Shown here: piece by piece, positions 1-64,000 of the stretch | How positions within the stretch are numbered: the stretch's first letter is position 1 | Layout: each line of letters begins with the position of its first letter | From: an uncultured delta proteobacterium | GTDB lineage: Bacteria; Desulfobacterota; Binatia; Binatales; Binataceae | Direction of reading: 5' to 3' | Assembly (NCBI GenBank): GCA_963808235.1 | Contig: CAWEEQ010000004.1 | Location: 2,784,001-2,848,000 of the forward strand | DNA: 64,000 nt | Position numbers and translations under genes: made by a program | Notes under the pieces: generated by a model | What the model saw: the letters and a program-made list of their open reading frames with translations, nothing else | Database searches by the model: none | Told to the model about the DNA's origin: nothing

Positions 1-176
1 CCCTTTAGCGCCGGGTCGCGTGAAGCCGCCAGCGACGCAACATTCTGCGCCAGCGCGACGGGCAGATTATCGACGCAGTAAAAGCCGAGATCTTCGAGCA
101 CCCGCATCGCGGACGCGCGGCCCGAACCTGAAACACCGGTGACTATTATGAGGCGGGGTGTTTGCGGCGAGCTCAT
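1..176 (-). CDS. rapZ: RNase adapter RapZ (5' part; runs off window)
   Basis: Manual translation [39 protein letters not shown]; typical position after ptsN. Confidence 0.9.
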
Positions 177-190
177 CGGGGAGCGCGGAA

Positions 191-652
191 TCAGTACTTG
201 CTGTCCTCTTCCTTGATGAGTCGATAGATCTCGTCGGCGTCTTTGGCGGCGAGCAGCCGCTCTCGAAATGAACTTTCCTTGAGCAGGCGGGAAACCCGCG
301 CCAAGGCCTTCAGATGCAGGCTCGCGGAATCCTCTGGCGCAACCAGCACGAAGAAGAGCTGCGACGGGCCGCCGTCGAGCGAGTCGAAATCGACGCCCTG
401 CACGTGGCGGCCGAACGCTCCGATTATCTTGGTCACGCCGCGCAGCTTGCCGTGCGGTATGGCGATGCCGTCGCCGATTGCGGTCGAGCCCAACCGCTCA
501 CGCTCGGCCAGCACCGCGTTCAGTTCGGCAAGCGAGATTTCCTTGTATTTGGAGGTCAACGCTTTCGCGAGTTCGTTCAGCACGTCCGGCTTGGTGGTGC
601 CCTTCAAGTCAGCGATGACCATGTCAGGGCTCAGGATGTCCGTAATTTTCAT
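191..652 (-). CDS. ptsN: PTS IIA (nitrogen regulatory) protein
   Basis: [18 protein letters not shown] motif; rpoN operon context. Confidence 0.92.
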
Positions 653-723
653 CTAGTCGTTCCAGTGAAACGGCGGTGCTGTGTTCGATCGCTACGATAC
701 GCAAGCGCGCGGAGCGATGCGAA

Positions 724-1152
724 TCAGGATTCCTCGCTCAAGCTCAGAACCTCGCCGGTGGAGGGCGATCGAACTTTCTTAGCCTTGAATTTTTCGATGT
801 GTTTAACCAGTTGGCGTCCAACCTTGTCCGCGAGCAGATCGATCACCGAGTAGAGATCCTTGGTCTCCTCCTGCGCGGTGACGGAAAGGCGCCCGGATTT
901 GACAGTAACTTCACCGTGCTGCCGGTATTTGTCAACGGTGAGGATCAGATGAGCGTCGCAGGTGCGCTTGAGCAACTTGCTGACATGAGCGAGTTTGCGT
1001 TCCGCATACAATCGAATCGCTTCGGTGGGTTCGACGTGGCGAAAGGTCACGGTGACTCGAGTCACGGTCCCGTCGCCGACCCGCGCCGCGCGCCGCACTT
1101 TTCGGATTTCGGCGCGAGTGCGTTTTCCCTGCTTGTCGCTTTTATTGCTCAC
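724..1152 (-). CDS. hpf: Ribosome hibernation promoting factor (short HPF/RaiA) with basic N-terminal extension
   Basis: VTFRHVEPTEAIRLYAERKL...DLYSVIDLLADKVGRQL; start uncertain. Confidence 0.88.
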   Translation of the reverse strand: MSNKSDKQGKRTRAEIRKVRRAARVGDGTVTRVTVTFRHVEPTEAIRLYAERKLAHVSKLLKRTCDAHLILTVDKYRQHGEVTVKSGRLSVTAQEETKDLYSVIDLLADKVGRQLVKHIEKFKAKKVRSPSTGEVLSLSEES

Positions 1153-1174
1153 GATAATTCGCCTGCACAGAACT

Positions 1175-2743
1175 TCATCCGATCTGTTTGCGATTGGCCG
1201 ACGGCGGAATACCCATCGCCTGCCGATACTTGGCGACCGTGCGCCGCGCGATATTGATCTGCTTTACCCGGAGCATCTCGGCAATGGCCTGGTCCGAGAG
1301 CGGGCTCATCGGAGTCTCCGCCGTCACCATCGCGCGAATTTCTTCCTTGACGGTTTCGGCGCTGACGTCTTCGCCACTGGCGCCTTTTACTCCCGAGGTA
1401 AAGAAAAACTTGAGCTCGTAAATTCCTTGCGGCGTATGCGCGTACTTGTTGGCGGTCGCGCGGCTGATGGTCGATTCGTGCATCCCGATGTCTTCCGCGA
1501 CGTCTTTCAGCACGAGCGGCTTGAGCAGGCTGATTCCATGATCAAAGAACGCGCGCTGAAACTTGACGATCGAAGTCGCGACCTTGAAGATCGTCTGCTG
1601 GCGCTGGTAAATCGACTTCACCAGCCATCGCGCCGAGCGCAGGCGCTCCTGCAGATACTCGCGCGTCTCCGCGGCTACATCGACGTCGTTGAGCACGCGC
1701 TGGTAGTAACCGGCCAGGCGCAGACGAGGCACCGCGTCGCGATTGAGGGTGACGACGTAATCCTCACTGACTTTCTGAATGTAAACGTCGGGCACGACGT
1801 AGGTTGGCTCCGCGCCGCCGTAGTCGCGGCCGGGCTTGGGTTCGAGCAGCGAGATCACCTTGGCCGACTGCCCGACCGTTTCGACCGACACGCCCAGCAC
1901 CTTGGCAATTTCCGCGTAGCGATGCTTCTCGAGCAAATCGAGATGGTTCTTGACGATTTTTGCGGCCAGCGATTCTTCCATCCCGAGGTTCTGCAACTGC
2001 GCGAGCAGGCATTCGCGCAAGTCGCGCGCGGCGACGCCGGGCGGATCGAAGCGCTGTATCCGCGCGAGCACGCGCTCGACTTCGGCCGACGGGATTTCGA
2101 GCTGCGCCGCCATCTCGTCGACCGGAGTTTCGAGGTAGCCGTCTTCGTTCAGGTTGTAGATGATCGTCGCGCCGATTTTCTGATCGTTCTCGGTGAGGTT
2201 CGAAAGCCCGAGCTGCCACATCATGTGGCCTTCGAGCGAGCTGCGCCGCAGCGGCGTGTTTTCCAGAGCGCTGCGATGGTCGTCGTCGGAGTCCGACGAC
2301 GGCGCGCTCTCCTGCCAGTTGTTCGAGTAGGTCTCCAGGTACTCGCGCCAGTCGAGTTTTTCGAGACTGTTGAGCTCCTTGATTTCGAGCGCCGCGTCGC
2401 GCGCCTCGGTCTCGACGGCCGGTGCGACTTTTTCTTCGCGCGCGCCGGTCTCCCAATCGTCATCGGAGTTGGCGCCGAGTGCGCCGTCGGCCTCGGGCGG
2501 CAGCGGCTCTCCGTCGGATGCGGCAGCCGCGTCCGGGTCGGGCAGCTCGGATTCGGATGCAGCTTCGGCCGGGCTTTGATCGAGCGGCTCGAGCATCGGA
2601 TTCTGCTCGAGTTCCGACTGCACGATCGCCTCGAGCTCCGGCAGCGACAGCTGCAGGATTTTGATCGCTTGCTGGAGCTGCGGCGTCATCACCAATTGCT
2701 GGCGGAGCCGGAGATCTTGTCCGAGTTTTACTTCAAGCGCCAT
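1175..2743 (-). CDS. rpoN: RNA polymerase sigma-54 factor
   Basis: MTPQLQQAIKILQL N-terminus, HESTISRA, RpoN box ARRTVAKYR. Confidence 0.98.
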   Translation of the reverse strand: MALEVKLGQDLRLRQQLVMTPQLQQAIKILQLSLPELEAIVQSELEQNPMLEPLDQSPAEAASESELPDPDAAAASDGEPLPPEADGALGANSDDDWETGAREEKVAPAVETEARDAALEIKELNSLEKLDWREYLETYSNNWQESAPSSDSDDDHRSALENTPLRRSSLEGHMMWQLGLSNLTENDQKIGATIIYNLNEDGYLETPVDEMAAQLEIPSAEVERVLARIQRFDPPGVAARDLRECLLAQLQNLGMEESLAAKIVKNHLDLLEKHRYAEIAKVLGVSVETVGQSAKVISLLEPKPGRDYGGAEPTYVVPDVYIQKVSEDYVVTLNRDAVPRLRLAGYYQRVLNDVDVAAETREYLQERLRSARWLVKSIYQRQQTIFKVATSIVKFQRAFFDHGISLLKPLVLKDVAEDIGMHESTISRATANKYAHTPQGIYELKFFFTSGVKGASGEDVSAETVKEEIRAMVTAETPMSPLSDQAIAEMLRVKQINIARRTVAKYRQAMGIPPSANRKQIG

Positions 2744-2777
2744 CGCTGATTCTTATCTTTTCTTGCTTTTTTACTTT

Positions 2778-4157
2778 TTACTGACACCCAGGCGTGGGCG
2801 GCGCTCCGTCCTCATTCTGTCCGTTGTGCGGGAAAATCACGGCGCGGGCGTCTTCGACTACGCTCTTGTTGGTATCGAGGAATACGGTGATCCGTTTACC
2901 GGTAATCTGGTTGGCGCAGTCGTGCACCACCGGGCTCCCGGTCAGGACCATCGTGCGCTTGGTTTGATCCATCACGCCATGCTCTCCGGTCGCCCATTGA
3001 GTGCCCTGGCTCATGCGCACGTTGCCATCAGCAACCATGTCCTTGAGCTGCTTGAAATCCTTGTCGAAATAGTTGACCCGCAACTGGTCGCTCGTGAGCT
3101 GCGCTTGAGCCTGGGTGGCATGCACATGTCCGGACCAGAGGACCGAGTGATTCTGATAGTCGAGAGACATCGACTCGGACTTGATATGGATCGGGCCCTT
3201 GTTGTTGCCGAATTGAAGCCCGGTCGGATTGTCTTCTTGCGGAGTGTTCGACGCGATCTTGGTGTCTTTGCCTTCGCCCTTGCCGCCTTTGCCGGCAGCC
3301 TGGCGCGGTTGCTTTGCTGGCGGAGCCTGCTCTGCGCTGATGGGAGCATTCGGCGGCGCCGGTGCTGGTACAGGCGCGGCGTCTGGAGGAACTGGCGCGA
3401 GCACCATCGGCGGCGCTAAAGCGCCCGAGGGAGGCATCGCGGCCGTAGTCACCGGAGTCGAGACCGGCGCAGCCGCTTCCGGAGCCGGCGCGACCGATGG
3501 GACGGGCGCGGGAGCAGGCTCCGACGCGGCGACGGGCGCCGGTGGCGTCGTCGCAGAGACGGCTGGGGCTGATACGGATGACACGCTGGCGGGTGCGCTC
3601 GCTTCGACGGGAGCTACTGGAACTGGCGCACTAACTTCAGCAGGAGCTGGTGCCGCCGGCGGAGGCGCACTGGCTTCGACTGGGGCTGGTACCACAGGTG
3701 GAGCACTCGCTTGAGCTGGGGCTGCTGCGGCAGGCGGGGCGCTCGCTTCAGCAGGAGCTGCCGCCGCAGGCGGGGCGCTCGCTTCAGGAGGAGCTGCCGC
3801 CGCAGGAGGCGCGCTCGCCTCGGCGGGAGCTGCCACCGCAGGTGGCGCGCTGGCTTCAGCTGGAGCTGCCGCGCTCGATGGCGTTGAACCCGGCACTCCG
3901 CCTGTCACGCTGATCGAATCGCCGGTCATGTCATCGGTGGCGGCCGGCTGCTGCTCGACAGGTGCGGGCGCGTTGTCCGCTTTGTCGGGACGAATCGAAT
4001 TTCCCACCGTGCCTTCGCCCATCGCGGGCACCGAAGACGGCGACGACATCGGCGTATTGACGCCATCTTGAGCCCACGCAGGCGACGCCAGTGCGCACGC
4101 GACGATCGCGCTCGCAACGATAGTTACGACGCGATTAACTTTTTTTGGATTTTTCAC
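2778..4157 (-). CDS. lptA: LptA/OstA-family periplasmic LPS transport protein with long Pro/Ala-rich N-terminal region
   Basis: Signal peptide, ~270 aa low complexity, C-terminal PIHIKSESM...GHVHATQ...LTSDQL...ADGNVRM...LTGSPVV...ITGKRI; follows lptC. Confidence 0.8.
   Translation of the reverse strand: MKNPKKVNRVVTIVASAIVACALASPAWAQDGVNTPMSSPSSVPAMGEGTVGNSIRPDKADNAPAPVEQQPAATDDMTGDSISVTGGVPGSTPSSAAAPAEASAPPAVAAPAEASAPPAAAAPPEASAPPAAAAPAEASAPPAAAAPAQASAPPVVPAPVEASAPPPAAPAPAEVSAPVPVAPVEASAPASVSSVSAPAVSATTPPAPVAASEPAPAPVPSVAPAPEAAAPVSTPVTTAAMPPSGALAPPMVLAPVPPDAAPVPAPAPPNAPISAEQAPPAKQPRQAAGKGGKGEGKDTKIASNTPQEDNPTGLQFGNNKGPIHIKSESMSLDYQNHSVLWSGHVHATQAQAQLTSDQLRVNYFDKDFKQLKDMVADGNVRMSQGTQWATGEHGVMDQTKRTMVLTGSPVVHDCANQITGKRITVFLDTNKSVVEDARAVIFPHNGQNEDGAPPTPGCQ
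3590..3875 (-). repeat. Coding tandem repeat, ~33 bp unit (APAEASAPPAA) x ~8
   Basis: 11-aa periodicity visible in the translation and in the DNA. Confidence 0.85.
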
Positions 4158-4734
4158 GATCGTTCTGCGGTATAAATTCAGTCTCTACCTGCTCGCGGAG
4201 CTGGAAAATTCGGGTCTTGGGATGTCCCGTCATGCCCACCCCGGTGACTTTGAGTCCGCTGCCGATTACGGTGACAGCCCCGGCGGCATCGACCTGATCT
4301 TGATCGGGCAGGAACGTCGCGGAATCGGTGCTGAGGATGTACTCGCCGAAGTGGATGACCGTACCTCCGCTCAGAACCGCGCGTGTCACGTGATTTCCGT
4401 CCAAAGCCAGAACCGCAAGTGGAGCGTTGACGACTACCGGATGTCCGTCGCTGGAGGTCATCGTGACTTCCGCATTGACCAGCCTCACCGACGTCTTGTC
4501 GTTCGAATAACTAGCCTCGCCCGCGGTCAGGACCCATTGCCGCTCGCCGGCTTTCATCTGGGTCCAATGGAAATTGTGCGCATGCAAAAGCGTGCCGGGA
4601 ACGACGCCGGCTACAGTCTGCAAGACCTGCGTAGCGGAGCGATGACGCACGATCCAGACGGTCGCAATCAGCAGGATGGCGAGCGCCAGCGCACCGAAAC
4701 CGGCCAGCATCTTTGCGATACGGCGAGGGCTCAC
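4135..4734 (-). CDS. lptC: LPS export periplasmic protein LptC
   Basis: Single N-terminal TM followed by beta-jellyroll-like pattern; directly upstream of lptA. Confidence 0.75.
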   Translation of the reverse strand: MSPRRIAKMLAGFGALALAILLIATVWIVRHRSATQVLQTVAGVVPGTLLHAHNFHWTQMKAGERQWVLTAGEASYSNDKTSVRLVNAEVTMTSSDGHPVVVNAPLAVLALDGNHVTRAVLSGGTVIHFGEYILSTDSATFLPDQDQVDAAGAVTVIGSGLKVTGVGMTGHPKTRIFQLREQVETEFIPQNDREKSKKS

Positions 4735-4848
4735 GGCCTATTTTCCCCGAAATCCATGCTTGCAGATTGAATTTTAAACTAAAGCGATAGGTCGGCACCA
4801 TACTTGCAAAACCCACAATGATCATACTCAGGATTCCACAGGAACCGG

Positions 4849-5742
4849 TCATCGGCCCGCGCTGCTCGACCTCGATTCGACAGTGAGGACAAAGTGCGTC
4901 AGATACGGCCGGTGATCGTAGCCGTATGCAATCTGCCGAGCGTCGACTAGCGACTCTTCGTCCGACTTTTCGGCTCGCTCGAGGTTCCAGAGTACTTCGT
5001 CCTCCCACATCACCACGCCATCGTGTAGTTCCTCGACTGATAAGACATTCAGCAGGCCAGTCTGCCGGAATAGATCGGCCCACCAGTGCGGCGAATGGTA
5101 TTTGGAGAACTCCTGGTTCCAGAGCGTGGTGCCGTCGTCATACTCATGCGGAAGATCATGCAGCTTGGCCGCTTCGAATTCTTCGTTGAAGCACGGACTG
5201 CCGATGCATAGGCAGCCGCCCGGCTTGAGATGACGGAGCAGATGCGGGAGGAAACCCGGAATCGCGCCAAAGTAATGGATCGCATCCATGCAGAAGATCG
5301 CATCGAAAGAGGACTCCGCAAACGGCAGCGCCTGCGTTACGTCCAGGTGCATCGGGACGATACTCAGACCCGGCTGTTGCGTGCGCGAGTAAAGCTCATT
5401 GGCGGAGATCCACCAATCGACGGCAATGACGTTGACGCCATACTGGCAAGCCAGAAAAACGGAGGTGGCGCCTCTGCCACAGCCCAGATCCATGACGGTC
5501 ATGCCCCGCTTCAGGGACAGAGTCCGCGCCATCCGAGCGGCCAGGTAAAGACCGCCAGGCCCCATTTTGCCGTCGTAGATTTGGGCCCGCGTCAGGCCAG
5601 CGAGCTCCGGATATTCTGCATCCTTCAGCCTGCGGAATTCCGCTTTTACGTTTGCGAGCGACAGCAACTTCACTCCTGATTCGACATCGGCCAGATTGAC
5701 CTGGCGCACACGCGGGACGTTACTTGCGCCAGGAATCTCCAC
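4849..5742 (-). CDS. Class I SAM-dependent methyltransferase
   Basis: VMDLGCGRG motif I; LPFAESSFDAIFC; LKPGG. Confidence 0.85.
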   Translation of the reverse strand: MEIPGASNVPRVRQVNLADVESGVKLLSLANVKAEFRRLKDAEYPELAGLTRAQIYDGKMGPGGLYLAARMARTLSLKRGMTVMDLGCGRGATSVFLACQYGVNVIAVDWWISANELYSRTQQPGLSIVPMHLDVTQALPFAESSFDAIFCMDAIHYFGAIPGFLPHLLRHLKPGGCLCIGSPCFNEEFEAAKLHDLPHEYDDGTTLWNQEFSKYHSPHWWADLFRQTGLLNVLSVEELHDGVVMWEDEVLWNLERAEKSDEESLVDARQIAYGYDHRPYLTHFVLTVESRSSSAGR

Positions 5743-5763
5743 GACGAGATTCAGTCCTGCGAT

Positions 5764-8998
<3,235 letters not shown>

Positions 8999-9142
8999 CG
9001 AAAACTCGGCCAGAAAATTTCTCCGTTGTGAAAGATTTGCGATCGAAGGGGCACATCGAACGGTACCCGACCGCAGCGGTCCTTGTCAATTTTTCGCGCG
9101 AGGATTCGACGCTGAGTTATGCACCACGGTGATTGAGAAGAC

Positions 9143-9172
9143 AAAAAAATGGGCGGCCGTCTCTGGCCGCCC
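9143..9172 (-). terminator. Rho-independent terminator
   Basis: GGGCGGCC-loop-GGCCGCCC hairpin followed by T-run on the minus strand. Confidence 0.75.
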
Positions 9173-9200
9173 GTTATGAGTTCGCGAAACTGCTCCGAAT

Positions 9201-9326
9201 CTATTTGCCGCGAATCCGGGTCCTGCGCATCTTGCGCAGTCTTGATTTGGCCTGATGCGAATCGCTCCGCTTTTTGCGCGCCAGCTTCCGTTTGCGCCGA
9301 TTGCGCTGGACCGATGCTACTTTCAT
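9201..9326 (-). CDS. 41-aa Arg/Lys-rich small protein
   Basis: ATG overlaps the upstream stop (ATGA), AGGAG RBS, terminator just downstream; MKVASVQRNRRKRKLARKKRSDSHQAKSRLRKMRRTRIRGK. Confidence 0.6.
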   Translation of the reverse strand: MKVASVQRNRRKRKLARKKRSDSHQAKSRLRKMRRTRIRGK

Positions 9327-10615
9327 TGTCTCTCCTGGTTTGAGTTGAACTGCGGCGGCGCCGACGCGTTGTACGCCTCGCCTCCCAGCGTATGCGGGGC
9401 GGTGTATGCGATCGGGCTTATCGCCATGCACTCGGTCACTACCTGTCCATTGTTATGCACCACGATTCGTCCGAGCGGTTCTCCGGTCGTTACCGGGGCG
9501 TCGATCGCCGGCGCCACATCGTACACGACCTGAACCGTCGAGGCGTCGACCTTCGGCACCACCACTTTTAGATCGGTGGCCGCGACCGGTTGAATCAGCG
9601 GTCCCGCATGAACCTGCACCTGCACGGGCAGCGGTTGTCCCGACTTGAGCAGCGACACCGCGGTGAATTGTTCGAAGCCCCATTCCATCAGCTTGCCTGC
9701 CTGCGCGAAGCGCTGCTGATTGGACGGCGCGCCGAGGATAACCGCAATCAGCCGCATGTTGCCGCGTTTGGCCGTGGTCGTGACGTTGAACCCCGCCTGG
9801 TAGGTGAAGCCGGTCTTGAGCCCGTCGCATCCGTCGAAATGGCCGACCAGATGGTTGGTGTTATGAAGCATCGCGACACCGCCGTCGAAATCCACCGTCT
9901 CCTGCCCGGACCACATCAGGAGATTCGTCTCGCGGATTATCGCGCGGCCCACGGTCGCGAGATCTTCGGCGTTGGTGCGATCAACGTCGTGAGTTGGACG
10001 CGGAGGCAGGCCGTCCACGGTCTGGTACTCGGTGTGAGTCATGCCGAGTTCGCGCGCCCGCTCGTTCATCATCCGGACCATCGCCTCGACCGAGCCGCCG
10101 ATCTTCTCACCGACTGCGACCGCCGCGTCGTTGGCCGATTTGACCAGCGCCGCCTTCATCAACTCGCGCAGCGGATAAACGTCGCCTTCCTTGAGTCCGA
10201 GCCGCGAGCCGCCGGTATGCGCCGAGCGCTCCGAGACCCTGACCGGTTCGTCGGATTTGAAGCGGCCGGCATTGATCTGCTCTTGCGCGACCAGCAGGAG
10301 CATCATCTTGGCCATCGAGGCGGGCGGCCAATCCATCTCCGCGTTGGAGGCCATCAGGATGCGTCCGCTGTCGGCATCTTCGAGCAGCGCGGCTTTGTAG
10401 AGCTGGGTGTTGCCCACCGGTCGCGCGCTCTTTCTCGAGTGCGAAGTTCGATGGCGATGCGACAGCGCAGTTGCGTGCGCCGGCGTTGCCGCGAGCGAGA
10501 TTGCGCACAGAATCAGCGCCGCAAATATCCTGCCGGGCACGCCGAGATTAGCGAGGTCTCTGGAGACGTATCTTTGTGACAAATTCCACTGTGACAATTT
10601 CCTCCCCACCCGCAA
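9323..10615 (-). CDS. D-alanyl-D-alanine carboxypeptidase (peptidase S11)
   Basis: SMAK (SxxK), SAN (SxN), KTG motifs; PBP5-like C-domain; start uncertain. Confidence 0.92.
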   Translation of the reverse strand: MRVGRKLSQWNLSQRYVSRDLANLGVPGRIFAALILCAISLAATPAHATALSHRHRTSHSRKSARPVGNTQLYKAALLEDADSGRILMASNAEMDWPPASMAKMMLLLVAQEQINAGRFKSDEPVRVSERSAHTGGSRLGLKEGDVYPLRELMKAALVKSANDAAVAVGEKIGGSVEAMVRMMNERARELGMTHTEYQTVDGLPPRPTHDVDRTNAEDLATVGRAIIRETNLLMWSGQETVDFDGGVAMLHNTNHLVGHFDGCDGLKTGFTYQAGFNVTTTAKRGNMRLIAVILGAPSNQQRFAQAGKLMEWGFEQFTAVSLLKSGQPLPVQVQVHAGPLIQPVAATDLKVVVPKVDASTVQVVYDVAPAIDAPVTTGEPLGRIVVHNNGQVVTECMAISPIAYTAPHTLGGEAYNASAPPQFNSNQERQ

Positions 10616-10658
10616 AATTCCTCCTCCTGCTTGTCCCAGCTTATGTCTTGCGGCGCGC

Positions 10659-11393
10659 TCAGGGAACGCGGATGAAGTTGGTCGGCTCGGCGCCGTTTTT
10701 CGCGCCGCCTTCCGTCGGTGCGCCGTGTTCGACGTGATTCAATATATCAAGATTGGTCCGCGCCGGCGTGTAGTCGGGATTCTCGCCGACCAGTTCGTTC
10801 CATTCCTGGCTCGCTCGAACGTAGTTGCCTTCTTCGGCGTAGATTGCGCCGAGCGTATTGCGAGCGTCGGGCTGGCTCGGGTCTATCTGTAAGGAGAGTA
10901 ACGTCTCCTGCTCAGCCTGTGCGAGCGCTCCGCGCCGTTCGTAAGCGAGCGCTAGGTTGAAGTGCGTCTCCGGACGTTCAGGTCCGAGCAGCGCCGCCAG
11001 CCTCAGCACTTGAGTCGCATCGCGAGTCTGCCCGGTTTCCAGGTAGAGCAAGCCCAGGTTCAGGAACAACTGCCAGTCGTTGAGGCCAAGACTGATCGCC
11101 TTTTGATACTCGGCGAGTTCCTTCTGATGCTCACCGACGACGCCATATGCGAAGCCAAGATGGTAGTGCGCAAGGGCGTTGGCGGGATCGTCGCTGATAA
11201 CTATGCGATGGCGGCGAATGGCCTCGCCGTAATCTTCCATGCCGAGAAAATAATCGGCGAGCGGATCGCAAACCTGCTCGTCGTAGGTACTGCTTTTGGC
11301 GCTCGCATGGGCGCGCGGCGGCGACTGGAACACCAGCGCGATCGCGGCAATAAGAAAAAAAATGCTCGACCTGCTAAAGCTCAACGAATCCAA
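10659..11393 (-). CDS. Exported TPR protein
   Basis: Signal peptide; several TPRs (AHYHLGFAY, FLNLGLLY, HFNLALAY). Confidence 0.85.
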   Translation of the reverse strand: MDSLSFSRSSIFFLIAAIALVFQSPPRAHASAKSSTYDEQVCDPLADYFLGMEDYGEAIRRHRIVISDDPANALAHYHLGFAYGVVGEHQKELAEYQKAISLGLNDWQLFLNLGLLYLETGQTRDATQVLRLAALLGPERPETHFNLALAYERRGALAQAEQETLLSLQIDPSQPDARNTLGAIYAEEGNYVRASQEWNELVGENPDYTPARTNLDILNHVEHGAPTEGGAKNGAEPTNFIRVP

Positions 11394-11611
11394 TTGTTCC
11401 CGCAGCCCACGAACGTGCGGGAAGAAATCAGATGGTAGCAGGAATTTTCGATTAAAGAAGAGCGCGGCGCGTATTTTAACGCATTGCGCCTAAAGAAATC
11501 ACGTTTTGCATGCCGCGGACGCCCTAAAACCGTATTGGCGCATCAGCCGCCGAATCGCCCAAGATTTCCAGTTCCGGGGACTCCCAATTCCCAGGATTCC
11601 CTATTTCGACG

Positions 11612-11640
11612 AAGGGCGGCCGCATCGCGCGGCCGCCCCT
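11612..11640 (-). terminator. Hairpin terminator
   Basis: GGGCGGCCGC-loop-GCGGCCGCCC just after the 93-aa gene. Confidence 0.6.
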
Positions 11641-11657
11641 GGAATTGTCCGTCGGTG

Positions 11658-11939
11658 TTACGGATTGGCAGCAGGAGCCATGGCGCCGGGTGACGCTTCC
11701 GCCCCCGGAGACGCCATCGCGCCGCTGTCGGTGCTATCAGTCGTCTTCTTGTGATGATGGCGACGATGCTTCTTCGTCGCGGCCGGCGATGCCGCCGCGT
11801 CTGGGGCCGCCATGCTCGACTCAGCCGCAGGGGCCTCCGCCGCTGGTGACGAGGCCGCCGCCGGAGCCTGCGCGAAAGCCGGCATCGCCAACGCGGTGGC
11901 GAAGAAAGCTGCGGAGAGGACTGAAAGGGTGCGCTTCAT
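11658..11939 (-). CDS. Small exported low-complexity protein (Asr-like composition)
   Basis: AGGAG RBS, Sec signal ending AFA, Ala/Pro/Ser repeats, KKHRRHHHKK patch. Confidence 0.75.
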   Translation of the reverse strand: MKRTLSVLSAAFFATALAMPAFAQAPAAASSPAAEAPAAESSMAAPDAAASPAATKKHRRHHHKKTTDSTDSGAMASPGAEASPGAMAPAANP

Positions 11940-12001
11940 ATTTCTGGATCTCCTTGATATCGGCGGGCCTTAATGGACCGCGGGTGTCACAATGAATGTA
12001 T

Positions 12002-12017
12002 TGCTATAGCCGTGCCA
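12002..12017 (-). promoter_or_regulatory. Putative sigma-54 -24/-12 promoter
   Basis: Minus strand TGGCACGGCTATAGCA (GG-N10-GC) about 60 bp upstream of the ATG at 11939. Confidence 0.6.
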
Positions 12018-12161
12018 TCGGGCTCGGCGCAAGTTCTTCAAGCAAGATAAGCGGATTTCTTGGTCAAATCGCTCCACTATGACCCAATCGGTCTATAACC
12101 CTATCCGCTTTGCGTAAGCGCTCAGACTTGGCCGCCTGACCGACAGGCCTTAATCGAAGGG

Positions 12162-12887
12162 TCACTTCCCCGCCCGACGCTCAGCCTTCAACTCCTGATA
12201 TAGCGTAATTAGCTCCTTAAATGCTCGCGCTACCACCTTGAGGTTCGCCCCCGATTGCTCCCCGGTCAGGCGCGGCAGATGCTGCACGTCGACCTCCTTT
12301 ACCTTTGCGTTACGGCCCGCCAGCCGCGCCATCAGCTCGGTCGAGATCATCGCGCCATGCGCCCGCAGCTCCATCCCGTCGAGCTTCTCCCGCTTGAACA
12401 GTTTGAAGCCGCAATCGATGTCGGTGATCGTGATGCCGAGCAGGACGCGGACGAGAGTCGTCCATGCCCTGCCGTTTATCCTGCGCATCAAATGGTCGGC
12501 GCGATGCGCCCGGCGGCCCGCGACGACGTCGTACTCGGGAACAAACGGGGTCATGCGCTCGAGATCGGCGGGATCGAATTGCCCATCGCCGTCGCATAGC
12601 AGGACGTAAGGTTTCGACGCGGCCCGGATTCCGGATATCACCGCTCCGCCGTAGCCGCGATTGACCGGATGATGCACGACCTTGACGTGAGCGTCGGCGG
12701 CGGCAAGGCGGTCGGCTATTGCGCCGGTGCGATCGCGGCTGCCGTCGTCGACCACGATCACTTCGTAGTCATCGGCGACGCGCGGCAGCTCGGCGAGGTA
12801 CGAGTTGACAACCCGCTCGACATTGCCCTCCTCGTTATGTGACGGCAGGAAAACGCTGATTCCGGGAAGTCGGACCGGGGTGCTCAC
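12162..12887 (-). CDS. Glycosyltransferase family 2 (polyprenol-phosphate type)
   Basis: PSHNEE, VDDGSRD, NRGYGGA, DGDGQ, DIDCGFKLF. Confidence 0.92.
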   Translation of the reverse strand: MSTPVRLPGISVFLPSHNEEGNVERVVNSYLAELPRVADDYEVIVVDDGSRDRTGAIADRLAAADAHVKVVHHPVNRGYGGAVISGIRAASKPYVLLCDGDGQFDPADLERMTPFVPEYDVVAGRRAHRADHLMRRINGRAWTTLVRVLLGITITDIDCGFKLFKREKLDGMELRAHGAMISTELMARLAGRNAKVKEVDVQHLPRLTGEQSGANLKVVARAFKELITLYQELKAERRAGK

Positions 12888-12902
12888 GTTCGGGTGGGCG
12901 AG

Positions 12903-13385
12903 CTAGTCGCCAATTTCGCGGTATCCGCCGCGGAAAAAGAGCAGCGGCTTGCCTTCTTTGGTTTCGGCCTGCTCAATCTCACCGACGTAAATCGTATGGT
13001 CGCCGCCATCGATTTTCTGGGTCACGCTGCATTCAAGATACGCGAGCGCGCCATCGAGGATCGGCGCGCCGTTGGCCCCAATTCGATAGCTCACACCCTC
13101 GAATTTGTTGCCGCCGGTGACGGCGAACCTGCGCGAGAGCGCCTCCTGGTCGCCGGCGAGCACGTTGACGGTGAAGATTTTGCTCTCGTCGAAGCACGGA
13201 TAGCTCTCGGCCTTCTTGTCGATGCAAACCAGCAGCAGCGGCGGAATCAGCGAAACCGAGGTGAACGCATTGGCGGTCAGCCCGTGCAACTCACCCGAGC
13301 TTCGCTTCGAAGTGATAACGGTGACGCCGGTCGCGAAATGACCCATCACCCGTCTGAGCTCATTCTTCTCGATTGCCATCTGCAA
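12903..13385 (-). CDS. Flavin reductase family protein
   Basis: FATGVTVIT, TANAFTSVSLIPP, GDHTIYVG. Confidence 0.93.
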   Translation of the reverse strand: MQMAIEKNELRRVMGHFATGVTVITSKRSSGELHGLTANAFTSVSLIPPLLLVCIDKKAESYPCFDESKIFTVNVLAGDQEALSRRFAVTGGNKFEGVSYRIGANGAPILDGALAYLECSVTQKIDGGDHTIYVGEIEQAETKEGKPLLFFRGGYREIGD

Positions 13386-13442
13386 ACTCTCTCCGCGCGC
13401 GGATGCTATCAGACGATTTTATAAATCGTCAAATTACTCCTC

Positions 13443-13530
13443 TGTCATCCTGACTGGAGCTCGCGCCGCGAGCGGAGGGGAAGGATCTCGGACAGCTTCG
13501 CGTCAGCGAAGCCGGTTCCGGTTTCGAGTC
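13443..13530 (+). repeat. ~88-bp GTCAT-tagged palindromic element (second copy 61187-61272, reverse)
   Basis: TGTCATCCTGAC...GAAGGATCTCGGACAGCTTCGCGTCAGCGAAGCCGGTTCCGGTTTCGA aligns to the reverse complement of 61187-61272. Confidence 0.8.
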
Positions 13531-13627
13531 GATTTCAGCTGAACAAGGGCGAAAACCTTCGAAACGTTTCCCGTTTTCCCACAATAATCCCCGCGAAATG
13601 CCGCCGCGGCATTTCGCTCCATCCTGT

Positions 13628-13686
13628 CACCGGGTGCAGGGGTCACCCCTGCCGCCAGCCGCGCAGGCGTGACTAAGATTCCGACG
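13628..13686 (+). repeat. ~60-bp hairpin motif (second copy 55562-55623)
   Basis: GGGTGCAGGGGTCACCCCTGC..CCGCGCAGG..TTCCGAC vs GGGTCAAGGGGTCACCCCTTGC..CCGCGCAGG..TTCCGAC. Confidence 0.65.
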
Positions 13687-13726
13687 CTCCTGCTCGATCG
13701 GGCGGCCGCGGTATTCGTTCGCGCGA

Positions 13727-14242
13727 CTAATCCCAGCCAGTGCGATCGCGGGGGAGAACTTCCTTGCCGCCCAAGTAAACATAGTCGAGGTCTAGCGAGG
13801 TCAACGGACGATCGTTCTCCCCCACGCGCACGTTGACTGGCGCCGCGACAAAAATCGTATGGTCTCCCGCCACCCGGCTGTCCACGACGCGCGCTTCAAT
13901 CGCGACCATCGCGAGTTTCAGCCACGGCACTTGGAGCGTGGGCGATAGCTCGAATTCGATCGCGTCGAGGTTGTCCTCGCGCCGCGCGCGCGGCGAGTAG
14001 AAGTAGTCCTCGAGTTGCTTGCCGCGCCGTCCGACTACATTGATACCGAACGCGCCGGTCCGCGCGATGACCTTGTTGCTGAAGTGCGCGTTGTCGACCG
14101 CCGCAGCGAACAGCACCGGCTCGCCCGAGACTTGCGCCACCCACGACGACGACATCCCGTGGCTACGGGCCCCTTCCCGAACCGTCAGGACGTAGATTCC
14201 GGTGGTCAGGGCGGCCATCGCGCGCGCGAGATTGTTCTCCAT
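13727..14242 (-). CDS. Flavin reductase family protein
   Basis: LTTGIYVLT, SWVAQVSGEP, GDHTIFVA. Confidence 0.88.
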   Translation of the reverse strand: MENNLARAMAALTTGIYVLTVREGARSHGMSSSWVAQVSGEPVLFAAAVDNAHFSNKVIARTGAFGINVVGRRGKQLEDYFYSPRARREDNLDAIEFELSPTLQVPWLKLAMVAIEARVVDSRVAGDHTIFVAAPVNVRVGENDRPLTSLDLDYVYLGGKEVLPRDRTGWD

Positions 14243-14363
14243 GACGGATTGCTCCCTCGAAAAACGTGAAAAACGCTATTTTACGCTAGTGGAGAATTGA
14301 TCTTCACACCAAGCGATTCCAAAATGATAATCCGGTACTGTGGATCAAGATGTGTGGGAGTTG

Positions 14364-15183
14364 ATGGGCAGGATTATTTCTCACCTCTTTAGAGTTCTAA
14401 CCGCCGCTGGGTTTATCGTGCTGATCGCCGCGCACCACGCGCGCGCCGAAAGCTCGGCGGGAATCATGTTGCAGCAGAATACGCCCGTCACCGCGGGCGA
14501 CGCCGAGAAGGCGGGCACGCTGCCACCGCCTCCGCCGTACGATCCGACCAAGGTGCAGTACGTCAATCCGCCGATGCCGTCGCCGGAGCCGCAGACCAGC
14601 CCCACTCCAACCCCGACCGTGACTCCGACTCCTCTACCGCGGGTGCAAATCGACGGCGTCGTCACCGACAAAGTGCCGACCCCGGGTCAACTCGCCTACA
14701 AGGCGACCCGCGACATCTCGTTCATGGATCCGCTCAGCTGGTCGGTGACGATTTACAAAAAACACCATCAGCTGCTCGTCTACTACAAGGGTCGGCTGTT
14801 CAAGACGCTATCACGCGGTGTTCGGGCGGAGCTTCGAGCCGGGCACAAAACTCTGGGAGGGCGATCGGCGTACGCCCGAGGGCGTCTACACGATCGTCGA
14901 GAAGCATCCGAGCCGGCGATGGGAATGGTTCCTCACGCTCAACTATCCGAACGTGCTGGACCGCCGCCGCTACGAGCAGATGCGCGATGGCGGCGTGGTG
15001 CCGATCGAAGACGGGCGTCCCGTAGGTGTCGGCGGCAGAATAGGAATCCACGGTTCCGACGAACCACTGCTGAACCGCGGCGACGTCAACTGGACCACCG
15101 GATGCATCTCGGTGAGCGATCAGGACGTCGACGAACTGCACAAGCTGCTCCCAACCGGCACGGTCGTGATAATCAAGCCGTAG
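14364..15183 (+). CDS. Exported L,D-transpeptidase (YkuD) with +1 frameshift near 14808
   Basis: Signal/Pro-rich N-part, then after the shift YHAVFG..GDRRTPEGVY..IGIHG..WTTGC; likely sequencing indel. Confidence 0.8.
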
Positions 15184-15257
15184 CCGCAGGCGCTGTCCGA
15201 AATCCAACTGAAGGTCTAAAGTGCGGTGTGAATCTTCCCGTCCCAGGAGCATCCGTT

Positions 15258-16241
15258 ATGCGACCAATCAAATTCAATGTCGGACTTCCAGATAACGATC
15301 CCGTCGCGATGCTCGCGACGGCGCGGCGCGCCGAGGAGCTCGGCTACTACTCGGTTTCGATCGACGATCACTTCTTCATGAAAGGGCTGATGTCCAACGA
15401 GCACGCGCCGCACTACGAATGCTTCACGATGCTCAGTGCGGTTGCCGCGACCACCAAGAGCATCAAGATGCTGCCGCTAGTCACCTCGATGTCCTATCGC
15501 AACCCCGCGCTGCTCGCGAAGACGATGGCGTCGCTCGACAACTTGAGCGGCGGCCGCTTTATCGCGGGAATCGGCGCCGGCTGGTTCAAGGAGGAATACG
15601 ACGCTTACGGATTTCCGTATCCGTCCAACGCCGAGCGTATCGAGCAGATGGGCGACGGCATCAAGGTGCTCAAGGCGATGTGGACGCAAGCCGAGCCGAC
15701 GCATCATGGGCCGTACTTCAAAATCGACAAGGCCTACTGCGAGCCCAAACCCGTGCAGCGGCCGCATCCGCCGATCCTGATTGGCGGCGGCGGCAAGCGC
15801 GTGCTCGAAATCGCGGCGTACGAGGCCGACATCCTGAATCTGAACCCTCCGGTAACCAAGGGCTACGTCGATGTCGCTGAGGCACTCAAGTTCGATCGAG
15901 GCAAGGTCCTGAAGCGCATCGAGATGATCCGCGGCTTCCTGAAATCGGCGGGCCGCGCCCAGGACGCGCTCGAACTCTCCGGCGGAGGATTTGTGCTGAT
16001 GGCCAAGGATCGCGCGACCGCCGACGCGATGGCAACCGCGACCGCGCGGACCCTTGGAATCGAGAATAACGAGAGCGTGCGCAACTCGCTCCAGGTCATT
16101 ATCGGCACGCCCGACAACGTCAAGCGTGAACTCGCCGAACGAATCGAGAAATTTGGCATGACCTACTTCTTCCTGAACTTCATGATGCCCGACGCGATCG
16201 AGATGTTCGCTAAAGAAGTGATGCCCGCATTCGCGCACTGA
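15258..16241 (+). CDS. LLM-class (luciferase-like) flavin/F420-dependent oxidoreductase
   Basis: AGGAG RBS; AEELGY..DHF, YRNPALLAK, LDNLSGGR, GAGW; the ORF-track fusion with the LDT is an artefact. Confidence 0.9.
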   Translation: MRPIKFNVGLPDNDPVAMLATARRAEELGYYSVSIDDHFFMKGLMSNEHAPHYECFTMLSAVAATTKSIKMLPLVTSMSYRNPALLAKTMASLDNLSGGRFIAGIGAGWFKEEYDAYGFPYPSNAERIEQMGDGIKVLKAMWTQAEPTHHGPYFKIDKAYCEPKPVQRPHPPILIGGGGKRVLEIAAYEADILNLNPPVTKGYVDVAEALKFDRGKVLKRIEMIRGFLKSAGRAQDALELSGGGFVLMAKDRATADAMATATARTLGIENNESVRNSLQVIIGTPDNVKRELAERIEKFGMTYFFLNFMMPDAIEMFAKEVMPAFAH

Positions 16242-16248
16242 CGTCTGA

Positions 16249-16290
16249 TCCCTCGCCCGTTATGTTACGGGAGAGGTTAGGTGAGGGTTC
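16249..16290 (+). repeat. CCCTC..GGGAGAGG..GGTGAGGG palindromic repeat
   Basis: Same family as 52308-52343, 52503-52537, 55168-55202 and 61312-61394. Confidence 0.65.
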
Positions 16291-16322
16291 CGCGGATCGG
16301 CAGCGATTCAGGAGAAATCAAA

Positions 16323-17498
16323 ATGGACAAACTATCTGGCGAGTATAATTTCACCCGCCTCGAAACCGTCATCTTCGGCGTCGGCAAAGTCCAGTCGCTC
16401 GGCCGCGAGCTTAGCCGGCGCGGCGCGAAGCGCGCGCTGATCGTTACCGGCAAGACGCTCGGCCATTCCAGGCTGCTCGACCAGGTCAAGGCCGCCGCGG
16501 GTCCGGCACTGGCCGGCGTGTTCGCGGGAGCAGCACAGCATGTGCCCTCAAAGACCGTCGCGGAACTCGTCACTGAGGCGCGGCGCGTCGAGGCCGACAC
16601 GCTGGTGAGCTTCGGCGGCGGCAGTCCGATCGACACGGTGAAGAACGCCGCGATGATCCTGATGGGCGGGCGCGGCGGCGCGAAGACGATCGATTTCGCC
16701 GCATCGAGTGAAACCCCAAGCGGCCGCGAAATCCTCCATATCGCCATCCCAACCACGTTGTCAGCCGGCGAGTTCACGCCCGGCGGCGGCGTAACCGACG
16801 AAGCGACGAAGGTGAAAGGCGGCGTCGCGGACCCGCGCCTGCAGGCCAAAGTGGTGATCCTCGATCCCGAGCTGACCGTCGAGACGCCGGCGTGGCTGTG
16901 GGCTTCGACCGGGATGCGCGCGCTTGATCATGCCGTCGAAGGCAGTTACTCGACGCGGCATCAGATTGTGACCGACGCGCTCGCCGCGCGCGCGATTGCG
17001 ATTCTGAACAATCATCTGATGCCGTCGCTCAAGAGCCATGGCGATGACGAACTCGAGCATCGTTTGCAGTGCCAGATCGCCGCGTGGCTCTCGATTTTCG
17101 GGATGAGCAACACCCGCGGCGGCATCTCGCACGCGCTGGGACATCAGATTGGCCCCTACTGGAACGTTCCGCATGGCGTGACCTCATGCATCACGCTACC
17201 GCACGTAATGCGATTCATGGCGGGTATCGCGGCTGATCGCTTCGGCCCGATCGCCGAGGGTTTCGCGGTGCGCTTCGATACGCAAAACCCCCGCTCGGCC
17301 GCGCTCGAATGCGCCGATCGGGCCTCGAAGTTTATCGGCAAGTTCGAAGTGCCGATGCGGCTTCGCGACGTCGGCGTGCCGCGCGAAGAAATCTCGAAAA
17401 TCGCGGGCACAGTTCTCGAGGAAGTGAAGCGCTCGAACACGGTCGGCGCGGAAGTGACGCTCGAGCAGTTGGTCGCGATCCTCGACGCCGCTTACTGA
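16323..17498 (+). CDS. Iron-containing alcohol dehydrogenase
   Basis: GGGSPID, IPTTLSAGE, HALGH, PHG metal ligands. Confidence 0.92.
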   Translation: MDKLSGEYNFTRLETVIFGVGKVQSLGRELSRRGAKRALIVTGKTLGHSRLLDQVKAAAGPALAGVFAGAAQHVPSKTVAELVTEARRVEADTLVSFGGGSPIDTVKNAAMILMGGRGGAKTIDFAASSETPSGREILHIAIPTTLSAGEFTPGGGVTDEATKVKGGVADPRLQAKVVILDPELTVETPAWLWASTGMRALDHAVEGSYSTRHQIVTDALAARAIAILNNHLMPSLKSHGDDELEHRLQCQIAAWLSIFGMSNTRGGISHALGHQIGPYWNVPHGVTSCITLPHVMRFMAGIAADRFGPIAEGFAVRFDTQNPRSAALECADRASKFIGKFEVPMRLRDVGVPREEISKIAGTVLEEVKRSNTVGAEVTLEQLVAILDAAY

Positions 17499-17972
17499 GC
17501 GACGCCGCTTACCGAGCGTCCTTCGCCGCTTAACTCTATTTTTGAATTCCGCTTTCGCGAGAAGCGGTTTGCTGACGTTCGTCTCGACTATGGCGATTCC
17601 GCAATGCACGCGACACGCTTGGTCATGATTTCTGTGATCCTCTAGAGAATTTTTTCTTACATTCGCGACTGATCTTTGCGTTTGCGTTTCTATGCGTCGC
17701 CTGGGAGACCATTGCCGCATCTTGTTGTGAATATTGATTCCGCCACCACGTCAAAAAAACTTATGTCGGGAGAAAGTTTGTGCGAGGGCCGAGTGGGGTC
17801 CGGCGTGCAAGTCCATTCGTAGAACAAAATAAAAAGCGAAGCGGCTTCCCACGTTGCCGTTTCGTAGTCGGCGCGCTTTCCGCCGAATAGGGCTCCTGGA
17901 GTCCGGCCTTTGGCGGATTGCGCGCGTAACCCGGGCCGTAGCCGCGGCCCGATCAAGGAGGCTTCGACTACG

Positions 17973-18989
17973 ATGGGAGACGAACAGCAACAACGAAGAA
18001 TCCTGGTCACCGGAATCGCCGATCGCGTGGTCGCCGAGCTCGTCCGCCAGCTCGAGGACGACGACTCAGTCGAGCTCATCGCGGGAGTCGATTTCCGCGA
18101 GCCCCGACGAGCGTTCAAGCGCACCGACGTGATGGTGGCCGACCCACGCTCGCGTGCCCTGGGCCACATCCTGGGCGCGGTGCGGCCCGATACCGTGCTG
18201 CATCTCCAGCGCGCAAATTACGGCGCGGATGAGGCCAGTATCGAGGAGGCGCACGAGATCAGCGTGATGGGCACGATCAACCTCGCCGCCAGCCTCCAGC
18301 GCATCCCGAGCATGCGCAAGTTCGTGCTGATGAGCTCGCTCCACGTCTACGGCGGCGATCCCACCGATCCCGCGATCCTTACCGAAGACGCGAAGCTCAG
18401 GGTGCCGGCCAGGACCAAATACGCCGCGGATCTTGCCGAGATTGAAAGCGCGGTGAACCTGCTCGCGCGAGGAAAGAATAAACTCGCAGTCACCTGCATC
18501 CGCTTCGCAGAGCTGGTCGGTCGTCAGAGTGACGAGCCGATGGCGCGCTATCTGCGGATGCCGATGGTTCCGTCGCTGTGGGGCTACGATCCCAGGCTTC
18601 AGTTCTGTCATGAAGAAGACGCAATCGCGATTCTGAAACGCGCGGCGCTGGAGGACTGCGCCGGCATCTACAATGTCGCCGGCGACGGAGCGGTTTACCT
18701 GAGCCAGGCGCTGCGCATCGGCGCCAGGGCCCGGTTGCCGATCGCTCCACCGCTCTTCGGGGCTGCGATGAGTGCGGCGAACGCCGCCGGCCTGACAACG
18801 CTCGCGCCGCATCATCTGCTCACCCTGCGATACGGCCGCGTCGTCGACAACACTTGCGCCAAGGATCGTTTCGGGCAGTTTCGCTACACGACGCGCGAAG
18901 CTGTGCGAGACCTGTACGGGATCGGGGCCGAGCCGGCTGCCGCATTCAGAAAGACCGCGCCGAGCGAGCAGAAGGTCGCTGCGGCGTGA
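17973..18989 (+). CDS. NAD-dependent epimerase/dehydratase family protein
   Basis: ILVTG N-terminus, SSLHVYG, DPRLQFCHEEDA, GIYNVAGDG; AAGGAGG RBS. Confidence 0.82.
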   Translation: MGDEQQQRRILVTGIADRVVAELVRQLEDDDSVELIAGVDFREPRRAFKRTDVMVADPRSRALGHILGAVRPDTVLHLQRANYGADEASIEEAHEISVMGTINLAASLQRIPSMRKFVLMSSLHVYGGDPTDPAILTEDAKLRVPARTKYAADLAEIESAVNLLARGKNKLAVTCIRFAELVGRQSDEPMARYLRMPMVPSLWGYDPRLQFCHEEDAIAILKRAALEDCAGIYNVAGDGAVYLSQALRIGARARLPIAPPLFGAAMSAANAAGLTTLAPHHLLTLRYGRVVDNTCAKDRFGQFRYTTREAVRDLYGIGAEPAAAFRKTAPSEQKVAAA

Positions 18990-19044
18990 ACGAGGCCGCG
19001 TAAGTTGTAGGGCCGATCAGCGCAGTATCGACAGGAGATAAGCA

Positions 19045-20082
19045 ATGCAACAGCAACACACTCCGACGAACCAAATCAACGCGAACAACTTACCAGCCGG
19101 CATTTCCCGCGATGGCGCGGCGTGGCCGTTCCAGCCTGCGCCGATGAGTCAGCCGCACGAGGGCGATGCGAAGAGGCTAATCGCCGAGGAGGAAAAGTCG
19201 ACGGCCAACGGCGTGTCGCGCGACTTCTTCGATTACGACATTCCAATCAGCAAAAAGCCGGGGCTCGACGGCTACCTGGAACTGATTCGCCGCCGGATTG
19301 CGGGCGACTACGAGATCGATGAGTTCGGCTGCGACCCGCTTTACGGACAGATGTGGTGGCCCCTCTTCGAGGTGCTGTACCGCAATTACTGGCGCGTCGA
19401 ATCGACTGGGGTCGACAATCTGCCGGGCTCGGGCCGCGTGATGATTGTCGCGAATCACTCGGGCGGATCGTACGCATGGGACGCAGTTATGATTTCCACC
19501 GCGCTACACCTCGAGCATCGGCAACCGCGCTTAGTCAAATACGTTTCGACCGAATTTTTCTATGACACCCCGTTCCTGTCGTTCGATAACCGCAAGAAAG
19601 GGGCGGCTCTTGCCTGCCGCGAGGATTTCGCGAGGTTGCTCGAGCGCGATCTCGTGGTTGGTGTTTTCCCCGAAGGCGCCAAGGGATTCTTGAAACCCAG
19701 CGACAGGCGTTACCGGGTGCAGCGGTTCGGCCGCGGCGGTTTCGTGCAGCTCGCGATGATGACTCGCACGCCGATTGTCCCGGTCGCCGTGGTCGGCGGC
19801 GAGGAACTCCATTTCTCGCTCGGTAACTCGCGGCTGCTCGCAAATTTGATCAACCGTTTTATTCCACAGGAACGCGCCGACAGCTTCCCAGTCCTGCTCA
19901 ACATGCTGCCCCTGCCGGTCAAGTGGCGGATCGAGTTCTGCGAGCCCATCGACATGAGTTCGTACGGGGCCGAAGGAGCCATCGATACGCTCCTGGTCCA
20001 GCAAGTTACCGAACAGGTTCGCTCGCAGATCCAGGAAGGGCTCGATCGGAATCTCGCGATGCGCAAGACGATGTTCTGGTGA
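19045..20082 (+). CDS. Lysophospholipid acyltransferase family protein
   Basis: VANHSG..WD, VFPEG, RFGRGGFV, PIVPVAVVGGEE. Confidence 0.9.
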   Translation: MQQQHTPTNQINANNLPAGISRDGAAWPFQPAPMSQPHEGDAKRLIAEEEKSTANGVSRDFFDYDIPISKKPGLDGYLELIRRRIAGDYEIDEFGCDPLYGQMWWPLFEVLYRNYWRVESTGVDNLPGSGRVMIVANHSGGSYAWDAVMISTALHLEHRQPRLVKYVSTEFFYDTPFLSFDNRKKGAALACREDFARLLERDLVVGVFPEGAKGFLKPSDRRYRVQRFGRGGFVQLAMMTRTPIVPVAVVGGEELHFSLGNSRLLANLINRFIPQERADSFPVLLNMLPLPVKWRIEFCEPIDMSSYGAEGAIDTLLVQQVTEQVRSQIQEGLDRNLAMRKTMFW

Positions 20083-20151
20083 GCCACCGCGCGGGCCATC
20101 AGCCGATCGGCGCTAAGGTGACGCTCGGGCAGATGGTCGCGGCCTGAAAAG

Positions 20152-20490
20152 CTACGGCCCGACGGGGCCAACGTCGTGCGAGTTCGGGTTCAGCTGTCCG
20201 GCTCCCCATTGCGAGCCGGGCAGCGTTGGGAGTCCTTTCTCGTCGGGGGCGTCGGGACCGTCGACGGTGATTTCTCCGCCGCCCGGAATCGGAATCGTCA
20301 CGCTGTTGGGATTGGTAAAATCGTCGGGCGCGGGCATCGTCAGGTCGGTCGGCGATTCATAGCTGTTTGCCGCGTCGCCGTACGAAGAATCAGGCATCGG
20401 CACCGTCACGTCTTGCGCCATCGCGATGCCGCCTGCAAAGAGCAGAGTCACGGCAATTGCGAATGCAAGTTTGACGTGTCCTAATGACAT
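20152..20490 (-). CDS. Exported hypothetical protein
   Basis: Signal peptide ending AMA; acidic Pro-rich mature part. Confidence 0.6.
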   Translation of the reverse strand: MSLGHVKLAFAIAVTLLFAGGIAMAQDVTVPMPDSSYGDAANSYESPTDLTMPAPDDFTNPNSVTIPIPGGGEITVDGPDAPDEKGLPTLPGSQWGAGQLNPNSHDVGPVGP

Positions 20491-20527
20491 TGCAATCGAT
20501 TGTTACACGCGCCGGGGAGGAATCGAA

Positions 20528-21136
20528 ATGATAAAAATGCATGGCACCTCGATGTCGCGGGCGGCGCGAAGCCTGTGGGCACTCGAAGAATTCGGGCTCA
20601 AGTATGAGCACGTCCCGGTCGGTTTCAGCGGCGAGCTCCAGAAACCGGAATACCTCAAGATAAATCCGAACGGGCACATCCCCGCGATTGAAGACGGCGG
20701 CGCAGTCGTGTGGGAATCGATGGCGATCAACCTCTACCTGGCCGAAAAGTACGGCAAAGCCCCAATGTGGCCCGCGACGGTCGAGCAGCATGCGGCTTGC
20801 TACCAGTGGAGTTTTTGGGGCATGACCGAAATCGAACCGCTGCTGATGACCCTTCTGGCGAACCGGATGATGCTTCCGCCCGAGCAGCGTAACGAGAAAG
20901 CGGCAGCCAAGGCGGTCGAGGACTTAAAGAAGCCGCTCAAGATCCTCGACGCGCATTTGCACAATCGCGAGTACTTACTCGGCAAAGAATTCACAATTGC
21001 AGATCTGAACGTGGCGTCGGTCTTGAGCTTGGCGGTGTTGGTACAACTGGATCTTTCGGCAACTCCGAACGCGCAAAAGTGGTTGCAGAAGTGCATGGAA
21101 CGCCCGGCGAATCAGAAGGCAATCCGCATGAAATAG
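20528..21136 (+). CDS. Glutathione S-transferase family protein
   Basis: INPNGHIPAI, WESMAINLYL, FTIADL; GGAGG RBS. Confidence 0.93.
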   Translation: MIKMHGTSMSRAARSLWALEEFGLKYEHVPVGFSGELQKPEYLKINPNGHIPAIEDGGAVVWESMAINLYLAEKYGKAPMWPATVEQHAACYQWSFWGMTEIEPLLMTLLANRMMLPPEQRNEKAAAKAVEDLKKPLKILDAHLHNREYLLGKEFTIADLNVASVLSLAVLVQLDLSATPNAQKWLQKCMERPANQKAIRMK

Positions 21137-21269
21137 TGCGGTACGGCAAATTTGAGGTGGAATCAGTCGAAGGCTGCCGTATTGACTTTGTTTGGCCTCA
21201 CTGTAGCTTTCATGTCGCGATACTTGCACGCTTGTGACGTGGAAGAGTTCAATGGCGCAAGGTGACCTG

Positions 21270-21986
21270 ATGTCTGCCTGCAGGCAATGTGGCAAACAAA
21301 ACCCGGAGGGCACAGTATTTTGTGGTTATTGTGCGTCCTCGTTGGCGCCTGCGAAACCTCCTCCGCCGCCGCCCTCGCCAAAGCCACCGGAGCCGCCGCC
21401 GTCTGTACTTAGGCACGAGGTAAAACAACAGCCAGCTCCGGCAAAGGTCTTCAAACCTTCCCATGGCGCGCCGCCGCCTTCTGCCGACGGCAAGAGCAGA
21501 AGCATCGAGCTACTGCCGTGGAGTCAACTGTCTTCGGCGCAGAGGGCGGGACGAATTGGAGCGGGCGTCGTCGGCGTGCTTTTGATTTTCTTCTTCCTGC
21601 GCACGGTCCTGCATGGCGTCGGCGGATCGAATGAGAGTGTGTCGCAGCCGCAAGGCTCTGATGTCCCGATGACCGACGGCGATCGCCGCGACGGAATCGA
21701 ATCGTTGTGCAAGGTTTTCCAGATTTACGGCATCCCCAAGAACGAAAAAGATGCGGCCGGATCCGCAAAGAACGCGGCAGAGCTGTTCAAGCTCGCCGGC
21801 AATCAATCGCCCGAGCGCAGCATGTTCATCTTGACAACGATCGCGGCCGAGTTTCGCGAGGGCAAGCTGAAGGAAGCCGATTGTGCGGAAGCGGGCGCCC
21901 CACTCGGTACGGTCCAGGATAGTGGTTCCCCTGGTGCGGCAGCCACCCCCGCCTTCGACAATGCAGCGCACGCATTCCGCTACTAG
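21270..21986 (+). CDS. Zinc-ribbon domain membrane protein
   Basis: CRQCG..FCGYC, Pro-rich linker, one TM. Confidence 0.75.
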   Translation: MSACRQCGKQNPEGTVFCGYCASSLAPAKPPPPPPSPKPPEPPPSVLRHEVKQQPAPAKVFKPSHGAPPPSADGKSRSIELLPWSQLSSAQRAGRIGAGVVGVLLIFFFLRTVLHGVGGSNESVSQPQGSDVPMTDGDRRDGIESLCKVFQIYGIPKNEKDAAGSAKNAAELFKLAGNQSPERSMFILTTIAAEFREGKLKEADCAEAGAPLGTVQDSGSPGAAATPAFDNAAHAFRY

Positions 21987-22021
21987 CTGAGAGGCTTCGG
22001 CACCCTCGACGAGGGTCGCCG

Positions 22022-23455
22022 CTATCCGCGATGGCGGGCGCTCAAGTAATAGATCGGCACACTGCTGAGCGCGATTAGCAATCCCGGCCAGGTTGATCCG
22101 GGCTTCAGAATCAGCAGATCGATCATGATCGCACCAGCCGCGATCACGTAAAGCGCAGGCACAATCGGATAGCCCCACGCGCGATACGGCCGCGGTGCGT
22201 CCGGCAGCCGCCGGCGCAACAGAAACACGGCGGACACGGTCAGCACGTAGAACATCAACTGCGCGAAGATCACGTAATCCAGCAACTCGGAATAAGTACC
22301 GGAGAGCGTTAGCAGCGCCGCCCATACGCCTTGCATCACGAGCGCAACGGCGGGCACTCGGGCGCGATTCAGGCGGCCGGCGGCGGCGAAGAAAACCCGG
22401 TCGTGAGCCATCGCGTATATCACGCGCGCTCCCGTCAGGATCAGCCCGTTCGCGCACCCGAAGGTGGAGATCATCACCAGGATTGCGGTAATCGTGGCGC
22501 CGGCCCTGCCCCATACGACCTCCATCGCGGCGGCCGCCACGCGATCGCTGGTCGCATGTGCGATTCCCCGACCCAACACAGTCGCCGCGCCAGCCTGCCC
22601 CGACACCGGAAGCACGCAAAGGTACGCAACGTTGACGAGTATGTAGAGCGCGATCACGACTCCGGTTCCAAATGCGAGCGCGAGCGGGAGATCGCGCTTT
22701 GGATTTCTCACTTCCGCGGCGGCGAAGGTGACGCTCGCCCACGCATCGGCAGAAAAAAGCGCGCCGACCATCGCAGCGCCGAAGATTCCGGCCGAGGCAA
22801 TCGAGAAGGAACCGGTGCCCATGAATGCGGCCGAGCTGGCGAAGTTTGCATGTATCGCGGCGGAATTCGGCGCGATCAAGCATCCAAGCGCCACGATCAG
22901 GCACAGCGAGAGAATTTTTGCGCTGGTAAAGGCGTTCTGCAGCAACTTGCCCATGTCGAGACCGCGCAAGTTCGCCGCGGTCAGCACCGCAATGACGATG
23001 ATCGCGCCGGCGCGCTCGCCGGAAAGACCGACGCCGCCGGCGCCGATCCAGAGTTGCGAGCCGAGCACCGGCCACATCACTCCCGCGAAACGCGCGAACG
23101 CAACCGCGACCGCCGCAATCGTGCCGGTCTGGATCACCAGCAACAGCGTCCAGCCGAACATGAACGCCCACATCCCGCCATACGCCTCGCGTAGGTAGAC
23201 GTATTGGCCGCCGGCCTGGGGCATCATCGCGGCGAGCTCGCCGTACGCGAGCGCTCCGGCAACGGTCATCACGCCGGAAATCAACCAGACCAGCAGTAGA
23301 GCGCCGGGCGTGTGCACCTGGCGCGTAATATCGGCGGACACAATGAAGATGCCCGAGCCAATCATCGAGCCCGCGACCAGGGTGACCGAGTCGAAGAGCG
23401 AAAGGCCTCGCTTCATTTCAGCGGGCGCGGCGGCAGATTGAGCAACGCTACTCAT
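22022..23455 (-). CDS. APC-family amino acid permease
   Basis: GSMIGSGIF, YGELAAMMPQAGGQYVYL, many TMs. Confidence 0.93.
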   Translation of the reverse strand: MSSVAQSAAAPAEMKRGLSLFDSVTLVAGSMIGSGIFIVSADITRQVHTPGALLLVWLISGVMTVAGALAYGELAAMMPQAGGQYVYLREAYGGMWAFMFGWTLLLVIQTGTIAAVAVAFARFAGVMWPVLGSQLWIGAGGVGLSGERAGAIIVIAVLTAANLRGLDMGKLLQNAFTSAKILSLCLIVALGCLIAPNSAAIHANFASSAAFMGTGSFSIASAGIFGAAMVGALFSADAWASVTFAAAEVRNPKRDLPLALAFGTGVVIALYILVNVAYLCVLPVSGQAGAATVLGRGIAHATSDRVAAAAMEVVWGRAGATITAILVMISTFGCANGLILTGARVIYAMAHDRVFFAAAGRLNRARVPAVALVMQGVWAALLTLSGTYSELLDYVIFAQLMFYVLTVSAVFLLRRRLPDAPRPYRAWGYPIVPALYVIAAGAIMIDLLILKPGSTWPGLLIALSSVPIYYLSARHRG

Positions 23456-23583
23456 TGCGAACGCATCCTAGCATCAGCGGACGATGAGTGCGCGATCTAT
23501 CGGGGCCTGAAAGGTGCGTTGATCTATCCTGAAAGCGGGACTTAGGTGTAAAGAGAAAATAGTTGGCGCTCAGGAGGCGACGG

Positions 23584-24162
23584 ATGCCGGCAAAGAAGAA
23601 GACCGCGAAAAAGACGAAGCGCGCGGCGAATCCTGCGCTCAGGCAGGTCGAGCAACTGCGCAAGACGGTCAAAGTCCTCAAGATGAAGCTCGAGCGCGAG
23701 ACCAAGGCGCGGAGAATCGAGGCGCGTATCAAGAGCGAGGCCGAAAAGGCGAGCGCGCGATTGACCACCCAGCTCAAGGCTCTGCGCGACCAGGGGAAAA
23801 AGATCGCCTCCGAATTGAAATCCGCGCTGGGCGATGCGAACCGGCGTGACGCCGCGCGCAAGGAGGCCTTGTCCCGAATCGCGGATTTAAAGGCGCGATA
23901 CGACAAGACCTCGGCCGGGCTCAAGGCGGAACTCGCGCAAAAGACCTCGGATTTGAGGCATAAGTCCGAGGAGCTGATGAAGCTCGCCGGCCAGTCAGCG
24001 CATCGAGCTGCCGAGATAATCCGCGGCCATGAGCATCATGAAGCCGCCGAACCCACAGCCGGCTCATCGGAATCATCGTCATATACCTCAGCGGAGCCGA
24101 GCCTTCCGGAAGACCACGGCGAAGGCCCTCCAGGCGACAAGGGCCCTGACGAAGAACGTTGA
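23584..24162 (+). CDS. Basic coiled-coil protein
   Basis: AGGAGG RBS; MPAKKKTAKK then heptad K/E/A-rich helix. Confidence 0.7.
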   Translation: MPAKKKTAKKTKRAANPALRQVEQLRKTVKVLKMKLERETKARRIEARIKSEAEKASARLTTQLKALRDQGKKIASELKSALGDANRRDAARKEALSRIADLKARYDKTSAGLKAELAQKTSDLRHKSEELMKLAGQSAHRAAEIIRGHEHHEAAEPTAGSSESSSYTSAEPSLPEDHGEGPPGDKGPDEER

Positions 24163-24375
24163 CAGATCCTGTCGAGCGTCGAGCCGAAGCGGGAAATTTC
24201 ACAATTTTCGGGAACGAATCTTCCTGAACGGCTGATCTTTCGTGCGGATCGATACGAGGGAGGGCGCGCCCGAGGACACGCGGCGCGTTCTCAGCACAGT
24301 GCTCCGCAAGCGAGGCTCCCGCGCGCCGACGGCTCTGAACGGCGCGCGGGATCTCGCTTCAGAACGGCAAAAGAA

Positions 24376-24573
24376 TTACGGCGCCGCCGGGCTGGCCGCT
24401 GCAGCGGGGCTACTGGCGTCCGCCGGGCTGGCTGCCATCGCGGGACTCGAAGCGTCGCTCGCTGCTGCGGAGGCCGCCGCGTCGGGAGCGGCCGGCGCGG
24501 TCTCTTCGGATTTGCTGCATGCCGCGGCAGCGAAGAACATCGAAACTAGTGCTAGAAGCAGGACCTTGCGCAT
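24376..24573 (-). CDS. Small Ala/Ser/Pro-rich lipoprotein
   Basis: AGGAG RBS; lipobox AAAC; ASSPA repeats. Confidence 0.75.
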   Translation of the reverse strand: MRKVLLLALVSMFFAAAACSKSEETAPAAPDAAASAAASDASSPAMAASPADASSPAAAASPAAP

Positions 24574-24785
24574 CGCTTTCTCCTTGATTGCTCGGTGTTC
24601 GCCTTGGCGCAAAACTCGAAACGCGCCAAGAATACGATAGGTGCGGCGCAACTTCAAGCCGCAATCAGCATCGTTATCCATATCAATTTTACGCTTTATC
24701 TGAGCCACAGCACAGAAAAAATTTTGACTATTTCGCAGCCATCTGTATCATTCGATCATTAACCGCATGGCTGAGCGGCGGCTGG

Positions 24786-25034
24786 ATGTGGTGGAGGGAT
24801 AGGGTGGAAGAGCGAAGCCTTTTTTTCAATGGCGCTGCGCGGGCATCTCGTCACGGGTCCGAGATCGTAGAACACGATCTCGATATGGTACGCAGATGGG
24901 AGCGTCCTGCGCCGGTCTCGGGACGACTCTCAAAGATACTCAACTGGCTGATGCCGGTGGAGCGGAAAGTAGGACCGCCGATGCGCTCGGTGGCGCGCGA
25001 GCTGGAAGAGGCATACCCGGCGCGCGACCTCTGA
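24786..25034 (+). CDS. Hypothetical protein
   Basis: Open frame between the lipoprotein and RidA genes; no motif. Confidence 0.3.
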   Translation: MWWRDRVEERSLFFNGAARASRHGSEIVEHDLDMVRRWERPAPVSGRLSKILNWLMPVERKVGPPMRSVARELEEAYPARDL

Positions 25035-25070
25035 GACCCGCACCCGGTTCGATAACCGGGAACCCCGGAG

Positions 25071-25574
25071 ATGAAGATGAGTGCAATCTCGCGAATCTCC
25101 ACCAATACCCCGTGGGAACCTGTGGTGGCCTACTCGCGACTGGTAAAAGCAGGCAGCATTGTCGCGGTTTCCGGCACCACGGCCACCGACGAGCACGGGC
25201 TAATCGTCGGCGCCGGGCAGATGTACGTGCAGGCGCGCCAGGCGCTCGCGAACATCCGGACTGCGCTCGAGCGCGCGGGAGTTTCCCTTCACGAGGTGGT
25301 GCGTACGCGGATGTTCGTCACGGACATCGGACGCTATGCGGAAGCCGCCCGTGCTCATCGCGAGTTTTTCGCGGATTCGCCGCCGGCGACCACGATGGTT
25401 GAAGTGCGCCGGCTGGTTCATCCAGACATGCTGATCGAGATCGAAGCGGACGCGTATGCGGGCGTATCGTCGAACTCCTCGAGTCCCGCGAAGCCGAAGA
25501 CCGCATCAAAGGCGAAGGCGGCGCGGAAAACTTCGCGCAAATCCGCGCCGAGAAAAGCCGGGCGCCGTAAGTAA
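25071..25574 (+). CDS. RidA-family protein with basic C-terminal tail
   Basis: WEPVVAYSR, SGTTA, VVRTRMFVTD, PATTMVEV, EIEADA. Confidence 0.9.
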   Translation: MKMSAISRISTNTPWEPVVAYSRLVKAGSIVAVSGTTATDEHGLIVGAGQMYVQARQALANIRTALERAGVSLHEVVRTRMFVTDIGRYAEAARAHREFFADSPPATTMVEVRRLVHPDMLIEIEADAYAGVSSNSSSPAKPKTASKAKAARKTSRKSAPRKAGRRK

Positions 25575-25579
25575 CTCAA

Positions 25580-27076
25580 CTAGGGTTCGATCGAGGCGGC
25601 GTGGATTCCTTCGGCGCCGCTGGCCGAGTGGAATGCGCTCGCGGCGGACATGATATACGGTTCGGGATAAACTCCGATCGCTATCGTTGCGAATGCCGCC
25701 AGACCGATCGCCGCGACCAATGCAGGGCGCGCGCTCATTCGCTCGACTTCGACTCCGCCCTCCTGCATATACATAGCGACTAGTACATAGAAGTAGTAAT
25801 AGGCGGAGACTACGCTGTTCAGCACTGCGAGTACTACCAGGTATACGTAGCCCTGCCGCAACGCACTACTGAAAATATAGAACTTGCCGAAGAACCCTGA
25901 GAGTGGCGGGACTCCTGTCAGCGATAGTAAGAAAATAGCCATTGCGCCCGCCAGCAACGGCTGACGTTCGGCGAGTCCACGGAAGTCACTGATCAGATTG
26001 CTCGCGGCGCCGCGATGCTCGAGCGCAATTACTACCGCGAATGCGCCAAGGTTCGTGAATGCGTACGCGAGTAGGTAGTACAAAATCGCCCCGCCCGCGT
26101 GCACACCGGCAGCCATCCCGAGCAGAAGATATCCCGCGTGTGCGATCGCCGAGTACGCGAGCATCCGCTTGATATTCGTCTGCACGACGGCGATCACATT
26201 TCCGGCGGTCATGGTGAGCGCGGCAATCACCCACAGCACCGATTGCCAATGCGCGCCGAGCGCGCCGAAGTCCACCAGGAAGACGCGAAGAAAAGCGGAG
26301 AACGCGGCCGCCTTCACGCCCACCGCCATAAAAGCGGTCACCGGCGTGGGCGCGCCCTCGTAAACGTCAGGCGTCCACATGTGAAATGGCACCGCCGCAA
26401 CCTTGAATCCAAATCCGATTATCAGCATCCCAACGCCCAGCAACAGCATCGGATTCGAACCCATCGCGCCAGTCGCGATCGCGTCATGAATAGGCCCGAG
26501 CTTGATGGACCCGGTCGCTCCGTATACGAGCGCGATTCCGTAAAGAAGGAAGCCGGTCGAGAATGCGCCGAGCAAGAAGTACTTCATCGCGGCTTCATTC
26601 GACTTTGCGTCGCGCCGAGCGATACCGGCCAATACGTACACCGTAATCGACATGGTCTCGAGGCCAAGGAAAATGACTATCAAATCGCCGGCCGTTGCCA
26701 TGAGCATCATGCCCAGCGCTGAAAACAGTAATAGCGAATAGTATTCGGCGCCGGGGATACTATTCTCGGTGGCGTAATCGAGCGACATCATCACGGTGAA
26801 CATCGCGGCGATCAGAATGACTATTTCGAAGAACGCCGAGTAGCTATCGATCGCGATCGCGCCCGCAAATGCGAGCCCATTCTGACCGATGATTCCGAAA
26901 GTCAGAACGAGCGCGACGCCGAGCGACGCCAGCGTCAGCAAGCCGAGACCCTCGCTATCGTCATCGGCCAGCCGCACTCCGGCGAGCAGAACCACAATCG
27001 CCGCAATCGCGACTGCAACCATCGGCAGGATTGGTAGCCATACAACGTTGACTGCAGCGAGATTGAAAGGGCTCAT
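25580..27076 (-). CDS. nuoN: NADH-quinone oxidoreductase subunit N
   Basis: EAAMKYFLLG, FKVAAVPFHMWTPDVYEGAP, KRMLAYSAIAH. Confidence 0.96.
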   Translation of the reverse strand: MSPFNLAAVNVVWLPILPMVAVAIAAIVVLLAGVRLADDDSEGLGLLTLASLGVALVLTFGIIGQNGLAFAGAIAIDSYSAFFEIVILIAAMFTVMMSLDYATENSIPGAEYYSLLLFSALGMMLMATAGDLIVIFLGLETMSITVYVLAGIARRDAKSNEAAMKYFLLGAFSTGFLLYGIALVYGATGSIKLGPIHDAIATGAMGSNPMLLLGVGMLIIGFGFKVAAVPFHMWTPDVYEGAPTPVTAFMAVGVKAAAFSAFLRVFLVDFGALGAHWQSVLWVIAALTMTAGNVIAVVQTNIKRMLAYSAIAHAGYLLLGMAAGVHAGGAILYYLLAYAFTNLGAFAVVIALEHRGAASNLISDFRGLAERQPLLAGAMAIFLLSLTGVPPLSGFFGKFYIFSSALRQGYVYLVVLAVLNSVVSAYYYFYVLVAMYMQEGGVEVERMSARPALVAAIGLAAFATIAIGVYPEPYIMSAASAFHSASGAEGIHAASIEP

Positions 27077-28668
27077 GGTGCGACCGCCGCGAGCTCAGGT
27101 TCGCGAATCGTTACGCTTCTTGCGGGAGTGATCTTCGTTTCAATTTTGGCGAGTCGATGCGGATTGCGCTCTTCGTCGAGGCGCGCCTGCGCAACATTGG
27201 TGCGGGCGAGCATCGCGGTCACCGAGGGCTCTATCCTGCTGATAAGCGGGCGTGGGAATAGGCCCATCAAAAACATCAGCGCGATGATCGGCACCATTAC
27301 GGCGATTTCGCGGCGGGTCAAATCTTGAATCGCGTCATTTACCGGCTTGGTGATCGGCCCAAACATTACCCGCTCGTAGGTCCACAGCATGTAGAGCGCT
27401 TCGAAAATTACGCCGAGCACGGCGATCACAACCGCGGGTCGCATCCGTATGAAAGCTCCAACCATGATCAGAAACTCGCCAACGAAACCGTTCAAACCGG
27501 GCAGCCCTATCGACGAGAGCATAACGACCATGAAGATCGCGGCGTAAACGGGCACGCGGTGCCACAGTCCGCCGAACTCGGAAATCTCGCGCGTGTGACG
27601 GCGCATATAGAGCATCCCAACCAGCAGGAATAGCCCGCCGGTCGAGACGCCGTGATTGAGCATCTGGTAAATCGCGCCGTCGACGCCCGCGGGATTGAGC
27701 GCGAAGATTCCCAGCATTACGAATCCCAAGTGACTAACCGACGAATAGGCAATCAGGCGTTTCAAGTCGGGCTGCATCATGGCGACCAACGCGCCATAGA
27801 TGATTCCGATCACCGCGAGCGCCATGAACAGCGGAATCGCTTCGATTGCGACCTCGGGAAATAGCGGAATCGCGAAACGCAGAAATCCATAGGTGCCCAT
27901 CTTGAGCATCACGCCGGCCAGGATGACCGAGCCGGCGGTCGGCGCGTTGGTATGCGCGTCGGGAAGCCAGGTATGCACCGGCCACATCGGGACTTTGATC
28001 GCAAAGGCAAGCGCGAATGCAGCGAACAGCCAGCGTCCCTCGGCCTTGGTGAGCGGCACCTGGTAGAGCAACGGCAAGTCGAAGCTGGTGCGGCCAAAAT
28101 GTATGCGCGCCAAGTAGACCAGGTACAGTATCGAGACCAGCATCAGCAGCGAGCCGACCATCGTGAACAAGACGAACTTGACGGCGGCGTAGATTCTGCG
28201 GCCATGACCCCAGATGCCGATCAGGAAGTACATCGGAATCAGCATCAACTCCCAGAAGACGTAGAACAGGAAGAGATCGACCGCGAGCAGAGCGCCGAGC
28301 AGCCCGGTCTCGAGCACCAGCATGAAAAAACAGAACTCGCGGGGTCGTTCTTCGATGTCGCCGCCGCCGGAATAAAGAATCGAAAGAGTAATCAGGACAG
28401 TAGTCAGTAAGACCAGAAACAGGCTAATCCCGTCAATACCAAGATGGTATGTGATCCCGAACGCCGGAATCCAATCGTATTGCTCAACGAACTGGTAATC
28501 CGCGAGCTTAGGATTGAATTCATAAAGAATATAAAAACTCAGGGCCAGTGGGAGCAGCGAGAAGATGAACGCAGAGTTCCAGATGGCGCGCGTCTCGCTT
28601 TGCATCAAGATGAACAGAGCGCCGAGCAGCGGCAGAAATATCAGCGCTGTCAGCAATCCGCTGCTCAT
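27073..28668 (-). CDS. nuoM: NADH-quinone oxidoreductase subunit M
   Basis: FWELMLIPMY, HTWLPDAH, LKMGTYG, YSSVSHLG. Confidence 0.96.
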   Translation of the reverse strand: MSSGLLTALIFLPLLGALFILMQSETRAIWNSAFIFSLLPLALSFYILYEFNPKLADYQFVEQYDWIPAFGITYHLGIDGISLFLVLLTTVLITLSILYSGGGDIEERPREFCFFMLVLETGLLGALLAVDLFLFYVFWELMLIPMYFLIGIWGHGRRIYAAVKFVLFTMVGSLLMLVSILYLVYLARIHFGRTSFDLPLLYQVPLTKAEGRWLFAAFALAFAIKVPMWPVHTWLPDAHTNAPTAGSVILAGVMLKMGTYGFLRFAIPLFPEVAIEAIPLFMALAVIGIIYGALVAMMQPDLKRLIAYSSVSHLGFVMLGIFALNPAGVDGAIYQMLNHGVSTGGLFLLVGMLYMRRHTREISEFGGLWHRVPVYAAIFMVVMLSSIGLPGLNGFVGEFLIMVGAFIRMRPAVVIAVLGVIFEALYMLWTYERVMFGPITKPVNDAIQDLTRREIAVMVPIIALMFLMGLFPRPLISRIEPSVTAMLARTNVAQARLDEERNPHRLAKIETKITPARSVTIREPELAAVAP

Positions 28669-30590
28669 CGGCGCGCCACCAGGAAGAGATAGTAGGCTAC
28701 GACGCCTAGTGCGCCGAGCACGTAGATGAAAACGTAGTGCTGCACATTGCCTGTCTCGACCCGACGCGCGGTCTGCCCCGACGACTGCACCATCAGCCCC
28801 GCGCCATTGGCGGCGCCGTCGATCACATCGGTGTCGATCGCGCGATTCAGGACCTGGTCAGAGACCCAAAACAGCGGACGCGTGACGATCAGATTGTACA
28901 GCTCGTCGATGTAGTACTTGCTCAACAGCAAATTGAAAACGTCTTTCATCCGCCATGCGAGGAGCATCGGGATTCCAGGTAACCGGATGTAAAAAACATA
29001 GGCGAGCATGAATCCGACGCCCGAAGCGCCGAGCGCGATCCCGGACAGCCATGCCGTGTTCGCTTCGAGTGCCGGCCTGAACGTGCCGACCGACGGAGCG
29101 AGAAAGCGCACGAACGCATTGCCCCAAAGCAGGCCGTTCGGCAATCCGACCCATCCGCCGACGATCGCGAGGAACGCGAGCACGATGAGCGGAATAGTCA
29201 TTACCGCCGGCGATTCGTGGATGTGATGCTCCTTGTCGGAATCGACGCGCGACTCGCCGAAGAAAGTCATGAACATGAGACGGAACATGTAGAAGGTGGT
29301 TAGGCCGGCGGTGATCACGCCGATCAGCCAGAGCCAGAAATGGCCGGAATCGTACGCGGCTTCGAGGATGAGGTCTTTCGAGAAGTACCCGGAAAATGGA
29401 AAGACGGCGGCGATCGCAAGCGTCGCGATCATCATCGTCCAGAAAGTGATCGGCAACTTGCGACGCAAACCGCCCATCTTATTCATGTCCTGTTCGCCGC
29501 CAAGCGCGTGCATCACCGCGCCGGCGCACAGAAAGAGCAGCCCCTTGAAGAACGCGTGGGTCATCACGTGGAAGATGCCCGACGCGAACGCGCCTGAACC
29601 CACGCCGAGAAACATGTAGCCGAGCTGGCTGATGGTCGAGTAGGCGAGCACCTTCTTGATGTCCGGTTGCACGAGCGCGATGGTTGCGGCGAAGAGCGCG
29701 GTTACCGCGCCAACCGTCGCGACAAGGTCAAGCGTGCTCGGCGCCATCGCGAAGAGAAAGCCGAGCCTCGCGATCATGTACACGCCCGCGGTGACCATCG
29801 TGGCGGCGTGGATCAGCGCGCTGACCGGAGTCGGGCCGACCATCGCATCGGGCAGCCAGACATAAAGTGGCAGCTGCGCAGATTTTCCGGTTGCGCCAAT
29901 GAAGAGCAGAAAGCAGGCCGCGGTTGCCGCACCGGCGTCGATGAGCGACGCGTGCTCGCGCAATTGAACGAAGTCGAGCGTCCAGACGCCGTGCGCGCCG
30001 AGCGTGGCGACAATCGTGAACATCCCGAGCAGGAAGCCGGCGTCGCCGATTCGATTGACTACAAACGCCTTGCGGCCGTTATAGGCAAATTGAGGATTGG
30101 TGTACCAAAATGCGATTAGTAAGTACGAGCATAGTCCCACGCCCTCCCAGCCGACAAACATCATTAGTAAGTTGTCGGCGAGAATGAGTATTAGCATCGA
30201 GAGCGCGAACAGGTTCATGTAGGTAAAGAAGCGCGCGAAGTCCTCGTCGTGCGCCATGTAGCCGACTGAGTATAGATGGATTAGTGCGCCGACTCCGGTG
30301 ACGATCATCACCATCACGCCTGAGAGCGCGTCGAGGCGCAGCCCGAGCTCGGCGTGGAATGGGCCGGCCTCGATCCATCCCCACAGGTGAACGGCGAGCG
30401 CGCTTCCGGCAGGCATCGCGAGCAATTTCACGAATGCCCACGTCGCAACGCACAGCGCCGCAAACATCACCCCTGGGCCGACCAGGTTGACCGCGCCGCG
30501 GCCGTACCTTTGCCCGAGGAACAGGTTGAACACGACGCCAAGCGCCGGAAAAAGCAGGATCAGCGCGAGCGCTGGAAACTCAACAGTCAT
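28665..30590 (-). CDS. nuoL: NADH-quinone oxidoreductase subunit L
   Basis: GWEGVGLCSY, KSAQLPLYVWLPDAM, HAATMVTAG, THAFFK. Confidence 0.97.
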   Translation of the reverse strand: MTVEFPALALILLFPALGVVFNLFLGQRYGRGAVNLVGPGVMFAALCVATWAFVKLLAMPAGSALAVHLWGWIEAGPFHAELGLRLDALSGVMVMIVTGVGALIHLYSVGYMAHDEDFARFFTYMNLFALSMLILILADNLLMMFVGWEGVGLCSYLLIAFWYTNPQFAYNGRKAFVVNRIGDAGFLLGMFTIVATLGAHGVWTLDFVQLREHASLIDAGAATAACFLLFIGATGKSAQLPLYVWLPDAMVGPTPVSALIHAATMVTAGVYMIARLGFLFAMAPSTLDLVATVGAVTALFAATIALVQPDIKKVLAYSTISQLGYMFLGVGSGAFASGIFHVMTHAFFKGLLFLCAGAVMHALGGEQDMNKMGGLRRKLPITFWTMMIATLAIAAVFPFSGYFSKDLILEAAYDSGHFWLWLIGVITAGLTTFYMFRLMFMTFFGESRVDSDKEHHIHESPAVMTIPLIVLAFLAIVGGWVGLPNGLLWGNAFVRFLAPSVGTFRPALEANTAWLSGIALGASGVGFMLAYVFYIRLPGIPMLLAWRMKDVFNLLLSKYYIDELYNLIVTRPLFWVSDQVLNRAIDTDVIDGAANGAGLMVQSSGQTARRVETGNVQHYVFIYVLGALGVVAYYLFLVARR

Positions 30591-30593
30591 CGA

Positions 30594-30896
30594 TTACCAT
30601 CTCATCAGCGTCAGTTCGTCAGCGTGGACGGTTTCGCGGTTGCGAAAAACCGAAATGATGATGCCAAGTCCGACTGCAGACTCGGCGGCCGCAACGGTCA
30701 TCACGAAAAAAACGATGACCTGCCCGTCCATCGAACCGAGCCGGCTGCCAAGGGCGACAAAAGAGAGATTGACCGCGTTAAGCATCAGCTCGATCGACAT
30801 GAACATCACCAGAACGTTGCGGCGGATGATCACGCCGGCGACGCCGATCGCGAAGATGATCGCGCTGAGCGACATCATGTAGGTAAGCGGGATCAT
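30594..30896 (-). CDS. nuoK: NADH-quinone oxidoreductase subunit K
   Basis: [19 protein letters not shown]. Confidence 0.96.
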
Positions 30897-31468
30897 CCAG
30901 CAACTCGCGTCGATGCTTCAGCCGCCCGGATTTCGCCGGCGGCGCGTGGGTCCGACGAGCCCTGCCCTGCCGCGTTCGGGATTCTGCGCGCGAGCGCGAC
31001 TGCGCCGACCACCGCGGCGAGCAACAGCACGGAGGTGACCTCGAACGCGACCAGATAATCGGTGAACAGTTTTCCGGTCAGGCTTTCCAGCGAACCGTAG
31101 CCCGGCGGCTCTTTGGACAGTTGGATCCTGAAATGGGGTCCGCTGAGGAAAAGAAAAAGTTCGGCGGCCAGCGCAGCCGCAGCGATCGAGCCGAAAATTT
31201 TCAGCACGATATGACCAGTCGGGCCGGTTTCGACCTGAAGATTCAAAAGCCAAATCACGAACAGGAAGAGCACCATGATCGCGCCCGCGTAGACGATGAT
31301 TTGAAGGAAGCCGACCACCACCGCGTCCTCGCCGATGAAAAGGATCGCAATGATCATCAGCGTGGAAATAAGCGCGAGCAGCGAATGGATTGGGTTGCGC
31401 TGGACGATCACGCCGAGCGCGGAAACGATCGCGAGCGCGCCGAGAAAGAGATACAGGAACGGAGGCAT
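30893..31468 (-). CDS. nuoJ: NADH-quinone oxidoreductase subunit J
   Basis: Start MPPFLY overlapping the nuoH stop; [26 protein letters not shown]. Confidence 0.93.
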
Positions 31469-32592
31469 CACTGCACCTTCCCGGTCGCGACGATCACGAA
31501 TGCCGTGACCAGCACGTTGAGGAGTCCGAGCGGGACCAGGCCCTTCCATCCAAGGCGCATCAACTGATCGTAACGAAAACGCGGCAGCGTCCATCGCACC
31601 ATGCCGAGGAAGATGCAAAGCACGAGCACTTTGACCAGGAACGCGACGATTCCGAGCAGAGAAATCACAAGCGCGGGGACGGCGAGGATCGCGCCGCCGG
31701 GGAAATGAAAGCCGTCGCGCATGAGCCACGGAAACTGCCATCCACCGAGAAAGAACGTGGTCAGGAGCATCGCGATCAACGCTTGCTCGGCGAGATCAGT
31801 GAGCATGAAGACCGCCTGCTTGCCTCCGGAATATTCGGTGAAGTAGCCGAGGATCAGCTCGGACTCGCTCTCCGGGAGATCGAAGGGCACGCGCTTGGAT
31901 TCCGCGACGCCGGCGACCAGAAAAATTATGAATGCGAGCGGCTGCGTGAATATTCCCCATCGCGGGAGAAATCCGAACCACACACCGCCCTGTCCGCGCA
32001 CGATTTCCTGCAAGTTGAGCGTGCCGAAGGTCATCACGATGGAGACGATCGCGAGCCCCATCGCGAGTTCATAAGAGATCATCTGCGCCGTCGCGCGGAT
32101 TCCGCCGAGCAGCGCCCAGCGATTATTCGAGGCCCATCCCGCTATCGCCACGCCGTACACACCCAGCCCGAGCGTCGCGAGCAGGTAGAGCGCGCCGGCA
32201 TTCAAGTTGGTCGCCTGCAGATCGATCTTGTGGCCGGCGATCGAAATCGTGTCGCCAAACGGGATGATGACGAACGTGATCATCACTGGGAACAGCGCGA
32301 GGAACGGCGCCAGCGTATGCAGGAATTTATCCGCGCCGTCGGGAATGAAATCTTCCTTGGTGAAAAGTTTCACCGGGTCGGCGATTAGCGTGTTGATGAT
32401 TCCCAGGTTCGGCATCCCGAGCCGTTTGCCGATACCGGTGATCGTCGCGCGATTCGATCCGATTCGATCCTGGATGAGCGCGCTTCCCTTGCGCTCGAAA
32501 TAGAGCAGGAAGATCGCCAGGTTCAATCCGACCAGGATCATGATGACCGCTTTGATCGCGCCGGCGATTAGATCAACTGTCACGGGCGGCAA
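31468..32592 (-). CDS. nuoH: NADH-quinone oxidoreductase subunit H
   Basis: ERK..IQDR, ADPVKLFTKE, AQMISYE, PFDLPESESEL, PRFRYDQLM. Confidence 0.96.
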   Translation of the reverse strand: MPPVTVDLIAGAIKAVIMILVGLNLAIFLLYFERKGSALIQDRIGSNRATITGIGKRLGMPNLGIINTLIADPVKLFTKEDFIPDGADKFLHTLAPFLALFPVMITFVIIPFGDTISIAGHKIDLQATNLNAGALYLLATLGLGVYGVAIAGWASNNRWALLGGIRATAQMISYELAMGLAIVSIVMTFGTLNLQEIVRGQGGVWFGFLPRWGIFTQPLAFIIFLVAGVAESKRVPFDLPESESELILGYFTEYSGGKQAVFMLTDLAEQALIAMLLTTFFLGGWQFPWLMRDGFHFPGGAILAVPALVISLLGIVAFLVKVLVLCIFLGMVRWTLPRFRYDQLMRLGWKGLVPLGLLNVLVTAFVIVATGKVQ

Positions 32593-33076
32593 GCTCGTCG
32601 ATAAGTTTGAGAGTGCTTTCTTCGGTCAAATTTTCGATGTACGCGTCCTGGTTCAACTGGAGCATCGGCGCCGTGCCGCACGAGGCCAGGCACTCGACCG
32701 AGCCGAGCGTGAACTTGCCGTCGGGAGTCGTCTCGCCAATCTCGATTTTGAGTTTGCGCCGGATGCAATCCACGATTTTGTCGGCGCCGCGCAATCGGCA
32801 CGAGAGGTTGGTGCATACGTCGAGGATGTAGCGGCCAACCGGTCGTCGATGGAACATCGTGTAGAATGAAACCACTGCCCGCACATGCGCCGGTGGCAAT
32901 TCCATCAGCCGCGCGACGTAGTCCTGGGTCGCGTCGCTCAGCCATCCGAACTCACGCTGCGCGATCCAGAGCGTCGGCAGCAGCGCCGCCTGGCGAGTCG
33001 GATAACGGCTCAGCAGCTCCTGGTACTCGGCTAACGCCGACTGCGAAAATTTGGGGCTCTCGTGGTTCTCAGGCAT
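32573..33076 (-). CDS. nuoE: NADH-quinone oxidoreductase subunit E (2Fe-2S)
   Basis: SFYTMF, CTNLSC, ECLASC; start MPENHES. Confidence 0.92.
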   Translation of the reverse strand: MPENHESPKFSQSALAEYQELLSRYPTRQAALLPTLWIAQREFGWLSDATQDYVARLMELPPAHVRAVVSFYTMFHRRPVGRYILDVCTNLSCRLRGADKIVDCIRRKLKIEIGETTPDGKFTLGSVECLASCGTAPMLQLNQDAYIENLTEESTLKLIDELAARDS

Positions 33077-33298
33077 GGCAGGTATTACGGAACCTTTAGG
33101 GCCGAAAGTTCGGGAATCTAATGATTGGTAGCGAAAATTTAAGACTCGCGCCAGAGGCGAACGGAGACACGCAAGCTTGACCGCGAACTTGCGGGTGCGC
33201 ACGGAACGGGTTATCTAATCGTGGCGATCGCGTCGGCGATTGCGGACACGATTTTACGGTTTCGACTCCGGAGAACCCTCAAAGAGACTGGCGACACG

Positions 33299-33877
33299 AT
33301 GCGAATTATTGCGGGAGAGGCGCACGGACGGCGGCTTAAAGCGCCGCGCGGCCTGCACACGCGGCCGACTTCGGCGCGAGCGCGCGAATCGATCTTCTCG
33401 CGACTGGCGGTGCGGATGGATTTCACCGGCGTCCGCGTACTCGACATTTTCGCCGGCAGCGGCTCACTCGGAATCGAATCGCTCTCGCGCGGCGCTGCGC
33501 ATGTGACGTTTGTGGATTCATCGCGCGATGCCGCGACCGCAATTCGCGCTAATCTGGCCGCGCTTGGGTTTGCCGATCACGCCCGCCTGATCGTATCCGA
33601 CGTGCGGCGCGCACTTGGCAGTCTCGGCGGATTGCACGAGACGTTCGACCTCGTTTTCGTCGATGCGCCCTTCAAGGACGACATCAGCGCGCAGGTTCTG
33701 ACTCTGCTAGGCAGTTTCGAACTGCTCGCGCCCAACGGATGGGTAGTTGTGGAGCAATCCAAGCGCGCGCCCGAAGCGCCGGACGCTCCGCCCGGCCACG
33801 AACGCACACTGATTGCAACGATCGGCGATCATCGGATCGCATATTATCGGCGGCCTGCCGCGCCGGAAAACAATTGA
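33299..33877 (+). CDS. rsmD: 16S rRNA m2G966 methyltransferase
   Basis: MRIIAG, RPTSARARE, DIFAGSGSLGIESLSRGA; upstream of coaD. Confidence 0.93.
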   Translation: MRIIAGEAHGRRLKAPRGLHTRPTSARARESIFSRLAVRMDFTGVRVLDIFAGSGSLGIESLSRGAAHVTFVDSSRDAATAIRANLAALGFADHARLIVSDVRRALGSLGGLHETFDLVFVDAPFKDDISAQVLTLLGSFELLAPNGWVVVEQSKRAPEAPDAPPGHERTLIATIGDHRIAYYRRPAAPENN

Positions 33878-33890
33878 CGGCCAAAACGAG

Positions 33891-34406
33891 ATGACCAACA
33901 AAGCCAAAGAGCGCAGTCCGCTGCTCGCGGTTTATCCCGGCAGCTTCGATCCGATTCACAACGGCCACGTCGATGTGATCCGGCGCAGCGTCGCGATCTT
34001 CGACGAAGTGATCGTCGCCGTCACCTACAATCCGCACAAGGAAGGCGCGCTCTTCACCGGCGACGAGCGCGTCGAAATGATCCGCGAGGTCATCCGCGAC
34101 CTCGAACCGCGCGCCCGGGTCGATAAATTCAGCGGACTGTCGGTGGATTACGCGGAACGAATCGGCGCCAAGGTGCTGATCCGATCTTTGCGCGCGGTTA
34201 CCGATTTCGACTATGAGCTGCAGATGGCCCAGATGAACAAGCAGATGAGCCCCGGCGTCGAGACGGTCTTCATGTTCTCGAATCCGCGCCTGTTTTTCAG
34301 CTCCTCGCACCTCATCAAAGAAGTCGCCGGCTACGGCAAGCGGCTCCCGGAGCTGGTCCCCGAGCTCGTCATCGAACGCCTGCGCGCAAAACTGAAAGTC
34401 CGCTAA
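33891..34406 (+). CDS. coaD: Phosphopantetheine adenylyltransferase
   Basis: YPGSFDPIHNGH, DFDYELQMA. Confidence 0.96.
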   Translation: MTNKAKERSPLLAVYPGSFDPIHNGHVDVIRRSVAIFDEVIVAVTYNPHKEGALFTGDERVEMIREVIRDLEPRARVDKFSGLSVDYAERIGAKVLIRSLRAVTDFDYELQMAQMNKQMSPGVETVFMFSNPRLFFSSSHLIKEVAGYGKRLPELVPELVIERLRAKLKVR

Positions 34407-34533
34407 CGCCGGCTCGTCCGCCTTGCATCGGGACTTTTTTCGCGGGCGGTTCTTTCAAACCGTAGGTCAAGATACAATCTCGTCGACCGCATTCACGAAC
34501 TGATGATTTCGATTTTGATTTTGGATTTTAATC

Positions 34534-35733
34534 ATGCAGAAGCTTAACCGCAGAATTTCCGCTATCAAGCCATCCGCAACCCTCGCCGCCGACGCGCGCG
34601 CGACCGAAATGAAGCTCGCCGGTGTCGATGTGATCTCGCTCGCGGCTGGTGAGCCGGATTTCGACACCCCCGAACGAATCAAGCAGGCCGCGAGCAAGGC
34701 GCTGGCGGCAGGCCAGACCAAGTACACCGCCGTCGGCGGAACCGCGGCGCTGAAGAACGCAATCAAGCTGAAGCTCAAGCGCGACAACCAGCTCGATTAC
34801 GAAGCGGGCGAAATTATCGCGTCGGCTGGCGCCAAGCAGGCTGAGGCCAACGTTATCAACGCGCTGTTCGACGAGGGCGACGAGGTGATCATCCCGACCC
34901 CCGCGTGGGTGAGTTTCGCCGCGATGGTCTCGCTGTCCGGCGCCGAGCCGAAATTCGTGCCGTGTCCCGAAGCGACCGGTTTTATGCTCGAGCCCGACGC
35001 ACTGCGCCGCGCGATTACGCCGCGCACTCGCGGAATCATGCTCAACTCGCCGTCGAATCCAACCGGCGCGGTCTATGGCGCCGAACAACTCTCCGCAATC
35101 GCAAGCGTGCTGGTCGACGCAAACATCTGGGTGATGTCCGACGACGTTTACGAACACATCGTGTATGCGGGATTCGCGCCGCACATCTTCCATCTAGAGC
35201 CGCGCCTCAAAGCAAAAGGAATCGTATTCAACTCGCTATCCAAAACCTACGCGATGACGGGATGGCGAATCGGATTTGCCGCGGGTCCGAAAGAGGCGAT
35301 CGCAGCCGCCGGCCGCTTGCAGAGCCAGAACAGCGGCAATCCCAATTCGATCGCGCAGGCCGCCGCGATCGAGGCGCTGACCGGCCCGCAGGACGAGCTC
35401 AAGCCGATGCTCGAGGCATTTCGCAAGCGCAACGCCCTGGTAGTCGAGCGCCTGCGCCGGATTCCCGGCTTCAAGCTGCCCAACGTGCCGCAAGGCGCCT
35501 TCTATGCCTTCCCCAACGTCTCCGAATTGCTCGGCAGCACCTTCAACGGCAAACCGATCGATGATGGCGACGCGCTAGCCGCTTATCTATTAGATGAGGC
35601 CCACGTCTCCCTGGTCGGCGGCAACGATTTCGGCGCCCCCAACCACGTAAGAATCTCCTACGCAACCTCAACCGAAAACCTGAACGAAGCCTTCGACCGA
35701 ATCGAGCGCGCCGTAGCAAAGCTCAAGCGCTAG
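34534..35733 (+). CDS. PLP-dependent (aspartate) aminotransferase class I
   Basis: GEPDFDTP, NSPSNPTG, SKTYAMTGWRIG. Confidence 0.95.
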   Translation: MQKLNRRISAIKPSATLAADARATEMKLAGVDVISLAAGEPDFDTPERIKQAASKALAAGQTKYTAVGGTAALKNAIKLKLKRDNQLDYEAGEIIASAGAKQAEANVINALFDEGDEVIIPTPAWVSFAAMVSLSGAEPKFVPCPEATGFMLEPDALRRAITPRTRGIMLNSPSNPTGAVYGAEQLSAIASVLVDANIWVMSDDVYEHIVYAGFAPHIFHLEPRLKAKGIVFNSLSKTYAMTGWRIGFAAGPKEAIAAAGRLQSQNSGNPNSIAQAAAIEALTGPQDELKPMLEAFRKRNALVVERLRRIPGFKLPNVPQGAFYAFPNVSELLGSTFNGKPIDDGDALAAYLLDEAHVSLVGGNDFGAPNHVRISYATSTENLNEAFDRIERAVAKLKR

Positions 35734-35851
35734 CGTTTTTAACTGGTTTCGCGCGCCGATGTCGCGCTCTGCGCACCTTGCGACTCTCGCGCGTCATCCG
35801 CGCGGCATTCATGTCGCCTCGCGGGTGAAGGCGCACGCGACAAGCACTATG

Positions 35852-36283
35852 TCAGCGAACCCGCCACGGGGCCGGCAACTCCCCACTCTCGAGCCAGCGC
35901 GCATAGTCGGCAAGAATCTCCGCATGATCGAACGCCAGCGGAGCGGGCGGAGTGCGAGGATCGAACAGCGCCACTGTCTTGGCATCGTCCGCAGCGCGCG
36001 GCGTCCCCGACGCGCGCGCAACATACACAACCGTAATCGTGTGTCCCCGAGGATCCCGATCAGGCCGCGAATAGACGCCGAGCATCGCGCGAATTTCCAC
36101 CGCCAGCGAAATCTCCTCGCGCGCCTCGCGAACCGCCGCATCCTCGACCGTCTCGCCAAAATCGACGAAGCCACCGGGAATCGCCCACCCATGCGGAAAA
36201 TTCTTACGCTCGATCAAAACGATCTTATCGCCAATCTCCGCGATAATGTCGGCGGCGATCGGCGGGCATTGCGGACGCGGCAT
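35852..36283 (-). CDS. NUDIX hydrolase
   Basis: Nudix box [21 protein letters not shown]; RDPR, LAFDH. Confidence 0.93.
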
Positions 36284-36345
36284 GTTCCTAATCTAACACG
36301 CGCGCACGCCGCACGCCGACAAGCGCGGAAAGAAATGGAGACGAA
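36281..36345 (-). repeat. ~65-bp promoter+ATG repeat, copy 1 (native NUDIX promoter)
   Basis: Minus strand ...CTTGTCGGCG...CGTGTTAGATTAGGAACATG; extended -10 TGnTAGATT 6 nt before the ATG. Confidence 0.9.
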
Positions 36346-36347
36346 TT

Positions 36348-36383
36348 GATCAATCGCGGAAAACGCGAGCGCCTCCCGTTTTG
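36348..36383 (+). repeat. 36-bp direct repeat (left island boundary; partner 45837-45871)
   Basis: GATCAATCGCGGAAAACGCGAGCGCCTCCCGTTTTG vs GATCAAGCGCGGAGAACGCGAGCGCCTCCC-TTTTG. Confidence 0.8.
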
Positions 36384-36394
36384 TCCAGCCCAGC

Positions 36395-36577
36395 GCTTGG
36401 GACACCGCTGCTGCCGGAAGGCGCGGCGATGGCGTTGCCCGGCGGGCCGCCGCCGGAACCGTTACTGCTGGTCTGGCCCTGCTCAGACAATGAGCGCACG
36501 AGCTGCGGACTGTAGAATTGGCCGCCGCCGCTATAGTACAGCGGCCCCGGATCGCCAGGTTCCTTCTCGCGGCCCTC
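36395..36577 (-). pseudogene. RHS-core-like fragment A (no tip)
   Basis: GREKEPGDPGPLYYSGGGQFYSPQLVRSLSEQGQ shared with copies B-E. Confidence 0.8.
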
Positions 36578-36673
36578 GCGCATCGCAAACAATAGTCGGC
36601 ACAACAAGAACAAGGGCGACTGGTTAGCTCGATGAGCCGGTGATGGTATCCGCACCGACTGCCCGCGCCGCCA

Positions 36674-36946
36674 TCAGCGGCGACGACTTGGCCGCCGCCC
36701 AAAAGGATTCCGCAAGCGCCATCCGACCGCCGCCAAGGCTCGAAATATCCACCAGGCCAGGCGGAGGTGCCCTTGCCCGGGATGGTTGCTCACGATTTCA
36801 AGCGATTTTTCAATACACTCATCGCATATCGTGCTTCCTCCATCCGCACGAATGATCACCACGACATCCTGTTCTGAGTTCCCGCAGAAGCTACACCGCA
36901 TTTGAGAAGTGGAGCCATCTGGTTCGGTCGATGTTTGCTTCATCAC
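36674..36946 (-). CDS. ClpX-type C4 zinc-finger small protein; candidate immunity for tip B
   Basis: CSFCG..TICDECI; starts 2 nt after the tip B stop. Confidence 0.7.
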   Translation of the reverse strand: MMKQTSTEPDGSTSQMRCSFCGNSEQDVVVIIRADGGSTICDECIEKSLEIVSNHPGQGHLRLAWWIFRALAAVGWRLRNPFGRRPSRRR

Positions 36947-36947
36947 T

Positions 36948-38015
36948 CTAATTCTGTGGCTCAGGTCCGCACACTTGTGGCCTCGGACCGGTCAGGAAGT
37001 GCTCATCGAACATAGCGCAAAGCGCTGAAATAGTAATGACGACAGGCCCAATATCCGTGATTATTCCGGCTGCTGGAGGAAAAAAGGGTCGCCTCCGGCA
37101 TTTGTTCAGGTTGTATACCTTCCCCTTTCCCATCGGTTCTCCCAGATGATCCGGCCGCTGATAGTATTCTGGCTTGTTCTTATCGTACGGAACAACCTTG
37201 TCGGCTGCCAAGACGACCTCACCCGAAACTTCTTCCAGGGGCTTGATGTTTCCTGGCGGCCCCGCTGGGGCGAATCCAAGTTGCTGCGAAGGCAAGTCCA
37301 GTACGGGCGAGCCCTCCGTCGGAATCAGATCCTCGGAGACGCCTATGATTTTCGGATACAGCGGGTGGCGGCGGGAGAGCAACTGGCGCGGAGTTTCAGA
37401 CGAACTGCCGCCGCCGAAAATATCCTCGAAAAAGTTCACCACAAAATCGACTGCGCCACCGATGATCGCCAGCGGCGGTGCAAGGGCTATCGCCACCTCG
37501 GGGTTGCCAAGGGCGAGTCCGAGCACCCAGGCACCCGCGTATATATCCGTACCCACTTGAAGCGCTTGCTGCGTGTCATTGTAGACGCTCTGCGGCGATA
37601 AACCGCCACTCGAACCCGATGGAGGCGAGATCGCCCTTCCCGCCGGGCCGCCGCCGGAACCGTTACTGCTGGTCTGACCCTGCTCCGACAACGAGCGCAC
37701 CAACTGCGGACTGTAGAACTGGCCACCGCCGCTATAGTACAGCGGCCCCGGATCGCTAGGTTCCTTCTCGCGGCCCTGGTACAGGAACGGCCAAGTGTTC
37801 CCCGCGGGGTTCTCGGTCGGATTCCCCGACGGATCATAGGTGTAGGTCGTCGTCGGCTGAGACTGGGTCGAGGTTGAACTCACCAGCGCGATGGTCGAGC
37901 CGGACGCATCGATCAGCGGCACCCAAGGTGCCCCGATTGCCAAGCCCTGCGTACGAACCCGCCATGGCCCGCCGCCGGGACAGGCCCCTGATCGGTTAGT
38001 CCAGCCAATCATCAT
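36948..38015 (-). pseudogene. Orphan RHS-like fragment B with unique C-terminal tip
   Basis: WVPLIDASGS..YTYDPSGN..FLYQGREKE core; degenerate 5' end; unique tail after LIPTEG. Confidence 0.8.
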
Positions 38016-38076
38016 AGAGGATATGAGATCGCAGAGAATGCGAGCACTTAGAGCACCAGAGGGTAGTGACGTGCAT

Positions 38077-38532
38077 TCACGTACCAGAGGCTCCTCCTGA
38101 AGAGCGCGACCGTTCGTTTTGGCGACGAGAGGCCATTCTGAGTCTGACTACCACCCACACCCAGAAACCTGCAAACCAGACTACAATCGCCACGGCTGTC
38201 ACATATGCAGACGTCCAAAATAATTTCCCGGCAGTATCGACCTCGATTTCGACGACAAAGATGCCGATCGCGGCCAAGACACTGCCAGTACCGACCGACC
38301 ACACTATCAGGTGGCGCAAAACTGGCCCCCACTCGGGCCCACGGGCTACTGAAAGCGCGATGGGTATTGAGATACCTACTAAGACGAGAACTTCTACTAG
38401 TGACGCCAGAGCCTTGGGCCAGCCCTGCGGCGCGGCCAGTTCGTATCGGGAACACATGAAGGCGATCGCCATGATTGCAAATCCCAGTGATACAGAGAAA
38501 AAAAGTCGCAACCAATATCGCCTATTGACCAC
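38077..38532 (-). CDS. 4-TM membrane protein; candidate immunity for tip C
   Basis: Four hydrophobic segments; start overlaps the tip C stop; lower GC. Confidence 0.7.
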   Translation of the reverse strand: MVNRRYWLRLFFSVSLGFAIMAIAFMCSRYELAAPQGWPKALASLVEVLVLVGISIPIALSVARGPEWGPVLRHLIVWSVGTGSVLAAIGIFVVEIEVDTAGKLFWTSAYVTAVAIVVWFAGFWVWVVVRLRMASRRQNERSRSSGGASGT

Positions 38533-39411
38533 AGCTTCGCTCCAGCTCCTTGAATTCGGTGGCACACTGGTTGATCAGCAGCACCTCTGAGGCAGCTGTC
38601 GGCGGACCCATTGTTGCGCCGACAATAACAGCGCACGTTCCAGCCGAAGCGGGCCCTGCCGGGAACTCGCCAGCGGTGGCGCACGCTTCTAGCCCGATCC
38701 CCAGACCGCTACCCACCTCGGCAAAATGGAGTCCACATCTGAGAGTCAACTCGACTTCCTCAGCTGCGCAGATGGCTTGACGCGACGATTGCTGCTTGTT
38801 CTCAGCCTTCTGCAGGGGAGGCGTGCGGCAGGGCTGCGGGTCTCCGCAGAATTCCGGCTTCCCCGATGGCGCTCCGTCGGAATCAGACCCTCGGAGACGC
38901 CTATGATTTTCGGATACAGCGGGTGGCGGCGGGAGAGCAACTGGCGCGGAGTTTCAGACGAACTGCCGCCAAAGATATCCTCGAAAAAGTTCACCAGAAA
39001 ATCGATTGCGCCACCGATAAGAGCCAGCGGCGCCACGAAGGGTGGTGCCTCTGGTCCCAGAAAGTATGCGAGCAGGCTGGCGCCCAGATATATATCCGTA
39101 CCCACTTGAAGCGCCTGCTGCGTGTCATTATAGACGCTCTGCGGCGATAAACCGCCGCTCGAACCCGATGGAGGTGAGATCGCCCTTCCCGGCGGGCCGC
39201 CGCCGGAACCGTTACTGCTGGTCTGGCCCTGCTCCGACAATGAGCGCACGAGCTGCGGACTGTAGAATTGGCCGCCGCCGCTATAGTACAGCGGCCCCGG
39301 ATCGCTAGGTTCCTTCTCGCGGCCCTGGTACAGGAACGGCCAACTGTTCGAGCTGCCGTTCACCGTAGGATTCCCGGACGGATCGTATGTGTAGGTCGTC
39401 GCCGGCGGCAT
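38522..39411 (-). pseudogene. RHS-like fragment C (captured ATG; 1-bp deletion ~38872) with Cys-rich tip
   Basis: MPPATTYTYD...LIPTE, then shifted frame APSGKPEFCGDPQPC...NQCATEFKELERSCGQ*. Confidence 0.8.
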
Positions 39412-39473
39412 GTTCCTAATCTAACACGCACGCACGCCGCGCGCCGACAAGCGCGCGACGAATCGGAGACGAA
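39409..39473 (-). repeat. ~65-bp promoter+ATG repeat, copy 2
   Basis: CATGTTCCTAATCTAACACGCACGCACGCCGCGCGCCGACAAGCGCG...GGAGACGAA. Confidence 0.9.
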
Positions 39474-39648
39474 CTACGCGCCGAGTCTGCGATGACTCAG
39501 CGCCCGCATTCAGATGTTTCACGATATTTTGCAGTTTCCGCATCATGTCAACAAGCGAATTTGCGCATCTGAAGGCGAGATAAAAATTCGTCTTTTGCTT
39601 AGCGCGCGATGTCGTTGTCGCGGATGCTGGCGGCATAGCCGCTGCTCG

Positions 39649-40065
39649 TTACTGGCCAGCGCTTGGGCTATGTCGGCGTCCATGGCGCGCGATGCCCACC
39701 ATTCCAAGGGTTACGGCCATCGGAAAGGCGATGCCACTTACCACGAAGAGATAGAGTGGCATCATCGCACCAGGCCACAGCGCTAACACGATCGAGCCGA
39801 GCCCTGCGCTGGCACAGCCAACAACCGGGCCAAGTACCACTGCTAACCGAGCTCTCGGTGAGAGATCGGGCCTTAGCACAAGCGCCCTGATAGACAAAGC
39901 AGTCATCCCGAACAGGCCAAATCCCAGAGCGAGCTGCAGGAACTTCGGCAGAGCAGCATGGGCTCCAGCGACATGCCACGCGAAGAGTGACAATACCAAA
40001 ACGAAAGAGGCTGCCACGAACAGTAGGAGGAGCCAAGACTTCGGTGAATGCTTAACGGGGCTCAT
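39649..40065 (-). CDS. 4-TM membrane protein; candidate immunity for tip D
   Basis: TGATG overlap with the tip D stop; four hydrophobic helices. Confidence 0.72.
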   Translation of the reverse strand: MSPVKHSPKSWLLLLFVAASFVLVLSLFAWHVAGAHAALPKFLQLALGFGLFGMTALSIRALVLRPDLSPRARLAVVLGPVVGCASAGLGSIVLALWPGAMMPLYLFVVSGIAFPMAVTLGMVGIARHGRRHSPSAGQ

Positions 40066-40900
40066 CACTTGCAGCTCTGGTAATAGTTATAGAAGCACCC
40101 GGTTTCGCCGATCTTTTTGGGAATCTCCATCGCGAGTGCACCGGTACAAGCCAAGGGGCCGAACTCCTCAGAACCAAATTCGCACGCATAGATAGCCACG
40201 CTTTCCGGAATGTCTGGAGCTGCTTCCAGGACCCCGAGGCATTTCCGGAGTTCTCCGCGCGCCTGTTGGCACTTCTGACTTTTCTGCTGTTGTGGATTCC
40301 CAGGGGTTTCCTTCCGCAGGGGAGGCGTGCCGCAGGGTTGAGGGTCTCCGCAGAATTCTGGCTTCCCCGATGGCGCTCCGTCGGAATCAGACCCTCGGAG
40401 ACGCCTATGATTTTCGGATACAGCGGGTGGCGGCGGGAGAGCAACTGGCGCGGAGTTTCAGACGAACTGCCGCCGCCGAAAATATCCTCGAAAAAGTTCA
40501 CCACAAAATCGACTGCGCCACCGATGATCGCCAGCGGCGGTGCAAGGGCTATCGCCACCTCGGGGTTGCCAAGGGCGAGTCCGAGCACCCAGGCACCCGC
40601 GTATATATCCGTACCCACTTGAAGCGCCTGCTGCGTGTCATTATAGACGCTCTGCGGCGATAAACCGCCGCTCGAACCCGATGGAGGTGAGATCGCCCTT
40701 CCCGACGGGCCGCCGCCGGAACCGTTACTGCTGGTCTGGCCCTGCTCCGACAATGAGCGCACGAGCTGCGGACTGTAGAATTGGCCGCCGCCGCTATAGT
40801 ACAGCGGCCCCGGATCGCTAGTTTCCTTCTCGCGGCCCTGGTACAGGAACGGCCAACTGTTCGAGCTGCCGTTCACCGTAGGATTCCCGGCTGGATCATA
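40065..40900 (-). pseudogene. Start-less RHS-like fragment D (1-bp deletion ~40376) with Cys-rich tip
   Basis: Begins YDPAGN 4 nt after the previous stop; shifted tip ...KCQQARGELRKC...GCFYNYYQSCK*. Confidence 0.8.
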
Positions 40901-40904
40901 AGCC

Positions 40905-41300
40905 CTAAGCTCTGAGCGCCCTATATGCCGACCCTCCGGAGTAGCACATAAGCGCAACCGCTGGGCCAAATAGAGAAAATAACACAAAGTAGCTGGCTCG
41001 CTCCATGGTCACGAAAACCAGCAGAGCCAGCAATGCCTGCCAAATCGTTAAGCATTGCACCTGTCTTCTCACCGCCATGGAGCGCCTGATCTGCTCCGGA
41101 AAATCGGTCCAACTGATGGCGAACAGAAGTACCGCGTTCGAAAACAGGACGACGTCCCAGCGAAGCACGGGGGTAGCGGCTTGAAGCCAGTTCGACCCCA
41201 GAACAAAGATGCAAGCTATTACTCCAACTATGCTGGCTAGGAGGAACGCCGAAAGGCCGACGGCAAGCAGCTTTTCTGACTTAGGACTGAGTGTTAACAT
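40905..41300 (-). CDS. 4-TM membrane protein; candidate immunity for tip E
   Basis: MLTLSPKSEKLLAV...; starts 10 nt after the tip E stop; hydrophobic. Confidence 0.72.
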   Translation of the reverse strand: MLTLSPKSEKLLAVGLSAFLLASIVGVIACIFVLGSNWLQAATPVLRWDVVLFSNAVLLFAISWTDFPEQIRRSMAVRRQVQCLTIWQALLALLVFVTMERASYFVLFSLFGPAVALMCYSGGSAYRALRA

Positions 41301-41310
41301 CTTTGGTCTT

Positions 41311-42579
41311 CTACTGCCCTTGGTTTGGAACAGGACCCCTCGCACCGGGACCCAGCCAAGAATTGGGAAACGCCGCACCATAGCAGAGCCCTATCCCGCC
41401 GAAGTAAGAGCCGCAGAGAACCGCGGCCTCTACACAGGCAGGGATGGCACCGCCTGCGCACCCGACGCCCGTGATGACGCACCCACCCGTCAACTCCGGG
41501 TTGAACGCGGTAAACACTCCACCGCAAGCAAAGAAAAGCCCCAGTCCCGTCTGCGGCTGCGCCGAAGGAGGCGCCTTGCGGTATTCTGGTTGCGAGTTGT
41601 CCTTGCCAAGCGGGCGCTTGCGGCAGGGCTGCGGGTCTCCGCAGAATTCCGGCTTCCCCGAGGGCGCTTCGTCCGGAATCAGATCCTCGGAGACGCCTAT
41701 GATTTTCGGATACAGCGGGTGGCGGCGGGAGAGCAACTGGCGCGGAGTTTCAGACGAACTGCCGCCAAAGATATCCTCGAAAAAGTTCACCAGAAAATCG
41801 ATTGCGCCACCGATAAGAGCCAGCGGCGCCACGAAGGGTGGTGCCTCTGGTCCCAGAAAGTATGCGAGCAGGCCGGCGCCCAGATATATATCCGTACCCA
41901 CTTGAAGCGCCTGCTGCGTGTCATTGTAAACGCTCTGCGGAGATAAGCCGCCACTCGAACCCGATGGAGGCGAGATCGCCCTTCCCGACGGGCCGCCGCC
42001 GGAACCGTTACTGCTGGTCTGACCCTGCTCCGACAATGAGCGCACGAGCTGCGGATTGTAGAATTGGCCGCCGCCACTATAGTATAGCGGGGCCGGATCG
42101 CTAGGTTCCTTCTCGAGGCCCTGGTACAGGAACGGCCAAGTGTTCCCCGTGGGGTTCTCGGTCGGATTCCCAGACGGATCATAGGTGTAGGTCGTCGTCG
42201 GTGAAGACCCGGTCGAGGCCGCATTCACCAGCGCGATAGTCGATCCTGATGCATCGATCAGCGGCACCCAGGTGGTCATGGTTCCCCCAATCGTATTGGA
42301 GCCGGCCAGCGCCCCGCCGCCGGGGAGATTCAAAAAATCCCAGGAATTTCCTGAACTGTCCCACCATCCCAGAACCGAACCGCCATCGTGCAGAAAATAC
42401 TGGATATCGAAACCTGTCGCTTCCTCCCGCCGTCCCAGCCCATCGTATACCTCAGACGGTATGCCGGCGTTAGCCAACTGGTTACGCGCAGTCCAGGTAA
42501 ACGACAATCCGCTCGCCGGATCATACGTGAGGCTGCTTTCCTTGTTGGTCATCGAGGATACCCCGTTCCAACGCGGCAT
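41311..42579 (-). CDS. RHS-like fragment E, intact frame from the captured ATG, hydrophobic Cys-rich tip
   Basis: YD repeats (LTYDP, FTWTARNQL, VYDGLGRR), core, tip GGCVITGVGCAGGAIPACVEAAVLCG. Confidence 0.82.
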   Translation of the reverse strand: MPRWNGVSSMTNKESSLTYDPASGLSFTWTARNQLANAGIPSEVYDGLGRREEATGFDIQYFLHDGGSVLGWWDSSGNSWDFLNLPGGGALAGSNTIGGTMTTWVPLIDASGSTIALVNAASTGSSPTTTYTYDPSGNPTENPTGNTWPFLYQGLEKEPSDPAPLYYSGGGQFYNPQLVRSLSEQGQTSSNGSGGGPSGRAISPPSGSSGGLSPQSVYNDTQQALQVGTDIYLGAGLLAYFLGPEAPPFVAPLALIGGAIDFLVNFFEDIFGGSSSETPRQLLSRRHPLYPKIIGVSEDLIPDEAPSGKPEFCGDPQPCRKRPLGKDNSQPEYRKAPPSAQPQTGLGLFFACGGVFTAFNPELTGGCVITGVGCAGGAIPACVEAAVLCGSYFGGIGLCYGAAFPNSWLGPGARGPVPNQGQ

Positions 42580-42640
42580 GTTCCTAATCTAACACGCACA
42601 CACGCCGCGCGCCGACAAGCGCGGAAAGTTGCGTGACGAA
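42577..42640 (-). repeat. ~65-bp promoter+ATG repeat, copy 3
   Basis: ACGCGGCATGTTCCTAATCTAACACGCACACACGCCGCGCGCCGACAAGCGCGGAAAG. Confidence 0.9.
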
Positions 42641-42715
42641 TCCTCTGCTTGCGAGGCTGCGAGTTGACTGCCAGAGTTTACCAATTCGACTCTATTCGCG
42701 TTGAAGTGGTGACGC

Positions 42716-43543
42716 GTGAACCTGCAGACAAATGGTCAGCGCCGATTCACGGTGGTCGAGCTGCCGGTGTTTCCGATCGTTAAGGAATCGTTGTTGACGC
42801 CCTTCCGGTATCTGCCTGAGCTGGTGAAATTCGGCTGGATTCCGTTTGCGGCTATTCTGGCGATCGATCTCATCTGCTTTGGCCTGCTGCGTGAGGATGT
42901 TTCCAGAGGCGTGACCGGCGGTATGATGGCGATCTCACATTTCGTTTTGTTCACGCCGTTCTCTGTGGCATGGACGAAGCTCGCGATCAGAGGCCCTCAA
43001 GCGGTCGCGAAGCATCCGCAGTTCTTTTACTCGCGAACGCAATGGCTTTATCTGCTGGCATGCGCCGTGATGATGGCGGCGCTCCTGGTTCTCGCCGGAA
43101 TACCGTACGCCATCCTCCGCTACGGGCAGCGAAACTTTGACAACCAGGTCTCGCTGTTCGGAACGACAATTATGATGCTGGGACTTGGCATTTACGTTGT
43201 CGCATACGTCAGGCTGGCATTCGTTTTTCCTGCGATTGCGATCGGCAGGTACACCGGCATACGAAATGCTTGGAAGCAAACGGCGGGAAATATTGAGCGG
43301 CTCGCGGCAGTTCTGGTGCTCGCGTTCCTGCCCTACTTGATCATCCGTCAGGCGTTCGAATGGTACATGGGATACCATCCACCCGGCGTTGTCGAGGCGT
43401 TCCGGGGATGCATCGACATGCTGCTCATCGCGCTTGCGACGACAGCGCTCGCCGGCCCGGCGCTCGCTTACAAGGCGATAGTGCTCGACCAGCCTCAGGA
43501 TGAAGCCGCCGCGCAATCGATCAACGCCGCCCCGATAGCGTAG
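42716..43543 (+). CDS. Polytopic membrane protein, unknown function
   Basis: ~6 TM segments; RLAFVFPAIAI..AWKQTAGN pattern. Confidence 0.75.
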   Translation: MNLQTNGQRRFTVVELPVFPIVKESLLTPFRYLPELVKFGWIPFAAILAIDLICFGLLREDVSRGVTGGMMAISHFVLFTPFSVAWTKLAIRGPQAVAKHPQFFYSRTQWLYLLACAVMMAALLVLAGIPYAILRYGQRNFDNQVSLFGTTIMMLGLGIYVVAYVRLAFVFPAIAIGRYTGIRNAWKQTAGNIERLAAVLVLAFLPYLIIRQAFEWYMGYHPPGVVEAFRGCIDMLLIALATTALAGPALAYKAIVLDQPQDEAAAQSINAAPIA

Positions 43544-43545
43544 CG

Positions 43546-45639
43546 TCAGCCATTCCACCCGCGCTGCCGCAATGCGTCGAGCGCGACTCCAAGATTATTT
43601 TGTGTCTTCTTCCAGTCACCCGGTAACTTGTCCTTGGTCAACACGGTTAACGCCTGTCGATAATTATCGACCGCCTCTTTCAGATATTTGACTCCCGGCC
43701 CGCGCATCCCGAGTCCTGACAATGCATCGCCGAGATCGCTCTTGGCCCGTGCCCATTGGATCGGATCACTGTCTGGTTTGAATACCTCGAGCGCATCGTT
43801 GTAATTCTGAATCGCCTGCTCGAAGCACCAGGACTCGTTGCTGCTTTCGCCCATCTCGTCGAGCGCATTGCCGAGCGCGGCTTTCAACGTCGCCCACGCG
43901 ATCGGATTGCGGTCGCGCGGTTGCTCTTCGAGACTGGCCCGAAATGCTTTTGCAGCTTCCGGCGGATAGCTCGGGTTGGGTTGGAGATCATTGAGACTCA
44001 GGAGCTCGTTGCCAAGGACCGCCTGAGTACCCGCCCAGCGCCGTCGATCCCAAGCGCGCGGAAATCCGTCCAGTACCTGCCTGCTGATGGCGACCGACTC
44101 CTTAAGATCTTCGACATTTGAGCGAGCCCCGCCGAGTAACTGGAGGGCCTCCGCGAGTTGATTTTGAGCGTCTGCCCAGAGCATCGGATCCGATTGTTTT
44201 CGGTAAACTCTTAGCGCCTCTCTAAAAGCCGCAATCGCGTTCTCGTAACCACCTGCGTTGTCCTCGCGATCCGCCAGCTCGCCAAGCACAGATCCCAGCT
44301 GCGTTTGAGCCGCCGCCCAGCTCATCGAATTGAACTTGACGTCGAAGCCCTTCACTGCGGCGCGACAGTAGTCCGCGGCCCGACGCAGACTGTCAGTGCC
44401 CGCTTCATGATTTGCAATTTGCTGGAACGTACGTCCGAGCTGGAGTTGCACGGTCGCCGAATCGAGCGAATCGGAACGCGCTTGATACACCGCCAACGCA
44501 TTCTTGTATGCGGCCGCAGCCTCCTGCAGAGGCGGCAGTTGAAGATTGAGAGCCGAGAGTTGATTCAGAGCCGCGCCCAGGTTGAGCTCCGCCATCGCCC
44601 ACTCCAGCGGATCGCGTTCTCGCGTCCAACCTTCGTGCGCTCGCCGAAGGTAAGTGATGGCGTTATTCAAAGAATCTTCAGAGTTGAGTTCGAGTCCTGA
44701 GACCCTGCTCGCGATACCGATCGCCAGGTTCACGCGGGCGCGTGCGTCGGCCGTCCACGCGCCGCTCCTTCGAGGATCGTCGGCGAGCGCGCGAGTCTCG
44801 CGAATTATCGGTTCGAGCGCATCGCCAAATTTGAACATCCACTCGCGCATGGTGTCCGCGCTCTGCGTTGCTACGATCAAGCGGATCACCTTGACCAGAT
44901 CGTCCGGCGGCACCTCAGGCAGCTTGAAGTCAGATGGAAGATACACTCCGCCAAACTGCGGATCGGATCCGAATTTCGTTTCGTAGAGCGGCCCAACCGC
45001 CGGACGCGGTGCGCCGCCTGCCCCGCCCCAGATCAACGCCTCCACGCGGATGTTCGTCACCGAGTTGAGCGCATCGAGATGCGCGATCCCCTGCGGACGG
45101 CCGGAGACCGCGATCGTACGATTCAAAATAACCGGCGTGATGTGCAGTCTCGGATCGACATTCGATAGCGCGTCGCGCAGGCGTGCTTCAAACTGCAGGC
45201 CTTTGTCACCTTCGAAATGCGCGATCGCAAAGACGACGCGGATGCGCCACTTTTCGACGTCCGGGTATGGTGCCGACGCCTCTGCGACTTCGGGCGGGAG
45301 CTCGCGGAGCATGTTCGGGCCCTGAAGATAGATTGAAGCTTGCTGCAACAGGAGAAACGGCAGGCATAACAGGGCGGCAATACCGGCGATTCGCCGAACC
45401 GGCTTGTAGCGAAGCTTAAGCCGTCCAATCTGGACGCGTGCTCTTTGCCAGAAGGTAAGGCTCCACACGATCGTGGCGATCAATCCCGGAATTGCGGTTA
45501 CGATGACCAGGTCGATCACCAACCGCGAGCGCGGCAAGACGGCGACGATCACCAGCACGAGCACAAGCGCGGCCGCAAGTGAATCGGTAAGGTTCAGCCA
45601 CGGATACCGCTCGGACAAATACTGACGCGGGGTCTTCAT
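43546..45639 (-). CDS. Membrane-anchored TPR-like repeat protein
   Basis: 3 N-terminal TMs; ~46-aa WAxxxxNLGxAL repeats. Confidence 0.85.
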   Translation of the reverse strand: MKTPRQYLSERYPWLNLTDSLAAALVLVLVIVAVLPRSRLVIDLVIVTAIPGLIATIVWSLTFWQRARVQIGRLKLRYKPVRRIAGIAALLCLPFLLLQQASIYLQGPNMLRELPPEVAEASAPYPDVEKWRIRVVFAIAHFEGDKGLQFEARLRDALSNVDPRLHITPVILNRTIAVSGRPQGIAHLDALNSVTNIRVEALIWGGAGGAPRPAVGPLYETKFGSDPQFGGVYLPSDFKLPEVPPDDLVKVIRLIVATQSADTMREWMFKFGDALEPIIRETRALADDPRRSGAWTADARARVNLAIGIASRVSGLELNSEDSLNNAITYLRRAHEGWTRERDPLEWAMAELNLGAALNQLSALNLQLPPLQEAAAAYKNALAVYQARSDSLDSATVQLQLGRTFQQIANHEAGTDSLRRAADYCRAAVKGFDVKFNSMSWAAAQTQLGSVLGELADREDNAGGYENAIAAFREALRVYRKQSDPMLWADAQNQLAEALQLLGGARSNVEDLKESVAISRQVLDGFPRAWDRRRWAGTQAVLGNELLSLNDLQPNPSYPPEAAKAFRASLEEQPRDRNPIAWATLKAALGNALDEMGESSNESWCFEQAIQNYNDALEVFKPDSDPIQWARAKSDLGDALSGLGMRGPGVKYLKEAVDNYRQALTVLTKDKLPGDWKKTQNNLGVALDALRQRGWNG

Positions 45640-45702
45640 TCTGCGACGACGGCGGTCATATTAGCGCAATCGCCATCCGTAGCCGCAAGTTCAGCGGTCC
45701 CA

Positions 45703-45772
45703 GCGACGCGCAATTCGACACCCACGTGCGTCCCACGCCGCCAGGACAAGCAGTGAGTGAGGCACGAACTGG
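45703..45772 (-). repeat. Degenerate copy 4 of the promoter repeat
   Basis: AATTCGACACCCACGTGCGTCCCACGCC..GACAAGC..ACGAACT aligns by eye to copies 1-3. Confidence 0.5.
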
Positions 45773-45854
45773 CGCGACGAAGAAACGCGCGACATGAATA
45801 GGTCGCAGAAAGTCGAGCCCTCGTGCGGCTGCGATCGATCAAGCGCGGAGAACG

Positions 45855-45885
45855 CGAGCGCCTCCCTTTTGAAAGGAGGCGCTCA
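45855..45885 (-). terminator. Hairpin terminator of the 45910 gene (overlaps right boundary repeat 45837-45871)
   Basis: GAGCGCCTCC-loop-GGAGGCGCTC. Confidence 0.7.
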
Positions 45886-45909
45886 ACGATTCGGACGGGA
45901 AGACTATAG

Positions 45910-46251
45910 TTATCGGTTGTAGCAGCGGGATCGCGCCGCAGCAGCTTCCTCAGCTACGTCGTTAGCCGCAGCAGGATGCCCCGTTTGCCGATCATGCCAC
46001 ACTTGGGCCTGTAGTTGGCGTGCGCGTTCGCATGAAACCCGGTGGCCGCCATATTGATAGTATCCGTTATGCCAACCATGATTGGCGTAACCGTCGCGGT
46101 CGCCTTTATAATGATCCCACCACCAATCGACCGGCTGGATGTTATTTGAATATGCGCCGGAAGAAGGTTCCGCAAATGCGGGCGCGGTCATTGGCAGTGC
46201 CAGCATCGCGCCGCCTAACAAACCCATGATCAGCTTTCTTTTGAGTTTCAT
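45910..46251 (-). CDS. Exported hypothetical protein (Trp/His/Tyr-rich)
   Basis: AGGAG RBS; signal peptide ending AFA. Confidence 0.75.
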   Translation of the reverse strand: MKLKRKLIMGLLGGAMLALPMTAPAFAEPSSGAYSNNIQPVDWWWDHYKGDRDGYANHGWHNGYYQYGGHRVSCERARQLQAQVWHDRQTGHPAAANDVAEEAAAARSRCYNR

Positions 46252-46401
46252 GCGAGCTATCTCCTTCTCCTGAATACGAAGCATAGAAAATAGAACGTTT
46301 GCAAGACCACCAATTCTGAGACCCGAGGGCACCGGACTTTGATTCGGCCCGCCGGACACGATTGACAAGCGCGCTCGCGGACCACAAAGTTCTGAGAGCT
46401 T

Positions 46402-47424
46402 ATGCAAGTAGCCCGCCTATACGATTTCGGCGATATCCGAGTCGAGGAAAGCGCGCGTCCCCAAGTCGGCGCCACCGATATCCTCGTCCGCGCGAGCGCG
46501 TGCGGAATCTGCTCGGGCGACATCATGCCCTGGTATATCAAGCGCAAGGCGCCGCTGGTGCTCGGCCACGAACCGGTCGGCGTCGTCGAGGATACCGGCG
46601 CCTCGGTGCGCGGATTCAAGCGCGGCGATCGCGTTTTCGTTCATCATCACGCGCCATGCTTTCAGTGCCCGGCCTGCGCGCGCGGCGAATACGTGCAGTG
46701 CACGACCTGGCGCGCGACTAACATCGTCCCCGGCGGGATGGCAGAATTTTTCCTGGTCAGCGCCGCAAATCAGCGCGACACTTTGCCCCTCCCCGATTCA
46801 GTCGCCGACGCCGACGGCGTGCTGATCGAGCCCGCGGCATGCGTGGTCAAGTCGCTCAAGCGCTCGGGCCTGAAACCCGGCGAAACAATTCTCGTCATCG
46901 GGCTCGGCATCATGGGAATGATGCATGTGAAGCTCGCGCGCCATCTCGGCGCGGGAATGATAATCGGCGCCGATCTATTTCACTCGCGCGCCAATCGCGC
47001 GGTCGAGCTCGGCGCCGATCGCGGAATCGTAGTCGCCGGCGACAACCTCGTCGAGCAGCTTCGCGAAGTCACCAAGGGCGCGATGGCCGACGTTGTGATC
47101 GTCGGACCCGGCACCTCGAAAGCGATCGCGGCCGGGATCGCGTGCGCCGGCAAAGGCGCGACTGTCTTGCAATTCACCGCGACCCCGCCAGACGACGAGC
47201 TACTGGTGAAGCCGCACGATCTCTACTTCAACGAGACAAGGTTAGTCCCGAGCTACTCATGCGGACCGGATGAAACTCGTGAAGCGCTGTCGCTGGTCGA
47301 GCGCCGAGTTATCAACGCCGCCGAGCTCGTGACGCATCGCTTTCCACTGGCGCAAATCACCGAGGCATTCGCGACCGCGCAAAAGCCCGAATCGCTCAAA
47401 GTGATCGTCACGTTCAAGAGCTAA
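46402..47424 (+). CDS. Zn-dependent alcohol dehydrogenase (MDR family)
   Basis: CGICSGD, GHE, CxxCxxC..C, GLGIMG. Confidence 0.93.
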   Translation: MQVARLYDFGDIRVEESARPQVGATDILVRASACGICSGDIMPWYIKRKAPLVLGHEPVGVVEDTGASVRGFKRGDRVFVHHHAPCFQCPACARGEYVQCTTWRATNIVPGGMAEFFLVSAANQRDTLPLPDSVADADGVLIEPAACVVKSLKRSGLKPGETILVIGLGIMGMMHVKLARHLGAGMIIGADLFHSRANRAVELGADRGIVVAGDNLVEQLREVTKGAMADVVIVGPGTSKAIAAGIACAGKGATVLQFTATPPDDELLVKPHDLYFNETRLVPSYSCGPDETREALSLVERRVINAAELVTHRFPLAQITEAFATAQKPESLKVIVTFKS

Positions 47425-48700
47425 GATGTTCCGCGATGTACTCTAAGACCTCGTTCCACTGAATCGGATCGAGTCTGCCAAATTTGCTCCCGGTCCGCAC
47501 GATAACCACTTTCGCCTTTGGCGACACAGAGACGTACTGGCCCCACGCACCCCGCGCCGCGAAAGTATAATCGCCGTTGTCTGAGCTGTTGCCCCACCAG
47601 AAATATTTGTAGTAACCGCCATTGTCGCGAAATTCCGGATATGTCTCCCACGGCCGATTGTCGTTCGGATCTCTCGTAGTCGATTCGATCACCCACCGCT
47701 CCGGAATGATCTGCTTGCCGTTCCAGTTACCCTTGTTCAGAAAGAGTTGCCCGAACTTCGCAAAATCTATCGCCCTTGCATTCAGCAGCACATACATCAA
47801 CTCGAGGTCGTCCTGCTCGCTGTCGATACTCCAGGTCGCCGGATACTCCATGCCGATGGGCTTCCAGATTTTTTCCTGCAAATATTCGCTTGCGCTCCGA
47901 TGCGTCGCGCGTTTCAGAATCAGTCCAAGCAACTCGGTGTTGTAGTCGTTGTAGTGAAAGCTCTGCCCCGGCGGCTCGACGATCTCCAGGTCCGTGAGCA
48001 TCAGCTTCGACAGATCGGGATAGAAGTAGGAGACCGCTTCCTCCTCCCATGGAAGATTGTGAAGCCGGTATCGTATCCCCGATCCCATCGTCAAAAGATT
48101 CCTGATCGTAATCGAATCGAACCCCTGCCCCTTCAGCTCCGGTAGGTAGTTCATGATCGGATCGTCGACACTCTTGATGAAGCCCTCGCCGATCGCGATC
48201 CCGACCAGCGCCGACGTGAATGACTTCGCGATCGATCGCGAAACGCAGATCGAGTCGCGCTGATAGCCGTTGAAGTAGTTCTCGTAAAGAAGTTTTCCGT
48301 CGCGGATTACGATGAACGCGTGCGTCCCGCTCGTGCGCAAAAGCTCGTCGAGGTCGAGACTGACGCTTTTGTGCGTGTCACCATCTTCATATTCGACCGT
48401 CGTTGGGATCGAATTCGCGGCACCGGCAGGGAAATGAAAGGCGGGCGGCGCAGTCTCGATCGTATGGTAAGGGAAAAGTTTCCAATCGTCGGATTTTGAA
48501 AAACTGCTGCGAATCCCCCAGAAGACACAGCGGTAGAGGTAGAGAGGATCGAGCCACGGTGGCGCCGCGATAGCTCTGGAAGCCAACGTTAGACATGCGC
48601 CCACCACGAAAACGGCCGGCACAAGTTTCCGCGCAATGCTCACGGTCGGGAAGTCAGCATACCGAAGCGCCGCTGAGTAAATCAGCCGGCTCGCGAGCAC
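47414..48700 (-). CDS. Serine hydrolase (beta-lactamase-related)
   Basis: SIAK (SxxK), YND, LLTMGSG; true start probably ~48642. Confidence 0.88.
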   Translation of the reverse strand: MLASRLIYSAALRYADFPTVSIARKLVPAVFVVGACLTLASRAIAAPPWLDPLYLYRCVFWGIRSSFSKSDDWKLFPYHTIETAPPAFHFPAGAANSIPTTVEYEDGDTHKSVSLDLDELLRTSGTHAFIVIRDGKLLYENYFNGYQRDSICVSRSIAKSFTSALVGIAIGEGFIKSVDDPIMNYLPELKGQGFDSITIRNLLTMGSGIRYRLHNLPWEEEAVSYFYPDLSKLMLTDLEIVEPPGQSFHYNDYNTELLGLILKRATHRSASEYLQEKIWKPIGMEYPATWSIDSEQDDLELMYVLLNARAIDFAKFGQLFLNKGNWNGKQIIPERWVIESTTRDPNDNRPWETYPEFRDNGGYYKYFWWGNSSDNGDYTFAARGAWGQYVSVSPKAKVVIVRTGSKFGRLDPIQWNEVLEYIAEHLSS

Positions 48701-48714
48701 AGAGCCAAGTCAAA

Positions 48715-48745
48715 CGAGGGCGGCTGCATGCGCAACCGCCCTCGT
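48715..48745 (-). terminator. Hairpin terminator
   Basis: CGAGGGCGG..CCGCCCTCG after the lipoprotein gene. Confidence 0.6.
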
Positions 48746-48766
48746 GACTATCAAACCTGAGCGAAA

Positions 48767-49171
48767 TTACGGTGTTGCAGGAGCCGGTGCTGCCGGAGGC
48801 GGAGCGCCTGCATCTGCCGGCGGTGCTGATTCGGCCGGTGCGCTCTCAGCCGCTGCCGCTGCGCGATGATGACGTCGCACGTGATGCGGTGCGCTCGACA
48901 TCGTCTTCGACGCGATTGCTTCCGCGCGATCCGCGGCCGCCTTCGCATCGCTGGCCGCCTGCTCTACGCGGCTCGCTGCCGCCTGAGCCTGTGCCGCCGC
49001 CTGCGAGGATTTCTGGCTCGCTGCTTCCGCGCGAGCCGCAGCCCCGTCGGCGCGGTTCGCTGCGTTGACGGCGCGCTGCGCCGGGTCTGGCTCGTTCGAG
49101 GAGCATCCCGCGAGCAACGAAAGGGCCAACACAGCCCCGGCAAGTCCTACCAGTTTTGAAGATTTTCTCAT
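48767..49171 (-). CDS. Alanine-zipper (Lpp/OprI-like) lipoprotein
   Basis: Lipobox LAGC; Ala heptads; HHVRRHHR and Pro tail. Confidence 0.78.
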   Translation of the reverse strand: MRKSSKLVGLAGAVLALSLLAGCSSNEPDPAQRAVNAANRADGAAARAEAASQKSSQAAAQAQAAASRVEQAASDAKAAADRAEAIASKTMSSAPHHVRRHHRAAAAAESAPAESAPPADAGAPPPAAPAPATP

Positions 49172-49639
49172 GAACCCTTCCATTTTTTCCTCCTAAGGAA
49201 TGCGCGGGAGCACTCGTGTGTGCTGCATGAACTCCCGCATTGCGCGACTTTCAATTTGTCTCATAAACTCCCAGCGCTGCGCAAGTCTTGTAAGTAGCGA
49301 TTGCTACACCATGCACGCTCGATACATTAGCAGTGCCTATCTTCGATTTGGCTGCGACTGGTCATTGATGGACTCATAAAGTTGCTCGATCACAAAATCG
49401 TATCGGCTAGTTCACCCTGTATTGACAGTCCCAATTATACCTTCGACGAGGCTTCTCGTCCGCTCAAAATAATCGCCGCTAACTACTTGACAAGTCTGCA
49501 AAGTCACTATCTGCAGTTGACTAGTCAAGTATTTCGTCGATCGGCAACCAGGTTCCAATCAAACCCGCTTTTTTGTAACTCCTGGCACCGTAACAGCGCT
49601 TTTCTGAGCACATCGAATGCCAATGTGCTGCACTACGAA

Positions 49640-51343
<1,704 letters not shown>

Positions 51344-51371
51344 GTATATGAATCTCCGTTTCTGTAGATGT

Positions 51372-51428
51372 CGTTAAATCGTTACAGGTTAAAAGTTAAA
51401 AGAACGTTAGACGTTAAAACGTTAAAAA
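51372..51428 (+). repeat. GTTAAAA-type short tandem repeats (inverted set at 51612-51643)
   Basis: GTTAAAAGTTAAAA..GTTAAAACGTTAAAAAA vs TTTTGACTTTTTAACTTTTTAACTTTTTAC. Confidence 0.65.
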
Positions 51429-51646
51429 ATCGCCCGGGATTCGACCCCGTAATTCTCGCGCCACGGCATACGGGAACCGACTCGCGACAATACACGGGCT
51501 GACGCAAAGTTAAGCATCGATGCGCACAATGCAAGCGGATGCTCCCGACGATGCTATCTTTTCTGGAGCGGGCGCACCGTGCAAGAATAAGTTGAGAGTT
51601 GTTAGCGCTCGACTTTTGACTTTTTAACTTTTTAACTTTTTACTCG

Positions 51647-52123
51647 ATGTATCGGTCGGAGGCCATTTTGAAACTGCAAAGAATCAGCGGGCCGATTTCG
51701 GGCAATCGCCTCGGTGCCAAAATCGCGGCTGCTGCGATGCTTTGCTGCGCAGTCGCGATTCTTTCGGCTCGCGCATCTGCGGCGCCCGATACCGCCCGCG
51801 ACTCCTCCTGCCAATCCCATCGAGACCGCCAGATCGAAATCGCAATTGCACCAGCGACTCGCCTCGCTCAAGCCGAGAGCGACGACGACAGCGACGACAA
51901 GGAAATTCCGCCGAGCCAGGTCGACAAGTACATCAACGTGCAGGTGGCGATGCAAAAAGATCACAGCCTGACCGTCGAGCAAGCCGCCTCGAAACAAGGG
52001 ATGACGGTAGCGCAGTTCCGCACCCTGGAAGGAAAAATCGAACGCGACGACACCCTGCGCGAACGCGTCCGCACCGCGCTGAGAAAAGCCACCAACCCCA
52101 AAGCCGCCGACTCCGACCAATAG
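51647..52123 (+). CDS. Exported hypothetical protein (DUF4168-like helix pattern)
   Basis: Signal peptide; QGMTVAQFRTLEGKIERDDTLRERV. Confidence 0.65.
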   Translation: MYRSEAILKLQRISGPISGNRLGAKIAAAAMLCCAVAILSARASAAPDTARDSSCQSHRDRQIEIAIAPATRLAQAESDDDSDDKEIPPSQVDKYINVQVAMQKDHSLTVEQAASKQGMTVAQFRTLEGKIERDDTLRERVRTALRKATNPKAADSDQ

Positions 52124-52350
52124 GCGCACGGCCGTCGGACAGGGCGAGGCGAGAAAATCTGGGAGTTAGGATACCGAAACCTCCCGCAGGTTTCGGACTT
52201 CCCGTCTTGTCCACACAAGATGCGGCGCGAAGGCGCCTGTTAGAAGTTGTGAATGAGGAGCCTAGAGACTTACGTTGAGTGCAGGGGCAAGCATGTTCTC
52301 CTACTTTCCCTCGCCCGTTGTCGGGAGAGGGTCAGGGTGAGAGAAAACTG

Positions 52351-52575
52351 TGCGGCGCGATTGCCCGCCGCGCCGCGCATGATCTCTTTCCCCCTGCATC
52401 GACTCTATTACCGTCACCCCGATCGTCCCCCCGTCATCCTGAGCGAAGTCGAAGGATCTCCGCGAAGCGATGCTTTTTGTTTTCTTCAGGTCTCATCAGA
52501 TTCCCTTGCCCTATGTCGGGAGAGGGTTGGGTGAGGGACGTTTTTTTGCGGCGCAGATGTCCGGTGCGCTGCAAA
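52351..52575 (+). repeat. ~230-bp composite palindromic repeat, left arm
   Basis: Aligns along its length to the reverse complement of 55128-55376; contains CGTCATCCTGAGCGAAGTCGAAGGATCTC and GGGAGAGGGTTGGGTGAGGG. Confidence 0.85.
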
Positions 52576-52653
52576 GAAATCAGAAACTCCGCTCACCCTA
52601 CAACCGATGACGGAATCAGCTTCAACGCGATTTCCTAAAAGCGATTGGCCCTA

Positions 52654-54885
52654 TCAACCTGTTATCCCGATGTTCATTCGCATCAGGATGTCGGCGTATT
52701 TGTCGATACATTGCGGATAGACCGATTGGTGAAGTTTTCTCAACATCGTTATATCTTGCCTGGCTGATTGTGCTGCCTGTGGTGCCGCGGAACGATAAGC
52801 TGCCGTGCTGGAGAAGACGTCCCAAGCGACAAGAAAGCTGCCCAAACCGGCGCAGATCATTGCTGCATTATTTTTCCGGTACCCGAGAGCCGAGAGGGTG
52901 CCGCCTAGGACGAACTGAGTCCAGGCCCAATCCACTGGATCGTGGTTGCGGGTTTGCACTTTGAGCGCTTCGTGGAATGCAACCGAGGCTTGTTCGAGCA
53001 GCGTCGTGTTCGACTCCAATTCGCCAAGCGCAAAGAGCGTGTTGCCGATGCTGTACTGCAACTTGGCCCAATCCAGGGGGGCACGGTCGCGGGTTCGCAC
53101 GATGAGCGCCTCGCGAAACGCGGCCAAAGCTTCTTCGAGTAGGGTTCTGTTCGAGCTTCTTGTTCCGAGCGTCCCGAGCGCATTGCCCAAGTGATCCTCC
53201 GTCGCCGCCCAGTCCCGGGGGTCGCGATCCCGTGTTTGCTCCTTGAGCGCTTCGCGATACGCGGCCACTGCTTCTTCGAACGGCGTTGTGTTTGACTCTG
53301 TGTCCCCAAGGGCCGCGAACGCGTTGCCCAAGTTACTTTGTACCATGGCCCATTTCAGTGGGGCGCGCTCTCGGGTCTGCTCCTTGAGCGCTTCGCGGAA
53401 TGCGGTCACCCCCTCTTGAAGGCGTATCGTGCTCGATTCCCTTTCTCCAAGTCCAACCAAAGCACTGCCCAAGTTGTTCTGCGCCCTGGCCCAAAACAAT
53501 GGGACGCGCTCACGGGTGAATTCCTTAAGTGCTTCGTGGTGCGCCGCTATCGCTTCTTCGAAGAGGTTCTTGCTTGATTCTTTTTCCCCGAGGGCTTTCA
53601 GCGCGTTACCCAAGTTATCCTGCGCCGTCGCCCAACCCAACGGAACGCGCTCGCGGGTCAACTCCTTGAGCGCTTCGCGGAACGCAGCTACAGCTTGCTC
53701 AATATCCGCGGTGCTCGACTCTAGTTTCCCGAGGCTCCACAATGCGTTGCCCAAGTTGAGCTGCGTCCCAGCCCAAAAGACTGGATCGCGCTCACGGGCG
53801 AATTCCTTAAGCACCTCGTGGAAGGCGGTTACGGCTTGTTCGAGTCGAGTTGTGTTAGCCTCCTCTTCTCCGAGACTCCACAGCGCGATACCCAAGTTGT
53901 TCTGTGTCACCGCCCAATCGAGCAGTAAGCGCTTGCGGTCCCAATGGTTTAGTTCGTTGCGGTATATTGCCGCCGCCGCGTTGAGAGCATCGGCCGAGTC
54001 CGCCTGTTGACCAAATGCGAGCAGCGCATCGCCTAGAAGCAAGTTCACGCTGGTGCGGGTACCCGAATTCCAATCTTGGCTGCCGGCCCCATTCAGTAGC
54101 ATCTGCACTTTATTGATGAGCAGCACGAGCTCTCCGGCATTCGGGCTTCCGTTTTCGGCCATGAACCCGGCGAACTGAGTCGCAACCCGCAACCCGAGTA
54201 GTTCCGTCAGCTCCTGGCGATCCACCGCAGGCAGTTTGAAATCCTCAGGATTATAGGCTTGCACCGAACTGACTCCCGCTTCGGCCGTCGTGTAGTAAAG
54301 CTGTGCCTCAGATTTACCGTTGATAGTCCAGACGCTTCCCCAAATTAGTGCTTGAGCGCCGGAATCCTTGAGATATCTGCGAGCCTGCTCGTGTCCGGCT
54401 CTTTCGCTTGTATCGCTCTGGTCCTTCAGATTAATCGTTCTGTCGAACTGTAGAAATTGGATACCAAGAGGTCTGTCAAAATTCTTCAGAGCCCGCGCAA
54501 TAAATCCCTCCATGTTCTGGCCGTCATCGTTCTGTAAATGCGCAAGAGCGATGGAGAAGCGGGCTGGATCAGCCTTCGGAATAGGGTGCAACCGGTTGTA
54601 GATTGAGGAAGCCCCAGGAATTAACTCCAGACTTTTTACTGCGTCCGGCAGCTTTCCTAGGTAGACGAGGGTAGCCACAAGCGAGCCGAGCACAAGGACG
54701 AAGATGACGAGACCTATAACCGATACATCGAACGCACGCGCCACTCGGGGCCCGAAGCGCCGATCAATCCACTCGTGCAACCAGACGTAGATTCTCTTCC
54801 GAAGCGCTTCGACATTGGGAAGCTCCGGAGGATCTTGATGACCTTGTTCAGCGTCTTGTCGCTTCTCGACTTTCGGAGGATCCAT
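52654..54885 (-). CDS. Membrane-anchored TPR-like repeat protein (paralog of 43546-45639)
   Basis: TM, IALAHL..ALIWG..DFKLP domain, about eight 46-aa WAxxQxNLGNAL repeats. Confidence 0.87.
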   Translation of the reverse strand: MDPPKVEKRQDAEQGHQDPPELPNVEALRKRIYVWLHEWIDRRFGPRVARAFDVSVIGLVIFVLVLGSLVATLVYLGKLPDAVKSLELIPGASSIYNRLHPIPKADPARFSIALAHLQNDDGQNMEGFIARALKNFDRPLGIQFLQFDRTINLKDQSDTSERAGHEQARRYLKDSGAQALIWGSVWTINGKSEAQLYYTTAEAGVSSVQAYNPEDFKLPAVDRQELTELLGLRVATQFAGFMAENGSPNAGELVLLINKVQMLLNGAGSQDWNSGTRTSVNLLLGDALLAFGQQADSADALNAAAAIYRNELNHWDRKRLLLDWAVTQNNLGIALWSLGEEEANTTRLEQAVTAFHEVLKEFARERDPVFWAGTQLNLGNALWSLGKLESSTADIEQAVAAFREALKELTRERVPLGWATAQDNLGNALKALGEKESSKNLFEEAIAAHHEALKEFTRERVPLFWARAQNNLGSALVGLGERESSTIRLQEGVTAFREALKEQTRERAPLKWAMVQSNLGNAFAALGDTESNTTPFEEAVAAYREALKEQTRDRDPRDWAATEDHLGNALGTLGTRSSNRTLLEEALAAFREALIVRTRDRAPLDWAKLQYSIGNTLFALGELESNTTLLEQASVAFHEALKVQTRNHDPVDWAWTQFVLGGTLSALGYRKNNAAMICAGLGSFLVAWDVFSSTAAYRSAAPQAAQSARQDITMLRKLHQSVYPQCIDKYADILMRMNIGITG

Positions 54886-55127
54886 TCTGGCCTACAAGCG
54901 ACTTATATAGCGTGAGCGCGCCCAACGGGCCACTAGCACAGCGGAAAATCGACGCGGACGCTTACGAAAGTTCAGAGATGACCTGCTCAGCCGCAAACCA
55001 GCAGTTAACTCGTGTGCTTGAAGGGCATTAGGGATTGAAACCCCCCAGCGAACCGCGCCGATTCGGCCACAGCGACTGCCAACCCTTCTAACAGGACGAA
55101 GTCCGCAGCTCGCTTTCGTCATCACAG

Positions 55128-55376
55128 TCATTGCGGCGCACCAGACAATCGCGCCGCAACAGATGTCCCCCACCCTAACCTTCCCCCGACAAACGTGGGA
55201 GCGAATCAGGATGAAGAGCTGAAGAAAAAAGAGCATCGCTCCGCGGAGATCCTTCGGCTTCGCTCAGGATGACGGAGGGGACGATCGGGATTACGGATGG
55301 GGCGTCGCTGGATGACGGAAAGAAAGTCGATGCGGGGGAAGATAGGATGTGCGGCGCGTCGGGCAATCGCGCCGCC
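55128..55376 (-). repeat. ~250-bp composite palindromic repeat, right arm (inverted)
   Basis: GAGATCCTTCGGCTTCGCTCAGGATGACGG and flanks; inverted partner of 52351-52575. Confidence 0.85.
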
Positions 55377-55561
55377 ACCGTCCTTGAATACAATTGCTCA
55401 CCCCCCGACCCGTGTGCCAGCGTCCCGACAACCTGCGAAGGAACAGACAACGCAGGATTGATTGTTCAGACTTCTAAATTTCTAACCGGCCGTCACGCCA
55501 AACTTTTGCGAAATGGCGTCCGCGCCATTTTGTCTTTCACTCTCCCCTTCTCCACCTCCGG

Positions 55562-55623
55562 CCACTGGGTCAAGGGGTCACCCCTTGCGCCCACCGCGCA
55601 GGTGATTTAATCGGTTCCGACCT
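55562..55623 (+). repeat. ~60-bp hairpin motif, copy 2
   Basis: Matches 13628-13686. Confidence 0.65.
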
Positions 55624-55763
55624 TCGCCTTCTGTTTGTGATGAACTGTTCATCCTTATGCAAAGCGGAATTCGATGGGAAACTGATGCTCGGATGCTTTC
55701 TCAGACGCAGACTCTCCCGCACAGCTCGAGTCCATCTAAACTAAACGCGGGCCCACATAAACG

Positions 55764-55796
55764 AACAGCGGAAGGAGATTGCTCTCCTTCCGCTGT
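55764..55796 (-). terminator. Hairpin terminator
   Basis: ACAGCGGAAGGAG-loop-CTCCTTCCGCTGT. Confidence 0.75.
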
Positions 55797-55830
55797 CGCT
55801 TCGAATCTTTCTGAAAATGTATCGGGCGGA

Positions 55831-56112
55831 CTACTTCGTAACCGAGGTCGAGAACGCTGCTTCCAGGCGCGATACCGCGTCGTTCGCGCGCCGGACCGCA
55901 TCTTCGGCGCCGCTGGCCGCGGTCTCTGCCTGCTGAGCCGCCGTCGCAGCCTGATTCGCCGCGGCTTCTGCCGCGTTGGCCGAGGCTTCCGCTTTGTTCG
56001 CGTCCGCTTCCGCACGCTCGCTGGCGTCATTGATCGTCTTCATGTCGGGACCACACGCGGTCACCAGGGCCATCGCCGCCACGACACCGAGCACTTTCAC
56101 AAATGTTTTCAT
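55831..56112 (-). CDS. Lpp/OprI-like alanine-zipper lipoprotein ending in Lys
   Basis: GGAGG RBS; lipobox VTAC; Ala heptads; C-terminal ..SVTK. Confidence 0.82.
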   Translation of the reverse strand: MKTFVKVLGVVAAMALVTACGPDMKTINDASERAEADANKAEASANAAEAAANQAATAAQQAETAASGAEDAVRRANDAVSRLEAAFSTSVTK

Positions 56113-56435
56113 TCGAGCTTCCCTCCAGTGGTTCAAGTCAACAACGAGTCCCGCTATACTGATTATGAGTTCGACGGCCGATAGCGGTCAATTAAAAAAG
56201 GGCCGGACGAGTAATCCCGGCTATAGTTGCAAAACCTGTTTATCAACGCAAGGCGAAAGAACTCCAGCACGGTTCCTCGCGAGACATCGCGAGATGCGGC
56301 GCGATGCGCCATTAGATAGGCGCAGCGCCATTAGATAGATTGAATCAGAGCAGATTGACAGACAAAACTTTCAGCGGTTATGGTCACCCGACCGAGCGGC
56401 TGCATAAACACTTTTAACTGAGGTCGGTTCACCAG

Positions 56436-57882
56436 ATGGCGACGACGATCACCAGCGAATGTATCAACTGCGGAGCTTGCGAGCCCGAATGCCCCAACAC
56501 GGCCATCTATGCCGGCGGCGTCGCATGGGAACTGAACGGCGCGACCAGCCCGGCAATCGCGCAGGATATCTATTACATCGTCCCGTCGAAGTGCACCGAA
56601 TGCGTCGGCTTCCACGATCACGAAGCATGCGCCGCAGTATGCCCGGTCGATTGCTGCATCCCCGATCCAGCCAACCTCGAGACCGAAAGTGTCCTGCTCG
56701 CGCGCGCGCGCGAGTTGCATCCCGAGACAACTTTTCCCGATGACGCTCCGTCGCGCTTCCGCAAAGAAGGCGGCGGCGCCGAGGCGCCCGCATCCGCGGA
56801 TAAAGCGGAGGCGGCAACCAACGGCAAGGCGGCGGATTCGGCACCAAAACCCGCGATCGCCGTTCCTTCGCCCAAGCCAAGCGCACCCGCGCAAGTAGCA
56901 GCGCCGACAGCGGCGGCCGGACTCGCGATGATGAATCTTCCCAAGGACATCGGCGCGCTGCCTGGACCACTCGGCGAGAAGCATTTCCCGGGTGAACTCG
57001 ATGCGGACTTCGACACCGTGCTGGCGTCTGTCGATGCGAGCCCGGTTCGCACCGCGCCGATGCCGGTGCAAGTCGCGTTTCGACTCGCGGAGCCAGTTCT
57101 GGGTGCGATGCCCGATAACGTGAAGGCGCAACTCGAAGCCGCGGTCGGAAGCACCGGCGGATTTTCCCGAGTCCGATCGACCGCGCTCAACATGATCCTG
57201 AACCTGATTCTATATCCGGCGATTTTAGTCGCGTTCGGAGTGCTTGCTCGCGGCGACGGACTCTTCTCGCAGAGCACCGGCGGATGGATCATGCTCGGCA
57301 TCCTGATCGCGATGGGCGAGTCGGCGTGGCGGCTGCGCGAGGGAGTTATCCACGCCAAGCCGGCGAGCGAACTCGTCTATCGTGGATGCTGGTACGGGCT
57401 CGCGCTCGCGCCGATCGGCACGATGCTCGTGCGGGCGGGTGGCGGCGGCGGCCGTGCCACCGAGCGCAAAGTCGCGTTCGACGGTTTCGAGGGCACGATG
57501 CATGAGGACAAGACCGAGCGCGATCGCCGCTACGGCACAGTTTACACGGTCGTCGAGTATGCCAACGCTTACCTGGTCAGACTCGAGATGCCGCGCATGC
57601 TGCCGACCTCATCGCTCAAGCGGCTTGTGGAATCTCCCCGACGAGATGCCCGACTACGACTACAACATCATGCTGGGCGATGCGGTCCTTTCGATCAACG
57701 CGAGCGTGCGCGGCGAGACTATCCGCCGGCTGTCGTATGTGTCGTCGTCGTTCCCGGCCGACTTCGCGACTCGTATCGAGTTCGGCAAGCCGGTGACCGC
57801 GTTCAAGCATCGGATGCGCGACAAAGTGCTCGAAGTTATCGTTATCAAGGGAGAGGCGGGCCAGCTACAGCACGCCGCCTGA
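56436..57882 (+). CDS. YfhL-type 2x[4Fe-4S] ferredoxin fused to TM and Hsp20-like domains (+1 frameshift ~57624)
   Basis: CINCGACEPECP..CTECVG..CAAVCPVDCC; continues LWNLPDEMPDY..KVLEVIVIK after the shift. Confidence 0.78.
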
Positions 57883-57947
57883 CGAATCTTCCCACGTAAT
57901 CACACGGTGCCAAGCCGCCTCCCGCGGCGCACATGAGATGGGCTCAG

Positions 57948-58406
57948 ATGGCGATCCAAATCAGGGACGCTGTCGACCGTGACCTGCCCCGCATTATCGA
58001 GATCGAGCGGCTCGCGTTCCCGTCGCCATGGACGCTCGCCTCGTTCGAGCGCGAGCTGACCCTTCCATTTTCGCGGGTCATGGTCGCGCTGCCATCGGAC
58101 GATGGGCAGCCGCAAGGCTCGATCATGGGCTTTCTGTGCCGATGGCTGATTGCGGACGAGTGCCATGTCCTGAATATCGCGGTGCATCCCGATTCCCGGC
58201 GTCTTGGGATAGGAACCGTACTGATTACCGAGGCAATTTCTGAGGCCCGGAGCACCGGAGCCGGGGTGGTCACGCTGGAGGTTCGGCGCACGAACCTTGC
58301 GGCGCGACAGCTTTACCGCAAATTTGATTTTGAAGAACGGCGTTTGAGGCGGCACTATTATGGGCCGGGTGAAGACGCGATCATCATGGAGTTGCGGTTC
58401 GGATGA
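57948..58406 (+). CDS. rimI: Ribosomal protein S18 alanine N-acetyltransferase
   Basis: FPSPW, NIAVHP..RRLGIG, LEVR..N, YY..EDAIIM. Confidence 0.9.
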   Translation: MAIQIRDAVDRDLPRIIEIERLAFPSPWTLASFERELTLPFSRVMVALPSDDGQPQGSIMGFLCRWLIADECHVLNIAVHPDSRRLGIGTVLITEAISEARSTGAGVVTLEVRRTNLAARQLYRKFDFEERRLRRHYYGPGEDAIIMELRFG

Positions 58407-58607
58407 TCTGATTGGGCAGATAATCTCAAACATTGTTTTATCACTACATGCGAGTTTCAGTTTCTTTTCATGCCGGGGTTATCAAACCGAGATTTTTGTG
58501 CAATAATGGACCCAACATACCAGGCTGCTCGGACCCGGTGATGAACCCCAAATGGTCGTCAACCGCCTCTGAAATCCCGAGCCTGTGGGTTAAATGCCAG
58601 AACAACG

Positions 58608-59102
58608 ATGAATTTGCCGTTCAAAAAGGGCGAAAAGGTGGTTTACCCCGCCCATGGGGTAGCCGTAATCGAAGACATCCAGATGCGCGTCATTTCGGGG
58701 ACTGAGCGACGGTTCTACATGCTCAGGATCCTCGGCACCGAAAAGATGACTATCATGATCCCGACCGAAAACGTCGAGTCCGTTGGCCTCAGACGTGTGA
58801 TCGGCAAGGATATGGTGGAAAAAATTTACCGGATCCTGCGCCAGCGCAAGGTCGAGGTCGATACGCAGACGTGGAACCGGCGCTATCGCGAGTATACGGA
58901 GAAGATCAAGACCGGGTCTCCGCTCGAGATCGCCAAGGTGTTGCGCGACCTGCTGGTGCTGAAGGGCGATAAGGAACTGTCGTTCGGTGAGCGCAAGATG
59001 CTGGACACGGCGCGTTCCTTGCTCGTGAAGGAACTGTCGATCGCGAAGGCTCATCCGGAAGAAAAGATCATGGAAGAGCTGAAGACGATCTTCGCAAACT
59101 GA
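58608..59102 (+). CDS. carD: CarD-family transcription factor
   Basis: VVYPAHGV, WNRRYR, LSFGERKMLD. Confidence 0.95.
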   Translation: MNLPFKKGEKVVYPAHGVAVIEDIQMRVISGTERRFYMLRILGTEKMTIMIPTENVESVGLRRVIGKDMVEKIYRILRQRKVEVDTQTWNRRYREYTEKIKTGSPLEIAKVLRDLLVLKGDKELSFGERKMLDTARSLLVKELSIAKAHPEEKIMEELKTIFAN

Positions 59103-59127
59103 TCGCGTCGAGATAAGATTCCGATAG

Positions 59128-59162
59128 GAAGGCCGGGCAAACCCCGGCCTTTTTTTATTTTT
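59128..59162 (+). terminator. Rho-independent terminator
   Basis: AAGGCCGGG-loop-CCCGGCC followed by T-run. Confidence 0.85.
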
Positions 59163-59174
59163 GCGAGTCTGCGA

Positions 59175-60478
59175 ATGTGCACGTCGATGCCCAGGCGAAT
59201 ACTCGTGATGGGGCTTGCGACTATCGCGTTTGCGATTGTCTTCGCAAATCGATGCGCCGGCGACGCCGACGATGCGGCCGTCGATCAGCTCTTCTCGGCC
59301 ATTCGTGACGGCAATTTCAGCGCGGCGACGGCGCATTTCAACGGTACGATGAAGGCCGCTTTGCCTGCGGCAACACTAGAAGCTGCGTGGATAAAGACTT
59401 ATGCCGAGCAAGGTCCGCTGCTCAGCTGGAAAATTCTCGATCGGCAGAATCTTCCCGGCGGCCACGAGATCAGCGTGCAACTCAACTTTCAGCATACGTC
59501 GGCGATCTCGACGGTCGCGGTAGCGTCGCAGACCGGCGAGATCGGGTCGTTATTCTTCAAGCTGGCGAAATCCAATGCTCCTGTAACCGCGCCAGCATAC
59601 GCTGAGCTGACAAAGTTTCGCTCCGAGGATGTGATCGTCGGCGAGTACAAGTTGCCCGGCACAATTACGATTCCGAATGGCGCGGGTCCATTTCCCGCGG
59701 TCGTGCTGGTCGCGGGATCGGGGCCGCAGGATCGCGACGAGACGATTGGGCCCAATCATCCGTTTGCCGATATCGCGGAGGGTCTCAGCTCACGCGGTAT
59801 CGCGGTGCTCCGCTATGACAAACGGACGCTGATGCACTCGGCGATGATCGCAACGGTCGACGAGGAGGTGGTTGAAGACGCGGTCGCGGCGGTGCAATTG
59901 GTCCGCGCGCGTCACGACGTGATGACCGATCGAATTTTCGTCGTGGGGCACAGCCTGGGCGCGATGCTCGTGCCGGAGATCGCGAAGAAGGCGGCGCCGG
60001 TTGCGGGAATCGTGATGCTGGCGCCGGCGGGGCGGAAGCTGCCCGCGGTTATCGTTCAGCAGTTGCGTTATTTGGGCAGCGGCGCCGGGACAATTGACCG
60101 AGGCCGAGCGAGGAGCCGAGGAAATCTCGGCGCACAAGATGCCGGCGTCGCAAAACTTCATGGGCGCGCCTGCGTCGTACTTTTACGACTTCGACGCACG
60201 CGACGAAGTTGCTATTGCGAGAAGTCTTGGCGTTCCGATTCTCATTTTGCATGGCGGGCGCGACTACCAGGTGATCGATGAGGATATTCGGCATTGGCAG
60301 GACGGACTTAGTGGCGTGGCGAACGTGAAGGTAGAGACGTTTACCGACGTTGAACCATCTGTTCATCGCCGGCGAGGGCAAACCGAATCCGGCGGAATAC
60401 AATACGCCGGGACATGTCGATCAGGCGGTGGTCGTTGCGATCGCGGATTTCGTCGCGAATGCCGGAGTGAAGAAGTGA
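59175..60478 (+). CDS. Exported alpha/beta hydrolase (two +1 frameshifts ~60078 and ~60343)
   Basis: GSGPQDRDE, GHSLG nucleophile, RDYQV, LNHLF in the third frame; stop overlaps the ispD GTG. Confidence 0.8.
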
Positions 60479-61164
60479 AAGCGTCGGCGATTATTGTTGC
60501 GGCGGGGAGCGGAGTCCGGCTCGGGAAGAACGAGCCGAAGGCATTCGTGAAAATTGGCGGACGCACGATGCTCTCGTATTCGCTTCGCGTCGTCGCGAGC
60601 GTCGCGCAGATCGTGGAACTGGTGATCGCCGTGCCTGGGGGATTCGAGAGTGCGGCGCGCGCCGAAGTCGTCGCGGCCGGCGTGCGGATCCCGGTCAAGA
60701 TAACTGCCGGCGGCGTCGAGCGGCAGGACTCGGTGCGAATCGCGCTCGGGCTGACGGCGGCGGAGAGCGATCTGATCGTCGTTCATGACGCGGCGCGTCC
60801 GATTGCGACGGCAGCGATGTTTGAAAGGTGCCTGGACGCGGCGGCGAGAGCTGGCGGTGCGATCGCCGCGATTGCCGTCGCGGACACTTTGAAGAGGGTC
60901 GTCGATGACGCAATCACAGGGACCGTGGCACGGGCGGGACTTTGGCAGGCGCAGACGCCGCAGGCGTTTCGACGCGAGGTGCTGGTCGAGGCGCATCGGC
61001 GCGCATCGAGTGACCGTATCGCGGCGACCGATGACGCCGACCTGGTCGAGCGCATCGGTGCGCGCGTCGAGGTGGTCGAGGGATCGACTGCGAATATCAA
61101 GATTACGACCGCATCGGATCTTGCGATCGTAGAGGCGATCATCGCAGCGGGGATCGCAAAGTGA
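60475..61164 (+). CDS. ispD: 2-C-methyl-D-erythritol 4-phosphate cytidylyltransferase
   Basis: AAGSGVRLG..PK, GGVERQDSV, VHDAARP, AQTPQAF, TDDA, NIKITT. Confidence 0.95.
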   Translation: MKASAIIVAAGSGVRLGKNEPKAFVKIGGRTMLSYSLRVVASVAQIVELVIAVPGGFESAARAEVVAAGVRIPVKITAGGVERQDSVRIALGLTAAESDLIVVHDAARPIATAAMFERCLDAAARAGGAIAAIAVADTLKRVVDDAITGTVARAGLWQAQTPQAFRREVLVEAHRRASSDRIAATDDADLVERIGARVEVVEGSTANIKITTASDLAIVEAIIAAGIAK

Positions 61165-61186
61165 CGGAGTGAGGTGCGGGCATAGA

Positions 61187-61272
61187 GATTCGAAACCGGT
61201 ACCGGCTTCGCTGGCGCGAAGCTGTCCGAGGTCCTTCCATCAGCGAGCGTCGCTCGCTTCGTCAAGATGACA
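61187..61272 (-). repeat. ~88-bp GTCAT-tagged palindromic element, copy 2
   Basis: Reverse complement matches 13443-13530. Confidence 0.8.
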
Positions 61273-61311
61273 CAAAAAAAAGACGCTGCGGGAATTCAGG
61301 TTGGGCGGGCG

Positions 61312-61416
61312 CCCTCACCCGCGCGCGACAAGTGTGTCGGCACGACCTCTCCCGGTTTGCGGATGGCGACATCGTCGCCAGCCGCGGGAGAGGCGAAATG
61401 CCGCGGCGATGCAGGA
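61312..61416 (+). repeat. CCCTCACCC/CCTCTCCC..GGGAGAGG palindromic repeat cluster
   Basis: Same family as 16249 and 52308; between convergent genes. Confidence 0.6.
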
Positions 61417-61433
61417 TGACGAGGTCGATGACC

Positions 61434-63044
61434 TTAGTCCGATGGGGGGCGGGTTGGGGGGTGGTAGATTTTGTCTTCCGGTTCCGCGGCGGCGGCTTGC
61501 TGATTGCCTACGGCGACAGATATTACGCCGGAGGGCTGGACTCGGTTCGCGCCGGCGAGCCGACGTTTACGTGCCGCGTACAAGATGCTGATGGCGAGCC
61601 GGAGCATCAGCAAAATCGTGAAGATTGCGGAGAGCTGGCCGAACCAGTCGCCGGTGCGCGAGTAGAGCGTCGGTCCGGTGCCGAGCGGGAGGTCGGCGAT
61701 CGCGATCGCATCGTGAGTTTGCGAGGTCTTGTCCGCAGCGAGCTGGCGTCCGCGGGAATCGTTCGCGGAGACCAACCCGCCACGCGCCGCGCGCGCAACC
61801 GAGAAGCCTGCCTCGACGCCTCGGACCACGCTCATCTGCTGATGAATCTTCTCGGAGCCGCGCCAATCAGAGGCCGGCGCAAGCACCACGCGCACGTTGT
61901 TGGCGGCAAGCTCGCGCGCGGTGGCGATAAAATCCAAATCCTGGCTGATGAGTATGGCAGTGCGTCCCCATGGCGCGTCGAATATCGCGGGCTTCGAACC
62001 CGGCTTGTAATCCCATTCGAGACTCGGAATCGGGTGATGCTTGGCGTAGGCGGAAGCGATTTTGCCGCTGGGATCGAAGACCACGGCGATGTTGCGCTTG
62101 GGCGAGCGGCCGACCTGGTTGAGCCCGACCACCAGCCATACATGCGACATGCTGGCGATGCGCGAGAATCCCTGCACGACGTCCCATTCGGAGCTGGGTT
62201 CCACGCCGACAATTTTTTCGGGCAGAACGATCACCTGGGTACGTCCGTCGGCGACCTGGCGCACGAGTTTCGCGTAGAGCGCGACGATATCCGCGGCGTC
62301 GCTCAAATCGCCGGACTCAGATTGCGGTATGAGGCGATCACTGGCGATCATCGCGACCCGCACTGACGGGGTTTTCGGCGCGAGCAGAACGCGAATCGAT
62401 CCGGCGAGAATTGCGATCGCAAAGACGGCGACCGCCATGATCGCGGGATGGGTCCATTCCATGTTCCATCGGCGGCGATACCATGCGACCGCGAGTCCGG
62501 ACGGCAGCAACGACATGATGAACATCACGCCCGGTCCGCCGAGCCACGACGCGACTTGCAGCATCGGCAGAAAATCGACTTGTGAATACGCGGGGCTGCC
62601 CCAGGTGCCGTGGGGCGACTGGACCGCGAGTGAAAAGTAGAAGGCAGTTTCGAAAGTCGGGAAGACCAGCGCGGCCAGCACCCCGGACCATCGCCGGGTC
62701 GCCTCGACAGCGCATGCGATGAAGGTGGCGAACACGACTGCGCCCGCGAAGTGTGACGCGAACGTCGTCAGCATCGGAACCGCGAAGCTCTCGCCGCCCC
62801 ATGCGGCCAGGTTGCCGAAGAAGTATGCGAGGAACGCGAATTGCGCGGCGCGCACGGTCGGAAGCTCGGGCGCGGTTGCGAGGATCGGCAGCGGTGCGAA
62901 CAGTCCGCATAGCCATATCCGGGGATCGGCGGCGGAAACTTCGAACAGCACCGCGCTCACGCCGGCGGCGATCGCGGCAATGGTGACGGCGGGTCCGGCG
63001 CTGATCGGGCGGCCTGCTGGATCGAAGTTGGCGCCGGCCGGCAT
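61434..63044 (-). CDS. Membrane nitrilase-superfamily (Lnt-like) protein; nucleophile position is Ser
   Basis: N-terminal TMs, LPE, YAKHH, ISQD, RGVEAG, TLYSRTGDWF. Confidence 0.82.
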   Translation of the reverse strand: MPAGANFDPAGRPISAGPAVTIAAIAAGVSAVLFEVSAADPRIWLCGLFAPLPILATAPELPTVRAAQFAFLAYFFGNLAAWGGESFAVPMLTTFASHFAGAVVFATFIACAVEATRRWSGVLAALVFPTFETAFYFSLAVQSPHGTWGSPAYSQVDFLPMLQVASWLGGPGVMFIMSLLPSGLAVAWYRRRWNMEWTHPAIMAVAVFAIAILAGSIRVLLAPKTPSVRVAMIASDRLIPQSESGDLSDAADIVALYAKLVRQVADGRTQVIVLPEKIVGVEPSSEWDVVQGFSRIASMSHVWLVVGLNQVGRSPKRNIAVVFDPSGKIASAYAKHHPIPSLEWDYKPGSKPAIFDAPWGRTAILISQDLDFIATARELAANNVRVVLAPASDWRGSEKIHQQMSVVRGVEAGFSVARAARGGLVSANDSRGRQLAADKTSQTHDAIAIADLPLGTGPTLYSRTGDWFGQLSAIFTILLMLRLAISILYAARKRRLAGANRVQPSGVISVAVGNQQAAAAEPEDKIYHPPTRPPSD

Positions 63045-63049
63045 ACGAA

Positions 63050-63889
63050 CTACGAGTTGCGGGCGGGTGTGCTCAGATCAATCACACCTTCGTTGAGCGA
63101 GCCGGAGCGAAATCCCTTCAAGTCGATGGCGACGAAACGAAAGCCGATTTTTTTGAACTCGCGATCGACGGTCTCGCGAATCTGGGGCTCGAAGATGCGC
63201 GCCATCTCGCTACGCTCGAGCTCCAGGCGCGCAACTTCGCCATGGAAGCGGACCCGCGCGATCTTGAAGCCCATCGAATGCAGCAGACGCTCGCCCGCCG
63301 CAACCTTTTGAAGCCCCTCAGGTGTAATCGTGGTGCCGTAGGGGAAGCGGGAGGACAGGCACGGCGACGCGGGGCGATCCCAGGTCGGCAGACCCATCGC
63401 GCGCGACAGTTCGCGAATCTCGGCCTTGCTCAATTCCGCTTCGACCAGCGGATGACGGACCCGTTTTTCGCTCGCCGCCTGCATTCCGGGCCGGTAATCG
63501 TGCAGGTCGTCGAGGTTGAGGCCGTCGACAATTTCGTCGATACGGAGTTCCGCCGCCTTGGCCTCGCAAACCGTGAACAGGTTGTGCTTGCAGAGGTAGC
63601 ATCGATTGATCGGGTTTTGCGCGTAGCCTGGAATTTCGAGCTCGTTGGATTCGACGATGAGGTGGCGCGCGCCGATAACTTGCGCCATCGCGAGCGCCGA
63701 TTCGCGATCCTCTTCGGGCATGGTGGGCGAAGTAGTGGTAAGCGCCAGCACGCGATCGCCAATGGTGTCGTGCGCGACTTTCAGGACGAAGGTGGAATCG
63801 ACGCCGCCGGAAAAGGCGACGATCACGGAGCGCATCGGGGCGAGGATCGCGCGCGTCCGCTCGAGCTTGGTGTCCAGTATGGTACTCAT
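63050..63889 (-). CDS. larE: ATP-dependent sulfur transferase LarE family
   Basis: AFSGGVDS, RCYLCK, DYRPG, SPCLSSRFPYG, FRSGSLN. Confidence 0.92.
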   Translation of the reverse strand: MSTILDTKLERTRAILAPMRSVIVAFSGGVDSTFVLKVAHDTIGDRVLALTTTSPTMPEEDRESALAMAQVIGARHLIVESNELEIPGYAQNPINRCYLCKHNLFTVCEAKAAELRIDEIVDGLNLDDLHDYRPGMQAASEKRVRHPLVEAELSKAEIRELSRAMGLPTWDRPASPCLSSRFPYGTTITPEGLQKVAAGERLLHSMGFKIARVRFHGEVARLELERSEMARIFEPQIRETVDREFKKIGFRFVAIDLKGFRSGSLNEGVIDLSTPARNS

Positions 63890-63898
63890 CTGCAGGCT

Positions 63899-64000
63899 CT
63901 AGATACCCTCGGCCTGGAAAAGATCGGTGGTGAGATAACGCTCGCCGGTATCGCAGAAAACCACGACGACGATTTTGCCTTTGCCGAGGCGTTTTGCGAT
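63899..64000 (-). CDS. cysK: Cysteine synthase, 3' end
   Basis: Manual translation IAKRLGKGKIVVVVFCDTGERYLTTDLF. Confidence 0.8.
   Translation of the reverse strand: MAKRLGKGKIVVVVFCDTGERYLTTDLFQAEGI

Follow-up and report, generated by a model that had tools for sequence, protein, structure and literature searches.

Tandem RHS C-terminal cassettes with a degenerate core suggest a polymorphic toxin variant that is probably uncleaved at the core

In the 64,000-nucleotide stretch of DNA analysed here (the window), five tandem RHS C-terminal cassettes lie on the minus strand (36350-42579), and four of them carry a Gly/Ser spacer, a membrane-type hairpin and a conserved junction instead of the self-cutting site, which hints at another toxin delivery route. 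We lean, with slightly more belief than doubt in this explanation as a whole, towards reading the region as a tandem run of 'orphan' cassettes, spare C-termini of a Sec-exported, T6SS-independent RHS/YD-shell toxin family of Candidatus Binatus-type soil bacteria that has lost its core protease. The cassettes probably represent an RHS polymorphic toxin variant that is uncleaved at the core.

The array comprises five minus-strand ORFs with one common core, at 42579-41311, 40987-40052, 39411-38746, 38015-36948 and 36655-36350 (422, 311, 221, 355 and 101 aa, respectively), the last being a truncated remnant; the start coordinate of the earlier note, 36395, falls inside this fifth copy. The features are as follows.

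42573..42641, minus strand: copy 3 of 3 of a 69-nt repeat (family D5)
41311..42579, minus strand: cassette 1, 422 aa, running from the end of the YD-shell (about 130 aa) through the degenerate core, spacer, hairpin and junction motif to the tip
42019..42132, minus strand: end of the degenerate Rhs core of cassette 1 (residues 150-187, FLYQGLEKEPSDPAPLYYSGGGQFYNPQLVRSLSEQGQ)
41941..42018, minus strand: Gly/Ser/Pro-rich low-complexity spacer of cassette 1 (residues 188-213; AF2 pLDDT <50)
41767..41940, minus strand: hydrophobic alpha-helical hairpin of cassette 1 (residues 214-245 and 250-271; AF2 pLDDT 80-84)
41662..41769, minus strand: conserved junction motif FGG-SSSETPRQLLSRRHPLYPKIIGVSEDLIPDEAPS of cassette 1 (residues 271-306), the constant/variable boundary
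40905..41300, minus strand: small polytopic membrane ORF (MLTLSPKSEKLL...), candidate immunity gene, 13 nt past the cassette 1 stop codon
40070..40987, minus strand: cassette 2 (listed ORF 311 aa), its LIP|xE junction 1 nt shorter than that of cassette 1
39649..40068, minus strand: 139-aa membrane ORF, candidate immunity gene of cassette 2, with weak Pfam matches only
38561..39411, minus strand: cassette 3 (listed ORF 221 aa, 39411-38746), with the same 1-nt junction shift
38077..38565, minus strand: 162-aa membrane ORF, candidate immunity gene of cassette 3, with a sub-threshold NnrU match only
36948..38015, minus strand: cassette 4, 355 aa, in frame throughout and identical to representative P0001
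36674..36946, minus strand: 90-aa ORF directly after cassette 4, with a ClpX-type C4 zinc finger (Pfam PF06689, 45.1 bits versus a cut-off of 27)
36350..36655, minus strand: cassette 5, a remnant retaining only REKEP...QFYSPQLVRSLSEQGQ and the initial part of the Gly/Ser spacer

The Gly/Ser linker, helix pair and constant motif that had been described ahead of the variable tip are indeed all present in four of the five copies, with the motif reading FGG(G)SSSETPRQLLSRRHPLYPKIIGVSE(D/G)LIP. These four copies share 90-92% DNA identity over a 300-nt reference block, and their homology ends just past the LIP codons; a junction of the form FGG-x-PRQLLSRRHPLYPKIIGVSE(D/G)LIP is followed by differing tips. 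The tip of cassette 1 is Cys/Gly-rich and hydrophobic, and the 126-aa tip of cassette 4 matched no known family. The tip of cassette 2 carries on in another frame (DGAPSGKPEFCGDPQPC...YNYYQSCK*), where it matches the in-frame tips of relatives (L021) and terminates on the start codon of the ORF that follows; that of cassette 3 likewise continues in another frame. Searches against Pfam assigned neither the window tips nor the candidate immunity ORFs to a family, and the 40905..41300 ORF, which has no Pfam match, is a candidate immunity gene by its position. Cassette 3 begins at the last YD repeat, immediately behind a copy of the 69-nt repeat, whose other copies lie at 39405-39473 and 36277-36345 (80-100% identity; spacing 3128 and 3168 nt). 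This repeat corresponds to the 5' leader plus ATGCCGC of a NUDIX gene (36283-35852), and cassettes 1 and 3 take their start codons from it. The window copies may be silent: the frame is broken in two of the four tips, the fifth copy is no more than a stump, and the array lacks a full-length gene at its head; in arrays from three other genomes the head gene is likewise at most an 871-aa fragment.

All five copies share the core sequence ...FLYQGREKE..LYYSGGGQFYSPQLVRSLSEQGQ, and the QFY[S/N]PQLVRSLSEQGQ motif is found in each of them. The earlier note had proposed a core without the DPxG autoprotease motif, and this was borne out: PxxxxDPxG follows the core in none of the five copies, P....DP.G[LWF] does not occur in any of the six frames of 36300-42650, and the sole DPxG in any window copy belongs to a YD repeat ('YDP[SA]G') that precedes the core. 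The Rhs aspartyl autoprotease requires Arg, Asp and Asp according to PMC13018210, and the titles of PDB entries 8uxt and 6h6f, which denote cleavage mutants, are in line with this requirement. In the window these positions read Q, Q and absent; aligned to a canonical core from the same genome, cassette 1 has Q172 at the catalytic Arg and Q185 at the first Asp, and the Gly/Ser/Pro spacer stands where a canonical core domain has its second half, including the second DPxG. Among 59 related sequences, the Arg column is occupied mainly by Q (37) and N (17) and the first-Asp column by T (19) and V (17). The curated Rhs core model TIGR03696 gave 76.3 and 77.7 bits (cut-off 32.5) for canonical RHS genes of this genome, and missed the window ORFs, a 1294-aa parent and 59/59 relatives. 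With other residues at the catalytic Arg and first Asp positions, and with the second-DPxG stretch replaced, the toxin is most likely not cut off at the core, although judged from the sequence another cis-cleavage chemistry may operate.

This architecture is not confined to the window. At least 109 of the best 150 cluster representatives at 50% identity share it and lack all three of the R/D/D residues, as counted among the 121 top representatives that cover both columns; such recurrence is far beyond chance, and on these alignments the family is real. It is nearly restricted to one genus of Candidatus Binatus-type bacteria, where the non-canonical type occurs in 16 of 47 genomes, mostly as arrays, and all members derive from metagenome assemblies. 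Thirteen of 56 full-length relatives are non-canonical, every one of them among the closest shells. Full-length parents bearing signal peptides were found (1294-1321 aa), and these too are without the catalytic Arg and both Asp residues rather than retaining DPxG; in P0296, P0320 and P0163 (1310-1321 aa), a signal peptide and a non-canonical core occur together with the RHPLYP module. That the non-canonical type is decaying junk, the functionless recombination debris of RHS genes without a core, would agree with the two frameshifted tips, the stump and the missing head gene in the window, and with the many database members that are short fragments. We nevertheless regard it as very improbable, as the motifs are strongly conserved over those clusters, intact full-length ORFs of 1258-1321 aa with signal peptides exist, the tips hold recognisable toxin domains and the type recurs across the genus, usually in arrays.

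The hairpin of cassette 1 reaches a Kyte-Doolittle maximum of 1.89 over 19 residues, and the maximum was 1.6-2.0 in 9/9 members tested. In the junction, column counts over the 59 sequences, which were selected for possessing the module, gave H287 in 59/59, G273 and P279 in 58, and R286 and Y290 in 56. No described family covers the hairpin and junction module in Pfam (82 members), NCBIfam (59 members), a PDB sequence profile or the ESM Atlas, so a match to a described pre-toxin domain, which would have made the module a familiar one, did not emerge; as far as sequence comparison goes, the combination of hairpin, FGG and PRQLxHxRHPLYP is absent from Pfam, NCBIfam and PDB sequences. A related helix, FGG and P-R-[QE]..H module was detected behind intact DPxG...DPxG cores in L016, P0115, P0126 and P0142. 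The module is therefore a cargo-side element and not a replacement for the protease, contrary to what had been supposed, and from its distribution it predates, or is independent of, protease loss. Of the different release route suggested in the earlier note, with the module as its translocation or processing unit, the lost protease residues and the novelty of the module thus hold, while its role as a protease substitute does not. A part in translocation or processing is plausible given the glycine-zipper-like hairpin and the invariant junction His.

One version of such processing is that release has moved to the FGG...PRQLxHxRHPLYP junction, which would cleave itself or be a site of dedicated processing and take the place of DPxGL as the point of cutting, the invariant His and Arg serving in catalysis or recognition. 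The junction sits exactly on the constant/variable boundary, its five key residues are conserved in at least 56 of the 59 sequences, and a hydrophobic helix followed by the small residues G-G-[GS] resembles, by inspection, a signal-peptidase-type site. However, canonical relatives carry this module too, behind DPxG sites that look functional, so that it is not needed as a substitute, no nucleophile is conserved after GG (position 274, G35/S21; position 275, S29/D16), no peptidase family matched any of the 82 members, and a search of the genome yielded no C39 peptidase, which disfavours a double-glycine-type cut. We consider a moved release site unlikely.

Pfam searches of the 82 members identified tips with PLA2 (5 members), DPBB/RlpA, glucosaminidase, Ntox44 and Ntox37 domains; a signal-peptide ORF lies next downstream of an RlpA-like tip and membrane ORFs next downstream of the window tips. 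A cytoplasmic action is possible for the Ntox44 and Ntox37 tips, which fits a purely envelope-directed model less well. The constant hairpin could itself be the toxic part, a glycine-zipper that forms pores and so resembles the pore-forming C-termini of Rhs proteins, with the tips as accessory or specificity parts. Its transmembrane-grade hydropathy, the Gly-zipper matches of a minority of members (Pfam, NCBIfam) and the small membrane proteins encoded as candidate immunity genes in the window speak for this. We give it little credence, as the tips hold bona fide and varied toxin domains, each with a different downstream ORF, as the single constant immunity gene that it would require does not recur beside all cassettes, and as two diverged hairpin alleles coexist within one array.

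In a tree built without the core, 4-5 changes between canonical and non-canonical states were needed; the non-canonical P0152 and the canonical P0126 are sisters (branch lengths 0.11 and 0.09), and in this genome a canonical orphan is located after a non-canonical parent. By these comparisons, near-identical shells exchange canonical and non-canonical cassettes.

The AF2 model of the parent (pLDDT 79.6, pTM 0.79), in keeping with the structure prediction that the earlier note had advised, adopts a shell fold that matches those of Rhs proteins and teneurins (Foldseek E 1e-47, VIA Z up to 25.6), and the model of cassette 1 has strands to about residue 142. In the parent model and in the bacterial teneurin-like protein BiTLP alike, the aligned range stops 5 residues past the first-Asp position. 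The spacer, hairpin and junction of the parent have a pLDDT of 21-23, hence the model does not place them inside or outside the shell. Cavities of 32,000-35,000 cubic angstroms are reported, in PMC10684867, to hold toxins of 15-16 kDa; in cassettes 1 and 4, the two that are in frame, the part after the core amounts to 24-25 kDa.

The delivery mechanism that we infer for the non-canonical cassettes, on the favoured reading of a toxin family without core cleavage, would run as follows. With the catalytic Arg and first Asp substituted and a Gly/Ser spacer of 35-60 aa in place of the second-DPxG stretch, the cargo would stay tethered and leave, or hang from, the shell on this spacer, as in metazoan teneurins. 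Beyond the spacer lie, in this order, a conserved glycine-zipper-like hydrophobic hairpin, a junction of about 35 aa (FGG-x(4-6)-PRQLxHxRHPLYPxILGxxxGLIP[DT]E), a variable tip and a small immunity-type gene. The hairpin may insert into a membrane and present mostly envelope-acting tips, such as phospholipase A2, peptidoglycan hydrolases and Cys-rich hydrophobic peptides. The junction would act as a homologous-recombination handle for tip exchange, comparable to DPxGL in canonical Rhs, and possibly also as a site for a trans-acting protease.

Several known systems resemble parts of this arrangement. The hairpin is recognised as a Gly-zipper, like the two-helix domains of PF13441, PF13488 and PF05433, but in only 5/82 relatives, the window copies not among them. 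Pre-toxin domains mark the constant/variable boundary in polymorphic toxins, as set out in PMC3482391, and the junction is likewise a short, strongly conserved motif at that boundary, like PT-VENN (CdiA) and DPxGL (Rhs), although 0/82 members match any pre-toxin family in Pfam. With the canonical Rhs/YD-shell toxins (RhsA, Rhs1, Tse5, Tse15 and TcC; core TIGR03696 with DPxG-X18-DPxG), the family shares the YD-repeat beta-cocoon (VIA Z 23-25.6 for the parent model against Rhs shells), an N-terminal region with DUF6531, a small gene downstream of a variable C-terminal tip, and orphan cassette arrays with C-terminal displacement. It differs from them in the missing catalytic Arg and both Asp residues and the unmatched TIGR03696, in the spacer that replaces the last ~25-30 residues of the core domain, in a tip-exchange boundary at LIP[DT]E rather than DPxGL, and in parents with a Sec signal peptide rather than PAAR or VgrG, the T6SS markers TssC, Hcp and PAAR not being found in the 93%-complete genome.

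Metazoan teneurins likewise possess a YD shell without C-terminal autoproteolysis, and alignment of the parent model to it gives Z 21-24 and rmsd 3.5-3.9 A; their uncleaved C-terminus exits the shell, with toxin-like domains outside, according to PMC13018210. Unlike teneurins, the cassette family is bacterial and polymorphic and has immunity-type genes, Pfam detected no NHL, FN-plug, EGF or Tox-GHH parts in it, and exit of its C-terminus would follow by analogy. BiTLP still has R2103, D2116 and D2140, undergoes cleavage and keeps its toxin inside the shell, as the same source describes, whereas the cassette family has lost all three catalytic residues; BiTLP (PDB 9ifo) is nevertheless the structure that matches the parent model best (Z 25.6, rmsd 3.0 A over 756 residues) and, like the family proposed here, a Sec-type, T6SS-independent bacterial YD-shell toxin.

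Five copies of an RHS C-terminal segment lie in tandem on the minus strand of the window between positions 42641 and 36277, in the following setting.

Features of the cassette array and its surroundings (positions in the window)
45639-43546, minus strand: 697-aa TM-TPR protein, upstream of the array
42716-43543, plus strand: 275-aa polytopic membrane protein matching no Pfam family, upstream of the array
42579-41311, minus strand: cassette 1, ORF of 422 aa
40987-40052, minus strand: cassette 2, ORF of 311 aa
39411-38746, minus strand: cassette 3, ORF of 221 aa
38015-36948, minus strand: cassette 4, ORF of 355 aa
36674-36946, minus strand: 90-aa ORF in the immunity position of cassette 4, encoding a C4 zinc finger of the ClpX type (PF06689, 45 bits)
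36655-36350, minus strand: cassette 5, a stump of 101 aa

All five cassettes have in common the sequence ...REKEP.DPGPLYYSGGGQFY(S/N)PQLVRSLSEQGQTSSNGSGGGP, which in four of them is followed by a Gly/Ser/Pro spacer, a pair of hydrophobic helices, the constant motif FFEDIFGG(G)SSSETPRQLLSRRHPLYPKIIGVSE(D/G)LIP and a tip unrelated to those of the other copies. The four long copies are 90-92% identical at the DNA level over a 300-nt reference block, and the DNA homology among them runs from the last YDPSG repeat to just past the LIP codons. This layout, with a repeated constant 5' part, a divergent 3' tip and a small ORF behind each tip, marks the copies as an orphan cassette array; no full-length gene stands at its head in the window, and the cassettes retain only the last YD repeat or repeats, which score 17.1, 13.2 and 17.4 bits, under the cut-off of 22. 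Both upstream genes recur beside such arrays at the loci L039, L040, L042, L048 and L050, some of which are duplicates, and the recurrence may reflect either a hotspot of insertion that has been conserved or a partnership in function.

To our knowledge, all structurally studied bacterial Rhs toxins free the encapsulated toxin through an Arg/Asp/Asp autoprotease. This C-terminal protease is described as a two-part motif, DPxG-X18-DPxG, whose two Asp are catalytic, with a conserved Arg 13 residues upstream of the first Asp, the catalytic residues of the bacterial teneurin-like protein BiTLP being R2103, D2116 and D2140 (PMC13018210). Using a canonical fragment from the same genome (L016, ...ARYYSPTLQRFLSEDPAGFAGGDANLFNYAGNDPINGSDPTG...) as the reference for residue assignment, alignment of the window copies revealed Gln at the Arg position, Gln at the first-Asp position and a Gly/Ser spacer in place of the second-DPxG stretch. 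The only DPxG in any of the five cassettes is that of the upstream YD repeat, and a six-frame search of 36300-42650 for the pattern P....DP.G[LWF] gave no match. In the full-length 1294-aa non-canonical RHS protein of the same genome, hereafter the parent, Val stands in for the Arg, Ile stands in for the first Asp, and the second motif is lacking. The curated RHS core-domain model TIGR03696 (cut-off 32.5 bits) matched none of the five window ORFs at E<=1, did not match the parent at E<=0.1 and, at E<=0.01, matched none of the 59 relatives scanned. As positive controls, this genome's two canonical RHS genes scored 76.3 and 77.7 bits, and the misses are therefore not a problem of sensitivity. 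The copy alignment and the six-frame scan agree in every detail with what an earlier note had read from the DNA, namely a core without DPxG followed by a spacer, helices and a constant motif.

Loss of the catalytic residues extends well beyond the window. Profile A2, comprising 198 positions of core and module, was searched against 1.84 billion cluster representatives and gave 13000 matches at E<=1e-3, 71 of them at E<=1e-30. Among the best 150 matches, 121 cover both the Arg and the first-Asp columns, of which 109 are without Arg, first Asp and second DPxG, 11 are partial and one is canonical. For the remaining 29, at least one of the two columns is uncovered, and the roughly two-thirds of them that were inspected have canonical cores. 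By a motif regular expression, 64 of the 109 carry the PRQ..RHPxY module, and the others are truncated or hold variants of it. Within the window's genus, 16 of 47 genomes gave matches to the junction profile A4 (45 positions), usually as 2-5 closely spaced copies; the tally includes the unpublished genomes G018 and G023, on which no claim rests. Of 301 genomes drawn evenly from the phylum, only two gave a match, these being the window's own and one weak match (E 6.9e-4). Nine named public contigs with the junction belong to MAGs labelled Candidatus Binatus, Binataceae, 'Deltaproteobacteria bacterium' or 'uncultured delta proteobacterium', and two to Acidobacteriota or Acidiferrales MAGs; a Flavobacteriaceae MAG contig was disregarded as a carrier because its match comprises 12 residues. 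The window would accordingly stem from a Binatus-type bacterium. Members are named 'hypothetical protein' or 'YD repeat-containing protein' in the databases or are unnamed. We found no paper on Rhs proteins in Binatota and no title or abstract opening on a protease-less Rhs family, and supplements may list DPxG-less Rhs proteins; at least one survey is described as cutting Rhs proteins in silico at DPxG, by which motif-less proteins are dropped (bioRxiv 2024.02.26.582050).

The window genome (4.59 Mb in 4 contigs, 93% complete) encodes the parent at L013:7862-11746 (minus strand; G000:C4). This protein begins with a Sec-type signal peptide (MKTQSCFKAATVLIIAVLALLASSQIAQA, by inspection) and contains DUF6531 and RHS repeats (PF05593, E 8e-15; TIGR01643, E 3.3e-11), followed by the core YYSPRLVRPLSEIGPTS, a poly-Gly/Ser stretch, hydrophobic helices and IFGLDLFGGSDQQTPTRKEKQMPGP. 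Three database relatives, P0296 (1313 aa), P0320 (1310 aa) and P0163 (1321 aa), likewise combine a signal peptide with a non-canonical core (e.g. GQFYSPQMVRSLAEAGQ) and a RHPLYP-type module, and in their last 400 residues DPxG occurs only in YD repeats, apart from one DPSG within the spacer of P0163. These four full-length proteins thus do not retain the DPxG of canonical cores, and the absence of the motif that the earlier note had proposed for the family holds for intact genes as well as for orphan copies. A word-indexed search with parent residues 980-1170 returned no matches, poly-Gly words probably being dominant in the query. Two ORFs are found upstream of the parent, one of 192 aa that has a single RHS repeat and an IPT/TIG domain (L013:11758-12336, minus strand) and one for a 493-aa Kelch-repeat protein (L013:12628-14109, minus strand). 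As Kelch and Big domains are fused to the N-terminus of the shell in more distant RHS relatives, the two ORFs may be split-off N-terminal parts.

Parent residues 31-1175 were modelled by AlphaFold2 together with 35 aligned homologues; the model has a mean pLDDT of 79.6 and a pTM of 0.79 and is confident to model residue ~1006, which is residue 1036 of the protein (...SEIG). Foldseek ranked Rhs shells first (8qja, E 1.3e-47, TM 0.61/0.68; also 7pq5, 7q97, 8cp6 and 8uxt), followed by teneurins and TcB-TcC, and VIA alignment to BiTLP (PDB 9ifo) gave a Z of 25.6 and an rmsd of 3.0 A over 756 residues, with 8uy4 also at a Z of 25.6. The aligned ranges end at model residue 1012 and chain residue 2121, five residues past I1037 of the parent and D2116 of BiTLP, in agreement with the sequence-based equivalence of these two residues. 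The predicted parent shell is a normal Rhs closed beta-cocoon. From the spacer onward the pLDDT is 21-23, and the model gives no placement for spacer, hairpin or junction.

Canonical and non-canonical cores occur on closely related shells. Of 56 full-length relatives, 37 are canonical, 13 non-canonical and 4 mixed, and 2 gave no match; the non-canonical type does not occur among the 32 more distant shells (P0168-P0199). One mixed relative, P0159 (...GGRYYSPTMGRMLSLQDPLSSSGG), keeps Arg and the first DP and has no second DPxG, while the other three have canonical-type cores with the second motif outside the scan window or missing. P0152 and P0155 were scored as non-canonical yet keep the Arg (only), and these two relatives and P0159 look like intermediates, that is, stages of protease degeneration. 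In a maximum-likelihood tree of 37 shells, from which the core and everything downstream had been removed, the core states interleave inside one 17-row clade, requiring 4-5 changes, and the non-canonical P0152 is sister to the canonical P0126 on branches of 0.11 and 0.09. Within a single locus both types are mixed, as a canonical orphan (L013:5386-6885, minus strand; ...RFLSRDPLGLSGG...GTDPTGA) lies downstream of the parent and its 251-aa ORF. The simplest reading is C-terminal displacement, in which one shell receives complete cassettes of either type, the end of the core included. If so, both types must work with the same shell and export route, which favours function over decay, and decay we consider highly improbable. 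On balance we favour a functional RHS cassette type that would remain uncleaved at its core, its cargo staying tethered by the Gly/Ser spacer.

What follows the core is itself conserved. Cassette 1 was folded with 58 relatives, and the model, whose mean pLDDT of 57 is as low as expected for a shell fragment, contains long helices at residues 214-245 and 250-271 (pLDDT 80-84) and a short helix at 290-294 in the PLYPKII stretch. The segment before FGG has a Kyte-Doolittle 19-residue mean of 1.6-2.0 in all nine members tested, with 90-109 residues between core and FGG in these nine. The helices of some relatives are plainly glycine zippers (e.g. GAIIGAAVGAPLAGAAIGGVVGAIVGG), and among 82 members the Gly-zipper families PF13441 and PF13488 each matched five and PF13436 and PF05433 each two at E<=0.01; NCBIfam NF053611 matched 3 of 59 members, and Pfam assigned the window copies to no Gly-zipper family. 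The hairpin would most readily be a membrane-insertion element for tips that act mainly on the envelope. That it is itself the pore-forming toxin seems to us improbable.

The junction is strongly conserved. In 59 sequences picked for having a junction (cassette 1 numbering), conservation is 59 for H287, 58 for G273 and P279, 56 for R286 and Y290, 55 for R280 and P288, 54 for F271, 53 for G295, 50 for H284, 44 for E304 and 43-44 for L300, I301 and P302; an FCGDPxPC...PLQK stretch is confined to a subset (~14-19 of 55). This motif could serve as a recombination handle and perhaps as a protease site. A relocation of cleavage from the core to the junction would place release at this conserved stretch, and we give it a low probability; none of the 20 Pfam families that match the 82 members, nor any matching the window ORFs, is a pre-toxin or peptidase family, the pre-toxin and releasing-peptidase families checked being PT-VENN, DUF637, HINT, ZU5, caspase and others catalogued in PMC3482391. 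Pfam, a PDB sequence profile and the ESM Atlas provided no described family that matches the module, in line with the earlier note's view of it as undescribed. The PDB profile hit only AcrZ (E 0.45), a small membrane helix matched by chance, and the best ESM Atlas feature score, 0.84 for glycine reductase selenoprotein A, is under the lead level of 0.9. The FFEDIFGG stretch we take to resemble double-glycine leaders in part only; double-glycine leader processing was rejected, the C39 peptidase family PF03412 not being found in the window genome while it was found in 7 of 14 control genomes.

One proposal in the note fared less well. In the canonical fragment L016 (...SDPTGNCPECIVDLTVVLIGAAAGGSFSIQYFLDPFGIFSGSGQPTIPRQERHPP) and the canonical relative P0126 (...TDPTGMDPIVIPTIYVVYTLAALSAGVGAWWDPLGIFTGGGEVEIPREQQHKAH), and likewise in P0115 and P0142, the second DPxG is followed by the module in a shortened form, which is therefore part of their released fragment. 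The idea that the module replaces the protease is weakened by its presence behind these intact DPxG cores, and its distribution would be compatible with a post-release role in membrane insertion, translocation or secondary processing.

The history of the array can be traced in part through a 69-nt repeat at 36277-36345, 39405-39473 and 42573-42641 (minus strand), which is identical to the 5' leader of the downstream NUDIX gene (36283-35852) together with the ATGCCGC at its start. The copies are spaced by 3128 and 3168 nt, and the hairpin alleles are paired, that of cassette 4 with cassette 2 at 98% and that of cassette 3 with cassette 1 at 97%; the spacing and pairing together suggest tandem duplication of a two-cassette unit ending inside the NUDIX start. 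The start codons of cassettes 1 and 3 come from repeat copies, whose leader might allow these cassettes to be expressed without a shell. Orphan rhs cassettes are usually silent, and the window copies may be a silent reservoir; a promoter/terminator scan of 35800-42900 gave 3 promoter-like sites against 2.4 expected and is uninformative. Relative to cassette 1, cassettes 2 and 3 are 1 nt short at the LIP|xE junction (~40381-40390 and ~38885-38893), placing their listed tips out of frame. The alternative frame is intact in both and reads DGAPSGKPEFCGDPQPC..., and in cassette 2 it ends exactly at the start codon of the next ORF and matches an in-frame tip of a relative. No public contig spans the shift by 31 nt on both sides, one record stopping 7 nt past it, and the shift may be genuine, an error of assembly or a programmed event. 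At another locus, a relative's cassette is split by a frame change within the Gly/Ser spacer (L038:4369-4896 and 4734-5399, plus strand). In the assembly of these MAGs, low-complexity runs may often give rise to false frame shifts.

Among 82 relatives, Pfam domains found in the tips are phospholipase A2 (5), RlpA/DPBB, glucosaminidase, Ntox44 (2), Ntox37 and eCIS_core, and a cassette on another contig of the window genome has a PLA2-like C-terminal domain. The window tips matched no Pfam family; several tips, that of cassette 1 among them, are Cys/Gly-rich hydrophobic peptides. Behind the window tips are small ORFs for membrane proteins of ~131, 139 and 162 aa and the 90-aa ClpX-type zinc-finger protein, an unusual partner for a toxin tip, and in a relative with an RlpA-like tip the next ORF has a signal peptide. 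Some tips are adjoined downstream by a gene for an Rce1-like/CPBP membrane protein (PF02517, 46 bits; L038:5751-6449, plus strand, with homologues at L041, L044, L045, L048, L050 and L052), seen in about four independent genomes as several of these loci are duplicates; its product might act either in immunity, as an Abi-type protein, or in processing, as a protease. None of the T6SS markers PF05943 (TssC), PF05638 (Hcp) and PF05488 (PAAR) was found in the 93%-complete genome, and its three secretins do not identify the export route of parents that begin with a Sec-type signal peptide. In the fully in-frame cassettes 1 and 4 the post-core part amounts to 24-25 kDa, whereas T6SS Rhs cavities of 32,000-35,000 cubic angstroms are reported to hold toxins of 15-16 kDa (PMC10684867), and full encapsulation of the post-core part therefore looks tight.

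These observations, which come entirely from metagenome-derived sequence and prediction, can be assembled into a fuller scheme that we put forward tentatively and consider rather unlikely as a whole: the toxin would leave the shell on a Gly/Ser leash, the glycine-zipper hairpin would enter the membrane, and a trans-acting protease, possibly an intramembrane one or one of the target cell, would free the tip at RHPLYP. Were it true, this would be a second, undescribed mechanism of release and delivery for YD-shell toxins. The more than 100 protease-less clusters, on shells that accept canonical cassettes, amount to a natural experiment on cargo exit without self-cleavage, and a profile of hairpin and junction would annotate proteins now listed as hypothetical, named only for their YD repeats or left without a name, and mark toxin/immunity cassettes in an uncultured soil lineage. 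As far as we know, a covalent tether leaving a YD shell has been seen so far only in animal teneurins. The YD shells of teneurins superpose well on the parent model. Teneurins have an FN-plug and an NHL propeller attached to the shell; the Pfam scan of the parent detected RHS_repeat and DUF6531 and no further family. In the reading favoured here, cargo held by the Gly/Ser spacer would exit much as the uncleaved C-terminus of metazoan teneurins is described as leaving its YD shell (PMC13018210), making these cassettes a candidate bacterial parallel to the uncleaved teneurin state.
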